A DNA stretch of 64,000 nt from Pirellulales bacterium. GTDB taxonomy: Bacteria; Planctomycetota; Planctomycetia; Pirellulales; PALSA-1355. The notes below the pieces were generated by a model. The model was not told the DNA's origin. It did no database searches and saw nothing but the letters and a program-made list of their open reading frames with translations. The translations under genes and the position numbers were made by a program. Shown here piece by piece: positions 1-64,000 of this stretch (position 1 is its first letter; each line of letters starts with the position of its first letter). The stretch lies in NCBI GenBank assembly GCA_963733035.1, contig CAVTBU010000007.1, positions 416,001 through 480,000 on the forward strand, in the 5' to 3' direction.

Positions 1-1
1 C

Positions 2-1669
2 TCCCACGACCGCGGCCCCCGAAGCAAGCAGTTGCTTCACTTCCGCAGTCGGCATTCCATCGGCTCCAAACAGACCGTCCTTGCCTGCCTCGTGAATCCA
101 GATCACCACCCGCTTGTTCCAGTTGGCCGGATGGAAGATCACGACGGGTAGTTCCTCTCCGGCCGGACGGTTGCGAACGAGCGAATTGAGTTGGCGGTAG
201 TCGGCCTCGTCGGCTTCGGTCGTGGCCTCGTATTCCAATTGATCGGATGCCGGAAGCCGACGTCCAATGACAATGTCGAAGCCGCCCCCCACTACTTCGC
301 GAAACTTTGCCAGCGAAGTCGAGTCGCTCGGCGTCAGCGCCGCAATTTGACGATCCGCCGCTTCGGTCATGTACTTCACGAGCGATCGCTCGTAGTCGCC
401 GCCGCTGGGCGGTTTGGGATGCGCCTCGTCCCACACCGTCATCTCCGCCACCGACAGCAGCGGGAAGTCTTCCTCGATGACCGGCTCGGGAAGCTTCAGC
501 CCCAAGTGTTTGTTGAGGAATTGATACATCACTTCGCGGCTGACAAAGTTGTAGTTGTGACCGAACTGCGGCAGGACCTTCCCCAGCACCAGGTCTGGCA
601 CGCCGAGCATCACATAGTGCTGCTTGAGCTCCGGCAACCCCTTGGTCGCTAGTTCCTTTGTCCAATCGTCCGCGCCCGTCATCCCCAGCGGACGCGGCGC
701 GGTCAGAGCCGCGAACTCGATATTGCCGGTGCCCACCCGAAGCAGGCTGCAATTCTCGCAGGTGCAGCCACCTTGCATGGCGGTCGAAACCATCACGGCT
801 GGAAACGCCACGGCGGGCCGTTCGTCGATGGCCACCAGGATGAACGTCTGCGTGCCTCCACCGCTCGCGCCGGTCACGGCGATGCGGGCCGGATCGACGT
901 CAGGCAGTTCGCTCAGCCAGTCGAGCGCCCGAATCGAATTGTACGTTTGCAATCCCATGATGCTTTGCAAACGAAGTTCGGCCTGCGTGCTGTAAAAGCC
1001 CCAGTTCTCCGCTGTGTCGAAATCGGGACGCTGTTTGGAAAATCCGTGCGCCAAGCCTTCGGACAACTGTTGGCTATCGGCGCGGCCGACCATGTCGTAG
1101 TGAAACACAATGCAGCCCATCCGGGCGAGCTGTACGCAACGCGCCTGCAACGGCGATCGCGCGCCGTTCATAAATCGCTCGGCGCCGGCCACGATTTGCT
1201 TCTTGGCCTCCGCTTCGCCGGCATCGTAAAAGCGACCGTCGGCCCAGTGACCGTGCGGGCACAAAACGGCTGGCAGCTTTCCCTCCTTGCCGGTGGGGCG
1301 ATACAGATTGCCTGTCACGAAATGACCCGGGTAACTTTCCAGGTAGACGCGCTCGACGGTGTAGCCTTCGCGATCGATCTTGCCGTGCACCACGGCGTTG
1401 TGCGGCGTGCGCTCGGGCATCGGCCACAAACCGTTGGCCACTAGGACCTGTCGCCGTACGTCCGCGGCCCGACGGGTCCAATCTTCTTTGCTGGGCGACG
1501 GGGTAAACGGAAAATATCCGTTCAAGTCTTTCAGAGGTCCCAAGCGAACGTCATTTGGCGTTTGCCCCTCGGGCAAGATTCGGGGCCCAGCAGCGATGGC
1601 TGCCGGCAGCATGGCACCCAACACGAACAAACAAAGCGCAATTCGACGAGCACACGAAAAATACATCAT
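2..1669 (-). CDS. Secreted alpha/beta-hydrolase, acetylxylan-esterase-like (3' end runs off window)
   Basis: Hand translation from ATG 1669: MMYFSCARRIALCLFVLGAMLPAAIA (signal peptide), YLESYPGHFVTGNLYRP, PAVLCPHGHW, nucleophile motif GASGGGTQT, GGCTCEN. Absent from the ORF track because no stop lies inside the window. Confidence 0.8.
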   Translation of the reverse strand, partial: MMYFSCARRIALCLFVLGAMLPAAIAAGPRILPEGQTPNDVRLGPLKDLNGYFPFTPSPSKEDWTRRAADVRRQVLVANGLWPMPERTPHNAVVHGKIDREGYTVERVYLESYPGHFVTGNLYRPTGKEGKLPAVLCPHGHWADGRFYDAGEAEAKKQIVAGAERFMNGARSPLQARCVQLARMGCIVFHYDMVGRADSQQLSEGLAHGFSKQRPDFDTAENWGFYSTQAELRLQSIMGLQTYNSIRALDWLSELPDVDPARIAVTGASGGGTQTFILVAIDERPAVAFPAVMVSTAMQGGCTCENCSLLRVGTGNIEFAALTAPRPLGMTGADDWTKELATKGLPELKQHYVMLGVPDLVLGKVLPQFGHNYNFVSREVMYQFLNKHLGLKLPEPVIEEDFPLLSVAEMTVWDEAHPKPPSGGDYERSLVKYMTEAADRQIAALTPSDSTSLAKFREVVGGGFDIVIGRRLPASDQLEYEATTEADEADYRQLNSLVRNRPAGEELPVVIFHPANWNKRVVIWIHEAGKDGLFGADGMPTAEVKQLLASGAAVVG

Positions 1670-1846
1670 GGGAGTCACGTCTCGGGGGTAACGCGGTTCA
1701 GCTTCAGGTTGGATCGCTAGGTAGGATATACTGGCCCCCGTCCAGAATAGGTGCTAGCGGGCCAGAATTCCAGCGTCCCGGACGTTTGGCGGGCCGAAAT
1801 CATATCTCGGACACCCTTCCTGATTGGGGCAACTGACGAGGAGTTC

Positions 1847-2527
1847 ATGAGCGATCGACATCGGGCCGTCTATGTCGCGGCCAACGCCCAGCAGGCTCAT
1901 ATGCTGCGGAACCTATTGGCCGACGCCGGCATCAACTCGTTCGTCAGCAACGACACGCTGAACGGCGTCCATTTTTCCCCAGGCGACTGGATGGTCCGCG
2001 CCGCCGGTGGTCCTGGGTTCGAGCCCACCGCGCCCAAGATCGTTGTTCACGAGGACCATGCCGAACAGGCTCGACAAATCCTGTTGGCAGCGGAAGTCAC
2101 GCTCGACAGCGGCGAGGCCTCGCCCGAATTAACGCGGCTGGTCGCCGAAGCCGACGCCGACGCGCACTGGCCAGCATGCCCACATTGCGGTCGGCCGCGT
2201 CTGGCAACTTGTCCGATCTGCAAGTCTTCGGGAACCGACTTCGCCGAGGCTTTCTTGCCAGAGTCGGACGATATTGCGACCGACGAGCAGCAGCATTTGG
2301 TGCTTTGTCCGACCTGCGACGAGGCGTTCGCGCCGCGCTATCCGGCCCGCTGCGAATGGTGCGGACATCGATTCCGCGACGGCTACGAAGCGCCCGAGCC
2401 GAAGCCGCTTCTCTCGCCGCCGCAATTGCCGGCGGACATGAACGGCCGCGTGGGGCTATTACTGCTGGGAATGGCGGTCGTACTGGCAGCACTGTTCGGT
2501 TGGTTTTCCTTTTTGGTCGAGCGCTGA
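1847..2527 (+). CDS. DUF2007-like domain, four CxxC zinc-ribbon motifs and a C-terminal transmembrane helix
   Basis: GAGGAG RBS before ATG 1847; QAHMLRNLLADAGINSFV...KIVVHEDHAEQARQIL; CPHC, CPIC, CPTC, CEWC; hydrophobic C-terminus. Confidence 0.7.
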   Translation: MSDRHRAVYVAANAQQAHMLRNLLADAGINSFVSNDTLNGVHFSPGDWMVRAAGGPGFEPTAPKIVVHEDHAEQARQILLAAEVTLDSGEASPELTRLVAEADADAHWPACPHCGRPRLATCPICKSSGTDFAEAFLPESDDIATDEQQHLVLCPTCDEAFAPRYPARCEWCGHRFRDGYEAPEPKPLLSPPQLPADMNGRVGLLLLGMAVVLAALFGWFSFLVER

Positions 2528-2607
2528 TCGCGGTGGATGCCGCCAACTAGCACCGACGACACGGTTGACCAGCGGTGCGAATGCCACCCGCGGCGCGACG
2601 GCCCAAA

Positions 2608-2636
2608 CGCCGTCGGCGTTGCCTCCGGGCTAAACG
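2608..2636 (-). repeat. REP-like palindromic repeat, solo copy
   Basis: cgccgtcggcgttgcctccgggctaaacg is identical to 50275-50303; lies between convergent genes just after the thiC stop. Confidence 0.9.
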
Positions 2637-2657
2637 CGATGCCGGTTGCCGAAGACG

Positions 2658-4064
<1,407 letters not shown>

Positions 4065-4279
4065 TCATCGTATCGGTCGTAGAGTGTTTGTCAATTCAAA
4101 GCGTATGCCGTCACGATGCTTTGGGGGCCGGCCCGGCAGTTGCGAATCGGGCTGTGCAACTCTCGCGTGGCATCACGTTGGCGGCCGTGCTATATTCGAG
4201 CCATACGAGGGGGCACGAGTATCCCAGCTGTGCGATGGATTCGCTCGTCGCCTTCCGGTTGCTCACGTGGAGAACCACG

Positions 4280-4699
4280 ATGAAATCCGTCTCGCTCGTA
4301 GCGCTTTGCGCATGTAGTCTTTTTCTTGACGCTGCCCGAGCTGCCGACGAACAAGCCGACCAGCAAAAACTCCAGGGCAAGTGGATCGTCGACTCGTTCG
4401 AGTTCGACGGTATGCCAGTCGATCAAATGACCGGCGCAACCCGCGAGTTCGTCGGCGACAAATACACGCTCGTCCCCAAATCTGGCGAGTCCTACAGCGG
4501 CACGTTCAAGCTCGCGCCGGGCGAGTCGCCCAAGCAAATCGATCTGATCATGCCCGACCGAACCCTTCAGGGCATCTACGAGCTGGACGGGCAAATTCTA
4601 AAGATGGCCTATACGCTCGACGGCGACGCGCGACCAACCGAGCTTGCAAGCAAACCGGGAACCGGTGTCGTGCTAGTCGTGCACAAGAAAGCGAATTAG
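4280..4699 (+). CDS. Secreted TIGR03067-like planctomycete protein
   Basis: Signal peptide; KLQGKW...FKL...PKQIDL...GIYELDG.ILKMAY...RPTEL pattern. Confidence 0.8.
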   Translation: MKSVSLVALCACSLFLDAARAADEQADQQKLQGKWIVDSFEFDGMPVDQMTGATREFVGDKYTLVPKSGESYSGTFKLAPGESPKQIDLIMPDRTLQGIYELDGQILKMAYTLDGDARPTELASKPGTGVVLVVHKKAN

Positions 4700-4712
4700 C
4701 CGAACTGAAGCT

Positions 4713-4740
4713 GTTTAGCCCGGAGCCAGCGGCGAAGGTG
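4713..4740 (+). repeat. Divergent REP copy
   Basis: GTTTAGCCCGGAGCCAGCGGCGAAGG shares the GTTTAGCCCGGAG head; inner stem GCC/GGC replaces GGC/GCC; lies between convergent genes. Confidence 0.7.
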
Positions 4741-4808
4741 CTTTTGCACGACCCGCCACAGACGTCCACGGCGATATTTCCGCGCAATTGAATTCCGTCG
4801 CGCGGCAG

Positions 4809-6191
4809 CTACAGTGTCTTCAAGTACTCGAGCACCGCCTGCTTTTCATCGTCGGTCAGCGCATCGGGAAACGTGTGCCCTGCGGCGCTTTTGCCGAATT
4901 GCGTGGTGTCGAAATACTTGCGGCGCTCGCGACCCGACTTCACGTCCGCCGGAAGCTCGTCAAAGGTGGCAATCTCCAGCCCGACGTTTTGCTGATCGTA
5001 GCCGTCCTCGGTGCGGCGCCACACTTTGGGCCGCTCGCTGGGATGCAGCACGTGCCATAGCGTCGGCACCGCGCCGTTGTGGAAGTACGGCCCAGAGGCC
5101 CAAATGCCGTCCAGCGGCGGGGCGACGTAGCCGCCCGGATCGTCAACCGTCTCATCCTCGCCGAAGTGGCCAAACCACGTCTTGGCATAGCCGCGCCGGT
5201 GCTCGGGCGAAAGCGACTTGAGCCGCACAGGATCGGTGGCGACTTCCTCGATCGGCACGATCTTGTTCGGATAGGTCTCCTCGGCGCCATAAGTGCCGTG
5301 ACAGTCGGCACAGTGATTGTTAAAAACCACCTCGCCCTGCCCTGCCAATTGCTTGTCGACTGCAAACGGGTATGCCGGCGCTTCGAGCGATTCGAGCCAG
5401 GCGTAAACTTCCTCGAACTCGTCTTCGAGTTCCGCGAACTGCTTCGGCCCATTTTCCGGAATCAGCATGAACTGCATCAGCGGTCGGTGCCCCTTGGGCG
5501 CAAAACCGTCGCAGTAAAGATGCGACTTCTTTTTGAAGTTCCACCAGGCCGGGGCATCGTGATCGTGATGCGTCATCGGCGGCGGCACACTCGGCCTGAA
5601 GTTCAACTCGGGGTCGCGATTGGCCATCAGGGCCACGCCAAACATCACGGCGTTGGTTGTGCCATTGCTCGTGCCCAGGGGAAAGACGGTCGAGGCCAGA
5701 TCCATTCGCGCCAGCTTCTTATGAAGCTTCAGCTTCGTGCTGCGGACGTCCTCCATCAGCGTCTGCATCGCGAAATGCGAATTCGGCACACCGGGAATCA
5801 CCATGCCCGCTACCTTTCCCTGGTGGCAAGATAGGCAATTCATCGTCCAGGTGCCGTTCGACTCGACGACGTATTGTTGCGGCTTTCCGGACGTGTCACC
5901 GGGAGTGGAGGTGAAACCGTACCGCGAGAATGCCATTTGCCGCCGCTCTTCGGGAGTCGCCTTTTCGGCCTCGCTGCGTGCTGGCTCTTCCCAGACCTGC
6001 CAAATGTTGTCGAACACCTCCTGATCAAAGTCGGCCGACAGGATCGGCTCGCTGGTCAGAAATTTGTAACCGGCCGCGGCATAAGCCTTTGGAACAATCG
6101 GGTCGATCTGGATGGCCAGCGGATTGTCGGCGGCCAATGCGAGTGAAGCGGCGAAAACCGCTGCCAGCGAGGCCGAAACGGTGAGCCTCAT
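4809..6191 (-). CDS. Exported di-heme c-type cytochrome (RoxA/cytochrome c peroxidase-like)
   Basis: Signal peptide from MRLTVS; CLSCH and CADCH; YVAPPLDGIWASGPYFHNGAVPTL; GHTF...VLEYLKTL. Confidence 0.8.
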   Translation of the reverse strand: MRLTVSASLAAVFAASLALAADNPLAIQIDPIVPKAYAAAGYKFLTSEPILSADFDQEVFDNIWQVWEEPARSEAEKATPEERRQMAFSRYGFTSTPGDTSGKPQQYVVESNGTWTMNCLSCHQGKVAGMVIPGVPNSHFAMQTLMEDVRSTKLKLHKKLARMDLASTVFPLGTSNGTTNAVMFGVALMANRDPELNFRPSVPPPMTHHDHDAPAWWNFKKKSHLYCDGFAPKGHRPLMQFMLIPENGPKQFAELEDEFEEVYAWLESLEAPAYPFAVDKQLAGQGEVVFNNHCADCHGTYGAEETYPNKIVPIEEVATDPVRLKSLSPEHRRGYAKTWFGHFGEDETVDDPGGYVAPPLDGIWASGPYFHNGAVPTLWHVLHPSERPKVWRRTEDGYDQQNVGLEIATFDELPADVKSGRERRKYFDTTQFGKSAAGHTFPDALTDDEKQAVLEYLKTL

Positions 6192-6383
6192 GCGATCAAC
6201 TCCCGAGGGTGGTGCGTTGCGCGTTAGTGTAACACGCCGCCACCAAGAAAGAAATATCCGGACAAGTCGGTCCATAGCCCACCCCGGCTTCCGGCGAACG
6301 ACTGGTAAATGGTTTTGGGATGCGGGCGCGCTCGACCGCTGCAAGGTTTCCTGGGTGCGGCACCGCGACTTACCACCTTGTTG

Positions 6384-7169
6384 TCAGTTGCGAGTTCGTT
6401 GCTTGTAGAGTCCCCAAAAGTCCGGCGCGACGGTTTCCCGGTTCGGGTCGCTTCGGGTGAAGAAGTACTGGGGGCCCAGGTGGGCAAGAACCGCCTCCTC
6501 GCGGGCCTGGTATGCGGGCGTGTTCCACGATTCGGGAGAGTCGGCCAGCGACAGGAGCACGCCATCACTAATCGCATGCGCCTCGCTGGCGGGTGCGGAG
6601 ACGAGTTGGTCGCGTCCGATCAGGTTCACATAGACGTTGCCAAAGTAATTCAGCCAGTACAGCCCAGGAAGATACTTTGTCAGCCGAATACCCACTGCCC
6701 AGGTTCCTTCTTGGTCGCTGTGCATATTCTTGGCTTCGAACTCCTCTCGCAGATGAGCGTGCCCGTACGTAATGGGCAACTGAGCACAGATGTCCCGAAA
6801 CAACTTGTGGACCGTTGGCACGACCGGACTGCCTTCGATGGACGGGAGATCAAGAAACTCGATTGAGAGTCGGTTCATGTCAGGAGGGTATGTTGTGTCG
6901 CAGTAATGCAGATAAAACCTGGCGCCGGGCTGCTTGGTCCATAGAACGCCACGTCCCAATCCCCTCCGAGGTGGAAGCGACTCGTGTACGAATTCATAGA
7001 GCTGCGACGGATCCCGGATTGCCATTGCATCCGGATCGTCCTCAAGGCAAGAAGCCCGGAGCCGAGAGTACCAGCTCGGCAAATGCTCACGCAGCACGGC
7101 CATCAGCGAATCCAATTGCGGCCGATCGAACATCGGCCGATCGAGGCAGAAAGAACACCAAATATGCAT
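6384..7169 (-). CDS. Hypothetical protein, possible toxin-immunity protein
   Basis: Strong GGAGGAG RBS; LPGLYWLNYFG..YVNLIG...DGVLLSLADSP resembles immunity-type proteins (inference). Confidence 0.55.
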   Translation of the reverse strand: MHIWCSFCLDRPMFDRPQLDSLMAVLREHLPSWYSRLRASCLEDDPDAMAIRDPSQLYEFVHESLPPRRGLGRGVLWTKQPGARFYLHYCDTTYPPDMNRLSIEFLDLPSIEGSPVVPTVHKLFRDICAQLPITYGHAHLREEFEAKNMHSDQEGTWAVGIRLTKYLPGLYWLNYFGNVYVNLIGRDQLVSAPASEAHAISDGVLLSLADSPESWNTPAYQAREEAVLAHLGPQYFFTRSDPNRETVAPDFWGLYKQRTRN

Positions 7170-7197
7170 TGCGCTCCTCCACGGAGTTCATTTCGAT

Positions 7198-7311
7198 CTA
7201 TTTGCCGTCGAGCCGCTCGATTCGTCCCCAGCCGCCTGTAAAGAACTCCCCCCAACTGCGCACTCGCTTGTAGCCGAATTTGGCGCTAAGCTCGTCGACG
7301 AGCTTTCCCAT
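7198..7311 (-). pseudogene. Short ORF or C-terminal gene remnant upstream of the putative immunity gene
   Basis: MGKLVDELSAKFGYKRVRSWGEFFTGGWGRIERLDGK*; the frame extends ~12 codons upstream (LRLAAILKKALE) to a stop. Confidence 0.3.
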
Positions 7312-7445
7312 CTCCAAGGCCTTTTTCAGAATGGCGGCTAAGCGAAGTCAGCATTGACGCGAGCCGTTCATGGCAAACGGCGATAGGAAAGGATATTCTC
7401 GCGTCGATAGAGGCTCCGTCACCGCGCGACCGCAATGGCCCTCGC

Positions 7446-8844
7446 TTACAGCGTCCAGCCCTTGCGATATTCGGAGTGCACGAACGCATTGAGTTCCGGG
7501 GCGTTGGTTAGCCGCTGATTTTCCGCGTCCCACTCGAGCCGCCGGCCGGGAGCGCGCATCGCCAGCACGCCGAGCAGCGCAATCTCGGTCAGGGGGCCAC
7601 TGTAGTCGAAATTGGAGACGGGGCGACCGTCGCCTTTGCATGCCGCCAGCCACTCCTCGTAATGCCCGACCGAGCGGGGAATTGTCTTGGGCACCTTCGC
7701 CGCTTCTTCATGCAGCGCCGCCGGCAGCAACTGCGGCATGCCGCCGTGCGAACCATGAAACATCTTGCCCTTGGTGCCGACGTAGAGCACCCCGTTGCCA
7801 GGTAGCTCACTCACGGCCGGCATTTCCGCCGGCGTCGGCGGCATCAAGCCTCCTTCGTACCAGGTCATCCGCACCGGGGGCTGCGTGCCGCGCGCCGGAA
7901 ACTCGTAGGTGATGATCGAGGCGATCGGAAACGTCTCGCGGTTCGGGCTGCCGTCGGCCCGACGCGAGCCATCGAGCGTCGAACGACATTCGACCGTGGT
8001 CGGCGCGCCGAGCCCCAGTGCCCACACCGGATGGTCGATGATGTGGCAACCCATGTCGCCCAGCGCGCCCGTTCCAAAATCCCACCAACCGCGCCAGTTG
8101 TGCGGCGCGTAGGCGGGATGATAGGGACGCTGCGGGGCCGGACCTAACCACAGATCCCAATTCAACGTTGTCGGCACCGGCGGCATATCGGCAGGCCGAC
8201 CGATGCCCTGCTTCCACAGTAGCCCCGCGCGGTCGCTCCAGGTGTGTACTTCGGTGACGTCGCCGATCACGCCCGCCTGGATCCATTCGTTGGTCAGTCG
8301 CGCTCCTTCGGTGGCATGCCCTTGATTACCCATCTGCGTGGCGACTCCGGCGCTGCGGGCGGCCTTGGTCAGTTCGCGGCATTCGTGCAGCGTGTGGGTG
8401 AGTGGTTTTTGGCAATAGACGTGCTTGCCGGCGCGAATGGCGGCCATTGCGGCCACGGCATGCGTATGGTCGGGCGTGCCGACCGAGACCGCATCGATGT
8501 GCCTGGCCTCTTGATCGAGCATTTTTCGAAAATCCTGATACCGCGGCGCCTTGGGAAAGGCGTTGAAAATTCCGGCCGCCCGTTGCTCGTCCACGTCGCA
8601 CAGCGCCACGATGTTTGCGCCGTTCTTGGCGTGTGTCGCGATGTCGCCGCCGCCCATCCCCCCTGCCCCGATCCCCGCCAGGTTGACGCGCTCGACTCGG
8701 CGCCAGGTAACCGCCGCCCCCAAGCACGTGCCGCGGCACGATCATGAAGCTGAACGCGGCTGCGCTGCCGGCCAGGAAACTACGTCGGCTGGGAAAATCG
8801 CCGGTGGTCGATTTTGTCGTGTGTGAAGCGATGCGATGTTTCAT
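7446..8844 (-). CDS. Tat-exported Gfo/Idh/MocA oxidoreductase (frameshift ~8700)
   Basis: SRRSFL Tat motif and IVPRHVLGG in one frame; ERVNLAGIGAGGMG, TPDHTHA, HVYCQKP, GALGDMGCH in another. Confidence 0.9.
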
Positions 8845-9000
8845 CGAAGCTCCTTTCGGGCGAACAAGCGAGCGCGGGTAGGATGGTGCGTTGCAAGTGG
8901 GACTTAGTATAGCGGGGGCGCACGTGCCGCGCGGTTGGCGGTCGCGAATCGTCAGAATGCCGTATTCAAGACGGGGGATGCCGAAGTGGTCACGGGCGGA

Positions 9001-9029
9001 CGCGGTCGGCGATGCCTCGCGGCTAAACG
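9001..9029 (-). repeat. Divergent REP copy just downstream of metH
   Basis: Reverse complement CGTTTAGCCGCGAGGCATCGCCGACCGCG matches the REP consensus with a few substitutions. Confidence 0.75.
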
Positions 9030-9040
9030 GTTCCGCGTGG

Positions 9041-12000
9041 CTAGCTCTTCGTGGGCTCGTAACCTAAGTTCGGGGCCAGCCAGCGCTCAACTTCCGCGAG
9101 CGTCATTCCCTTGCGTTTGGCGTAGTCTTCGGCCTGGTCGCGGGCGATGCGGTCGACCGAGAAGTAGCGGGCCTCGGGATGGGCGAAGTACAGGCCGCTG
9201 ACACTGGCGGCCGGCAGCATCGCGAAGCTTTCGGTCAGCTCGATGCTGGCCTTGTTGGTGGCATCGAGCAGTTTGAACAAGATCGCCTTTTCGGTGTGAT
9301 CGGGGCAGGCCGGGTAGCCGGCCGCGGGACGAATACCGCGGTACTTCTCGGCAATCAATTCGTCGTTCGAGAGATTCTCCTCGTCGCCGTAGCCCCAGTC
9401 GTGGCGGGCACGCTTGTGCAGGCATTCGGCAAACGCTTCGGCCAGTCGATCGGCCAGGGCCTTCACCAGAATGGAATGGTAGTCGTCGTGGTCGGCTTCG
9501 TACTGGGCCACCAGTTTGTCGATGCCGATGCCGGTCGTGACCGCAAACGCGCCGAGATAATCTGGCCGACCGCTATCGAGCGGAGCGACGTAATCGGCCA
9601 GCGACGTGAAATGCTTCTGACCCTTGCGTTCCCACTGTTGGCGCAGCATGTGAAACCGTGTCAGTTCCCGCTGCCGCGACTCGTCGGCATACAGCACGAC
9701 GTCGTCTCCCACGGAGCCCGCCGGCCAGAAGCCGTACACACCGCGCGCGGTCAGCAGCTTTTCGCTGACGATCCGCTTGAGCATCGCTTGGGCGTCTGCG
9801 TAGAGTTTTTTCGCACTCTCGCCGTAGGTCGGATCGTCGAAGATCTTGGGATACTTGCCCTTCAGTTCCCAGGTGAGAAAGAACGGCGACCAATCGATAA
9901 AGTCCACCAGCTGCTCGAGCGGGAAATCCTCCAGCACCCGCACGCCCGTGAACGACGGTTTGTCGATCCGCACATTGGCCCAATCGGTCGGCAGGTGTCT
10001 TGCCTTGGCCTCGGCATAGGGTGTCAGCGCGATCTGCTGCCGGGTGTTGTACGACTCGACCAGCGCTTCCTGATCCTGCCGGTTCTTGGCTTCGAAGCCG
10101 GTCCGCAGTTTCGGATTAATCAGTCGATCGACGACCCCCACGCTGCGCGAGGCGTCGAGCACGTGCACCGTCGCATTGCGATAGGCCGGGGCGATTTTGA
10201 CGGCCGTGTGCTTGGCGCTGGTGGTGGCCCCGCCAATGAGCAGCGGGATGTCGAAGTCTTGGCGGTCCATTTCGCCAGCCACGTGCACCATCTCGTCGAG
10301 GCTCGGCGTGATCAAGCCCGACAGCCCGATCATGTCGACACCTTCGCTACGGGCGGTCTCCAGAATCTTTTCGCAGGGAACCATCACGCCCAAATCGATT
10401 ATTTCGTAATTGTTGCAGCCGAGCACCACGCCGACGATGTTTTTGCCGATGTCGTGCACGTCCCCCTTGACCGTGGCCAAGAGCACTTTTCCGCGAGCCG
10501 ACTGCGACTGCGTACCGGCTTCGATCTTCTCCTGCTCCATGTAGGGCAGCAGGTAGGCCACGGCCTTCTTCATTACCCGCGCGCTTTTGACGACTTGCGG
10601 CAGGAACATTTTGCCGGCGCCGAACAGGTCGCCGACGATCGACATGCCGTCCATCAGCGGCCCTTCAATGATCTGCAGGCAGCGATCGTATTTTTGCCGA
10701 GCTTCCTCAACATCTTGTTCGACGTAGTCGACAATGCCCTTGACCAGCGCATGCGCCAGCCGCTTTTCCAAAGGTTCGTTGCGCCAGGCCAGCGTCTGTG
10801 CCTCGCTCGGGCCGCCTGACTTTTTAACCGTTTCGGCAAAGCTGACGAGCCGCTCGGTGGCATCCGGCCGGCGATTGAGCAGCACGTCTTCGACCAACGC
10901 GAGCAGGTCCTTGGGAATCTCCTCGTAGACCGCGAGCTGACCGGCGTTGACGATGCCCATGTCCAGCCCGGCATGGATCGCGTGATACAGGAATGCCGCG
11001 TGAATCGCCTCGCGCACCACGTCGTTACCGCGAAACGAGAACGACACGTTGCTCACTCCGCCAGAAACCTTGGCGCCCGGACAGCGCTGCTTGATCAGCT
11101 TCATGGCCTCGAAGAAGTTGACCGCGTAGTTGTTGTGCTCCTCGATCCCCGTGGCCACGGTGAGGATGTTCGGATCGAAGATGATATCCTCGGGCGGCAT
11201 GCCCACTTTTTCGGTGAGCAGCTTGTAGGCCCGCTCGCAGATGGCCGCCTTGCGGTCGGTTTCGGTGGCCTGCCCTTCCTCATCAAACGCCATGACCACG
11301 ACGGCGGCGCCGTAGCGGCGTACCAGTCGGGCGTGGTGCAGGAACTGCTCTTCCCCCTCCTTGAGGCTGATCGAGTTGACGATGCCCTTGCCCTGGACGC
11401 ACTTGAGGCCGGCCTCGATGACCGACCACTTGGAGCTGTCGACCATGATCGGAACCCGGGCAATCTCGGGTTCGGCCGAGACGAGGTTCAGGAACTTCGT
11501 CATGGCTGCCTCGCCGTCGAGCATGCCTTCGTCCATGTTGACGTCGATCACATTCGCGCCGGCCTCGACCTGCTCGCGGGCCACGGCGATCGCCTCCTCG
11601 TACTTCTCGTTGAGGATCAAACGGGCGAACTTCTTCGAGCCCGTGACGTTGGTGCGCTCGCCAATCATCAAGAAGTTGCTGTCCGGCCGGATCGTGAGCA
11701 CTTCGAGTCCGCTTAAGCGAGTCAGCGGTTCGATCTTCGGCCGCTTTCGGGGCTGCTTGTCGGCCACCGCCTCGGCGATGGCCTTGATATGGGCAGGCGT
11801 TGTTCCGCAACAACCGCCGACAATGTTCAGCCAGCCGTTGGCCGCGAATTCGCCAAGTACCTTGGCCATCATCTGGGGTGTTTCGTCGAAGCCGCCGAAA
11901 GCGTTCGGCAGGCCGGCGTTCGGATAGCAACTCACATAGATCGGCGCGATCCGCGATAGCTCTTCGACATACGGCCGCAGCATTTCGGGGCCAAGTGCGC

Positions 12001-12751
12001 AGTTCATGCCCACGCTGAGCAAATCGGCATGCGAGATCGAGTTCCAGCAGGCCTCGACCGTTTGGGCCGAGAGCGTGCGGCCGCCGTCGAAGATGGTGAA
12101 CGAAGCCATCACCGGCAGGCGGATATCGTGATCGAGAAAGTACTTCTCGACGGCAAACAAACAGGCCTTGAGCACCAACGTATCGAACGCCGTCTCGCAA
12201 AGCAGGATGTCGACGCCCCCTTCCACCAGCGCGTCAACTTGTTCGTAGTAAGTTTCGACCATCTGGTCGAACGTGGCGCTGCGGTAGCCAGGGTCGTTGA
12301 CGTTGCCGGCAATGGAAAGCTGCTTGTTCGTCGGCCCGATCGAGCCGGCTACGAATCGCGGTCGCTCGGGTGTCTGCAGACTGAGCTGATCGGCGGCCTT
12401 GCGGGCAAGCGCCACGGCCGCCAGATTCAACTCGCGCACACAGTCCGACATGCCAAAGTCGGCCATCGCCACGCTGGTCGCGCCGAAGGTGTTCGTTTCG
12501 ACGATATCGGCCCCCGCCTCCAGATATTGCCGATGAATCTGCTCGATCGCGTCCGGCTGGGTAAGCACCAGGACGTCAATGAAGTTCTTCAGGTCGTGTG
12601 TATGCCTGGCAAACCGCTCGCCGCGGAAGTCTGCCTCGTCGAACTTGAGGGCATGCACCATCGTGCCCATCGCTCCGTCGAGCACCAAAATGCGCTGTTG
12701 GAGCAGTTTTTCGAGGATTTCGCGTGACTGGGCTTGCTGGAGAACGGTCAT
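9041..12751 (-). CDS. metH: Cobalamin-dependent methionine synthase
   Basis: [40 protein letters not shown] (B12-binding), [14 protein letters not shown]; start taken at MTVLQQ. Confidence 0.97.
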
Positions 12752-12779
12752 AGGCTTTCGCTGGGGGAACTGGGGGACC

Positions 12780-13002
12780 TTGGTCTGGATATCTCTCTCG
12801 ATGCCACCGTCTGTATTACTACGCGACAGGGATCCAGCGCATTTTGCACCGTTCGTGATCGATTCCACCCGAACTGGTGAAGAGCCAAAGAGTTGGCACC
12901 TTTGCTGTTGCGCCTTCGCCCAACTATCGCACACCTCCACTAGCCTCGCAACCGCCCAGCCGCTGCTTAAGTGTAGGTTCACTGGTCAAGCAACCTCTTG
13001 GC
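12780..13002 (-). promoter_or_regulatory. Structured 5' leader of metH, candidate cis-regulatory RNA
   Basis: 12991-13002 pairs with 12884-12895 (11 of 12 positions); internal GGCGC/GTGCC helix with a GCAAC...GGTGCCAA SAM-I-P3-like element; further hairpins at 12863-12881 and 12785-12836. Confidence 0.35.
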
Positions 13003-13256
13003 CGCCTTGGGTTTGTCGCCAAACAAGAGCCCATTTCCACAACCCCGGTTCGCGCTGGTCGAAGCTGCCAGCAGACAGCGGTGGGAGCGCGGGTCCCGAC
13101 AGGTGTTTCCCAAGGCCCCTAACATCGCCATTTGCCGCACGCCGGAGAAGACTCAAGATCGCTACGATCGCGACCCGATACGAAGGACAGTCGCAAATCA
13201 TGCGCGCGCGGCACATCGTGCCGCGTCGCCAGTACTTCGCGTTCGTGTGGGAGACC

Positions 13257-14053
13257 ATGGTCGTGACACCAAACTCGGCTCATTCGCCGACGCACGTTGC
13301 CGGCGCCAACGACCCGAACCCAGCCGTTTTGAACGTTCGTCGTCCGGGCACATTGCGCGGCCCAATGCCGGACGAGCTGGACGATGACGCCGTACTGGCC
13401 ACTTTCGACAAACAAGAGCGAACCTTGCCACCCACGGTGATGCGATTGCCGCATCTGGCCACCGCTTCGCGACCGACGCCGTCGCGTCGCTATTCAATCC
13501 TGTCGATTGCCCACTGGGCGGCTTTGGTCTTGGGCGGAATGATCGCCCTATGGTTGATCTTCGGTGGACGCAGAAAGCCGATTGAAGAGTTCGACAAAAC
13601 ACCCGACGCAACGGCGCCGGCGCGAGCCGCTCACGACAAAGCATCCGATTGGAAGGCGCCGCCGCTGCCGTCGGCGGGCGACTCGCAGGCTCCCAAGTGG
13701 ACGCCGCCGCCGGTCCCGTCCGCCGGTGAGTCGCCAGCACCCCAGTGGACTCCCCCGGCGCCCGCCGCTTCAGAGCCAGCCGCCAGCGTCGCCGTTCCGC
13801 CTGTGGATGAACCCTCTCACGAAACACCGACGCACGAAGCGTGGCCGCAGGGTGGTGCAATCGACTCGCCCGCGGCCGAGCCCGAACTGCCGCCGAGCTA
13901 TGATGCCTCGCATCAACACGCGCCGACGGACTCTCCGTCGGGGCCGGCTCGCGCACGGCCAGTCGCGAGCCGCCACCAACGGATTACGACTCACCTTCTT
14001 CCGCTGCGGATGATGCTCAACCTCTAGGAATCACGGTGCCGGTACCGCAATGA
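13257..14053 (+). CDS. Pro/Ala-rich bitopic membrane protein (probable frameshift ~13970)
   Basis: TM helix WAALVLGGMIALWLIFGG; three W(K/T)xPP repeats; the alternative frame ends ...GITVPVPQ* overlapping the next ATG (ATGA 14050-14053). Confidence 0.55.
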
Positions 14054-15030
14054 CCACTTTCGACCGCGCTTTCATCAAAGCGTTTACCGACGCCCCGGTA
14101 CATCCGGCCGTGGGGCCGACCGAGGCCGTCACGCCGCCGCATGTCGCCCAGGTCCAGCCCGCCCGCGTCCGATTGGGCGGTTCGCCGGCCCGTGCTAGCG
14201 AAGTAGGGGAGTCCACGCGTCGCGAGAATCTGGTGCCGCCGCCGCGCCCCCTGTCGAGCTTCACCCCACAGCCGAAGCTACAGGACTCGTGTCGAGCCTT
14301 GCTGGAGGTCGACCGGTTCGCGTGGCCCACGGCCACGTTGGATCTTCTCGCGCGAGCCAGGACCGAGTGGGACCTGTTTGCCGAACAACTCATCGAGCGG
14401 ATGGCACAAGGTCAGAAATGTCTTGCCGTGGCGAGCACGGGTCGGGGTGACGGACGCACGACCGTGACCTTGGCACTCGCCAAACTGTTGGCCGAGCGTG
14501 GTCTGCGAACCGTGGCCGTGGACGCCGACTGCGACCATCCCACGTTAGTCAACGCTTGCGGCGTTTCGGTGCACACCGGCTGGGACGATCAGGTCAACAC
14601 CGAACTGGTTCCCGGCGAGTCGTTGATCGCGGCTGTCGAGGAAGGCGTCACGCTGATGCCCTGGCGTACGCCGGCTCCGAGCGGTCATTCGCTTCCGACG
14701 TCGCAACGGGCGGCGACGCTCTTTGCAACGTTGCGCGAGCATTACGATTTGACCGTGATCGACGCCCGGCCGCTAGTGGGCGAGACCGCCGTTGGCGACT
14801 TCGCGAATTTTGCCAAAGCCGCTCATGTCGACGCGTTGTACCTTGTGCACAACTTGAGCTTGCCTGACCGCGAGTCGCTAGCCGGGACTTGCGCCAAGCT
14901 GCGGCTGGCTGGGTTGCCGGTCGCCGGCGTCATTGAGAATTTTGTTTCGTCGCGGCCGCCCGTGCGTCCCGCATTTCCTGGTTCCTCCGCGCTGCCACGC
15001 CACCGGGCGCCGGCGCGACACGTCGAGTAA
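14050..15030 (+). CDS. CpsD/CapB (BY-kinase/MinD-like) P-loop protein with degenerate Walker A
   Basis: AVASTGRGDGRTT, VAVDADCDHP, LREHYDLTVIDARP, GVIENF. Confidence 0.75.
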   Translation: MTTFDRAFIKAFTDAPVHPAVGPTEAVTPPHVAQVQPARVRLGGSPARASEVGESTRRENLVPPPRPLSSFTPQPKLQDSCRALLEVDRFAWPTATLDLLARARTEWDLFAEQLIERMAQGQKCLAVASTGRGDGRTTVTLALAKLLAERGLRTVAVDADCDHPTLVNACGVSVHTGWDDQVNTELVPGESLIAAVEEGVTLMPWRTPAPSGHSLPTSQRAATLFATLREHYDLTVIDARPLVGETAVGDFANFAKAAHVDALYLVHNLSLPDRESLAGTCAKLRLAGLPVAGVIENFVSSRPPVRPAFPGSSALPRHRAPARHVE

Positions 15031-15044
15031 AGGTTGACCTGACG

Positions 15045-15866
15045 ATGTACGAGGCTTATTGGCAATTGCAATCGCGTCCGTTCGAGAACTGCACGGAGGC
15101 AAAGTTCTATTATCCCAGCGAAGTGCACCAGGGCGCGCTGCTCAAACTCCGCTACGCCGTCGAGAATCGCCGCGGCGCCGCGCTGTTGGCCGGTGCCGCC
15201 GGCGTCGGGAAGACGCTGTTGATCAATTCCTTGAAGCGTCAGGTGGGCGACGCCTGCCAGCCGTTCGTGCACATCGTGTTTCCGCAGATGTCCGTCAGCG
15301 AGCTTCTTAACTACCTGGCAGCGGAAATTGGCGCCCTGGCCAGCCCCACGGCCATCGCCACGACCGACGAGAGCGTTCGCCGCCTGCAAACGTTTCTGGA
15401 AGAAAACACCCGCCGTGGCCAGCATGCCGTAATCGCCATTGATGAAGCCCAATTGTTGCTGGAAACCGAGGCGCTCGAAACGTTGCGGCTGCTGTTGAAT
15501 TTCGAAATTCAATCGCAACCCGCCCTGACCATGATTCTCTCGGGTCAGCCTCAATTGTTGCCCGCATTGGAACGCCTGCCCGGTCTGGAAGCCCGGCTGG
15601 GCGTTAAGTGCCTGTTGCGGCCGCTCAACCTCGAAGAGACCATCAGCTATGTAAATCACCGCATGACGGCTGCGGGCGCAACGCACGAAATATTTACGCC
15701 CGAAGCACTAGCCACGCTGCACGAACTAACCGGCGGCAATCCTCGGAAGGTGAACCGTCTCTGTGATCTGGCTTTGCTTATCGGCTATGCCGAAGAGCAG
15801 GTGCGCATCAACGCGCCTCAAATCGAGACCGTCTGCAACGAGTTGGTCACCGTCTCGCCGGAATAG
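15045..15866 (+). CDS. ExeA-like AAA ATPase
   Basis: MYEAYWQLQSRPF, GAAGVGKT, IAIDEAQ, ILSGQPQL, TGGNPRKVNRLCDLAL. Confidence 0.9.
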   Translation: MYEAYWQLQSRPFENCTEAKFYYPSEVHQGALLKLRYAVENRRGAALLAGAAGVGKTLLINSLKRQVGDACQPFVHIVFPQMSVSELLNYLAAEIGALASPTAIATTDESVRRLQTFLEENTRRGQHAVIAIDEAQLLLETEALETLRLLLNFEIQSQPALTMILSGQPQLLPALERLPGLEARLGVKCLLRPLNLEETISYVNHRMTAAGATHEIFTPEALATLHELTGGNPRKVNRLCDLALLIGYAEEQVRINAPQIETVCNELVTVSPE

Positions 15867-15908
15867 TTGCCGCGTCGCAAGGCCCCTCGGCATGGTAAAA
15901 TCGTCGCC

Positions 15909-17479
15909 GTGAATGGGCCATCTCCAGTGCGCGATCTTCTCGTCTCCGCCGCCGTGGCCTTGCTGTGCGCCCTGTTGCTGCTCGCCACCTCGTCACGGCT
16001 GCCCATCGTGTGGGACGAAGGGGACACGATCGTTCGAGCCGAAAGCCTGCGCGACCTGGCCGATTGGCGGCAAGTGGGTGCGTGGCCCTACACGATCGTC
16101 CGCGAAGGACACCCGCCGCTTGTCGGATTGCTCGTGGCCGGCGGCGAGCGGCTAGCGCCAGGTGGCCTCGATCCGCTCACCCGCGACCGGTTCGGTCCGA
16201 TCCTGCTGTTCTCGCTGGCGGCCGGGGCGATGTTCTATCGACTCAAGCGAGACTACGGCCTGTGGATCGTTGGCATCGTCGCCATTGGTGTCTTGATGAC
16301 GATGCCCCGCATGTTTGCCCACGCGCACTTCGCCACGCTCGACGCACCGCTGACGGCGTGCTGGGTACTCGCCTGGGCGACGTTCGCACCGGCGCGGCGA
16401 AATTGGGCCTGGACGCCGCTGTTCGCCCTGGCGCTCGGCCTGACGCTGGCGGCCAAGTTTACCGGCTGGCTGGCCCCCCTCCCCTTTATCGCCTGGACAG
16501 TGTTGTATCGCGACCGCGGTGGACTGCGGGCGCTGGCCGTCGGCGTGCCGCTGGCGGTAATGGTGTTCGTGGCCCTCAACCCGCCGCTGTGGAGCCAACC
16601 GGTGGAAGGTCTGCGTACGTTCTTTGAGCTGAATTTGAACCGCGGAGAGAATCCAGGACTGAATATCACCACGCAGTTCTTCGGCCGGCTATACGACCTC
16701 GACCACCCGTTGCCCGCGTACAACACGATCGTGTGGACGCTGATCGTCGTTTCGCCAATGTCGCTGCTGCTTGCGGGAGTCGGCGTCGTGGCCACGATCC
16801 GCCGTTGGCGAACGGATCCGGTCTCCACGCTGTTGGTGTTTCCGTGGCTGACGTTGCTCGTCGTGCGAGCCCTCCCTTGGGCTCCGCCACACGACGGGGT
16901 CCGCCTGTTTCTGCCCAGCTTTGCATTCCTGGCGGCGCTGGCCGGCGTGGGCGCTGGCCGAGCGCTTTATCGCGAGACACTATTCGGTCCGAACAGAATC
17001 GTGGCCCAGGGTTGGGCCAAAGTGGCCATTGGCATTGCTTTGGTGATGGGAACCGTCGATGCCGTGGCCTACTTTCCGCATGGCCTCTCGTTTTACAACC
17101 GGCTGATTGGCGGGCTCGCGGGGCGACCGCTCTGGGAATGGAACCAACGTACTATTGGGACGCTCTCGACCGCGAGACCTTGAGCTGGCTCGCCGAACAC
17201 ACGGCCCGCGACGAGAAGATTGCCTTCGCTAGTGCGCCGCCCAAGAACTTGGAGCTCCTCAAGCGTTGGGGAGCGCTCAGGCACACGCCGAGCGACCCTG
17301 GCCGGTTTCGCTGGTACGTCGTACAACGCCGTCCGAGCGGACTGCAGCCAGCCGACCAGTGGCTCATCGAGCACGTTGAGCCGGCCTACGAGCGAACGTT
17401 CTCCGGCGTGCCGCTATTGGACGTCTATGATTACGAGCAGTTCGAACACGCGCTGGCAGCGACTCACACGGTGCGCTGA
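15909..17479 (+). CDS. GT-C glycosyltransferase, ArnT/PMT (GT39/83)-like (frameshift ~17118)
   Basis: WDE motif, EGHPPL, HAHFATLD, AAKFTG, many TM helices; C-terminus (GMEPTYYWD...) continues in another frame. Confidence 0.8.
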
Positions 17480-17484
17480 GCGGC

Positions 17485-18708
17485 TCAGGCCAACTTGGCC
17501 ATCGTGGCGTACAGATCCAGGTCGGCGCGATCGCCGATGATGGCGAAGACCCGCTGAATTTGTCGAAGGCCGTCCGCAATCACGAATCGCCCGTTGCGGC
17601 CGCCGCTCTTGGCGCCTAGCACGTAGAAATCGACCTCACGGCACACGACGTCGCCAGGCTCCATCGTCTCGACCGCTCCCGTGCGCGGGCAGCAGCCCAG
17701 TTGCAACTCCTCATAGAGCCTCGCGTCGACGCGGTAACCGACGTTGGCAATCACCCGATCGAATTCCGATTCACTTGGTTCGTTCGTTTGTGCGCCTCCC
17801 AGCCGCACCGCGAAGCGGCCCAAATCGGGATGCCAGGTGAGCGATTCAACCGTTGTGTCGGACAAATGCGTGACGTGATTGGCATCGTCCGACGCCAGTC
17901 GTCGCGCTTGTTCGTGAATCCGTCGCCGAGTTGCCTGAACGTCGTCCGACGATCGGCCATTCGAGTCGGAAATTGACGATCGCGTCGCCCAGGTGATCCA
18001 AGTATCGGGCGCCTGCGAAGCCAAATCCGCCAGTGCCACGAGCGTCGTGACGGCCGAATCTCCGTCCCCCACGAGCAGAATATTGCGGCCGGCATAGCGC
18101 TCGCGGTCGGCCCCGAGTACGTCGGGCAGCCCATATTCCACGTGCGTTGCGGCGACAAGTTCGCCCGCGGCCGGCAGGCCGTCCGGCCCCAGCCAATGGT
18201 GACGCCCATAGGTGCCCGTTGTATCGAGGACCGCCTGGGCGGTGGCAAATCGTTCGTGTGCGTGGCCGCTCGGGTCGGTCGTGCGGAGCAGCAGGCGAAA
18301 GTCGCTGTCGGCACGCTCCTCGCTGTCCGCCCCTTCCCCCTTGAGCCATCCCTCTCGACCGACCGCCAGCACTTCGGTGCCCGGGTGCAAACTGTCGATG
18401 AGTAAATCGGACTGGGCCAACGGCAACAGATAGCGCCTGCGGTAGTCTCGGCCGGTGAGCAGCGCATCGTCGTCGGGCGGTTGCCAGTTCGGGTCCTGGG
18501 CCTTAAGTGCCGCCATGCCCAACGGCGAACGATTCTGGCCGAACGGCGTAAACATCTGCACGTGGCCCCACTGCTCGACGTGTTCGGCCACCTGGCTACG
18601 CTCGTAAACGTCGACGTCGTAACCGAGGTAGCGAGCGTATAACGCCGCCTCGAGTCCAATCGGGCCCGCCCCCAGAACAGCGATCCGTGCCGGAGTGTCA
18701 ATCGCCAT
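17485..18708 (-). CDS. FAD/NAD(P)-dependent oxidoreductase
   Basis: IAVLGAGPIGLEAA, VLDTTGTY, LLVGDGDSA, VIANVGY. Confidence 0.85.
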   Translation of the reverse strand: MAIDTPARIAVLGAGPIGLEAALYARYLGYDVDVYERSQVAEHVEQWGHVQMFTPFGQNRSPLGMAALKAQDPNWQPPDDDALLTGRDYRRRYLLPLAQSDLLIDSLHPGTEVLAVGREGWLKGEGADSEERADSDFRLLLRTTDPSGHAHERFATAQAVLDTTGTYGRHHWLGPDGLPAAGELVAATHVEYGLPDVLGADRERYAGRNILLVGDGDSAVTTLVALADLASQAPDTWITWATRSSISDSNGRSSDDVQATRRRIHEQARRLASDDANHVTHLSDTTVESLTWHPDLGRFAVRLGGAQTNEPSESEFDRVIANVGYRVDARLYEELQLGCCPRTGAVETMEPGDVVCREVDFYVLGAKSGGRNGRFVIADGLRQIQRVFAIIGDRADLDLYATMAKLA

Positions 18709-18719
18709 GCTGCTGGCTC

Positions 18720-19874
18720 TCAGGATACCGTCGTCTCATGGCGCGGCCGATTCGCCACCGATGCGGTGGGCGACTGCCGATCCAGTCGAAACGGCGTGAG
18801 GTCCACATCGGTTTGTTCACCGGCCATCAACTGATTCATTACCACGGCCGTCCCGGTCGAGAGTTGCAGGCCGCCACGGAAATGGCCGGCGGCGACCCAG
18901 GCATTTTCCAGTTCCGGCACGCTTCCCAGGTAGGGTATGCCGTCGAGGGTTGCCGGCCGCAAACCGGCCCAGGAACGTTCTAGCTGCGCGGCCGACAAGT
19001 CCGGCACCAGGCTCAATGCAAACCGCACTAGTTCGCCGATCGAACCGGCCGTGGTCGCGCGATCAAAGCCCGCGTCCTCTTCCGTCGAACCCACCAACAC
19101 GCGTCCGTCGGGCCGGGGCACCAAATAGCGTTTTCCCTCGTTCACGATGCGCGAAAAGAGCGGCCGATTCTGCGACAGCAGGGCAATTTGTCCACGGATC
19201 GGCTTGATCGCCAACTGCACCCCCAATTTGCGCGCCACGGCGCCGGTCCACGCACCCGTTGTGACGCAGAACGCTCTGGCTGAATATTTTCCGGCGGTGG
19301 TCCGCACGGCGGTAATCCGCTCGCCGCGAATCTCAAAATCTTCAGCCGCTACGCCCGGGCATACTTCGACGTCCCGTTGCGCACAGCCCACCAGCAGCGC
19401 CTTCAAATGACGAGGATTGCGAATCTGGTGTTCGTCCGCCACCAGATACGCCCCTGCGATTACGCCGCTGGGACGCAACGCCGGCTCGGCCTGCTGCAAT
19501 GCACCGCCGGAGAGCGGCTCGGCCGCAATCTTGCGCGTGGCCGCCCAACTGCCAAGTTGCCGCAGGTGCTCGATCTCGCGCGCCTCGCGGGCCAAATAAA
19601 TCGCGCCGCAGCGGCGATAGCCGTTGTCGATGCCGGTACTGTCCCGTAGCTGTTCTGCCCAAGTGGCATGCAGGTGGTTGCTCAAGGCAACGAGCTGTTC
19701 GAGCGGATCGAGGTTACCTTCGCCAGCCGGTGGCAAAATGCCCGCACCGGCCCACGAGGCTTCGCGCCCTGGCTGAGTCGCATCGATCACGCGCACGCTT
19801 TGGCCTCGTCCGGCCGCTTCGTACGCGATCGAGAGCCCAACGACGCCTCCGCCGATCACTAGCAAGTCTGCCAT
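18720..19874 (-). CDS. thiO: Glycine oxidase ThiO-like
   Basis: VIGGGVVG, ASWAGAGIL, PIRGQI, YLVPRPDG, WAGLRP, GHFRGG. Confidence 0.8.
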   Translation of the reverse strand: MADLLVIGGGVVGLSIAYEAAGRGQSVRVIDATQPGREASWAGAGILPPAGEGNLDPLEQLVALSNHLHATWAEQLRDSTGIDNGYRRCGAIYLAREAREIEHLRQLGSWAATRKIAAEPLSGGALQQAEPALRPSGVIAGAYLVADEHQIRNPRHLKALLVGCAQRDVEVCPGVAAEDFEIRGERITAVRTTAGKYSARAFCVTTGAWTGAVARKLGVQLAIKPIRGQIALLSQNRPLFSRIVNEGKRYLVPRPDGRVLVGSTEEDAGFDRATTAGSIGELVRFALSLVPDLSAAQLERSWAGLRPATLDGIPYLGSVPELENAWVAAGHFRGGLQLSTGTAVVMNQLMAGEQTDVDLTPFRLDRQSPTASVANRPRHETTVS

Positions 19875-19971
19875 CGGATCCCCTGAAAATCGCCTTACGG
19901 CGGTCCGCTGTTTTAAGAACGCCCGCCATTGTATCGCCGGCTGTCACAATGGACGAGCAGGCGGCCGCGAA

Positions 19972-20208
19972 TCAATGCGACGCGCCGCTCTGGAGAATCC
20001 TCCGCAACAGCAATTCATCGATTCGGCCGCGGAATCGCTCCTTGCCGTCGATGACCACCACCGGCACGCATTCGTCGTACCTCTCTCGAAGCGCCGGGTC
20101 CGCATCGATATCCAATACCTCGAATTTCAGTTGATGCCGCACGAGCACCTCGGCCGCCACATCGCAGAGATGGCACGCCTGGCGGGAGTAAAGCACAATT
20201 TCGGGCAT
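19972..20208 (-). CDS. Glutaredoxin-like protein (DUF836)
   Basis: LYSRQACHLCD...DIDADPALRERY..CVPVV. Confidence 0.85.
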   Translation of the reverse strand: MPEIVLYSRQACHLCDVAAEVLVRHQLKFEVLDIDADPALRERYDECVPVVVIDGKERFRGRIDELLLRRILQSGASH

Positions 20209-20552
20209 AAAGTTCTCCATCAAGACGCCTGGCCTCCCCGCCGTTGGAGTGGGGAAATTCGGGGCCGCCGGGCCAAATTCACCGATTTCGGTGCTCCGGG
20301 CGGGGCGACAACTTTGCGACAATTGCCGCTCGGGACTATCCTCACAATGGAGCGTCGCCATGAAGTGCGCCGTCCCCACGAGCGGCTCGGGTGGCAAGTC
20401 AAGCGTCGTTCGGTTCGTTAAAGTTCCTGTTGGTTTAGAGAGCGTTCGAAACTATTCTAACCCGCGCCGACCGGCTCCGTCTTGCGGTGATTTGGCGTGG
20501 GTCGAGTCGCACACGCGAGAAGGCGACGAGGATACACGTCCTCGGCTTCATC

Positions 20553-22065
20553 ATGGGTAAGCTCGCCGTCGACAGGTTTCTGGCGCTCGTCGGACGTAGC
20601 GGTCTGGTGGAACCAGATCGGCTCAATGCCCTGATCGAACAGTGGAAAAGTCAGGCGACCGTCGAACAACTCGACGACGCGGTGGACTGCGGCGCTTTTC
20701 TTGTCCGCGTTGGCGCACTGACCGCTTGGCAGTGCCACAAGCTGCTCGACGGCCGACATCGCGGCTTCATGCTTGGCAACTACAAGCTGCTCGATCACCT
20801 GGGCAGCGGCGGCATGAGCAACGTCTACTTGGCCCAGCACGTGCTCATGCAGCGGCTCGTGGCCATCAAAGTCCTGCCCGAGAATCTCGTGGGCGACTCC
20901 TCGTATCTGGCAAGGTTTCACTTCGAGGGTCAAGCCGTGGCGGCGCTCGACCATCCGAACATCGTGCGTGCCTACGATCTGGGAAGCGAGGGCAAGATAC
21001 ACTACTTGGTGATGGAATACGTCGATGGCAGCGACTTGGAAGCCCTCGTCGAACGCGGCGGTCCACTCCCCTATCACACGGCTGCCCGTTACATCCTGCA
21101 AGCGGCCGAGGGATTGGAACACGCACACCGATCGGGTCTGGTGCATCGCGACATCAAGCCCGCGAACCTGCTGGTCGACCGACAAGGCACGGTTAAAGTG
21201 CTCGATATGGGCCTGGCCCGCTTCAAGGCCGAAGTTCGGCCCGTGCCCGAGTTTGCGCGCGACGAGCAGGTGCTGGGAACCGCCGCTTATTTTGCCCCGG
21301 AACAGGCCGTCAACAGTCAAACAGCGGATGCCCGGGCCGACATCTACGGCCTCGGTTGCACGCTGTATTTCCTGTTGACCGGGCACCCGCCATTTCGCGG
21401 CGAATCGGCGATGGAACTGATGACGGCGCACCATCGACAAACCGCGCCGAGCATTCAAGCCGAACGCCCTGACGCACCGCCGGCGTTGGTGGCAATTTGC
21501 CAAAAGATGATGGAGAAGACGCCCGAGCAGCGTTTTCAATCGGCTCAAGAGCTTGCCGACCAGCTTGCCCAGTGGCTCGACGCCGAGCGTGATGCGGGCA
21601 GGCTGTCGCGCGAATCTGGCGAAGAGACAGCCGGCGCCCCCGCCCATTCTTGGGGCGACACGGATCACAACCTTCAAGACACGGCGCGCATCGAACGGCT
21701 GGCCCGTCAAGCGGCCCCACGGTCCGACGTATTCTCCGGCAGCAGTCCCGGGACGGCGCGGCGCGAGCCGGAAAACGAATCGGACGTGATTGTGCCTCCG
21801 CCGCCTCCAACACCGCCGGCCGTTCCCCCCGCGCAACGCGCATGTCGCCGCGATTCCAACGGTGCAACCGGTTGTGTCAGTGCCGCTTGAACCACCGCGC
21901 GCCGTCGCGACCGAGGCGATTGTGCGCGACGTCGTGACGCCGCGAGTCAGCGCGTCGCGCGCGATGATTAAGCGCTCGCGCGGCGGACAATTCTGGCCGG
22001 CAATTTTTCTAGCCGCGCTCGTGCTGGGAACGATTCTTTTCGCCTTGTTCGCGCTCGGACAGTAG
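20553..22065 (+). CDS. Hanks-type Ser/Thr protein kinase with C-terminal TM helix (frameshift ~21830)
   Basis: LGSGGMSNVY, VAIK, HRDIKPAN, DMGLAR, APEQ, DIYGLG; the TM tail FWPAIFLAALVLG is in another frame after a C-run. Confidence 0.9.
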
Positions 22066-22175
22066 CGCGGCCTGCGGCCCAATTGAATTCCCTCACGAGA
22101 GGGGGTATCGCATGGGCGAAAATGCACGCCGTCAAGACCCCCATCTGGCGAAAAAAACGACCCCAGTGGATAATT

Positions 22176-22200
22176 GTAAGTCATTATGTATAAGCCACTT
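22176..22200. promoter_or_regulatory. AT-rich inverted repeat TAAGT-N15-ACTTA, possible DNA-binding protein site
   Basis: taagtcattatgtataagccactta lies in an AT-rich patch upstream of the gene at 22392. Confidence 0.3.
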
Positions 22201-22391
22201 AAGAAAGTAGATTGCATTTCGTCCGAAGTCGCACGTAGGATAGGTATAGTCGGTTTGTCGACCGGCTTTCCAAGGGAGCTTCCGGGCGTCAAACCGGAGG
22301 GCTTGCAGCAGGCAAATCGCGCCTCGATTTACTTCAAAGGATTGACTCGTGCTGCCACAAATGATGCCTTTGTTTTTTCGTCCGCCCTGCC

Positions 22392-23114
22392 ATGCAACGT
22401 CGCGAACACAATTCGAAAGGACGGTTTCTCAAGCCGCAGTTTTCGAACTCGGTGGCGTGGGGCAAATCGCGCCGTCGCGGCGGTCAGGCACATAAACGAT
22501 CTCGCAGTCTCAAACGCAACTTGAAGTTGCCATTTGTACCCCCCGAAGACTGGCACGAACCGCGTGAAGATGGCGAAGGTTATCGCATTATCGTGCAGCC
22601 ACCGGGCAACGGTTATCGGCACGTCTTGACCCCCGATGACGTCCGCCGCCGACTGTCCGAGTTCCCAAGTTGGATGCTCGAAGAGCTCGAGGTAATTCAA
22701 TTTAGCCGGATGACGCGCAAGAAGCAGAGCTTCCCCTGCTACGGCATGCAATGGGGCTCGAGCCTGTATCTTTACCCAATCGAAGTCGGTTTGGTCGAGT
22801 ACTACAATTGCCCGCCCACGCCGGCGCAGGTCAACGAGGCCCGCATGTACGGCGGCGAATGGTCGGAAACGTCGCCCGGCGTGTGGGGGTTACGGTGGAC
22901 CGAGGAGTCGCTCCGCGACTTCTACCTCAATAACATCCTCATCCACGAATTGGGACACTTGGTCGACAGCCGCAACACGGGTTACGTGGCTCGCGAGCGG
23001 TATGCCGAATGGTTTGCCGTGGAATACGGCTACAAGCGAAGTCAAGCCAGTCGACCGCCCAAAAAGATCACGCGCCGGCATCATGCCACGGGCTCCAGGC
23101 GCCGACGTGCCTAG
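22392..23114 (+). CDS. Hypothetical zincin-like metallopeptidase-fold protein
   Basis: LIHELGH followed by ERYAEWFA; basic N- and C-terminal tails. Confidence 0.65.
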   Translation: MQRREHNSKGRFLKPQFSNSVAWGKSRRRGGQAHKRSRSLKRNLKLPFVPPEDWHEPREDGEGYRIIVQPPGNGYRHVLTPDDVRRRLSEFPSWMLEELEVIQFSRMTRKKQSFPCYGMQWGSSLYLYPIEVGLVEYYNCPPTPAQVNEARMYGGEWSETSPGVWGLRWTEESLRDFYLNNILIHELGHLVDSRNTGYVARERYAEWFAVEYGYKRSQASRPPKKITRRHHATGSRRRRA

Positions 23115-23216
23115 CCGTTCGCCCGCAGGCCGCTCGTTCAGGTCGCTCCGGGCTGCCGCTCGTCTTATAATTAGACTACTCGCCAGTCCTTCCCGCGCAA
23201 AACAGTAGAGGCATCG

Positions 23217-25069
23217 ATGCTAGGGCGCAGTCAACGAGGAGGTGCGGCCTTCATCGCGGCCGTATGCTGCGTGCTTGTCGCGCCGGCACACGCCGCTGCG
23301 CCTTCGGTTGCCGACCGCGGCCAGGTGAAGCAGGCCGAATCGGCCCTCACGCGGGCCGGAAACTTCTATCGAGCCAAGAAATATCGCGAGTCAGGCGACG
23401 CCGCCCGCGAGGCGATCGGGCTTGTAGAGGCTTTGCCGGCCGACGATTCGCGGGCCTGGCAGTCGCTGCTTGAGCCGCTGCGAAAACAACTGACGCGTGC
23501 CAAACAACTCCTGGCCACGCATGGCGTCGAGATTCCCGAACTGTCCGCTCCCAGCGCGGCCCCGCCGGCCGGCCTTGGCGCCAGTTTTACGAAAGACGTG
23601 ACGCCGATTTTGCTCTCGCGGTGTGGCAACTGCCACGTGCAGCGTGCCCGAGGCGAGTTCAGCATGGCGAGTTTCGCGGCATTGGCAAAGGGGTCGCCCG
23701 GCGGAACCGTCATTATGCCCGGCGACGCCGAGGGGAGTCGGATGATTGAGCTCGTCGAAACGGGAGACATGCCGCGCGGTGGCGGCAAGTTGAGCGCCGA
23801 GGAATTGACGGTGCTCAAGTCCTGGATCAACGCAGGTGCCAAGTTCGACGGAGACGACGAGGCCGCCTCGCTGGCCAGCCTCGCGCCGAGCACTACGCCA
23901 GCAACGACTAAGCTCGAAGTCGTCGCGGCCGGAGCGCAGGATGAAGTGCGATTCGCGCGCGATATTGGACCGATCCTGCTCAACAACTGCTTGGAATGTC
24001 ACGGCGAGCGCAACGCGGGGGCCAACTTCAGCATGAGCACGTTTAGTCGCCTGCTGCAAGGGGGCGCAGCCGGTCCGCCGTTTGTGCCCGGCAAACCGGC
24101 CGATAGCCTAATCATCAAAAAGCTCCGCGGCACGGCCGGCGGGGCCCGCATGCCCCAAGGTCGCGATCCACTGCCAGAAGCGACCATTGCGAAAATTGAA
24201 AAGTGGATTTCGCTGGGCGGAAAACTCGACGGGCCGGATCCGGGAATGGCGCTCGCGGATGTCGTTGCCCAGAATGCGGCGTCCCGAATGACGCATGCCG
24301 AGCTGAGTAAAGAGCGCGTGGCTCTCTCGGCAAAGACCTGGCGGCTGATTCTGCCCGACGTAGAAGCCAATCGTGAGGAGAGCGAGAACGTGCTCGTCGT
24401 CGGCGGCGTCGGCAAGGAGGTCCTCGCCGAAGTAGCACTCACGGCCGATGAACAAGTGGCGAAGCTCCGCAAACTTTTCAAGGTTCCCGACAACGAGCCG
24501 TTGATTCGCGGCCGCCTCACGCTCTACGTCTTCGACAAGCGCTACGACTATGGCGAAGTGGGCACGATGCTTGAACATCGCGAGTTGCCTTTGACTTGGC
24601 ACGGCCATTGGGCCTATAGCCCGCTCGAACCGTACGGTTGCATTCTGCTCTCCGACCGCGGCAAAGCCCCGCCGGGCCTGGTCGCGCAACAAATCGCCGG
24701 CGTGTACGTGGCCAGTTTGGGAAATGTGCCCCGTTGGTTCTCTGAAGGCAGCGCCCGCGCGATCGCCGCACGCATCGATCCGAAGGACCCGCGGGTCCAG
24801 CAGTGGGACGACCGCGTTGCCGAGGTGCTGGCCACCACCGACAAGCCCGAGGGCTTTCTCACGGAAAAACTTCCCCCGGAAGATGGCGACGTGCTGAGCT
24901 ATAGCTTCGTATCGAAGCTGCTCATGTCGCCGACGACGCGCTACGTGGCCCTGATTGCGCGCTGCAGGAAGGCGTGCAATTCGACGAAGCATTCGCCAAG
25001 TCGTATCGAGGCACTCCGGCCGAAGCCGTGCCAGCCTGGCTTTCCCGCGTCAGCCGCCGCCGTCGCTAG
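23217..25069 (+). CDS. Exported protein with two planctomycete cytochrome c domains and a peptidase-like C-terminal domain (frameshift ~24960)
   Basis: SFTKDVTPILLSRCGNCH, FARDIGPILLNNCLECH, MP...WI..G; PRWFSEG; the alternative frame ends ...SRVSRRRR* at 25069. Confidence 0.8.
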
Positions 25070-25102
25070 GGTCCGCGAGTTTCCCTCTTATAGGGCCGGC
25101 GA

Positions 25103-25342
25103 TTAAAGACCGAAACTTTCCCGGCTTACCAGCGACCCAATGGTTTCCCACCGCCCCGACTCGCCCAGGAAGCAATACCCTCGGTCGCCGACGATGCCGT
25201 GGCTGCCGGCATAGCTGTGGACGATAACTGGCTTGGCATCGATAGTCGTGTACTCGTGGCCGTTCCAATGCAGCAACAGCGCCTGCGATTGACGTCCGGG
25301 TTCCAGAGTTTCGACCAGTTCGAATAGTTGTAGTTGAGCCAT
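25103..25342 (-). CDS. Small hypothetical protein
   Basis: GGAGA RBS; 79 aa; directly downstream of larE on the same strand. Confidence 0.55.
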   Translation of the reverse strand: MAQLQLFELVETLEPGRQSQALLLHWNGHEYTTIDAKPVIVHSYAGSHGIVGDRGYCFLGESGRWETIGSLVSRESFGL

Positions 25343-25364
25343 GATCGGTTTTCTCCGCAAAACC

Positions 25365-26201
25365 TTAGTTCGAACGCGACAACGACTCGATGCTCACGAG
25401 GGAATTCAGACTACCCGAGCGAAACCCCTCGAGATCCAACGTCACGCATTTAAAACCTAGTTCCTTCAGCCGCGCAACGAGCGGTTCGCGATGCTCCGGC
25501 ATACACATTTTGGCGAGCGCCTCGACGGGAACTTCCAGCCGGGCAACATCGCCCCCGTGATACCGTACGCGCACGTTACGCAAGTCCTGCGAGCGCAAGA
25601 ATTGCTCGGCGGCGTCGATCATTGCCAGCCGCTCGGGCGAAACGTGTTCGCCATAGGCCACCCGGCTGCTCAAGCAGGGCGTCGCCGGTTTGTCCCAAAT
25701 CGGCAGTTCCCACTGTTGGGCCAGGGCACGCACCTCGGCCTTGTTGAACCCGCACTCGGCCAAGGGACTCGCCACGCGATGTTCGCTGGCTGCCTTCATG
25801 CCGGGGCGATAGTCACCCTGGTCGTCGATGTTCGCCCCGTTGAAGATCACGTCGGAGCCCAGTTGCTCGGCAAGGCCTTCAATCTGAGTGTAAAGTTCAG
25901 TTTTGCAGTGATAACAGCGGTCTGGCGCGTTGCGAAGATATTCCGGTTTGGAAAACTCGTCGGTGTTGATGACCGCGTGGCGAATGCCGATCAGGGCGGC
26001 CAACCGGCGTGCCTCGTCCAACTCTCCCGAAGCCAGGCTGGCGCTCGTGCCCGTCACGGCCACCGCACGGTCGCCCAGAACCAGCTGCGCCGCTTTCGCC
26101 ACCACCGTGCTGTCGATTCCGGCCGAGAAGGCCACCGCGCAATTGTCGTATTTGCCAATGAAGGCGAGCAGACGTTCGCGTTTCGCGGCCAGGTCGGTCA
26201 T
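25365..26201 (-). CDS. larE: LarE-family PP-loop sulfur transferase
   Basis: AFSAGIDS PP-loop, RCYHCK, DYRPG, PCLSSR, VRVRYHG, LDLEGFRSGS. Confidence 0.9.
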   Translation of the reverse strand: MTDLAAKRERLLAFIGKYDNCAVAFSAGIDSTVVAKAAQLVLGDRAVAVTGTSASLASGELDEARRLAALIGIRHAVINTDEFSKPEYLRNAPDRCYHCKTELYTQIEGLAEQLGSDVIFNGANIDDQGDYRPGMKAASEHRVASPLAECGFNKAEVRALAQQWELPIWDKPATPCLSSRVAYGEHVSPERLAMIDAAEQFLRSQDLRNVRVRYHGGDVARLEVPVEALAKMCMPEHREPLVARLKELGFKCVTLDLEGFRSGSLNSLVSIESLSRSN

Positions 26202-26393
26202 GCTGGTAAACAAAACAAGCTACGGGTCAGTTTGCGACGGGCAATCGAATTATACACCCCACGCGTCACCCTGGCAGAGACGAGATTGGCGGCGCGACAC
26301 GATTGCCGCACGTCGGCTACTTGCACGGCTAAAATGTCTGTGGGATATTTGCAGACATTGCTCACTTCAGCGGCACTCCCAGCAAGGCTACGC

Positions 26394-27106
26394 ATGCAGA
26401 TTTGGCCAGCGATCGACCTCCGCGGCGGCAAATGCGTGCGTCTCCAGCAAGGAGACTATGCCCGCGAAACCGTGTTTGGCGAGGATCCCGCCGCCACGGC
26501 TCGTCACTGGGTCGACGAAGGGGGGCAGTATCTCCACCTGGTCGATCTCGATGGTGCCCGCGCCGGCGGCGTCGCGAATTGGGACAGCATCGCTGCCATT
26601 TTGGCCGCCGTCGACGTGCCTTGTGAACTGGGCGGCGGCGTGCGCGATCAGCAGACGATCGCCCGCCTGCTCGACATGGGGCTCCAGCGCGTGGTGATTG
26701 GCACGTTGGCCATCAAGCAGCCCGATTGGTTTCGCCAGATGTGCGCGCTATTTCCAGGTCGGCTGGTGTTGGGAATCGACGCCCGGGGCGGCCTGGTGGC
26801 CACCGAGGGCTGGCTGGAGACGAGCCACGTGCGGGCGGTCGAACTGGCCCAGGGATTCGCGCCGAAAAAATCGCGGCGATCATCTACACCGACATCGAAA
26901 CCGACGGCATGCTCAGCGGGCCGAATCTCGCCGCGCTCGAGCAGATGGCCACGGCTGTCGACCTTCCCGTGATCGCTTCGGGCGGTGTGGCCACCGCCGA
27001 CGACATTACTCGACTATCCAAGTTGCCCGTGGCAGGTTGCATCATCGGGCGCGCACTCTACGAAGGAACCCTGAAACTAGCCGACGCGCTAGCTCGAGCG
27101 CGTTGA
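26394..27106 (+). CDS. hisA: ProFAR isomerase HisA (frameshift ~26865)
   Basis: IWPAIDLRGGKCVRLQQGDY, LHLVDLDGA, GGGVR; then IIYTDIETDGMLSGPN, IASGGV, IIGRALYEG in a shifted frame at an A-run. Confidence 0.93.
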
Positions 27107-27137
27107 CAAGCTTCCTATTCACAGAAGGGAAACTAGC

Positions 27138-29234
27138 ATGGCGCAGATCCAGGTCCAGGATATTCGCAACATTGTTTTTGGCGGCCACGGATCGGCCGGA
27201 AAGACTTCGCTGGCGGACGCCATCTTGACTAAAACCGGCGCCGTCACGCGGCCGGCCAGCGTCGACGACGGCACGAGCATCTGCGACTTCGACGAGGAGG
27301 AAAAGCATCATCACCATTCGATCGAATCGTCGCTCGTGCACTTCGAGCATGCCGGCAAGCACTTCAACCTGATCGACACGCCGGGCTACCCGGACCTGAT
27401 CGGCCAGGTGCTCGGCGCGCTGCACGCCGTCGAAACCGCGGCGATCGTGGTCGATGCCCATTCCGGGTTGGGCGTAAACACGCGACGCGTCTTTAGGGAG
27501 GCCGGCCAGCGGGGCCTCGGGCGAATTGTCGTCATCAACAAGATGGATACCGAGAATGTCGACTACCCTGCCCTGCTCGGCTCCATCCAGGAATTGTTCG
27601 GGAGCGCCTGCATCCCGCTCAATGTTCCAATCGGTCACGGCCACGACTTCAAGGGCGTCGTCAGCACGCTCAAACCCGACAGCGCCGACGGCGCGCTCGT
27701 CGACCCGGCCTCGATTCGAGAGTCGTTGATTGAGGCGATCATCGAGGTTGACGAGGCAGTGACCGAACGCTACTTCGAGGGCAATCTCCCGACCGACGAG
27801 GAAATCTCGCGGTTGATCGTCGATGCCGTGGCCCAGGGAACGCTGATTCCGGTGCTGAGCGTTTCGGCAAAGACCGGCGCTGGCCTGCCCGAACTGCTCG
27901 ACGCGCTTGCCCTGTGTGCGCTGCCACCTGACAAGATCGAGCGCACGGCGAAAAACGAAGGCGGCGAGGAGGTGGTGCTCAAGGCCGACCCGGCGGGCCC
28001 CTTGGTCGCCCAAGTGTTCAAGACGCGCATCGACCCGTTTGTGCACAAATTGAGTTTCATTCGCGTCTTTTCCGGTACCCTGAACAAGGACGACAGCGTG
28101 CACGTGTCCGGCGCAAAGAAGGGGGTTAAGCTGCATCAGTTCCTTTCGGTGCAAGGGGGGGAAACGCATCCGATCGAACATGCCATTGCAGGCGAAATCG
28201 TGGCCGTCGCAAAGGTCGACGAATTGCACACCAGCTACTCGCTGGGTGAATTGGAACTACCCAAAATCAAATTCCCCACGCCAATGGTTGGGCTGGCCGT
28301 CTCGCCCAAGAGTCGCGGCGACGAAGGCAAGCTCTCAGGCGCGTTGCAAAAGATCGTCGAGGAAGACAGCACCGTTGCCTTGCATCGCGACGCGCAAACG
28401 CACGAGCTGGTGATGAACGGCATGAGCGAGCTGCACCTGCAAATGATTCAGGAGCGACTCAAGCGGCGCGACAAGGTGGAAGTGGATACCAAGGAGCCCA
28501 AGATTCCCTACCGCGAAACCGTGCAAGCCAACGCCGAGGGAAGCTACCGCCACAAGAAACAGAGCGGCGGCCGCGGCCAGTTTGGCGAGGTGCACATCCG
28601 TGTCTTCCCCTTCCCCACCGGGACCGACCCGGCGGAGTTCTGCACCAAGGAACGTTTTCCCAGCATGCGCGAGTTCCACTACGACCCCGATCATCATTTC
28701 CTCTGGGTCGATTCAATCGTCGGCGGTTCGATTCCCAACAACTTTCTGCCCGCCGTCGAGAAAGGCTTCAAGGAGCGGCTCGCACGCGGTGTCATCGCCG
28801 GCTACCAGGTGGAAAACGTCGGCGTCGAAGTCTTCTTCGGCAAACACCATCCGGTCGATAGCTCGGAAGCCGCCTTCAAGACGGCCGGCTCGATGGCCTT
28901 TCGCAACGTCTTCCAGGAAGCCAGGCCAGGGCTGCTCGAACCGGTGGTCGTGCTGCACGTCACTGTGCCCGGAAGCAAGCTGGGCGACATCAACAGCGAC
29001 ATGTCCGGACGCCGCGGCCGCGTGCTGGGCATGGATTCGGCCGGTGGCGACCTGCAAACCGTGACGGCCGAAGTGCCGCTAGCCGAGGTGACCACCTACG
29101 CCCGGAGCCTGTCGAGCATCACCGGCGGTCAGGGGAGCTACACGATGGAATTCGCCCGCTACGATCTAGTGCCCGGCAACGTGCAGAAAGAGATCGTCGA
29201 CAAGGCCGTGCTCAAGGAGGAGGAAGAAGAGTGA
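27138..29234 (+). CDS. fusA: Elongation factor G-like protein (EF-G II type)
   Basis: GHGSAGKT, DTPGY, NKMD, PYRET, KKQSGGRGQFG, HPVDSSEAAF. Confidence 0.9.
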   Translation: MAQIQVQDIRNIVFGGHGSAGKTSLADAILTKTGAVTRPASVDDGTSICDFDEEEKHHHHSIESSLVHFEHAGKHFNLIDTPGYPDLIGQVLGALHAVETAAIVVDAHSGLGVNTRRVFREAGQRGLGRIVVINKMDTENVDYPALLGSIQELFGSACIPLNVPIGHGHDFKGVVSTLKPDSADGALVDPASIRESLIEAIIEVDEAVTERYFEGNLPTDEEISRLIVDAVAQGTLIPVLSVSAKTGAGLPELLDALALCALPPDKIERTAKNEGGEEVVLKADPAGPLVAQVFKTRIDPFVHKLSFIRVFSGTLNKDDSVHVSGAKKGVKLHQFLSVQGGETHPIEHAIAGEIVAVAKVDELHTSYSLGELELPKIKFPTPMVGLAVSPKSRGDEGKLSGALQKIVEEDSTVALHRDAQTHELVMNGMSELHLQMIQERLKRRDKVEVDTKEPKIPYRETVQANAEGSYRHKKQSGGRGQFGEVHIRVFPFPTGTDPAEFCTKERFPSMREFHYDPDHHFLWVDSIVGGSIPNNFLPAVEKGFKERLARGVIAGYQVENVGVEVFFGKHHPVDSSEAAFKTAGSMAFRNVFQEARPGLLEPVVVLHVTVPGSKLGDINSDMSGRRGRVLGMDSAGGDLQTVTAEVPLAEVTTYARSLSSITGGQGSYTMEFARYDLVPGNVQKEIVDKAVLKEEEEE

Positions 29235-29435
29235 GTGGCGACCGGTACCAAATCGCCTAAACTCCGTGGGCCGAGCGGTCCGAAGACTAGACCAGGAAGC
29301 TTGATTTTGCGGCCTGTGACGCCTACGATTGTCGGCGAAACGGCTGTTTTGCTAGCACGCCCTACTTTTCACTCGGAAATTCGGCCTGAAGTCCTCACGA
29401 TCTCGGGGCGAGTCGACCTGCGGAGTGCATCAACC

Positions 29436-29492
29436 ATGACGACGACCAAAGATCAACTGGCTCGGGGTTGTCGCTGCTCCTGTACGATGTAG
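29436..29492 (+). CDS. Cys-rich leader peptide MTTTKDQLARGCRCSCTM, candidate cysE attenuator uORF
   Basis: GGAG at 29422-29425; three Cys codons within five codons; lies directly upstream of cysE. Confidence 0.65.
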   Translation: MTTTKDQLARGCRCSCTM

Positions 29493-29589
29493 CCGTTAGC
29501 GGCTACCTTCTTCGCTCTCCGTTTCTCCGTATTTCGCCCGCCCCGCGGGCCCCTTTTCCGCGCACCGGTGATGTGGTGCAGGAGCACGA
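29471..29589 (+). promoter_or_regulatory. Anti-SD/SD duplex and alternative hairpins of the cysE leader
   Basis: 29471-29490 pairs with 29571-29589, covering AGGAG; hairpin GTAGCCG/CGGCTAC at 29489-29506; alternative hairpin GCACC/GGTGC at 29562-29579. Confidence 0.65.
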
Positions 29590-29594
29590 ACACC

Positions 29595-30554
29595 ATGGCC
29601 TCGGACTTACGCCGCAAAGAACAACTGCCCGAACTGACCAAGCTGATCGTCGATACCTATTCCGAGCTTCCCTCGATCAGCCACCTGGGACATTGTCCGC
29701 TGCCCAACTACAAGATGGTGGTCAGCGCCGTCGAGGACATCAAGGAGATCCTCTACCCGGGCTATCGCCGCCGCGAAGGGCTGCACATCGGCAACGTGAC
29801 CTACCACGTGGGCGACCTGATCGACGGCTTGCACGATAAACTGACCACGCAAATCGCTCGCGCCATGCGGCACGACGCCGGCTACTCGCACGATTGCGAC
29901 ACGGAGGACCACGACTTCGAGGCCCTCGGCCAGGCCAAGGCGATCTTGTTCCTCGAAGCGCTGCCTGAGCTGCGCAAGATGCTGGCGCTCGACGTGCAAG
30001 CGGCACACGACGGCGATCCGGCCGTCAAGACGCTCGACGAGATCATCTTCTGCTATCCCGGTCTCGAGGCGGTAACGATTTACCGCGTGGCTCACTTGCT
30101 GCATCAGTTCGAAGTGCCGCTGATTCCGCGAATGATGACCGAATGGGCCCATTCGAAAACCGGCATCGACATTCACCCGGGCGCCAAAATCGGCAAGCAC
30201 TTCTTCATCGATCACGGCACGGGCGTCGTGATTGGCGAAACCTGCGAGATCGGCGACCACGTCAAGCTGTACCAAGGCGTGACGCTCGGTGCCCTGTCGT
30301 TTGCCACCGACGGCGACGGCAACCTGTTGCGCGGCCACAAGCGGCACCCGACGATCGAGGACCACGTCGTCATCTACGCCAACGCCACCGTGCTGGGCGG
30401 CGCGACGGTCATTGGGCACCACTCCGTGATCGGTTCCAGCGTCTGGCTCACCCGAAGTCTCCAGCCGCATACGACCGTGGTGCTGGAAAAGCCGAAATTG
30501 AAAATGCGGGCCGACATCCAAGAGATGCATCCCGAGGCGAATTTTCAGATTTAA
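29595..30554 (+). CDS. cysE: Serine O-acetyltransferase (CysE/EpsC type)
   Basis: [62 protein letters not shown]. Confidence 0.93.
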
Positions 30555-33202
30555 GCGATTGCCGGGGCCTTCGCGGCTGAGTTGCCGCGTTTGCGCCGAC
30601 TGAGCCAGCCGACCAACGCGACACTCAGCAAGACGCATGCGCTCGCGCCGCTGATCAGGGCGCCATAAAGAATGCTCCTCGGCCGATAACGATAGACGAG
30701 CCGATGTTTACCGGCGGGCAGTACCACGCCACGCATCACGCGGTTGGTCCGCAAGATCGGAACGGTCCGCCGCTCTCCGTCGGTCTCCACGAAGGCTTCC
30801 CAACCCGGATAGTGCTGGTCGGAAAGAACAACGAGCCCCGGAGCAGTCAGCCGCGCATCGATCTCCACGCGCGACGGTTCGGCCGCCACGATTCGGCAGG
30901 ATTCCGAGCGGGTCGTGCCTTCCGCCACCGGAGAAACCGAGAGCGTTGAACGCGTCTCGACGACCGCTGTCGCTCGCCAATCGCGTGGTTGGCCGTCGGG
31001 AAAGGCAATCTCAGAAGTAAACTTCTCGATCCTGCGCGGCGAATTGCTTTCCAGCGGCGGCAACACTTTCACATCGTGGACGATCCACGTCCGTGGGAGG
31101 GCCGTCGGCCGCTCACCCAGCAACATGTCTTCCGCGATTTCGATCGGCCGACTTATCTCTTCGCTTGAGGTCATCGAGACAAGCGCCGACCGGGCGCCCA
31201 CCAGGTCGAGCAACGCCGGGTCGGGAAGGCCCCCCCTCCCCGACCGCCGATTGTGTGTCTGCGCCACTTTGAGAAGGATCGCATAGTCGCTGCCGGCGAC
31301 GGTCTGCAGCACCTCGGCCAGCGGCACCTCTAGCGGCAGCGGAAATCGGGGCCATAGCGTGTCGCGATACCAGCGTAGGCCCTCTTGATAGCGGTCGGGC
31401 GATGCGGTCGTTTCAAACGACGGGGGTGTCGGCGTCAGTTGACGGAATAGGCGGTAGTTCGACGTGTCCTTGGGCAAACGACTCAGAACCCGCGGTCGAA
31501 AACGCCACAGGTCCGCAGGCGCGTAGACGACAAGATCCTTTTGTGCCGCTCCAAGATCGATGGCCACCACCGCGGTCATGGCAACTTGCATCAATCGTCG
31601 ATAGGATGTGCGTCGGCCGAGCCATAGGATGGCCAACACGACGAGGGAAACCATCGAAGCATGCAGCAGAGCGTCGGCAAAGTCCGTTAAAGCGCCCTTG
31701 CCGTCGAGCGGACCCAGCCAGGGGGCCGCGGTCGCACTGGCGAGCGATGACTGAATTTGTGGCCAGTCATAGAGCGTGCCGGCGCCTGCCGCCGCGCCCA
31801 CAAGTGGAATCAGCATCAGCCAGTTCAGCAGCCGGCGGCTGCCTGATTCCCAAACGTCGCGCCAGCCGTAAGCTGCCAGCATGCTCAACCCCAGGCTTGC
31901 GAACACGAATAGCTTGGACGGATAGCGGAACTGAATGTATCCGGGCAGGAAGGTCGCCAGACACCAATACAGTCCCCCGACCTCGCCACCAACGCCAAAA
32001 TCCTCGGAGCTACCTACGGGTAGACCAACCGCCCAGGCAATGCCGTACCAGCCGAAGCTCCCGAGCACGCCGAATAGCGTCATCCACGAAAGAGCGCGCA
32101 CTACCACGTTGGCACGACGACGCAGGCTCCAGATTGTGCACGCCAACACGAATGGCAATAGGCCCATGTACAGCGACGGCATCCAGAAGTTCGACTCGGC
32201 ATCGAAGGCCGATAACCAACGCCTGTGCGTCGGACCGGGACGCCCCGTGATGTTGGGCCAAATCAATTCGACCGCCCGCCACGGTTCGACACTGAAGTAA
32301 TAGACTTTGGCATGATGGCCGCGTGGCGAACCGCCGAGCAAGCCCTTCAATGAAATACCTTCCGTGTCATCGGTACTTTGGGTCCAAGCTTGTGCGAATT
32401 CATAGACGCTTCGCGGCTCGTCGTATCGGGCCCTCGCGCTGTAGGGCGACGCCTCGAACGTAGGCAGCGCTTGAATTGCCGCGAGGGCACCGGCCAGGCC
32501 CATCCCGGCCACCAACAGCAACGGCCTCGATTTGCGCCAACCGGCGCGGAGTGTGGGGCCCGCTGCTGACACCGCTCGCTTGTCATGGCGCCACAGCAGC
32601 AGCGTATAACCGGCTGCGAGCAATGCCGTGTTGTAGGCCATTTGCGGGTCGCCTCCCAACACCATCAGCGCCAGCGTCATGCCAAAGCCCACGGTCGCGG
32701 TCGAACGCCGTTCGCGCAGCATCCGATCGGCATACAACAGGGCCAGCGGCAGCCATGCCGCGCCGACCAAAAAGATCACGTTGCAGTACTGGAACAGCAC
32801 GCTGCCCGAGAACGCATACGAGAGAGCCGCCACACTGGCCCCCAGCACACCGGCGCGTAGATGCCGGGCCAGCGCATAACTGGTACCGGCCGCCAGCACC
32901 ACGTGCAGCACGATGTACAAGTTGTACAGCCAGGTGTAATCCGCCGGCAGCGCGAACAGCAGCTTGCCGGGATAGAACACGCTGGAGGTGTTCTCGGCGA
33001 CCAGCGGCACGCCCAGGTTTTCATAGGGATCCCACAGCGGCAGACGCCCGGCGCCCCACTCCTGGCGAATGTACTGAAACAAGGGGTGATAGAAGTGTGC
33101 CGCGTCGCGAAAGGCGAAACTCGAACCACCCCCCAGGGCCGGCGCGAACAGCCAGACGACGAGCACGCTGGTTAGCAGCAGGATGGTCAATCGGGGTTTC
33201 AA
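30551..33202 (-). CDS. YfhO-like membrane protein (GT-C fold)
   Basis: [21 protein letters not shown], many TM helices, [12 protein letters not shown]..., [22 protein letters not shown]. Confidence 0.85.
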
Positions 33203-33272
33203 CGAGATCGGCCCGCGCCAGCAAAGAAATGGAAGCCTTAGCTGGCCATCCTAACACGAGCCGAGCCGGCCG

Positions 33273-33578
33273 TTAACGTGCCGGTCCAATTCCCTGGCAA
33301 CGCCGCGCCACCCGCGCCAACTCTCCGCGCAGACGATGGCAATTGGCCACCACGCCCACGACGCTTTCGTCTAAAAACCGTGGGCCCTTGGACTGCCAAG
33401 GCGGCTCGATCGCCGCGGCGTCGACCAACCCCCGCGCCAAACGCGCAAATAGCGACGCCAGCGTCCGGTCGTCCGATTCGGTCACAGCCGCGTCGCGCGG
33501 CGAACCGCCGAGCACTGGTTCGATCTCGATCAGTCCAACCAACTCGCTGCATTGCGGGTAACTAGCGCGATCAGGCAT
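33273..33578 (-). CDS. Hypothetical protein
   Basis: 101-aa ORF filling the gap between two co-oriented genes; no recognised motif. Confidence 0.35.
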   Translation of the reverse strand: MPDRASYPQCSELVGLIEIEPVLGGSPRDAAVTESDDRTLASLFARLARGLVDAAAIEPPWQSKGPRFLDESVVGVVANCHRLRGELARVARRCQGIGPAR

Positions 33579-33589
33579 ACAAGGAGTCT

Positions 33590-34168
33590 TTAGAGTCCGG
33601 CTTTGCGGGATGACGTTTGCGCGATTTGGGCAGATGCGTGAGGTGCCGTGCACGTTTTCGTTGGGACTGGTACCCCTTCTCCGACAAATAAACGCACCGC
33701 TGGCGCCGACTGCCGCTCGATATCGCGGAGCAACCTCTCCAAAGCCCGATCGTTTTCAAGCGAATCGTCCATTTGGCCGAGCAGGCGACGCGGCGCCGGC
33801 TGGCGCACCTGTTCGCAACGCGGCCAGTCAATGCTCACTTGAAACTCGTAGGGTCCCAATTGCACGCGATCGGCGTCCTCGAGCGTTGTCGCGGCAACGG
33901 TCCTGTCGCTCACGCAAAGCGGAGGGCCGCTTCCCAGGTGTCGGATAGTTACTCGCTGCTCGCTCAGATAGAGGTAGCTGTGCAATTCGTCGAAGCGAGG
34001 ATCCCCGAGAACCAGGTCGCAATCCGCTGCCGAGCCGATCAGAAACGCCGCCGAACGAACGTCGCGGCGCTTGTGCCGGGCACGCCCACGCGTGATTTCC
34101 AGGATGACTTTCGGAAGTGAGCTGCCAGCGGGAGACGATTCGCTTGGTGCTGAGTCGGTCGGGTACAT
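33590..34168 (-). CDS. FHA-domain protein
   Basis: FLIGSAADCDLVL...ELHSYL...IRHLGS...LEDADRVQLGPYEF. Confidence 0.7.
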   Translation of the reverse strand: MYPTDSAPSESSPAGSSLPKVILEITRGRARHKRRDVRSAAFLIGSAADCDLVLGDPRFDELHSYLYLSEQRVTIRHLGSGPPLCVSDRTVAATTLEDADRVQLGPYEFQVSIDWPRCEQVRQPAPRRLLGQMDDSLENDRALERLLRDIERQSAPAVRLFVGEGVPVPTKTCTAPHASAQIAQTSSRKAGL

Positions 34169-34430
34169 CCTTAGAATCAATCCGGCGGCCAGGGGAAGGT
34201 TTGCCAACCGGCAATTTGCCGGCAGCCGGCGCATCGCAAACGATTTCGATCCGCCTGAAAGCAACTTCGGCAGGCCCTGCCCCGCGCGGTGACTCCGACT
34301 GGCACCGTGGCGCGCGTTTTCGCCGCATGGTGGGTGCGGTGGGTCGACGTAGTCAAGATAGTCCGGCAACGGGCGCAATAATCAAGCGCCAGGCGAACTT
34401 CGGCGTCCGCGGCAAGAGCCTGGGCGGCGC

Positions 34431-34829
34431 CTAGCGAATCCGCTCGGCCAGCCGCACTTGCGCTCGCGCCTGCCGTTCCAGGCGGTCGCGAATCGTTCGG
34501 AGCTCGTCGGTGTCGGCCTTGCGAGCTTTGGCTGACGATAACAGCTCGCGTGCCACCTCGGCATCGAGCGTGGTGGCCGGAACGGCACGGCTCGTCAGCA
34601 CCGAAACGACGTCGTCGGCCACCTGCACGAAGCCGCCGTCAACATAGTAGCGCGTGATTTCCTTGGCTTTGGTGAAACGCAGTTCGCCGTAGCCCAGGCG
34701 GCCGATCAAGGGACTGCGGCCCGGCAGGACACCCAGCTCGCCGTCGTAAAGGGGCAAAGCGACAAAGTCGACCGTGGCTTCCAACGCGGTCGCTTCCGGA
34801 GTGACGACAATCAGTTGCAATTCGGCCAT
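34431..34829 (-). CDS. atpC: ATP synthase epsilon subunit
   Basis: IVVTPE, GELGVLPG, VDGGFVQV. Confidence 0.93.
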   Translation of the reverse strand: MAELQLIVVTPEATALEATVDFVALPLYDGELGVLPGRSPLIGRLGYGELRFTKAKEITRYYVDGGFVQVADDVVSVLTSRAVPATTLDAEVARELLSSAKARKADTDELRTIRDRLERQARAQVRLAERIR

Positions 34830-34900
34830 GTTGGGCTTCCTACGCTGCCAGGCCGGATACGATTCAGACCCTGTCGGACAGCGCGCGAGTTTTCCGTGGT

Positions 34901-37304
<2,404 letters not shown>

Positions 37305-37340
37305 GGTCTTGGTTGCTGACGCGCTTCTGGTGAAACGCGG

Positions 37341-37730
37341 TCAGCGAATAAATCGAATCGTGAGTGGGTAGCGGTAACTAATTCCGGAGCTGACCTTCAC
37401 CGACGCCGTGATCACAAGAACGACATCCGCCAGCACCAAGGCCGGCACTAGCACGAATCCAATCAGGAAAAAACAGGACATCAGCGCTAGCGTCTTGTAG
37501 ATCAGCATCGAAAGTTGAAAGTTCAGCGCCTCCTTACCTTGTTCGTCAATAAACGGGTGTTCGTCTCGTTTCAGCAGCCAGACCACCAGCGGTCCAACAA
37601 AGAAAAACATCGTTACCAGGCCAATCAGTGCCGTTAGGTGACACAGCATGGCCCAGTTTGTGACCTCGGGGGTCAAGGGCGGATATTCCTCGTCATAGGT
37701 CTCCGTGGCGCTATAGGGATTGTTGCTCAT
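37341..37730 (-). CDS. DUF4870-like membrane protein
   Basis: WAMLCHL, GPLVVWLLKRDEHPFIDEQGKEALNFQLS, YRYPLTIRFI. Confidence 0.85.
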   Translation of the reverse strand: MSNNPYSATETYDEEYPPLTPEVTNWAMLCHLTALIGLVTMFFFVGPLVVWLLKRDEHPFIDEQGKEALNFQLSMLIYKTLALMSCFFLIGFVLVPALVLADVVLVITASVKVSSGISYRYPLTIRFIR

Positions 37731-37775
37731 GCGTCGTGCCCTCATCTTGAGAAGGCCGCCGAGAGCCGCAAGCCA

Positions 37776-39311
37776 CTACACACGCGCGGTGGCAGGTGCT
37801 CCCTTCTGGCTGAATTGTTTCTGAAACTCGCCGACGGCCTCGCTGACGGCCGCCATGGTGGCTTCGTCAAGGTCCTGCGTTTCTTGGATCTTCTGACGGA
37901 TTTCCGACTTCTGGTCTCGCATGAACGTTAGGAACTGCTTCTCCCACCGCGAGACGGCGTTGATCGGCACCTTGTCGAGGAATCCACGGGTACCGGCAAA
38001 GATAATCAGCACCTGGTCGATCACGTCCAACGGCTCGTATTGACCCTGCTTGAGGATTTCGACCATCCGGTAACCGCGATCAAGCCGCGACTGCGTGGCC
38101 GGGTCCAGATCGGTACCCAGCTGGGCGAACGCTTCCAGTTCGCGGAACGCCGCCAGGTCGAGTCGCAAACCGCCGGCCACCTTCCGCATCGCCTTGATCT
38201 GGGCCGAACCACCCACGCGCGAGACCGACACGCCCACGTTCATGGCCGGGCGAATACCGGCAAAGAACAGGTCCGGCTGCAGATAGATCTGGCCGTCGGT
38301 AATCGAAATCACGTTGGTGGGAATGTAGGCCGACACCTCGCCTTCCAGCGTTTCGATGATCGGCAGCGAAGTGAGCGAACCGCCGCCCAACGCATCGCTC
38401 AATTTGGCCGAACGCTCGAGCAGGCGGCTGTGAGCATAAAACACGTCGCCCGGATAGGCCTCGCGACCTGGCGGACGACGCATCAGCAGCGACAGCTGGC
38501 GGTAGGCCGACGCCTGCTTCGACAAGTCATCGTACACAATCAGCGTGTGCTCGCCCTTGTACATGAAGTACTCGGCCATGGCCGTACCGGCGTACGGAGC
38601 GACGTACTGCAGCGGAGCCGGATCGCTGGCACTGGCCACGATCACCGTGGTGTAGTCCATCGCACCCTTGGAGCGAAGGACTTCAATCACGCCGGCCACG
38701 GTCGATTCTTTCTGACCGACGGCCACGTAGAAGCACTTCACGCCCGAGTTCTTCTGATTGATGATCGCGTCGATCCCGATCGCCGTCTTGCCGGTCTTGC
38801 GGTCGCCAATGATCAACTCGCGCTGGCCCCGTCCGATCGGGGTCATCGAGTCGATGGCCTTGATGCCGGTCTGCAGCGGCTGCTTCACCGGCTGGCGCTC
38901 GGCCACGCCGGGAGCCATGGTTTCCACGTCGCGGCGCTCGCTGGTGACAATCGGCCCCTTCCCGTCGAGCGGGTTGCCCAGCGGATCGACCACGCGGCCG
39001 ATCACGGCATCGCCCACCGGCACGCTCAGCAGCTTGCCGGTGCTTTTGACTTCGTCCCCTTCGGTAATCTTCAGGTAGTCACCGAGAATGATGACGCCCA
39101 CCGAATTCTCTTCGAGGTTAAACGCCAGACCAATGGTGCCACCGGGGAACTCGACCATTTCACCGGCCATCACGCCCGACAGTCCGTAGACCCGCGCAAT
39201 GCCGTCGCCCACCTCGAGCACGCGACCAACTTCGCGCACGTCGATCTGGGACTGGTAGTTTTCAATTTCCGCCTGAATGACGGAAGCGATCTCGTCGGCT
39301 CTGAATTTCAT
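37776..39311 (-). CDS. atpA: ATP synthase alpha subunit
   Basis: [39 protein letters not shown]. Confidence 0.98.
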
Positions 39312-39897
39312 GGACGCTCCTGTTGATCATCTGCTCGCGGACCTGATGAAGTTGCCGGGCCACGGAGCCATCGTAAACGGTGTCGCCGACGCGCAGCACC
39401 ACCCCGCCAATCAGCGCTGGATCGACGGCCGGACGCACCAGCGGCTGCCCACCCAAGATGCGGTGGAGCGAGGCCTCCAGTGCGCTCGCCTCGGCGTCGT
39501 CGAGCGGAGTGGCGGTGAACACGTCGACACGCACGCGGCCGCGCAACGCGTCGTAGAGTTTCTGCACCTCTGCGTACACGGCGCGGGTGATTTCCAGCCG
39601 GCCGTGATGGGAAAGAACCTTGAGAAAGTCGAGTACCAACGGCGACAGCTTGCCGCCGAAAACGCGATCCAGGATTTGCACCTTCTCCTCGTGCGGCACC
39701 AAGGCCGAGGCCAGTACCGCCTCGAATTTGGGATTGGCGGCCAGCGCCGCGGCCACGGACTCGAGCTCCGCAACCGCGCCGTCGGTGGCACCCTTGGCTT
39801 CGGCGGCGCCCAGGAACGACTGGGCGTAGATCGCCGCGACCCGTTGGGCGCCGACGTTGACGGCTTTCGAATTGTCGCTTGCGGCCTTGTCGATCAT
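39262..39897 (-). CDS. atpH: ATP synthase delta subunit
   Basis: [27 protein letters not shown]; overlaps the atpA start by 50 nt. Confidence 0.92.
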
Positions 39898-39918
39898 GGC
39901 CTGACCTGCCGTGCGGGG

Positions 39919-40614
39919 TTAGTTGTTGCTAGAGGCGTTGGCCGGAAACTTGGCCATTGCTTCCTGGATCAGCCGAGCGTGGTCGTCCTTCGACAGTTGC
40001 GCCGCCACGATCTTGCCGGCCAATTCCACCGCCAACTGGCTGCTGCGCTCGGCCAGCGTTTCCAGGGCGGCATCCGCGGCCGACTCGATATCGCGCAAGG
40101 CTCGGGCCTTTTCCGCCTCGGCCCCCTGCCTCGCCTCGGCCAAGATCGACTGCTTGGTGTGCTCGGCGTCGCGACGGGCTTCGTCGAGCAACTCACGCAC
40201 CTCGTTGGCCGCGTCGGCTAGCTTCCGTTCGTAGTCGGCCAGCAGCAGCCGGGCCTGTTCGTGATTTCGCTCGGCCTGCGAAATGTGCTCGGCAATGCCG
40301 TGCTCGCGCCGTTCGAGCGCCTGCATGATCGGCCCCCAGGCAAACTTACGGAGCACCACCAGCAGCACCAGGAACACAACGAACGTGAAGATCGCCAGGT
40401 CGGGATCGATCGACAGCGGATCGGTCGAGGCATTGCCATGACTCGGATCCGAATGCAGGGCATGCTCGACCTCCTCGCCGGCACGTTCCAAGCCATGTTC
40501 GACCTTCTCGACAATACCCTCGTCTGCCGCAACCTCGGCCGCCGCGGGGCCCAACAGGACCCACGTCGTGCCGCATCCGAGCGCCAAACAAACCATCAGG
40601 CGAGCCAGGCTCAT
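39919..40614 (-). CDS. atpF: ATP synthase b subunit with N-terminal extension
   Basis: FLVLLVVLRKFAWGPIMQALERRE followed by a coiled coil. Confidence 0.93.
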   Translation of the reverse strand: MSLARLMVCLALGCGTTWVLLGPAAAEVAADEGIVEKVEHGLERAGEEVEHALHSDPSHGNASTDPLSIDPDLAIFTFVVFLVLLVVLRKFAWGPIMQALERREHGIAEHISQAERNHEQARLLLADYERKLADAANEVRELLDEARRDAEHTKQSILAEARQGAEAEKARALRDIESAADAALETLAERSSQLAVELAGKIVAAQLSKDDHARLIQEAMAKFPANASSNN

Positions 40615-40653
40615 AGCGTCCTCGCAACGTCTCAAAAGTTAAAGACTCGAAAC

Positions 40654-40989
<336 letters not shown>

Positions 40990-41054
40990 CTAAAGTCACT
41001 GTAAGAAGAAGGTCGTTAGTCGAAGGTAAACGCTCGCGACGCTGCCCGGGGGCA

Positions 41055-42033
41055 CTAGTGCGGGTGGACCGCCATGCCAATGAACAGCGCCGATAAAAAG
41101 GTGAAAATGTACGCCTGCAAGAATGCCACGAACAGCTCCAGCAGGCTCAGCGCCACGGCGCCCAAGATGCTGGCCGGCATAACCGCATACCAGGCCAAGC
41201 TAGCCGCACTGGCCGCGATGAACGCCAGGATCACGGCCAGCACCAGGTGCCCGGCCATCATGTTCGCCAAAAGACGCATGGCCAGGATGAAATGCTTGAT
41301 GCCCAGGCCCATCACTTCAATCACGAAGATCATCGGCTTGAGCAAGATCGCCAAGGCCGGCGGCAAATCCATGTGCGGCACCTGGCCGACCCAAAATCCG
41401 ACCGGCCCCAGTTTCGCCATGCCTGAGAAAATGACGGTCGCAAACGTCAAAAACGCCAGCGCGCCGGTCGTGGCCAGGGCCCCCGTCGCCGAGCCGGCCC
41501 AGGGAAGCATGCCGAACAGGTTGCAGGAGAGCACGAAGAAAAACAGCGTCAACAGAAACGGCATGAACCGATCCGCGTCGTGACCGCCGATGGCCGGGCG
41601 CGCCACGTCGTCGCGAATGAACACCACCATCGCCTCCAGGGCATTGGTCAGCGCCTTTCGGACGGTCCGCTCGCCGCAGTCGCAGCGCCAACCAACTGAA
41701 CACCAGAATCATTAACACCGCGGCCACCAGCTCCAGGACCATGAATTTGGTCACCTTGAACTCAAGCGGCTCGATGCGGTCGTCGATGGGCTCGAAGCCG
41801 ATGTGGATCGTGTACGGCTTGCCTTCGTAGAACTGCGGAATCTGGATCTTGCCACCCAGAAAACGAGGCAGCTCGAAATAGTCCGCGTCCTTGACGTGGC
41901 CGATCAGGTGACTCGCCTCGAGCGGGTCGTGGGCATGGTGCTGGCCGTGTGCGGCCGGGCCGGCGTGCGCTGCGGCATCATGTCCTGCGGCATCTTCGTG
42001 CCCGGCGTGTTCGTCGTGCTGCGGATCGGCCAT
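41055..42033 (-). CDS. atpB: ATP synthase a subunit (frameshift ~41652)
   Basis: His-rich N-terminus and TKFMVLE in one frame; NLFGMLP, LAMRLLANMMAGH, LQAYIFTFL in another. Confidence 0.93.
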
Positions 42034-42036
42034 GCT

Positions 42037-42468
42037 CTAGAGCGCCTTGTTCGATTGCAACGTGGTCTGCACGTGAGCCAGCAGCAGCATCGTTTCCACG
42101 ACCAGGCTGACCAGGTAGCTCACCAACAGGTAATAAATGAAGCCGGCGTCGGCCAGGGCCGCGACACGCGTTTGCAACAAGGCGCCCACGACCAGCGGCA
42201 TCATGGCCCGAGCCAGCATTCCCACCACCAGTCGATGCATCGCGGCCGATGGGCCTTGCAGCACGGCGGCCACCAGCAGGGCCAACAGAGCGCCGACCCA
42301 GCAGATGCCCGCCGCGACCGCGGCCGCAACCAGGGCCGGCGTTCCGAAGATCGAGGACCCGATCGGCGCAACGATCAGCCAAGTTGCGCCCAGCGCGACC
42401 GAAACCAAAACCGCCTGGGCTGCGAGCCCCAGGCTGCCTAGCCTACTGATCACGTTTCGCTCGGTCAT
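42037..42468 (-). CDS. AtpI-like membrane protein
   Basis: Four hydrophobic segments; located directly before atpB. Confidence 0.65.
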   Translation of the reverse strand: MTERNVISRLGSLGLAAQAVLVSVALGATWLIVAPIGSSIFGTPALVAAAVAAGICWVGALLALLVAAVLQGPSAAMHRLVVGMLARAMMPLVVGALLQTRVAALADAGFIYYLLVSYLVSLVVETMLLLAHVQTTLQSNKAL

Positions 42469-42727
42469 CACCACTGGTCTCGCCCGAAGTATCTCTGCCT
42501 TTGGCGATTCGCATCAGTTGCAGCGCCGCCAAGGTTCCCCCCAAAGCGAACCCCGCAAGCAAGAACAAAACCCGCGTCCCCAGCCATTTGTCCACCCAGT
42601 AGCCCATCAGGCCAGGCACAACCATCTCGGCCGAAATGGTCATGATGGTCGCCGACCACTCCAAGGCGATTGCCAGCGGTGACCGGTTGTCAGCGGGATT
42701 TGCCACAGATTGCGGTGACTCTGCCAA
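42443..42727 (-). CDS. AtpZ/AtpI family (ATPase gene 1) protein
   Basis: MVVPGLMGYWVDKWLGT..LFLLAGFALG. Confidence 0.75.
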   Translation of the reverse strand: MAESPQSVANPADNRSPLAIALEWSATIMTISAEMVVPGLMGYWVDKWLGTRVLFLLAGFALGGTLAALQLMRIAKGRDTSGETSGDDRAKRDQ

Positions 42728-43080
42728 AAAACGGCTCTGCCGGCGGGCTTTTTTGCCCGTTGCGTTCCGCCCGGAAGATACCCCCAGAAGTCGCTTTCAA
42801 ATCCGTAAGGCTGGCATCCTAATAGGCTCTAAAGTGAGTGTCAATCGGCCCCTGGGTCAAAATTGTGTTTTTTTTCACAAAGTCATTATTCGGAGCGTCG
42901 CCCCCCCTGTCAAACCCCATTTCGTCTGGCAAAAGTGGGCAACGGCAGGTCTGTTTTGCCCCGCCGGGCGGTCAAAATGACGCCGCGAAGTGCCCTCCCG
43001 GGGCTCTGGAGCGTGTGTCTGTTCGGGTCGCGCAGAATGCGTAAAGCTAGCGGACATAAGGGTTCCGGTGCGGTTTCCCG

Positions 43081-43460
43081 CCTGCAGGGGGGGCGTTGCG
43101 TTTTCGCGCGCATTTGAGTACACTCAAGATGTGCGAGGTTGATGTGCTTCCCCGGGGATAGCAGCCTGGAGCGAGTACCCCACCTTGGCGAAGTGGGCTG
43201 ATTGCAAATCGAACGCACGGCACCCCCCAAGCCGTGCCTCCATTGCAGGGACCCTCGGTACACTTCGCCTCTACCGCAAGCGGATCCTCAAAGCATTGAC
43301 GCATTTGTTGTAGCTTGAAGAGCCGCAGCAACTTGGGTCACCTCATGCGGCTAAGGACTGCCCGCCGAGGGTGCGAGCGTGTTTCCAGTCAAGGACGACG
43401 CTCAAACCATAGACTTCCTGCCCGGGCGTAAGCTGAAGACCAGCAGCGCTGACAGGGGCG
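43081..43460 (+). ncRNA. Candidate highly structured leader or ncRNA upstream of the DUF4912 gene
   Basis: At least seven helices visible by eye (see findings); no Rfam family recognised. Confidence 0.4.
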
Positions 43461-43481
43461 AACGCGGAGGTAAGTCCATTG

Positions 43482-44611
43482 ATGACCCCAGCAGCCCTCA
43501 AATCCTACTCTCACAAAGACTTGGCGCAAATGGCCAAGCGCGACGGCGTTCGCGGCTGGCACAGCATGCGAAAGGACCAACTCGTCAAAGCCCTGTTGTC
43601 CTCCGCCAAGGCCAAGTCCGCTACTTCCAGTTCCGCAGCCGCCTCGAAGAAGTCGGCCTCATCCAGTCAGCGATCCTCCGCCAAGTCGAACGGCCGCGCC
43701 CGGCGCCCAAGGCCAGCGCCCGAGTCCAGCGACACATCAGCAAGATTCGCAAGAAACTCGAGCGCTTTAAAAACGTGGCATCAGAAAATGGCAAAGCGAA
43801 ATCAAACGGTGCCATCAAGGAGCGGATCGTCGTGATGGTGCGCGATCCGTTCTGGTTGCATGCCTATTGGGAGATTAAGCGTCATAGCGTCGAGCGCGTG
43901 CAAGCCGCGATGGGCGCCGAGTGGCACACGGCCAAGCCGATCCTGCGGTTGCTCGAAGTGCACGACGGCGGCAGCGCCAGCGTTAGCGAGCGCGTGGTAC
44001 GCGATATTGAAATCCACGGCGGCGTCAGCAACTGGTATGTGCACGTCGACAACTCGCCCTCCAGCTACCGCTTGGAACTCGGCTACACGGGTTCGGGCGA
44101 TCGCTTTTTTCCGCTGGTCCGTTCCAACGTCGTGACAACTCCCGAGCCGGGTTCAAGTGACGCGATCGATGAAAACTGGTCGGACGTGGCGGAAAACTTT
44201 GACAAAATTTACGCCATGAGTGGCGGCTATTCGCCCGACAACAACAGCCTGGAGCTGCAAGAACTTTTCGAAGAGCGGCTGCGACGTCCGATGGGATCGC
44301 CCATGGTGACCCGCTATGGCGCGGCGACGCCGGCCTTGCTGAACCATTCGCAATCGCTCAGGTTCGAGGTCGACGCCGAGATGATTGTCTATGGCGTGAC
44401 AAATCCCGATACGCACGTCAGCTTGCGCGGCGAGCCGGTCAAAATTCGCCCCGACGGCACCTTTACCGTCCGCATGAGCCTGCCGAATCAGCGGCAGGTC
44501 ATTCCGGTGGTAGCCAGTGCCGCCAACGGGGCCGAACAGCGCACGATCGTGTTGGCCGTCGAGCGCAACACGAAGGTCATGGAACCTTTGACGCGCGAAG
44601 CGAACGAATAA
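43482..44611 (+). CDS. Rho-N-like domain plus DUF4912 protein (frameshift ~43700)
   Basis: GGAGG RBS; KDLAQMAKRDGVRGWHSMRKDQLVKAL; VMVRDPFWLHAYWEI, NWYV, YRLELGY, RSNVVTTP, VDAEMIVYG, DGTF. Confidence 0.85.
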
Positions 44612-44779
44612 CCGCCTCGCACGGCCATCGAGCTTCCGCCGGCACGGTTCACGTCGTCGTCGTATATTTGGTTTGCGCGCCGCGGCGGGCCTCTCTCGCC
44701 CGACGGCGACTCCTTGTATAGACTGGCGTCACGGGAACTGGAAAATCGCCTTCGCTCGAATCCGTTTTGGAAGGTTTGC

Positions 44780-45583
44780 GTGTCCAAGGATATTTCCAAG
44801 ACGTTGGATGGTTGGCAGTACGATCCCGATCGGATCTCGGTACGCATTGTCCAGGGCGACGATGGTCGCGATAAGATCCAGCTGCGTCTCGACTTGGGAC
44901 TCTTGCAAATGGATTTCGATGGCCGCCCAGACGGTCAGCGCGTGGCTGGCTGCGCCTCGTGGCTTGATTTCTATGAGCGGCAACGCCAAAAGCACGAAGC
45001 CGATGATCCCGAGGGCGAGCCGTTCGTGCTCGATTCGGAAGACTGCCAGCGACTGCTCCGCGAAGGGATTCAGTATTACCATCGCTACGTCAGCTTCTGG
45101 CATCTTGAGCGGTACGAGCTCTGTGCCCGGGACACGAACCGCAATTTGCGGTTGTTTTCCTTCGTGCGCCAGTACGCACGAAATGAGAAGGACAAGTTGC
45201 AGTTCGATCAGTGGCGGCCCTATGTAACGATGATGCATGCCCGGGCCGTGGCCACACCATTGGTTGGACTACGCGACTACACGGCGGCCGTCGGGGCTAT
45301 TGACGCGGCTATCGACGGGATCCGCGACTTTCTGGCGCAGTACGATCAATCGCAAAACGCGGACAACTGCAACGAGCTGTCGTTTTTGCTGAAATGGCGC
45401 GAGGAAATCGTTTCCAAGACGAGTGGCGAGCTCCGAGAAGAACCCTACAACCCCCTGGCGCACTTGCAGTCCGAGCTGGAGCTGGCCGTCAGCGAGGAGC
45501 GTTTTGAAGACGCCGCCCGTCTGCGCGACACCATTCGCCAGCACGCCAAGGGCTCGATTGAGGGGGGGCCACAGGGCATTTGA
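44780..45583 (+). CDS. Protein with C-terminal UVR (UvrB/UvrC) motif
   Basis: KIQLRLDLGLLQM..DGRPDG, REGIQYYHRY, RDTNRNL, ELELAVSEERFEDAARLRD. Confidence 0.85.
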   Translation: MSKDISKTLDGWQYDPDRISVRIVQGDDGRDKIQLRLDLGLLQMDFDGRPDGQRVAGCASWLDFYERQRQKHEADDPEGEPFVLDSEDCQRLLREGIQYYHRYVSFWHLERYELCARDTNRNLRLFSFVRQYARNEKDKLQFDQWRPYVTMMHARAVATPLVGLRDYTAAVGAIDAAIDGIRDFLAQYDQSQNADNCNELSFLLKWREEIVSKTSGELREEPYNPLAHLQSELELAVSEERFEDAARLRDTIRQHAKGSIEGGPQGI

Positions 45584-45826
45584 TCGACGATCACTGCGGC
45601 CCGTAAATGTTTGACAGCCTATCGCGGCTAATTACAATGAAGTCTTGATGTTGCGCTCGACCGCCAGGTGTCTTTTCTGGCAATTTTTCCGATCCGTCCC
45701 AGGGGTTGGTTGCGGTCGATAGCGCGTCGGAACAGAATCGTCTCGGAACAGAAACGTCCAGTCCCCGTTTGCGTCGCGGTTGGCCCCGCCTGCCGCGTCG
45801 CGAATTCTCCGAGGAGCACATTCTCA

Positions 45827-47230
45827 ATGGCCGCTCGCGAAAACCAAGGCCTGCAGATCGCGCTGATCATCTTTGTGATCCTCACGATCATTCTGATCGT
45901 CACCACCTACATGTTCTTTAGCAGCTACTCGCAGGAGCGCGATCGGGCCAAGAGCCTGGCCGAGCAGAAGACCACCGCCGATGGCGCCGCGTCGAAGGCC
46001 ATCGCCGAGACCGAAGAGATGAAGCTGCTCATCGGCGGCGATCCCAATCTGACGGTCGAGGCGATCAAGGAGTCGGGACTCGCCGACATTCAAACCAACG
46101 GCGAAGGTCTCCCCGAATCGAAACAGAACTATCGGGCGCTGGTCGAACACATGGCCGGCAAGTTGCACGAATTCGAAGCAAGCAACGTCAAGCTCACCGC
46201 CCAAGCCAAGGAGCTTAACGACAAGCTGGCCGCCAACGGTGAGGCCGCCAAGGCCGAGGTCGCCCAATACGTCGAGAAATTGAATCAGACCGCCAGCGAC
46301 TTGGAGAGCGAGCGCAACAAATTCGGCACCGACCGCACGGAGCTCACCGGTCAAATGCAGCAACTCGCTACGAAGTTCCAAACGACCGAGGCCGATCGCG
46401 AGAAGCTCGCACAGAAGTCGGCCGGGCAAATCGCGGCCCTCTCTGGCGAACTCAAGCAAAATGAAACGCTACTGCGGCGCTTGCAGGAAAAGGAAGAGAC
46501 CGACAAGAAGGCCAACGAGTATCCCGACGGCAAAGTCACTCGCGTAAACCAGCGCACCCGCCTGGTCTGGATTGACGTGGGGCCGGCCGACGGATTGCGA
46601 AATCAAACGTCGTTTGTGATCGTCTCGCCGGAGGACGGCAATCCGATCAAGTCGACTCCCAAGGCAAAAATCCAAGTCGTGCGACTAACCGCCGATCACC
46701 AGGCCGAGGCCAGGATTGTGGAAGACGACCTGTCGAATCCGATCATGCCGGGCGACAACATCTTTTCCACCGTCTGGGAATCGGGCCGTCAGGAACATTT
46801 TGCCCTGGCGGGCCGCATGGACATCGACGACGACGATCACGACGACCGGCAATTGATTCATGACCTGATCTCGCTCAACGGCGGCGTCGTCGATGCCGAA
46901 GTAAACGACGACGGGGTCAAGACCGGCGAAATGTCCGTCCAAACCAAGTACCTGGTGACCGGCACCCGCCCCGGCGCCGAGTCCAAGGACGTCCAAGGCT
47001 ATAGCGACATGAAGACCGAAGCCCAAAAGCTCGGTATCAAGGAAATGGACGTGCACGAGTTCCTCGAATACATGGGTTACAAGGGACAAGAGCGGACAGT
47101 GGGGTTGGGCCGCTTTGCAAAACCAACCGACTTTAAGCCCCGGATGCCCGAGGACGTGCAGCGCACCATCGGCGGCAACGGTTTGCCGCAAGAACATCGC
47201 CAGACGCGCGGCGCCGAGCCGCGGCAGTAA
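45827..47230 (+). CDS. Membrane-anchored coiled-coil protein with beta-barrel and BRCT-like C-terminal domains
   Basis: GAGGAG RBS; N-terminal TM helix; ~200-aa heptad region; VWIDVGPADGLR; LNGGVV...TKYLVTG...AQKLGIK...FLEYMG. Confidence 0.75.
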   Translation: MAARENQGLQIALIIFVILTIILIVTTYMFFSSYSQERDRAKSLAEQKTTADGAASKAIAETEEMKLLIGGDPNLTVEAIKESGLADIQTNGEGLPESKQNYRALVEHMAGKLHEFEASNVKLTAQAKELNDKLAANGEAAKAEVAQYVEKLNQTASDLESERNKFGTDRTELTGQMQQLATKFQTTEADREKLAQKSAGQIAALSGELKQNETLLRRLQEKEETDKKANEYPDGKVTRVNQRTRLVWIDVGPADGLRNQTSFVIVSPEDGNPIKSTPKAKIQVVRLTADHQAEARIVEDDLSNPIMPGDNIFSTVWESGRQEHFALAGRMDIDDDDHDDRQLIHDLISLNGGVVDAEVNDDGVKTGEMSVQTKYLVTGTRPGAESKDVQGYSDMKTEAQKLGIKEMDVHEFLEYMGYKGQERTVGLGRFAKPTDFKPRMPEDVQRTIGGNGLPQEHRQTRGAEPRQ

Positions 47231-47365
47231 GTCGACCGCGCGCGTTGTCGTGAGCGGCGACGGCGGTTGCCCGGGGCGTCTGAGTCTCGGGCGACTTGAA
47301 TTCGCCGGCTTCGTCGGGGAAACTCAAAGGTAGTCCCGCCCTGCCGGCCCGCCTGGGGTAATCGC

Positions 47366-47632
47366 ATGCCAATTCCGCTCGACGCTTCCGAAGTGCTCAA
47401 TCGCGAGTTCCTCGAGATTCGCGCGCGGCTATTGCACCTGGCGGCCTCGCTCGACCGGTTGGATCGGGCTGAGGGCTCGGTGGCAGGCGACGATCGACTG
47501 GAAAAGATTCGTCAGGGGCTGGCCCTGCTGGCGTCCGACGACGCCGACCGCGCCGAAAAGATCCAGTTACTGTTTTCGCGCCCCTACGATGAGGATTGGA
47601 TGGCGTCGCTGGATGCGCGAGGCAAACGGTAG
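47366..47632 (+). CDS. Small hypothetical helical protein
   Basis: VLNREFLEIRARLLHLAASLDRLDR...DRAEKIQLLFS; co-oriented with the TatD-like gene. Confidence 0.75.
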   Translation: MPIPLDASEVLNREFLEIRARLLHLAASLDRLDRAEGSVAGDDRLEKIRQGLALLASDDADRAEKIQLLFSRPYDEDWMASLDARGKR

Positions 47633-47682
47633 GTAAGACAAACTCTTGTGCGGCCCTGTTCCGGTCGCCGGCAAATTCTCGC

Positions 47683-48513
47683 ATGTACTACATCGATCCG
47701 CACATCCACATGGTCTCGCGCGTCACCGACGACTACGAGACGCTGGCCAAGATGGGATGCGTCGCCCTGAGCGAGCCGGCGTTTTGGGCCGGGTTCGACC
47801 GCGGCAGCGTCGATGGTTTTCGCGACTATTTTCGCCAGCTGACCGAGTTTGAGCCAAAGCGCGCCGGCTGGTACCGCATGCAGCATTACACCTGGCTGTG
47901 CATCAACGCCAAAGAGGCCGAGAATGTGAGCCTCTCGCGCGAAGTGATCGCCATGATCCCCGAATTTCTCGACAAGCCCGGCGTGTTGGGCATCGGCGAA
48001 ATCGGGCTCAACAAAAACACCAAAAACGAAGCCACCATCTTTCTTGAACACCTCGACCTGGCGGCCAAGACCGACGAGCAGATCCTGATTCATACGCCCC
48101 ATCTGGAAGACAAATACCAGGGGACGCGCATGATTCTGGATATGTTGTGCGACGACGCGCGGCTCGACCACGGCCGCGTCCTGGTCGATCACGTCGAGGA
48201 ACACACAATTCGCGCGGTGCTCGACGAAGGCTTCTGGGCTGGCATGACGCTCTACCCGGTGAGCAAATGCACCCCGGAGCGGGCCGTCGACATGGTCGAG
48301 ATGTACGGCCCCGAGCGCTTGCTCGTCAACTCCGCCGGCGATTGGGGCCCCTCGAAGCCGACCGCCGTGCCCGACTTCATTCTCGCGATGCGGCTGCGCG
48401 GTCATCCCGAGAGCCTGATCCGCCGAGTCGTCTACGAAAACCCTCTCAAGTTCTTCAGCCAAAGCCGCAACTTCGACTTCACGCCGCCGGAAGAATACGA
48501 GGCCGTAAGTTAG
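47683..48513 (+). CDS. TatD-family amidohydrolase (EboB-like)
   Basis: IDPHIHM, GIGEIGL, LIHTPH, VDH, LVNSAGDWG. Confidence 0.88.
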   Translation: MYYIDPHIHMVSRVTDDYETLAKMGCVALSEPAFWAGFDRGSVDGFRDYFRQLTEFEPKRAGWYRMQHYTWLCINAKEAENVSLSREVIAMIPEFLDKPGVLGIGEIGLNKNTKNEATIFLEHLDLAAKTDEQILIHTPHLEDKYQGTRMILDMLCDDARLDHGRVLVDHVEEHTIRAVLDEGFWAGMTLYPVSKCTPERAVDMVEMYGPERLLVNSAGDWGPSKPTAVPDFILAMRLRGHPESLIRRVVYENPLKFFSQSRNFDFTPPEEYEAVS

Positions 48514-48652
48514 CCGTACTACTTCTTCCGCCGATTTGCGCCGGAGGGCTGCGATCCGCGCCGGCCAGCTAGAATGTGGCCGGTCGAACAATCCTTCGCC
48601 GCCGCCTTCGATCATCACGCAGCCGACATCTGACCACGAAAGGTTTGCCACC

Positions 48653-50137
48653 ATGCCTCGCTTCCACAAGCTGAGCCTGATCGCGCTCTTTGCTTTGATC
48701 CTTCTGGGCTCTGTTTCGATCGCACGTGCAGGTGACGCCGGCTTCAAGCCGATTTTCAACGGCAAGGATCTCACCGGTTGGGACGGCAATCCGAAGTTCT
48801 GGAGCGTCGAAGACGGCGCCATCACCGGTCGCACGACGAAAGACAACCCGACCAACGGCAACACGTTCATCATCTGGCGCAATGCGCCGGTCGACGATTT
48901 CGTGCTGCGGCTCAAGTACAAGATCGTCGGCGGCAACTCCGGTATTCAGTATCGCAGCAAGGAAGTCGACAAGTGGGTCATCTCCGGGTACCAGGGAGAC
49001 TTCGAAGCCGGCGACATGTTCTCCGGCATCCTCTACGAGGAGAAGGCACGCGGCATCCTGGCGCTGCGGGGCCAGAAGGTCACCATCAACGCCGACGGCA
49101 GCAAGGATGCCGAGCAGGTGGGCGATTCAAACGAGATTCAGTCGAAAATCAAAAAGGAAGATTGGAACGACTACGAGATCATCGCGAAGGGCAATCACCT
49201 GATCCACAAGATCAACGGCCAGGTGACCGCTGAAGTCATCGACAATCAGAAAGACAAGGCGGCCGAGAGTGGCTTGCTCGCGCTGCAGCTTCACGCCGGA
49301 CCGCCCATGGTCGTGCAGTTCAAAGACATCGAACTGAAACGCACTCGGCTGGCCGATGGCCGCAAGAAGATCGTGATGGTGGCGGGCACGCCCAGCCATG
49401 CCCCGGGCGATCACGAATTCAACGCCGGCGTCAAGCTGCTCGAGAAGTGCCTGGCCGACGTGCCCGGCATCGTCACGGCCTCCTACTTCAATGGCTGGCC
49501 GCACGATCCGACAGCTTTCGACAATGCCGACACCATCCTGCTCTACATGGACGGCGGTGGCGGCCATCCGGTCATCCAGCGGAACCGGCTGGCCGAGATC
49601 GATCAGCTCATGAAACGCGGCGTGGGTATGGCCTGTGCGCACTACGCGGTCGAAGTGCCCAAGGAAAAGGGGGGCCCCGACATGACCGATTGGATTGGCG
49701 GCTACTACGAAACCGGCTACTCGATTAATCCGCACTGGGATGCAGCGTTTTCCGACCTGCCCAGTCACCCCATCACGCGCGGCGTGCGACCGTTCACAAT
49801 CAACGACGAGTGGTATTACAACATTCGCTTCCCTGAGCGCGACAGCAAGCTCGTCCCACTGCTGTCGGCCACTCCGCCGGATCGCACCCGCCGCACCGAA
49901 GCGGCCAAGTCGCACCCTGGCCGCGAGGAAATCGTCGCCTGGGCTGTTGAGCGTCCGGACGGCGGCCGCGGCTTTGGCTTCACCGGCGGCCACAACCACA
50001 AAAACTGGGGCAACGACGACTTCCGCAAGTTCGTGCTCAACGCCCTTCTTTGGACCGCCGGCGCCGAAGTTCCCGCTGGCGGCGTTGAATCACACGTCAC
50101 CGAGAACGATCTGAAGAAGAATCTGGACCCGAAGTAA
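48653..50137 (+). CDS. Exported DUF1080 plus ThuA-like domain protein
   Basis: IFNGKDLTGW, NSGIQYR, GYQGD, WNDYEI, ALQLH; then HEF, HPITRGV, DEWYY, GGRGFGFTGGH. Confidence 0.9.
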   Translation: MPRFHKLSLIALFALILLGSVSIARAGDAGFKPIFNGKDLTGWDGNPKFWSVEDGAITGRTTKDNPTNGNTFIIWRNAPVDDFVLRLKYKIVGGNSGIQYRSKEVDKWVISGYQGDFEAGDMFSGILYEEKARGILALRGQKVTINADGSKDAEQVGDSNEIQSKIKKEDWNDYEIIAKGNHLIHKINGQVTAEVIDNQKDKAAESGLLALQLHAGPPMVVQFKDIELKRTRLADGRKKIVMVAGTPSHAPGDHEFNAGVKLLEKCLADVPGIVTASYFNGWPHDPTAFDNADTILLYMDGGGGHPVIQRNRLAEIDQLMKRGVGMACAHYAVEVPKEKGGPDMTDWIGGYYETGYSINPHWDAAFSDLPSHPITRGVRPFTINDEWYYNIRFPERDSKLVPLLSATPPDRTRRTEAAKSHPGREEIVAWAVERPDGGRGFGFTGGHNHKNWGNDDFRKFVLNALLWTAGAEVPAGGVESHVTENDLKKNLDPK

Positions 50138-50151
50138 CGCCCATCGCGCAA

Positions 50152-50303
50152 CGTTTAGCCCGGAGGCAACGCCGCCGGCGCTCTCATTCACGATCCTACT
50201 GCCCAAAACGTACGTACGACGAGCGTCGTTGATGGTGCGAGCACATCCGCGCAGCATGCGGTCGTAATGCCACACGCCGTCGGCGTTGCCTCCGGGCTAA
50301 ACG
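50152..50303. repeat. REPIN-like inverted REP pair downstream of the RAYT
   Basis: REP at 50152-50180 (+) and 50275-50303 (-), 94-nt spacer. Confidence 0.9.
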
Positions 50304-50878
50304 AAGTCCGTCACGAACGACCAACGCTGTGGCGGCTTGCCTTCCTTGATTGGATTCAGCTCAACGTATTTGATGGCTGCGCGGATGTTCGCGTCGTCGT
50401 CAAGAAACGTTTTCCACTGGCCCTTCTCCCACAGCGACGGCAATTTTCCATTGGCAGCGAATTCGGTCATTGGGTGAATCGCTTCTCTTTTGAGCTGCTT
50501 CGTGGCTTCGCCCTTTAGTAGCGTGCACACCTTTTCAATCGAGAACCGGTGCCGACCAATGACCATGTGCACATGCTCCGGCATGATTGAGCATGCCAGC
50601 ACCGTCAATCCGCTCCTGCGGACGGCACCGCCTAACCCGCGGCCAATCGCACGTGCTTGCGCACCGTTCAATCGTACGGCGGGATAGCGCAGTGCAGTCG
50701 AGGCTTTGCTTCGCCACCGCTCCCATCGATCACGTTCAATATGTTTTGTCGATCGTCCTGTTGGTTTACCATACGTCGAAAGTTCCCACGACGCGACGAA
50801 ATCCGACCAGGAACCCCGCGGATCATTCGGCAGCCAAAATCCGTAGACGCCCCAAATGAGATGATATGCGCGAACCAT
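50297..50878 (-). mobile_element. REP-associated tyrosine (Y1/HUH) transposase, RAYT/TnpA-REP
   Basis: YGFWLPNDPRG, HUH motif MPEHVHM, LWEKG, catalytic YVELNP; flanked by REPs on both sides. Confidence 0.9.
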
Positions 50879-50881
50879 ATC

Positions 50882-51056
50882 CGTTTAGCCCGGAGGCAAC
50901 GCCGACGGTCTTTTGTTTTTTTGGGAGTTCTTATCGACGCATTCCGCGCAGAAAGATTCGCGCAATCAGCAATGTTATCAAACGGTAATCCTCTTCTAGC
51001 CCTCTTTTAGCCGGACGACACACAAAACGCCGTCGGCGCTGCCTCCGGGCTAAACG
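50882..51056. repeat. REPIN-like inverted REP pair upstream of the RAYT
   Basis: REP at 50882-50908 (+) and 51028-51056 (-), AT-rich 119-nt spacer. Confidence 0.9.
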
Positions 51057-51065
51057 TTTCTTCGG

Positions 51066-52388
51066 TTAAATTCCGTACTGCCGCAGCACCAGTTCGCAGA
51101 CGTCGGTGTCGGCCATCGCCGGGCCGGTCAGCACCCCTTTTTCGCTGGCGATAATGATGCCGCGCTGGCTTTCATCGCGCGCCGGCGCGCCGTGTGAGCC
51201 GCGGACAAGCGCGGCGTCGAGCGGCGTGCTCTTGGTGGCCATGTCCAGGTGCATCTCCACCGGGTCGTAGCCCGGCTTGCGATGGATATCGACGGTCCGC
51301 GCATACTTCGGCGCGCGATCGTCGTCCAGCCACCAATAGTACGCCTGCCAACTGTTCGGGGTTGAAACCAGCACGATCTCCCCTGCCCTTTCGTGGTCGA
51401 GTTCGTAGGTCGCGCGCTGCGGGCCAACGAGCACCTCGGCGATCCCCTCGCGCCCGTCGAATCGCTTGGCCACCGGTTCAACGTCGGCCGGGTTTGGCAC
51501 AAACACGTGCGCGAATTGATGGTCGACCAAGGCCCACGCCCGGCTACCGGCGAAGTCCAATTGCTCTCGCCCATCGGCGTCGTTCTTAACGGCCAGCAAG
51601 TCTGCCTCGCGCAGCACGCGGTTCGGATACACGACGTGGTTGACTGGTACGATCGTGTATTCGCTGGCCACGAGCCACAGCGGCGGAGCGTTATCGTCCG
51701 CGGCGTTCATCCCCGCGACCAGCCGCGCAATTGCGCCGTCGAGCTCGACCAAGGCCTTCAGGGCCTGCTCGCTGTCGGGGCCGAATTTTTGCGCCGCATA
51801 GTCCAGATGCGGCAGATAGATGTAAAAAAAGTGCGGATGATGCTGCCGGGCTGCCCACACGGCCGAGTCGCAAATCCAGCCGGTCGACTTGATGTTCGAC
51901 AGCGGTCCCCAAAAATGCTGCAGCGGAAAGTGCCCCAGCGCGTCGCGCAGCGTGCCGTACATTTCGGTCGGCTTGGTATAGCACCACAGCGACTCGGTGC
52001 CGTCGGGATTGTGGATCGGCGCCGGAGTGCAAATGTAGTCCGCGCCGCAGCCCTTGCTGTGCAGCGGAAACCATACGGCCGATGTGATCGTCGGATCGTG
52101 CTCGTGCAGGATATCCCAGATCTGCGGCCGCTGGATGCAGTCGTTCCAGGCGGTCCACATCTCAACTTCGTGCTTGCCGCGCCAGTAAAACCCGTTGGCA
52201 ACGACGCCATGCTCGCGCGGCGACTTCCCGGTGGTCATGTTGGCCTGCACGGGGCAAGTAACCGCCGGAAAGCCAGGTACCAGGCTCGTCTGATCGCCTT
52301 CGGCCGCCATCCCAGCCAGCGTGGGCATGTGGGCCAGGTCCTGCTTGCGCAGGCCGGGAATCGACAACAGCACGACACCATCAGGCAT
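51066..52388 (-). CDS. Alkaline phosphatase/NPP superfamily protein (EboF-like)
   Basis: [57 protein letters not shown]. Confidence 0.88.
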
Positions 52389-52549
52389 AATGGACGCGTC
52401 CTTGTATATGGAGGGTAGGTGCGGCCGCGCGCCGGCAAGCACCGTGTCGCGGCATTTTATCCGAAGTGGCGTTGGCCGCGAAGTCTATTGGCTGCGCGCA
52501 ACGGATACCTCCGTACCCAGCACGCCGAGATTGAGAACGCCGAACAATC

Positions 52550-53197
52550 CTAGTCCGCCTTGCCACCACTTGCCGATGACGAAGATTCCGTCTCAGATGA
52601 CGACGATTCCGCGTCTTCGCTCGGGGGCGGCTCTTGCTCGATCACCACGAACTCGTAGCCGTCTTTCGATTCGGTAGGACGAATTTGGAAACGCGTACGG
52701 CGAATCTCGCGCGGATCGCGCTTGGCATGAGCCCGTTCCACCTGCTGCATCAGCCGTTGCGTCTCGGGCGGAAAGAAGTGCAGCAGCTCCTTGCGGTTGC
52801 TGTTGATGCCGGCGCGGCCCAACAGGCGGCGGTCGACGGCGCGTAGTGCGCCCGACTTCCAGCCGATGTACAACCGTTCGTCATTCTCGTGACGGCCGAT
52901 GTGCTTGGCTGGCTTCGACTCGGAAACGTGCGAGATGTACTCGATGCGGTCGTCCTTCGACACCGCGGCAATCTCAATCTTGAAGAAATCGAGCTGCCGC
53001 GCGTATTCCTCCTCGGAGATCGTTTCCGGAAAGGTCACCTCCCACTCGGCCCGTGGACCGTACGAGCCCGTGTAGACGTAGTTTTTGGCCGACTCTTCCT
53101 CTTCGGCGGAATCGACCGATGGTGGAGCCGCATGCGCCGCGGCCGAGAGCGCCACGGCCAAACCGATGCACCAATGCCAACAAATGTGCCGTTCCAT
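52550..53197 (-). CDS. Exported hypothetical protein
   Basis: Signal peptide; EYARQLDFFKIEI; RRTRFQIR...YEFVVIEQ. Confidence 0.7.
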   Translation of the reverse strand: MERHICWHWCIGLAVALSAAAHAAPPSVDSAEEEESAKNYVYTGSYGPRAEWEVTFPETISEEEYARQLDFFKIEIAAVSKDDRIEYISHVSESKPAKHIGRHENDERLYIGWKSGALRAVDRRLLGRAGINSNRKELLHFFPPETQRLMQQVERAHAKRDPREIRRTRFQIRPTESKDGYEFVVIEQEPPPSEDAESSSSETESSSSASGGKAD

Positions 53198-53292
53198 GCT
53201 GCTGCTCGAGTCGCAAGTCGAAAGGATTCGTCTCGAAGGATACCACCGGCGCGAAATCATTGGCTTCCCGCGGTGGCCGTACGGGCATTATA

Positions 53293-54195
53293 TCACGTCG
53301 AATAGATCCAGCGGCCAATCACAAGCATCGGCACGAGCAACAGCAGGATCACGATGCCCCACACGATTTCCTGTGCGGCAAGCACGGCCGCGGCATCGAT
53401 GACGATCAGCGAAAAGATGCAATTCTTGACGGCCAATTGCACCACCGGCGGCCGCGGATCAAACACCGCCCGCAGGCAGCGGTAACCGATCAGCATCGCC
53501 AGCATGCACCAGAACACGTACCAGTTGGACCGCACGTGAATGGCGGGCCACTCGCCGCCGTGGGACCACATCGGCATCGACGCCACGATGCCCAACCCGG
53601 CCAGCAAGATCGCCAGTCCCAGTGCCAGTTGCCCTCGGCCGCTATCACTCGCTTCGCTGCGGGCAAACGTCGTGACGCCGACGATATACACGCCGATGCC
53701 GACTGCCACGGCCCAGTGCGCCCCGCTCCAGGGATCAAGCGAGACGCTCATGCCCAACAACACGTTCAGCATGCGGCAGCTTCCCATCACCAGCGGCGCG
53801 AGCGGCGTCGGCTTGAGCACGCCGTCATACACGTACACGGCGCCGGCCAACAGCGTTGCAATCAAGCCCGGTCGATAATCTCCAGCCACTGCCGTCACGA
53901 TCCACGCCAGCAGCACTCCGCCGGCGAGCAGGCCAAAACCCAACCGCTGGGCCACCTGCTCCGAAACGCGGCCGGAGGGAATCGGACGAAACGGACGCTC
54001 GCGGGTGTCCTGTTCGCGATCGAAATAGTCGTTCAGCACCATTCCCGCCAGGTACAGCGAGCAAGACGCTGCCACCAGTAGCGCGAATTGGGGCCACGGT
54101 TCGAGTTGCCGGTGCGTCAGCAGAAAGCCAAGCAAAATGTCGGCCATCGCCGTAAAGACGTTCGGCAGCCGGACAAGTTGCAGGTAGGCACGCAC
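53293..54195 (-). CDS. UbiA-family prenyltransferase (EboC-like)
   Basis: RLPNVFTAMAD, LNDYFDREQD..ERPFRPIPSG, YDG, MGSCRMLN. Confidence 0.9.
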   Translation of the reverse strand: MRAYLQLVRLPNVFTAMADILLGFLLTHRQLEPWPQFALLVAASCSLYLAGMVLNDYFDREQDTRERPFRPIPSGRVSEQVAQRLGFGLLAGGVLLAWIVTAVAGDYRPGLIATLLAGAVYVYDGVLKPTPLAPLVMGSCRMLNVLLGMSVSLDPWSGAHWAVAVGIGVYIVGVTTFARSEASDSGRGQLALGLAILLAGLGIVASMPMWSHGGEWPAIHVRSNWYVFWCMLAMLIGYRCLRAVFDPRPPVVQLAVKNCIFSLIVIDAAAVLAAQEIVWGIVILLLLVPMLVIGRWIYST

Positions 54196-54251
54196 GGCAG
54201 AAGGATGACGGCAGAAGGAGGAAGGAGGAAAAAGAGAACGCCCGATAGCGG

Positions 54252-55115
54252 CTAGGCCTCCAGTTCAATGTTCAACTTCTTGAGCAGCGCTGTCAGGTAG
54301 TCGTGCGATTCGCGGGCAGCGTCATCCGGGGTGTCGATGTATGGATACAGCTCGACCGTCAACCAGTCGTCGTAACCACTGGCCGCAATGGCGCGAATCG
54401 TCGCCTCGAGATTGATGGCACCGCGGCCGGGAATCAAGTGCCGGTGAACGCGCGTCTCGGCGATGTCTTCAAGATGATAGTGGACCGTATGCGGGGCCAT
54501 CTTGGCGACCCAATTCTGCGGATCCTCGCCCACGCAGTAGGCATGGCCAATGTCGAAGTTCAGGCCGATCCAGGGCGAGTCGATCCGCGCAGCGAATTCC
54601 AGGTACTCCCCGAACTTCTCGATCAGCAGATCCGGCTCGGGTTCAATCAGTAGTTTCACCTCCACCTGCTCGGCCACTTCGACGCAGGGCATCAACTCAT
54701 CGTAAAACGTCTGGGCGGCGTCCTGCCAGCTCGTGCCCTCGACCACCTTGCCGCCGGGCTCGGTGGTGACGTTCGGCGCGCCGAGTTCCGCGGCCAGTTT
54801 TAGCGCCCGTTTCGTATGCTCGCGGCGAATGGCTCGATAGTTTGGTTCCGGGTCGGTCCAGCCGGGATACCAGTACGGCTGTCGCGGGTCGGCCACGGCG
54901 TTCATCATGAAGGCGTTGACGTTCGATATCTTCAGGTGATGCTTATCGAGCGCGCGGCGGATCGATTCCTTCCGCTCGGGCAACAAGCCGGCCGGCCAGG
55001 CGTGCGGAACGTCGGCCAAAAGCTCGATGCCCTGATACCCCAGGCTGGCGATTTTTTCGATCGTCGCTTCGATCGAAAAATGCAGGTACGCGTTGGAACT
55101 GAAAGCAAGCTTCAT
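54252..55115 (-). CDS. Sugar phosphate isomerase/epimerase (xylose-isomerase-like TIM barrel)
   Basis: GYQGIEL, LIEPEP, NFDIGH, HYHLED, HLIPGRG, TVELY. Confidence 0.9.
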   Translation of the reverse strand: MKLAFSSNAYLHFSIEATIEKIASLGYQGIELLADVPHAWPAGLLPERKESIRRALDKHHLKISNVNAFMMNAVADPRQPYWYPGWTDPEPNYRAIRREHTKRALKLAAELGAPNVTTEPGGKVVEGTSWQDAAQTFYDELMPCVEVAEQVEVKLLIEPEPDLLIEKFGEYLEFAARIDSPWIGLNFDIGHAYCVGEDPQNWVAKMAPHTVHYHLEDIAETRVHRHLIPGRGAINLEATIRAIAASGYDDWLTVELYPYIDTPDDAARESHDYLTALLKKLNIELEA

Positions 55116-55215
55116 CGGCAAGTAGCCCCGGGGTGGGTGACTGATTCAAGGGCTGCGGCGGGTGACAAGCCGGGCATTGTACACGCGTGAAGCCCGGCCC
55201 GGGAGAGCGGATCGC

Positions 55216-56535
55216 CTATTGCCCGGCATCCGATGGTCCCGGAAGCCGTACGCCCGCGGTGCCCAACGGCCGTGGCTCCGCGGGTGAGTGGTCCGATTTA
55301 CGGATCTTGACGGTGACGAAGCCGGTATTGTCGGCCAATTCGTTCCAGCTTTCGTGGCAGCAAGAATAGCTTCCCGTCGGCCGGCGCGACGAATGTGCCG
55401 TCGTTCGAAAGCGGCAGAGGCTCGCCAAGCTGGAAATCGTGAAACACGACCGCTTCCAATCGCCCTGTTCCATTCGCGAGTCCGGCCGCGGTCGTTTCTC
55501 CTCCGCCGGCCCCCAGTTTCCAATTGCCCGGCGCTGTAGTCGTAGGCCTGCCCGCGCGACACCAGCGCCTCCGGAAGCCTGCCAGCCCCGATTGGCCATG
55601 ATGCGCGCGGTCGTCGGCGTTCGCTCGGCGGGACGAAACTTGTGGTGCCAATCCCATCGGCACAGATCGGCGCGATAGCCCTGGTCGACCTGCTTGATGA
55701 ACAGCCGATACTCGAATTCCAGTTCTCGGCTCATGACGCCGAACACTTCATCGAAGCGCGGCTGCGAGCCGTGTAGATAAGCCAGCCCCAACGTTCGGAA
55801 TCGGCCGGCGTAGTTTGGATTGTTGACGAGCAAGTGACACAGCGCCCAGCGGCAGGCGTAAGCCTGCCACGAGTCGCCCGTCCGCACCGGCCCGGTGCTG
55901 TGACCATCCGCCGCGTCCTCAGCCACGATTTGGGCGACCGTCTTGGTGGCCTGGCGATTCAAGTAGTCGATCATGTGCGGCTTGCAGCGCACGCCCGTGT
56001 TGTCTTCCTGCCAGAACTGCCCCAACTCAGCCATTCCCTCCGAGTACCACAGCGGCCCCGTGCGGCCGAACGTCTGACCGCAATACGCGTGCACGATCTC
56101 ATGCTGTGGCGTGCCGCCATCGGCGATGGAGTAGACCGTCGATTTGCCGGCGACGAATTGCCGGCCGCGATTGACGGTTTGGGTCGTGGTAATTCCGGAA
56201 CTAGCCCGAATCTTGGCGCGGCCAATATCTGAAATCGCGCCGGCCGGCCACACGCTCAAGTCACGCACCACGTAGCACTCGATCTCCCCCTCAAGCGGCT
56301 GGCCCCAGTATTTGGCAATCAGCCCCAAGATCGACTCCAGCCGGGCCAGAAGTTCGCGGGCCTCGCGGGCCGGCAAGTCCGTGTGCAGCACGACATGCGT
56401 GGAACGATAGTCCGCCGGGTCGGCCACCGCGTCGCGTGGAGCTTGCGCCCGCGCGCACGATACGGCTCCTCCGCCCCAGGCGAGCATCGCTAGTGCAAAA
56501 AATAGGACAACCCGACCGAGCATCCGTTTGGCCAC
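55216..56535 (-). CDS. Exported gluzincin-like peptidase (DUF1570-like) with C-terminal beta/lectin-like domain (about three internal indels)
   Basis: HEIVHAY...WYSEGMAE; the C-terminal domain assembles from three frames: RGWQASG / SRGQAYDYSA / GNWKLG...GKLFL / CHESWNELADNTG. Confidence 0.7.
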   Translation of the reverse strand: MAKRMLGRVVLFFALAMLAWGGGAVSCARAQAPRDAVADPADYRSTHVVLHTDLPAREARELLARLESILGLIAKYWGQPLEGEIECYVVRDLSVWPAGAISDIGRAKIRASSGITTTQTVNRGRQFVAGKSTVYSIADGGTPQHEIVHAYCGQTFGRTGPLWYSEGMAELGQFWQEDNTGVRCKPHMIDYLNRQATKTVAQIVAEDAADGHSTGPVRTGDSWQAYACRWALCHLLVNNPNYAGRFRTLGLAYLHGSQPRFDEVFGVMSRELEFEYRLFIKQVDQGYRADLCRWDWHHKFRPAERTPTTARIMANRGWQASGGAGVARAGLRLQRRAIGNWGPAEEKRPRPDSRMEQGDWKRSCFTISSLASLCRFRTTAHSSRRPTGSYSCCHESWNELADNTGFVTVKIRKSDHSPAEPRPLGTAGVRLPGPSDAGQ

Positions 56536-56642
56536 GACGCGAGAATCATGGGAAATTCGAGCCCTTATCCATTGTAACCTATGGCCGGCGTCTGCCGGCG
56601 GCCGCTGGCCGGGGCAAACCGTCGAAGTTCATGGGAATCAAC

Positions 56643-56682
56643 AAAAAAACCGGCGACCCGAAAGATGCATCGGGTCGCCGGT
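56643..56682 (-). terminator. Intrinsic terminator
   Basis: 13-bp perfect stem (56649-56661 with 56670-56682) followed by a T-run on the minus strand, 50 nt after the stop at 56732. Confidence 0.85.
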
Positions 56683-56731
56683 CGTCACGGTTTGCCGCGG
56701 TTGGCCCTGGTGAGGGCTGACTCGACCGACC

Positions 56732-57409
56732 TTACTTGGTGGCCGCGTCGTCCGTCTTTTCCTCGGCCTCGCCTTCGCCCTTGTAGGCCAAGGGGAAGCT
56801 CGTCTGATACATGTCGTAAATCGTCACGTAGCAGGTGCCGTTGTCCTCGTCGTCGAGGTCTTTTACTTCCAATGCCAACGGCATGGTGCCGGGGCCGAAG
56901 CCTTCGCCGATTTGCGCATCGAGCACGGGCTTCTCGTCGGTACCGTAGCCATACAGATGCCACACATCGTCGTCGGTGTGGCGAGCGGCAAGGATCAGGT
57001 AGTTGACCTTTTGCTCGCTACCGTCCTGACCGGTGATCTCCAGCGAACCGAGCTTCGACTTCTCGATCGGCTTGTCGTCAATGACGGGGATAAAACCGTC
57101 GGACATGAACAACACGCCCAGCGCGGCGCCGGGATCACTGTTGACTCCGTCGGGGATTTCCTCGGCCTTGAGATCCTTCTGCGGCACCAGGATCAAGCCG
57201 ATCTGGTCGCGATGGACACCGCAGGCGTTGTCGATATCGCACTCGACCTTGACCGCGGCGTTTTCCACGTTGTTGACCGCATCGCTGAGCACCTGCGCGA
57301 AGGCCTGCGAGATTTGCGGATCAAGAATTTCCAAATCTTCGGCCACGGCCGAAGCGGTGCCAACGGCACCCGCCGCAAGCGCGGCAATTCCACACAGCAG
57401 TTTCTTCAT
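56732..57409 (-). CDS. Exported acidic hypothetical protein
   Basis: GGAGGA RBS; MKKLL signal peptide ending AVA; strongly D/E-rich. Confidence 0.8.
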   Translation of the reverse strand: MKKLLCGIAALAAGAVGTASAVAEDLEILDPQISQAFAQVLSDAVNNVENAAVKVECDIDNACGVHRDQIGLILVPQKDLKAEEIPDGVNSDPGAALGVLFMSDGFIPVIDDKPIEKSKLGSLEITGQDGSEQKVNYLILAARHTDDDVWHLYGYGTDEKPVLDAQIGEGFGPGTMPLALEVKDLDDEDNGTCYVTIYDMYQTSFPLAYKGEGEAEEKTDDAATK

Positions 57410-57784
57410 CGAATCCTCCGTTAGCAGAAAGAAAGTAGGACGAGCGATTGGGGGGACGCGCTCAAAGGATTTGACCGGCCACACCGCCGGGCGGCAAGTT
57501 TGAAGAACACCCACCAAGATACCTGCCCCCCGGGGGCGTGCAATAGTTTCTCGCCCGCCGACCGCCAGTTTTCATCGAAACGCGGCGAAGTCGGTGCCCG
57601 ACGGCATCATTCTCCGCAGGAAATTCTCCTCTCAGCCATTGCTGGCCACGTGGTATAGAATAGACGCAGCCGAACGCCCGCCGGGTATACCCTTGTCCGT
57701 ATTCGCCGGCGGCGATCAAATATCGGCAAGCAAATTTCGCCAGGAAGGATCCGACCGCTTTCCGTGCCAGGAGGGACTGCCAGC

Positions 57785-58390
57785 ATGACCGACTCCAACC
57801 GATTCACCGACGCCGAGCCAGTCACGGGCCGCTCTGGGCACTGGGCCACCGCCGTTGCGCTGGTCGGTATTCTATTTGCGCTTGTGGCCGTGCTCGCCGC
57901 CTCCGGCCGCCCCGGCGCGACAGACCCGTCCCTCGCACAGACCCCTCCCGAACCTGCGACAGGTAGGAAGCTCATGCCCGAAGTCAAAAAAAGCGATGCC
58001 GAGTGGCGTGCCCAGCTCACGTCCGAACAGTATTACGTTACCCGCCAGAAAGGGACCGAGCGGCCATTCTCCGGCGCATACTGGGACCTCAAAGAGCCCG
58101 GCAAATACAAGTGTGTTTGTTGCGGCGCCGAACTGTTTACTTCCGACACCAAGTACGACTCGCATTGCGGCTGGCCCAGCTTTTTCGCCGCTGGCACCCC
58201 CGAAAATCTTCACGAGGAAGAAGACCGCTCGCACGGCATGCTCCGTACCGAGGTCACGTGCAGCAAATGCGGCGCCCACCTGGGGCACGTGTTCGACGAC
58301 GGCCCGCAACCCACCGGCACCCGCTACTGCATGAATTCCGCGGCCCTACAGTTCGAGAAAAAAGACCCCGGCGACAAACAGGACAAGTAA
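57785..58390 (+). CDS. msrB: Peptide-methionine (R)-S-oxide reductase with N-terminal membrane/signal segment
   Basis: [39 protein letters not shown]. Confidence 0.95.
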
Positions 58391-58529
58391 ACTGGACGGT
58401 GCCGGCACTAGCCGAGCCATGTAGCCCTTTTTTTTCTCCATCCTGGGCCAAGACTTGCCAACCGCCGGCGAAGAGAAGTAAGACCTAAGCCGCGCCCCGG
58501 CCCCTTGACCCGTTTTCGGGAGACCAAAC

Positions 58530-58853
58530 ATGCTCGAGCTCTTATCGGACTATCCCTGGCTGCTGGTTTGCATGTTGACGGCCGGAGTGATCGTGGCCTG
58601 CGTGGCAATTGTCTTCATCACCGACTACCTGCGCAAATCGCACCAGGCTGAAATCGACGCCTCACTGAAGCAGGACATGCTCAATCGGGGCATGTCGGCC
58701 GCCGACATTAGAACCGTGCTCGAATCGAGCTCTGACGCCGAGGCCCTGCGGATGGCAAACCAGGGCGTGCGCGTAGGCCTCGGAAAGTTTCAAGTCGAAG
58801 TGGGCGGCGTCAATCAGCCCGCCGCGTCACCGGGCGGCGCTGCCACGCATTAG
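58530..58853 (+). CDS. Small membrane protein
   Basis: TM helix followed by LKQDMLNRGMSAADI. Confidence 0.7.
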   Translation: MLELLSDYPWLLVCMLTAGVIVACVAIVFITDYLRKSHQAEIDASLKQDMLNRGMSAADIRTVLESSSDAEALRMANQGVRVGLGKFQVEVGGVNQPAASPGGAATH

Positions 58854-59710
58854 CCAATCTTTCCAAGCCACTTGCCGATCATCGCCGTTAGCATGTCGTG
58901 GCAGGCTGTGTATTGGTGATCCGCCCCGGCAAGGACCATCACACGCAAACGATTCGCGGGGGTGGCATGCTGTTGCACCAGCTCGGGCATCCCGCGAAAC
59001 GCATCATGCCCCTGCACTTCGGCAGAGCCGTACGTCACGAGCATGGGAGCCTTCACGCGGTCGAGCATCTTCAAAATGTTGTACCGCTCTCCCGGCCCGT
59101 AGCGATCGACGAAACCGGCCGCGGTGACGTAGTAAGCGATTGGAAACTGTACCAGCATCAATGCGTCGCCCCGTCCCTCGGCCACCAGCTTTTCGGCCGC
59201 CGCGAAGTTTTGCAGGAACTCATCCCTGCGGCCCGACCCGCTGAAATGTTCGTACGACAAGCGCGGCGGTGACGCGGCCACGAATGCTGATACTTCCGGC
59301 GGATCGTCCGCGGCCAGCGTCAAGATCGCCTTGATGGCTCCCAGGCTATGCCCGAGCACGCCGATGCGCTGGTACCCGCGCGCGCGCAACAGCTCGATCC
59401 AGGCCCGCAGATCGAGCGGCGCCTCGTCGACGCGTTCGAAGGCAGCGCCCAGCAGGGCGTGTCCGCCGGCCGACGGCCCGGTGCAGAGGATGTCGTGCCC
59501 GCGCGTATTGGCTCGCAGCACGGCTGCGCCGCTGGCCAACAGCCTGGGCGCCAGCCCGGCCAGCGTCGAGGCCGCGTAAAAGTTGCTTCCCGTGCCGTGG
59601 ATGCAGAGCCACGCATCGACGGTCGAAGAACTCCCTTCGATGGGAGTTTCCAGCGCGCCGTGCAGGCGAACGCCGTCGCTTGTCGTCACTTGGATCAGGT
59701 CGACCAGCAT
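58850..59710 (-). CDS. Alpha/beta hydrolase (DUF1749-like)
   Basis: IHGTGSNFY, NTRGHD, GHSLGA, GADHQY; GGAGG RBS. Confidence 0.85.
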   Translation of the reverse strand: MLVDLIQVTTSDGVRLHGALETPIEGSSSTVDAWLCIHGTGSNFYAASTLAGLAPRLLASGAAVLRANTRGHDILCTGPSAGGHALLGAAFERVDEAPLDLRAWIELLRARGYQRIGVLGHSLGAIKAILTLAADDPPEVSAFVAASPPRLSYEHFSGSGRRDEFLQNFAAAEKLVAEGRGDALMLVQFPIAYYVTAAGFVDRYGPGERYNILKMLDRVKAPMLVTYGSAEVQGHDAFRGMPELVQQHATPANRLRVMVLAGADHQYTACHDMLTAMIGKWLGKIG

Positions 59711-59786
59711 CGTACCTCCGGCACGAAAGCGCATGCCGCCTGGGATCACGGAAATGAGTCCGGCGGCCAGAGTCCGACTGCGGCGA

Positions 59787-60257
59787 CTATTGCGGCGGTG
59801 TTGGCGCGGGGCCGCTGCCAAGCTGGGCCAGAATCTGCAGCACGCCGTTGAGGTGGGCCAACCGCGGACCGAAGCGGTCGACAAACTCGTTGAGCATGAA
59901 TTCGCCGTCCATCAGCACGTCCGAATTCTCGCGAATCTCCTCGGTCATGCTTCCCAGGAATTCGACCTGCACCTGGCTCAAGGCCTCGGCGGCCATCCGG
60001 CAACTACGGGCCAGTTCCGGATGCGACTGCTTCCACTGCGTCAATTCTTGATTGCGCTGTCGCTGGGCGGCGGTCATCTGGTTGACCAGCTCCTCGAGCA
60101 ACTCATTTTGTCGGTCTTGGGCCGCCAAAATGTTCCGCAGCAAGCTGGTCTGTTCGTCGGCAGAGTCGCGATCCTCGCGCGCACGGTCGACTTGGGTTCC
60201 GGCCGTGATGTCGACTTGCGTAAACAAGGCAGGCGTGGGACGCGATTCTTGACTCAT
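59787..60257 (-). CDS. Hypothetical coiled-coil protein
   Basis: AAGGAG RBS; QDRQNELLEELV...EFVDRFGPRLAHLN. Confidence 0.75.
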   Translation of the reverse strand: MSQESRPTPALFTQVDITAGTQVDRAREDRDSADEQTSLLRNILAAQDRQNELLEELVNQMTAAQRQRNQELTQWKQSHPELARSCRMAAEALSQVQVEFLGSMTEEIRENSDVLMDGEFMLNEFVDRFGPRLAHLNGVLQILAQLGSGPAPTPPQ

Positions 60258-60619
60258 TTATCGCCGCTCCTTGAGGAAAAATGGCTCCTGAAGACTCGAT
60301 TCTAATCAAACGACCTCGCACTTACCACCACCCGGTAATTCGGCCCCGCTTTTCCGATTGCACGGATTGCACCGGCTGTGTCCCCACCAGATTGTTGACA
60401 GCACCTCGCACTGCCGCACTACCCAATAGCCGCTGATCGCAAGCTGGGCGAACAACGACAACCTTGCCGTCGCAAGGGTTTTAGGTCAATCGCTGCCGTC
60501 GACAAGGTCGCTAAAGTCGCTCGCGCGCCCACCCGATGCAAACAGGGCGGGCAACCACGCGCTCCGCTTCGCACTCACCTGCATTCGCACCCGGAATTGC
60601 CAACACCAGGAATCGCCGC

Positions 60620-61207
60620 ATGAATCGTGCCGAGGAGACTAGCCCGGGCGCCTTGGGGTTTTTGACCGTGCTCCAACATGAACAACTCGGCCTGGCGGGT
60701 GGATATCTGATCCTCAACGCCGCCGGCCGTCCGCTCGAGTTTCACTGCACCGCGCCGGTCAAACCCAATCGAGCCCAGCAGATCCTCTTCGGGCCCACGC
60801 TCGACGCCTACCTCTACGGTGAACAAATCGGCCAGACGCTCCTCGCCAAGGGGGCGCTGCAGCCGGCCGCCGTGTATACGAACGTCGAGCGGGTGTTGGC
60901 CGTGCGAGATTTCGTCTCGCTGCCCGTGGCGCTTGTGCTAGCGGGCGAAGCGTCGTCTGCCCAGACCGTCTCCGCCACGGCCGCTGGCAGCGAATGGCAC
61001 ATTGACACGCCCCACGGATCGAGCGGTCACTTGTCCGTATTCGAATTAGGCCGCAATCGCCTGGCCGTGAACCCCACGCGCGATGCCGACCGTGAGGCCA
61101 TCCTTGCCCACGCGGCCGAACTGGCGGCGTTCGACCTGGCCGAACCGTTTGAAAGGATTCGCGAAGCCGTCGAAGAAGCCCACAAGGTCACCCGCTCCGC
61201 CGCCTGA
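60620..61207 (+). CDS. Hypothetical protein
   Basis: GFLTV...GGYLILNAAGRPLEFHCTAPVKPNRAQQILFG...DLAEPFERIREA. Confidence 0.75.
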   Translation: MNRAEETSPGALGFLTVLQHEQLGLAGGYLILNAAGRPLEFHCTAPVKPNRAQQILFGPTLDAYLYGEQIGQTLLAKGALQPAAVYTNVERVLAVRDFVSLPVALVLAGEASSAQTVSATAAGSEWHIDTPHGSSGHLSVFELGRNRLAVNPTRDADREAILAHAAELAAFDLAEPFERIREAVEEAHKVTRSAA

Positions 61208-61370
61208 GTTGTCGCACCGCTGCGCTTCCCACCTCAAGCCTCGGGTCTCAAGCCTCACGCCTCCCGAATGGACGTCCAAACCTGGCATCCCGAGAAGATT
61301 CGCGTCACAACCACGAGCTCGGTTGTGGCGGCCGAGGCATGCCTTGCTGTGAGCGCCGCCCTTCGCCGAC

Positions 61371-63046
61371 ATGCTGCGTCCGTCGGTCGAAGTGAATAGC
61401 TTGCGGTTCGACGGGCGCATTGCCGCCGCGGTCTCGTTGCCGATGACGCCCCCCAAGCTCAAGGTGGCCAGCTACCAGTTTGGCGTGACCGGCGGATGGC
61501 GCACCCACCTGCCGAAAGTCCAGCCGGCCCAGTCCGCCCTTCCCTGCCCTTCCGCGCCGTTTGAAACACAACAGCCCAGCAAAGCGGCGACGCGGACCCG
61601 AATTCAACCGCCGGGCGACGTCATCAAGCTGGAAGATCGACTGTTCTACGTGTTGCAACCGTCGCTCGAGGCGATGATCGGCGACAGCGCACTTTCGTTC
61701 CCGGCCCATCCGTTCCCTTACCAATTCGAAGGCATCGCCTTCCTCTACCCGCGTTACTCCGCGGTGCTAGCCGATGAGATGGGCCTCGGCAAAACGATGC
61801 AGGCCATCACTGCCGTGCGGCTGCTGCTGCACGCTGGCGAGATCGAACGAGTGTTGTTCGTGTGCCCCAAGCCGTTGGTGACAAACTGGCAGCGCGAGTT
61901 CGCGCACTGGGCGCCGAGCTGCCCGCCATGGCCATCGAGGGCGACCAGGCCAAGCGGCGCTGGCAATGGCAGCAGACCGACATGCCCGTCAAGATCGCCA
62001 ACTACGAAGCCCTCTCGCGCGACCGCGACGCGATCGCCGAGTTGGGCCTCTCGTTCGACCTGGTCGTGCTCGACGAAGCGCAGCGAATCAAAAACCGCTC
62101 GAGCGCAACCAGCCAAAGCGTGCGCGAGCTATCGCGGCGCCGCAGCTGGGCGCTGACCGGCACGCCCGTGGAAAACAGCCCGCAAGATCTGGTCGGCATT
62201 TTCGAATTCCTCGCGCCGGGCTACCTCAGTGACACGATGAAGCCCCGCAAGATGGGCAAGGCCGCCGCCGAGTACGTTCTGCGGCGCACCAAGGACAAGG
62301 TACTCACCGACCTGCCTCCCAAGATGTTTCGCGACGCCGAGATCGACCTGAGCCCCGCGCAGTGGGCCAGCTACGAACTGGCCGAGAAAGAAGGCGTGGT
62401 CAAGCTGACCGAGATGGGCCAGGAGGCCACGATCCAGCACGTGTTCGAGCTGGTGCTGCGGCTCAAGCAAATCTGCAACTTCGACCCGGCCACGGGCGAC
62501 AGCGCGAAGTTCGAGCGGCTCGCGGCCGACCTGGACGAAGTGGCCGCCAGCGGCCGCAAGGCGATCGTCTTCAGCCAATGGGTTGGCACGCTCGAAACGC
62601 TGGCCAGCCGGCTCGGGCATCTGCATCCCCTGCTCTACCACGGCGGCGTGGCTCCCAAGCATCGCGACGAGGTGCTCGACCAGTTCAAGCGCGACAAGCG
62701 GCGCAACGTGCTGCTGCTCAGCTACGGCGCCGGCGGCGTGGGACTCAACCTGCAGTTCAGCGAGTACGTGTTCCTGTTCGACCGCTGGTGGAATCCGGCC
62801 GTCGAAGACCAGGCCGTCAACCGCGCCCACCGCATTGGCGCCGCCGGCCCGGTCACCGTCACGCGTTTCATCGCGCTGGAAACGATTGAGCAGCGGATCG
62901 ACCAGATCCTCCGCGAAAAGCGCGAGCTGTTCGACACCATCTTCAACGACGCCGAGCCCACGAAAAACCTTGGCCTGACGCAAAGCGAAATCTTCGGCCT
63001 CTTCAAGCTCCGCTGTCCCAGCGGCCCCATCGACGTGGCGGCCTAA
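61371..63046 (+). CDS. SNF2-family ATPase/helicase (frameshift ~61915; start uncertain)
   Basis: [65 protein letters not shown]. Confidence 0.92.
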
Positions 63047-63051
63047 GCGAC

Positions 63052-63915
63052 TTACCAGAGTCGGTCGCTGACGAACACGATCGTTTTGCCATCCGGCGAC
63101 CAGTCGGGCTGGCGGTTGCGCCCCTTTTGAGCAGGCACACGCTGGGGAGGCGTATCGTCGTTCACCTCGACGATGTACAGCCGATTGGCGTCCGAATAGA
63201 CCAGCCGACTGCCATCCGGCGAGAACGAGACCGTGCCACCGGAATTGGACTTCACTCGCGCGTGCGAGCCTTCCGCGCCGCCGGGCACGCCCACCAGGAG
63301 CAGTTGGCAATTGCCGCGCTCCTTTTCGCGCACGGTCACGGCCAGGCGCTTTCCGTCGGGCGTGAAGTTGAAGCCGCGAAAGACTTCAAAGTAGGGCTGG
63401 GCGAATAACTCCGCGGTCGCGCCGCCGGCAATATCGGTCACCTGCACGTTCTTGCCGTCCGTGATGGCAAAGCGGCTGCCATCGGGCGACCAGCGCAGCG
63501 TTCTGCCCGGCAGCAGCATGCTCGGCCCCGTGCCATCAAGTTGATACACCGCGACCTGCGCGTGGCCTTTGCTGTCAAACGCGTAGCAGGCCAGCTTGCT
63601 GCCGTCCGGCGCCCAGGAAGGCAAGGAGCCACGCCCGAGCTCACGCAAACCCGTGCCGTCGGCATTAATCAGGAACAGCTTGCGAACGTTCTTGCCGTCC
63701 TCGCGCGCGTTGAAGGCCACGGTCTTGCCGTCTGGCGACCAGGCCGGATATTCGTGATGGTGATGTCCCTCCACGCGAACCAGCAGTCGCACCTGGCTGC
63801 CGTCGACGTTCATCACGCAGATCCCCGTGGTGTCGTCGGCGGCCTGAGCTGAAATCGAAATCAAGCAGACAACGACCGTCGACCACAGCATCCAAGCTGG
63901 CAGCAGTCTTGTCAT
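63052..63915 (-). CDS. Exported TolB/PD40-repeat beta-propeller protein
   Basis: Six (W/F)(S/A/T)PDG repeats; signal peptide. Confidence 0.88.
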   Translation of the reverse strand: MTRLLPAWMLWSTVVVCLISISAQAADDTTGICVMNVDGSQVRLLVRVEGHHHHEYPAWSPDGKTVAFNAREDGKNVRKLFLINADGTGLRELGRGSLPSWAPDGSKLACYAFDSKGHAQVAVYQLDGTGPSMLLPGRTLRWSPDGSRFAITDGKNVQVTDIAGGATAELFAQPYFEVFRGFNFTPDGKRLAVTVREKERGNCQLLLVGVPGGAEGSHARVKSNSGGTVSFSPDGSRLVYSDANRLYIVEVNDDTPPQRVPAQKGRNRQPDWSPDGKTIVFVSDRLW

Positions 63916-64000
63916 GACGTATCTCCAGTGTTTGCGTGCAACCGGCGCGGGTGAGCGACAAGCGCGATGATCGCACGACGTCACGCTCGTATCAAGCAAC

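Follow-up and report, generated by a model that had tools for sequence, protein, structure and literature searches.

The leader of cysE in the Pirellulales genome studied here is probably a ribosome-mediated attenuator, in which a cysteine-rich leader peptide senses the supply of cysteine. In the window, by which we mean the whole 64,000-nt stretch of DNA analysed, a short upstream open reading frame (uORF) lies between a promoter-like motif with a predicted start site and the biosynthetic gene cysE, all on the same strand (Table 1). We infer translation of the uORF, stalling of ribosomes on it and a response of cysE expression to cysteine. Transcription from a promoter near 29301-29329 would yield an mRNA leader with an 18-codon ORF, towards the end of which stand three Cys codons. 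As long as the RNA carries no ribosome, the Cys-Ser-Cys-Thr codons (29475-85) would pair with the Shine-Dalgarno (SD) region of cysE (29576-86), closing a domain of ~110 nt and leaving cysE untranslated. With ample Cys-tRNA, ribosomes would pass quickly through the uORF, terminate at the TAG within hairpin P1 and leave, and the helix would re-form. When Cys-tRNA is scarce, ribosomes would dwell on the Cys codons with a footprint covering the anti-SD strand, upon which hairpin P3 would form, the SD would be freed and cysE would be translated. Untranslated, C-rich leader RNA may also permit Rho termination, reinforcing the off state.

Table 1. Features of the cysE leader, positions being those of the window
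Feature	Position	Strand	Description
Promoter-like element	29301..29329	+	-35 TTGATT 29301-06, 17-nt spacer, -10 TACGAT 29324-29
GGAG, possible uORF SD	29422..29425	+	10 nt ahead of uORF ATG
uORF (leader ORF)	29436..29492	+	ATG 29436, TAG 29490-29492; 18 codons; peptide MTTTKDQLARGCRCSCTM
P0, predicted hairpin inside uORF	29440..29473	+	29440-47 with 29466-73; minimum-free-energy fold only
uORF Cys codons 12, 14, 16	29469-71, 29475-77, 29481-83	+	TGT, TGC, TGT
Anti-SD strand	29475..29485	+	TGC TCC TGT AC (Cys-Ser-Cys-Thr codons); pairs with 29576-29586 in minimum-free-energy fold
P1, 7-bp hairpin	29489..29506	+	GTAGCCG 29489-95 / CGGCTAC 29500-06, loop TTAG; uORF stop in 5' arm
Pyrimidine-rich, A/G-poor tract	29507..29535	+	CUCC motifs 29517-20 and 29525-28, weak SD pairing possible
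P2, GC hairpin	29536..29559	+	GCCCGC 29536-41 / GCGGGC 29545-50, then CCCTTTTCC
P3, 6-bp hairpin	29562..29579	+	GCACCG 29562-67 / TGGTGC 29574-79; abuts SD
SD strand	29576..29586	+	GTGCAGGAGCA; SD core AGGAG 29580-84
cysE, serine O-acetyltransferase	29595..30554	+	319 aa; monocistronic

By analogy, the cysE leader most likely works like the poly-Cys translational attenuators of mycobacteria. According to the accessible text on Mycobacterium smegmatis, poly-Cys codons paired with a downstream SD confer cysteine-responsive translation, as shown by compensatory mutants (Ms5788A, the 'Cys ribulon'; Canestrari et al. 2020, 10.1101/834739, published as Mol Microbiol 114:93 and cited in PMC13236596). 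Both cases have a Cys-rich short ORF upstream of cysteine-pathway genes and Cys codons that pair with the SD region of the next gene (here in silico), and in both the stalled ribosome would free the SD, a translational mechanism with no need of a terminator (here proposed). The differences are several: the mycobacterial sORFs are leaderless and carry runs of consecutive Cys codons, whereas the uORF of the window lies ~100 nt past its predicted promoter with a GGAG ahead of it and alternates Cys with other codons; its target is a monocistronic cysE in a different phylum; and the mycobacterial case is proven by mutants, the present leader being known from sequence and folding. The stop-codon hairpin and pyrimidine tract found here are not named for the mycobacterial system in the accessible account. 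A ribosome stalled in a short leader ORF also remodels SD-sequestering hairpins in ermCL and cat (compare the discussion in 10.1101/834739), although there the stall depends on an antibiotic and the nascent peptide and here it would likely follow from a shortage of charged tRNA-Cys. The sequence-only reading of this locus knew of no such element in Planctomycetota, and we found none described in the literature either. Little is known of gene regulation in this phylum; if the proposal is true, an RNA- and ribosome-based amino-acid sensor acting on the committed step of cysteine synthesis would extend across the order Pirellulales, with traces in a sister order. Taken with the mycobacterial case, it points to repeated origins of Cys-codon leaders in phyla far apart, and such a compact element would suit the study of how translation and mRNA structure, possibly also Rho, are coupled in planctomycetes.

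The identity of the regulated gene rests on a match of its product to NF041874 (NCBIfam; 151.9 bits, cut-off 150) and to Pfam Hexapep, while TIGR01172 scores 162.9 bits, under its cut-off of 210.65. It is the sole serine acetyltransferase match in the genome, and the gene after it is convergent. Its ATG, earlier placed at 29596, is at 29595, which is also where the ortholog alignments listed from residue 1, most of the full-length ones, begin; the uORF-to-cysE distance is 102 nt. The 16S rRNA of the genome ends at its 3' side with a canonical CCUCC anti-SD. Upstream, the predicted -10 of the promoter-like element ends 106 nt ahead of the uORF ATG, and transcription would be expected to start near 29336. 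A standard sigma-70 scan did not pick up this element (8/12 matches); the regular expression TTGA..N16-18..TA..AT gives a single match upstream of the uORF in 58 of 79 uORF-positive leaders. Its extended form, CTTGATTTTGC...GACGCCTA(C/G)GAT, is almost invariant in the window's clade, where the ~100 nt downstream of it are without conservation. An 85-codon GTG frame (29235-29492) that encloses the uORF was considered as a gene and rejected, spanning as it does the promoter and this non-conserved stretch.

The uORF is as the sequence-only reading described it, 18 codons long, preceded by its own GGAG and with three Cys in five codons, a density to be set against 0.96% Cys in the genome's long ORFs. 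At least three Cys in the last eight codons occur in 168 of 47,559 short ATG frames of the genome (0.35%). A lack of uORF or Cys-codon conservation among relatives was named by that reading as a refutation; the reverse holds, with Cys-rich uORFs standing at this place before cysE throughout Pirellulales. With uORF positions curated by eye, and bearing in mind that counts across relatives overstate independence because these are kin, we found that 40 related genomes gave 29 assessable loci, 27 of which have a Cys-rich short ORF ending 100-180 nt before cysE, and in a family-level set of extra loci eight of nine had one with a clear start codon. Among 80 public Pirellulales-type loci, 33 have at least three Cys in the last ten codons as against two on the reverse strand, and 48 against 7 have at least two. 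The sampled sister-order genomes had a Cys-rich uORF before cysE in 2/8.

Across 78 non-identical leaders the last 12 codons hold between 2 and 8 Cys; uORF length and the non-Cys part of the peptide vary freely, and the Cys codons are kept. Many distant relatives have CC or CCC runs, the uORF of the window having the arrangement C-R-C-S-C with no consecutive Cys codons. The 20 leaders of the window's clade all retain the reading frame with its start and stop, and have synonymous changes at Ala, Arg, Gly, Cys and Thr codons. TGT accounts for 171 of the 260 leader Cys codons, against 25% genome-wide; codon conservation and TGT bias together point to translation of the uORF. The GGAG is weakly conserved among relatives (G[GA]GTGC-like, with variable spacing). 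This poorly conserved SD and the ordinary folding energy of the leader would suit an ORF that arose by chance in GC-rich intergenic DNA and regulates nothing. The comparative sequence data already contradict such a reading, which we find scarcely credible given the order-wide conservation of in-frame Cys codons, their strand specificity (33 against 2 of 80) and their exclusive linkage to cysE.

It might also be supposed that the C-x-C-T or C-P-x ending is a nascent arrest peptide sensing free cysteine, O-acetylserine or a metal, or a peptide acting in trans. In favour, the last Cys is followed by a conserved Thr, encoded variously by ACG, ACC and ACA, and the C-x-C-T ending turns up again in several clades, a sign of some selection on amino acids. 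Against this stand the free variation in Cys number (2 to 8), length and remaining peptide, the fixed cis position before one gene, and the fact that the C-P-A/V ending is explained by an RNA hairpin, GUCCGG/CCGGAC; we consider an arrest peptide very improbable.

In the window itself, the pairing that the attenuator model calls for is strongly predicted. It had been put at ~18 bp between the Cys codons and the cysE SD; the pairing holds, its contiguous part amounting to 11 pairs (29475-29485 with 29576-29586) with flanking pairs besides. RNAduplex gives this duplex -29.7 kcal/mol (z = -4.1), an energy matched by 0/100 dinucleotide shuffles and ranking first among 38 sliding windows of the leader, although part of this complementarity is unavoidable, since every CUCC can pair with every SD. 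The model pairs the SD with the uORF tail at a probability of 1.00. Masking the leader with a 28-nt ribosome footprint on any Cys codon moved the unpaired probability of AGGAG from 0.00 to 0.28-0.33 and the minimum free energy from -67.1 to between -42.9 and -47.5 kcal/mol, and P3 appeared in 4/4 masked folds; in these the SD is still ~70% paired in the model, to the CUCC motifs of the pyrimidine tract, which act as weak alternative partners when the Cys codons are masked. The proposed SD-sequestering switch between Cys codons and P3 is in this sense reproduced by modelling. P3, reported earlier as a 5-bp GCACC/GGTGC hairpin, is present and has 6 bp, and is predicted to form only with the anti-SD helix open. 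Its closing pair is G-U in L001, G-C in L152 and A-U in L008, three related leaders, and a P3-like hairpin occurs in 12/19 clade leaders against 0.35 of shuffles. The evidence favours specific helices and not a globally stable RNA, because the whole leader folds no better than its shuffles (z = -0.17).

Among relatives the picture is narrower. Among 19 leaders of the window's clade, 16-19 keep the 8-bp core formed by CAGGAGCA and UGCUCCUG paired, and in 11 the SD is paired to the uORF tail at a probability above 0.5. The other 8/19 do not show the pairing; of these, L009 has a Val codon (GUG) separating its last two Cys codons and L013 an Ile codon (AUC). An SD-like motif is altogether missing from one more leader, L147. 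Outside the clade, anti-SD pairing was predicted in 4/43 leaders, and masking of the Cys codons raised SD accessibility by at least 0.2 in 1/43. Family-wide the duplex mean is z = -0.33, with cognate pairs barely ahead of non-cognate ones (-14.3 against -13.5 kcal/mol). Covarying anti-SD/SD pairs, named by the sequence-only reading as a check, were not found: the helix pairs are invariant in clade leaders, an invariance that neither supports nor refutes the helix. Ser codons between two Cys codons are UCY (TCC/TCT) in 24/24 cases, against 19% of Ser codons in the genome. As modelled, SD pairing is a trait of the window's clade.

What is kept order-wide lies just downstream of the Cys codons, where a 7-bp hairpin on the uORF stop and a following C/U-rich tract had been pointed out and are both present. 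The P1 core GTAGCC/GGCTAC is invariant in 20/20 clade leaders, though its 3' arm is non-coding, and a hairpin of at least 6 bp sits at the uORF stop in 55/70 leaders; the share with at least three G-C pairs is 0.77, against 0.26 when shuffled. Across the order the stop hairpin takes the form GUCCGG/CCGGAC or GUAGCC/GGCUAC and either spans the uORF stop or follows it closely. P1 is recovered from anchored alignments; RNAalifold missed it on the clade alignment, in which the loops are misaligned. The tract in the window (from stop+21 to -26) is 75% C+T and 3% A, with C minus G of +0.24, a composition reached by 0/27 control 5' regions of the genome. Spacers of uORF-positive leaders (n=71) are 63% pyrimidine with C minus G of +0.11, rising to 68% and +0.15 in the first 40 nt after P1, whereas uORF-negative cysE leaders (n=37) have 52% and +0.01 and the 27 other 5' regions 52%. 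P1 and the tract are kept even in leaders without anti-SD pairing. They are the most conserved non-coding features; they have no necessary role in the SD-pairing model, and could serve Rho.

These observations bear most directly on a variant in which the same Cys-codon stall sensor acts mainly through Rho-dependent termination before or within cysE, the tract being the rut site, the position or release of the leader ribosome deciding the outcome, and P1 serving as a pause or gating hairpin. It draws on the pyrimidine enrichment of uORF-positive spacers, on the unmatched composition of the tract in the window, on the persistence of P1 and tract where anti-SD pairing is absent, and on a Rho gene in the genome (656 bits, above cut-off). 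In the tna operon the rut site is hidden under a ribosome that stalls on the stop codon, and the leader of the window shares with tnaC the C-rich, G-poor tract after the leader ORF stop. Unlike tnaC, a stall here would lie upstream of the tract and follow a starvation-induced logic: judged from footprint size, ~12-20 nt would separate the edge of a ribosome on the Cys codons from the tract, which would thus stay uncovered. The earlier suggestion that such a ribosome masks a rut site is for this reason unlikely as written, since its footprint would miss the C/U tract. In masked folds we found no other helix that could conceal the tract once a ribosome stalls. Composition by itself is no proof that the tract works as a rut site; a role as a weak anti-SD or as a standby site for ribosomes is just as conceivable. 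We regard Rho as the main output as rather unlikely. There is precedent in the predicted Cys leader peptides of actinobacterial cys and cbs operons, which in the accessible part of Seliverstov et al. (2005, PMC1262725) likewise have Cys codons near the stop and no conserved terminator, and for which Rho was proposed; these differ in phylum and in genes (cys operon, cbs), and that part of the paper describes no stop hairpin or SD pairing such as the window has.

A broader version is tentatively worth entertaining, namely that the order-wide package of Cys cluster, sequence-invariant stop hairpin and pyrimidine tract is a distinct type of attenuator for which neither an intrinsic terminator nor direct pairing to the SD is required, possibly a Rho-dependent or ribosome-release-sensing switch gated by the stop hairpin, to which the SD pairing of the window's clade would be a later add-on. 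Two other roles for this region were tried and rejected. The freed 3' arm of P1 as an anti-anti-SD failed in that masking opened no SD outside the window's clade. Hungry-codon frameshifting or stop read-through over a stop-free spacer left no frame-specific signal, because all frames behave much alike: among 78 leaders, the share with at least 75% of the spacer open is 73% for the -1 frame, 71% for +1 and 58% for frame 0, mononucleotide shuffles giving 47-49%. The uORF and cysE of the window happen to be in one frame with the TAG alone between them, an arrangement not kept in relatives.

The stop codon inside P1 and the regulatory codons near the end of the leader ORF also recall trpL, hisL and leuL. 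On a classical trp-type scheme of transcription attenuation, P1 would correspond to the 1:2 pause hairpin and P2 (29536-29559) to an intrinsic terminator, prevented by an antiterminator on stalling, and P2 does have a 6-bp all-GC stem followed by CCCUUUUCC. P2 fails the standard terminator criteria, and neither a standard scan nor a second dedicated one found an intrinsic terminator on the + strand of the window's leader. Several close relatives have a GCCC/GGGC hairpin like P2; the U run after it is not kept, L150 having an A run instead. Neither reading the sequence nor folding it revealed in the window a complement of the P1 3' arm that could act as antiterminator. Unlike the classical leaders, that of the window has no conserved intrinsic terminator and shows no evident antiterminator. 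Terminator-like sites do exceed shuffles across relatives, with 19/78 leaders by strict criteria (0.12 of shuffles) and 43/78 by loose ones (0.31), and L083 has a clear run of 8 U; for the cysE leader as a whole we hold the trp-type scheme to be improbable. No Rfam family reaches its gathering score in the window's leader, where relaxing to E up to 10 brings just three chance-level matches, and 14 related loci gave no match.

As far as sequence searches reach, the proposed attenuator appears to serve cysE only, a regulon beyond it having been found neither by a genome scan, nor in the cysK upstream region, nor by an order-wide pattern search. The element is single copy in the window's genome. 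Under broader criteria, 19 Cys-cluster candidates lie outside long ORFs genome-wide; 13 have an identified downstream gene (the uORF of the window and 12 others, scanned against Pfam), and the uORF alone precedes a sulfur or cysteine gene, none of the genes behind the other 12 being sulfur-related. The cysK upstream region of this genome has no Cys-rich uORF. A combined P1/Cys pattern, run over 121 genomes of the order with the reversed pattern as control, gave ~150 short palindromic matches against ~55 for the control. Thirty loci returned by the search held 23 matches with a real in-frame stop; ten of these combine a Cys-rich tail with a gene close downstream, which in all ten is cysE.

The uORF, an 18-codon Cys-rich leader ORF, lies where the sequence-only reading had placed it, in the intergenic DNA that separates an EF-G-family gene from cysE. 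The cysE start proposed there, 29596, was off by one base. Most of the full-length ortholog alignments are listed from residue 1, and these begin at the ATG given in the table. Against the EpsC-type serine acetyltransferase model, which has a cut-off of 150, CysE scores 151.9 bits; its TIGR01172 score of 162.9 bits falls under that model's cut-off of 210.65. CysE has hexapeptide repeats and matches only itself within its own genome, a single gene. The next gene 3' is convergent and YfhO-like, and cysE is therefore monocistronic; the 3' ends of the two genes overlap by 4 nt (30551-30554). Across 29436-29597 the uORF and cysE share a frame whose sole intervening stop is the uORF TAG, the open frame spanning both coming to 353 aa against 319 aa for the cysE gene; this sharing is not kept in relatives and is therefore probably chance. 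In several relatives, traces of the C-terminus of the EF-G-family protein turn up in alternate frames 5' of cysE, which suggests that the synteny of the two genes is conserved.

Features of the cysE leader and its surroundings (window coordinates)
Feature	Position	Remarks
EF-G-family gene	27138-29234	NCBIfam NF009381, 765.8 bits; directly 5' of the cysE leader
Promoter-like motif	29301-29329	CTTGATTTTGC-N-GACGCCTA(C/G)GAT; -35 TTGATT, spacer 17 nt, -10 TA(C/G)GAT
uORF	ATG 29436 to TAG 29490-92	peptide MTTTKDQLARGCRCSCTM; Cys at codons 12, 14 and 16
P1, stop hairpin	29489-95 with 29500-06	
Pyrimidine tract	between P1 and P2	
P2, GC hairpin	29536-50	
P3 hairpin	29562-67 with 29574-79	
Shine-Dalgarno (SD) core AGGAG	29580-84	
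cysE, serine O-acetyltransferase gene	start ATG 29595	
YfhO-like gene	30551-33202	minus strand

Of 41 genomes, the window's own included, 39 have a cysE ortholog. Among the 30 loci listed from forty related genomes, one had too little upstream DNA, and in 27 of the 29 assessable loci a Cys-rich short ORF ends 100-180 nt upstream of cysE, bearing out the expected conservation of uORF and Cys codons; L022 and L027 were the doubtful cases. The rest of the family added a Cys-rich frame in 9/9 extra loci, one of them (L153) without an obvious start codon. Among 80 public loci, with titles including Pirellulales, Thermoguttaceae, Lacipirellulaceae, Bythopirellula, Blastopirellula, Bremerella and Rhodopirellula, 33 had an upstream forward-strand ORF with at least three Cys among its final 10 codons, versus 2 on the reverse strand; for at least two Cys the figures were 48 versus 7. 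A phylum-wide sample of 201 genomes (again with the window's own) gave 57 with an ortholog at E ≤1e-60, from which 20 upstream regions were fetched; the sole other Pirellulales locus among these has MCPALHRFCCRCCC. In 2/8 sister-order loci a Cys uORF is clear and a CCGGC/GCCGG hairpin comes after it; the 11 loci of other classes gave no convincing Cys uORF. In the lower-GC sister-order leaders L126 and L127 the uORFs end ...NCCICL-stop and ...RGCCS-stop, 70-90 nt before cysE, and a CCGGC-GNRAG-GCCGG hairpin follows immediately, then a U-rich tail; by sequence the architecture is the same, the hairpin lying just past the stop. The final set comprised 78 non-identical uORF-positive leaders, with uORF stops placed by eye from script outputs; as relatives share ancestry, leader counts exceed the number of independent events.

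Such frames are rare in the window's genome: out of 47,559 short frames beginning with ATG, 168 (0.35%) carry at least three Cys in the last 8 codons. A broader Cys-cluster rule left only 19 candidates outside long ORFs, and none of the 12 downstream genes identified for the 18 others belongs to sulfur or cysteine metabolism. The hairpin/Cys pattern was searched for in 121 genomes of the order; among the 30 loci listed, 23 pattern matches had a real in-frame stop, and all ten of these whose tail is Cys-rich and which have a gene at most ~150 nt away precede cysE. Within its genome the window's motif occurs only once, and the cysK upstream region has a promoter-like site and no Cys uORF.

Conservation and codon choice carry marks of translation and of selection on the nucleotide sequence. 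Throughout the window's clade (20 leaders with a uORF ending ...R-C-S-C-T-x-stop) the whole uORF is conserved, with synonymous changes at Ala, Arg, Gly, Cys and Thr codons; the ~100 nt from promoter to uORF are not. TGT supplies 171 of 260 Cys codons in uORF tails and the last Cys codon in 69/78 leaders, compared with just 25% of Cys codons in the genome's long ORFs. Ser codons between two Cys codons, taken from the clade plus five outside leaders (L017, L026, L046, L104, L107), are TCC or TCT in 24/24, two codons that account for 19% of the genome's Ser codons, a bias that fits selection for a CUCC anti-SD within the Cys cluster.

All leader structures described here are thermodynamic predictions. 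The uORF tail and SD region form a duplex of -29.7 kcal/mol, a value that none of 100 dinucleotide shuffles reached and that ranks first among 38 leader windows; taken whole, the 221-nt leader is predicted to be no more stable than its shuffles (z = -0.17; 81/200 equal or better). Without constraints, 29475-85 pairs to 29576-86 and the unpaired probability of AGGAG is 0.00. A ribosome footprint was modelled as 28 nt forced unpaired, with the A site at Cys12, Cys14, Cys16 or the stop codon. P3, which excludes the anti-SD helix, appeared in all four masked folds; unpaired probability rose to 0.28-0.33 for the SD and from 0.13 to 0.41-0.56 for the AUG, and minimum free energy went from -67.1 to between -42.9 and -47.5 kcal/mol, with residual SD pairing to two 4-nt CUCC motifs of the pyrimidine tract. 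The predicted masked folds thus reproduce the switch proposed in the sequence-only reading, Cys codons versus P3 at the SD. The genome's 16S rRNA ends in a canonical anti-SD.

Pairing of the 8-bp anti-SD/SD core holds in 16-19 of 19 clade leaders, and the covarying pairs that had been looked for did not materialize, no pair of the core showing a compensatory change. SD-uORF tail pairing exceeds a probability of 0.5 in 11/19 clade leaders versus 4/43 outside, and masking lifts SD accessibility by at least 0.2 in 8/19 versus 1/43, the outside set excluding fourteen leaders without an SD-like motif by regex plus L004, L022 and L027. A P3-like hairpin abuts the SD in 12/19 clade leaders versus 0.35 of shuffles, and the three closest leaders have G-U, G-C and A-U as its closing pair; outside the clade it is not enriched (13/42 versus 0.30). 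Over 70 leaders the duplex test gave p ≤0.05 in 12 and p ≤0.01 in 5, and cognate duplexes averaged -14.3 versus -13.5 kcal/mol for non-cognate ones. Direct SD sequestration by Cys codons is well supported by modelling for the window and close kin; with pairing this weak across the family (mean z = -0.33), it is on these predictions not the family's common denominator.

What the family does share is a hairpin at the uORF stop, with at least 6 contiguous pairs in 55/70 leaders and at least three G-C pairs in 0.77 versus 0.26 of shuffles; there are 39 distinct 5' arms, and the 43-nt stop window folds at a mean of -14.9 versus -10.6 kcal/mol for shuffles. GUCCGG/CCGGAC forms the core in 37 leaders, where the loop holds the stop codon; this stem is almost invariant and codes for Cys-Pro-Ala/Val. 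The window's clade has GUAGCC/GGCUAC, a core whose 5' arm includes the stop codon and which is invariant in 20/20 despite a non-coding 3' arm and variable flanks. A pyrimidine-rich, A/G-poor spacer is the second common denominator. Neither is needed by the SD model, and the strongly conserved stop-codon hairpin, as yet unexplained, could make the element a variant. Together with a Rho gene in the genome, these two features keep alive a Rho-dependent output, as suggested for actinobacterial Cys leaders by Seliverstov et al. (PMC1262725); we found no way for a ribosome stalled upstream to protect the tract. Untranslated cysE could let Rho act from the pyrimidine tract, which would combine coherently with the SD model. 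The bona fide rho is at C6:364121-365368; a second Rho-like gene, outside the window at G000:C8:67039-68124, scores 482.7 bits, under the family cut-off. The window probably does not use intrinsic termination, which may operate in some relatives, 19/78 leaders passing strict terminator criteria versus 0.12 of shuffles.

By analogy, the cysE element would work like mycobacterial poly-Cys attenuators and ermC/cat-type translational attenuation. For Ms5788A of Mycobacterium smegmatis the same SD-pairing arrangement is proven by compensatory mutants (10.1101/834739), and PMC13236596 regards mycobacterial Cys loci as translation attenuators. Trp-type attenuators differ in their defining terminator, which the element lacks, and the uORF falls outside the leaderless-sORF family, being predicted not leaderless and having non-consecutive Cys codons. 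Our literature search found actinobacterial work and no paper on a cysteine leader peptide in Planctomycetes or Pirellula; a term search of PMC2965389 gave no mention of cysE or Planctomycetes. We regard the cysE leader as a probable Planctomycetota addition to an already known type of Cys-codon translational attenuator.

The promoter-like motif is strongly conserved, occurring in 58/79 related leaders, and was not picked up by a standard sigma-70 scan. It may be a Pirellulales promoter consensus, and it places the predicted transcription start. About 30 cysE loci have no Cys uORF, and in many of them a conserved -10 element lies 7 nt 5' of the cysE ATG, which hints at leaderless cysE. In one uORF-less Pirellulales clade (L062-L067, L069, L070, L072, L073, L076, L079, L082 and L090; 28 nt before the cysE ATG in these leaders) a -10-like CTACGAT/CTACCAT lies ~7 nt 5' of that ATG; the sequences of this clade suggest a leaderless cysE mRNA with a different mode of control.
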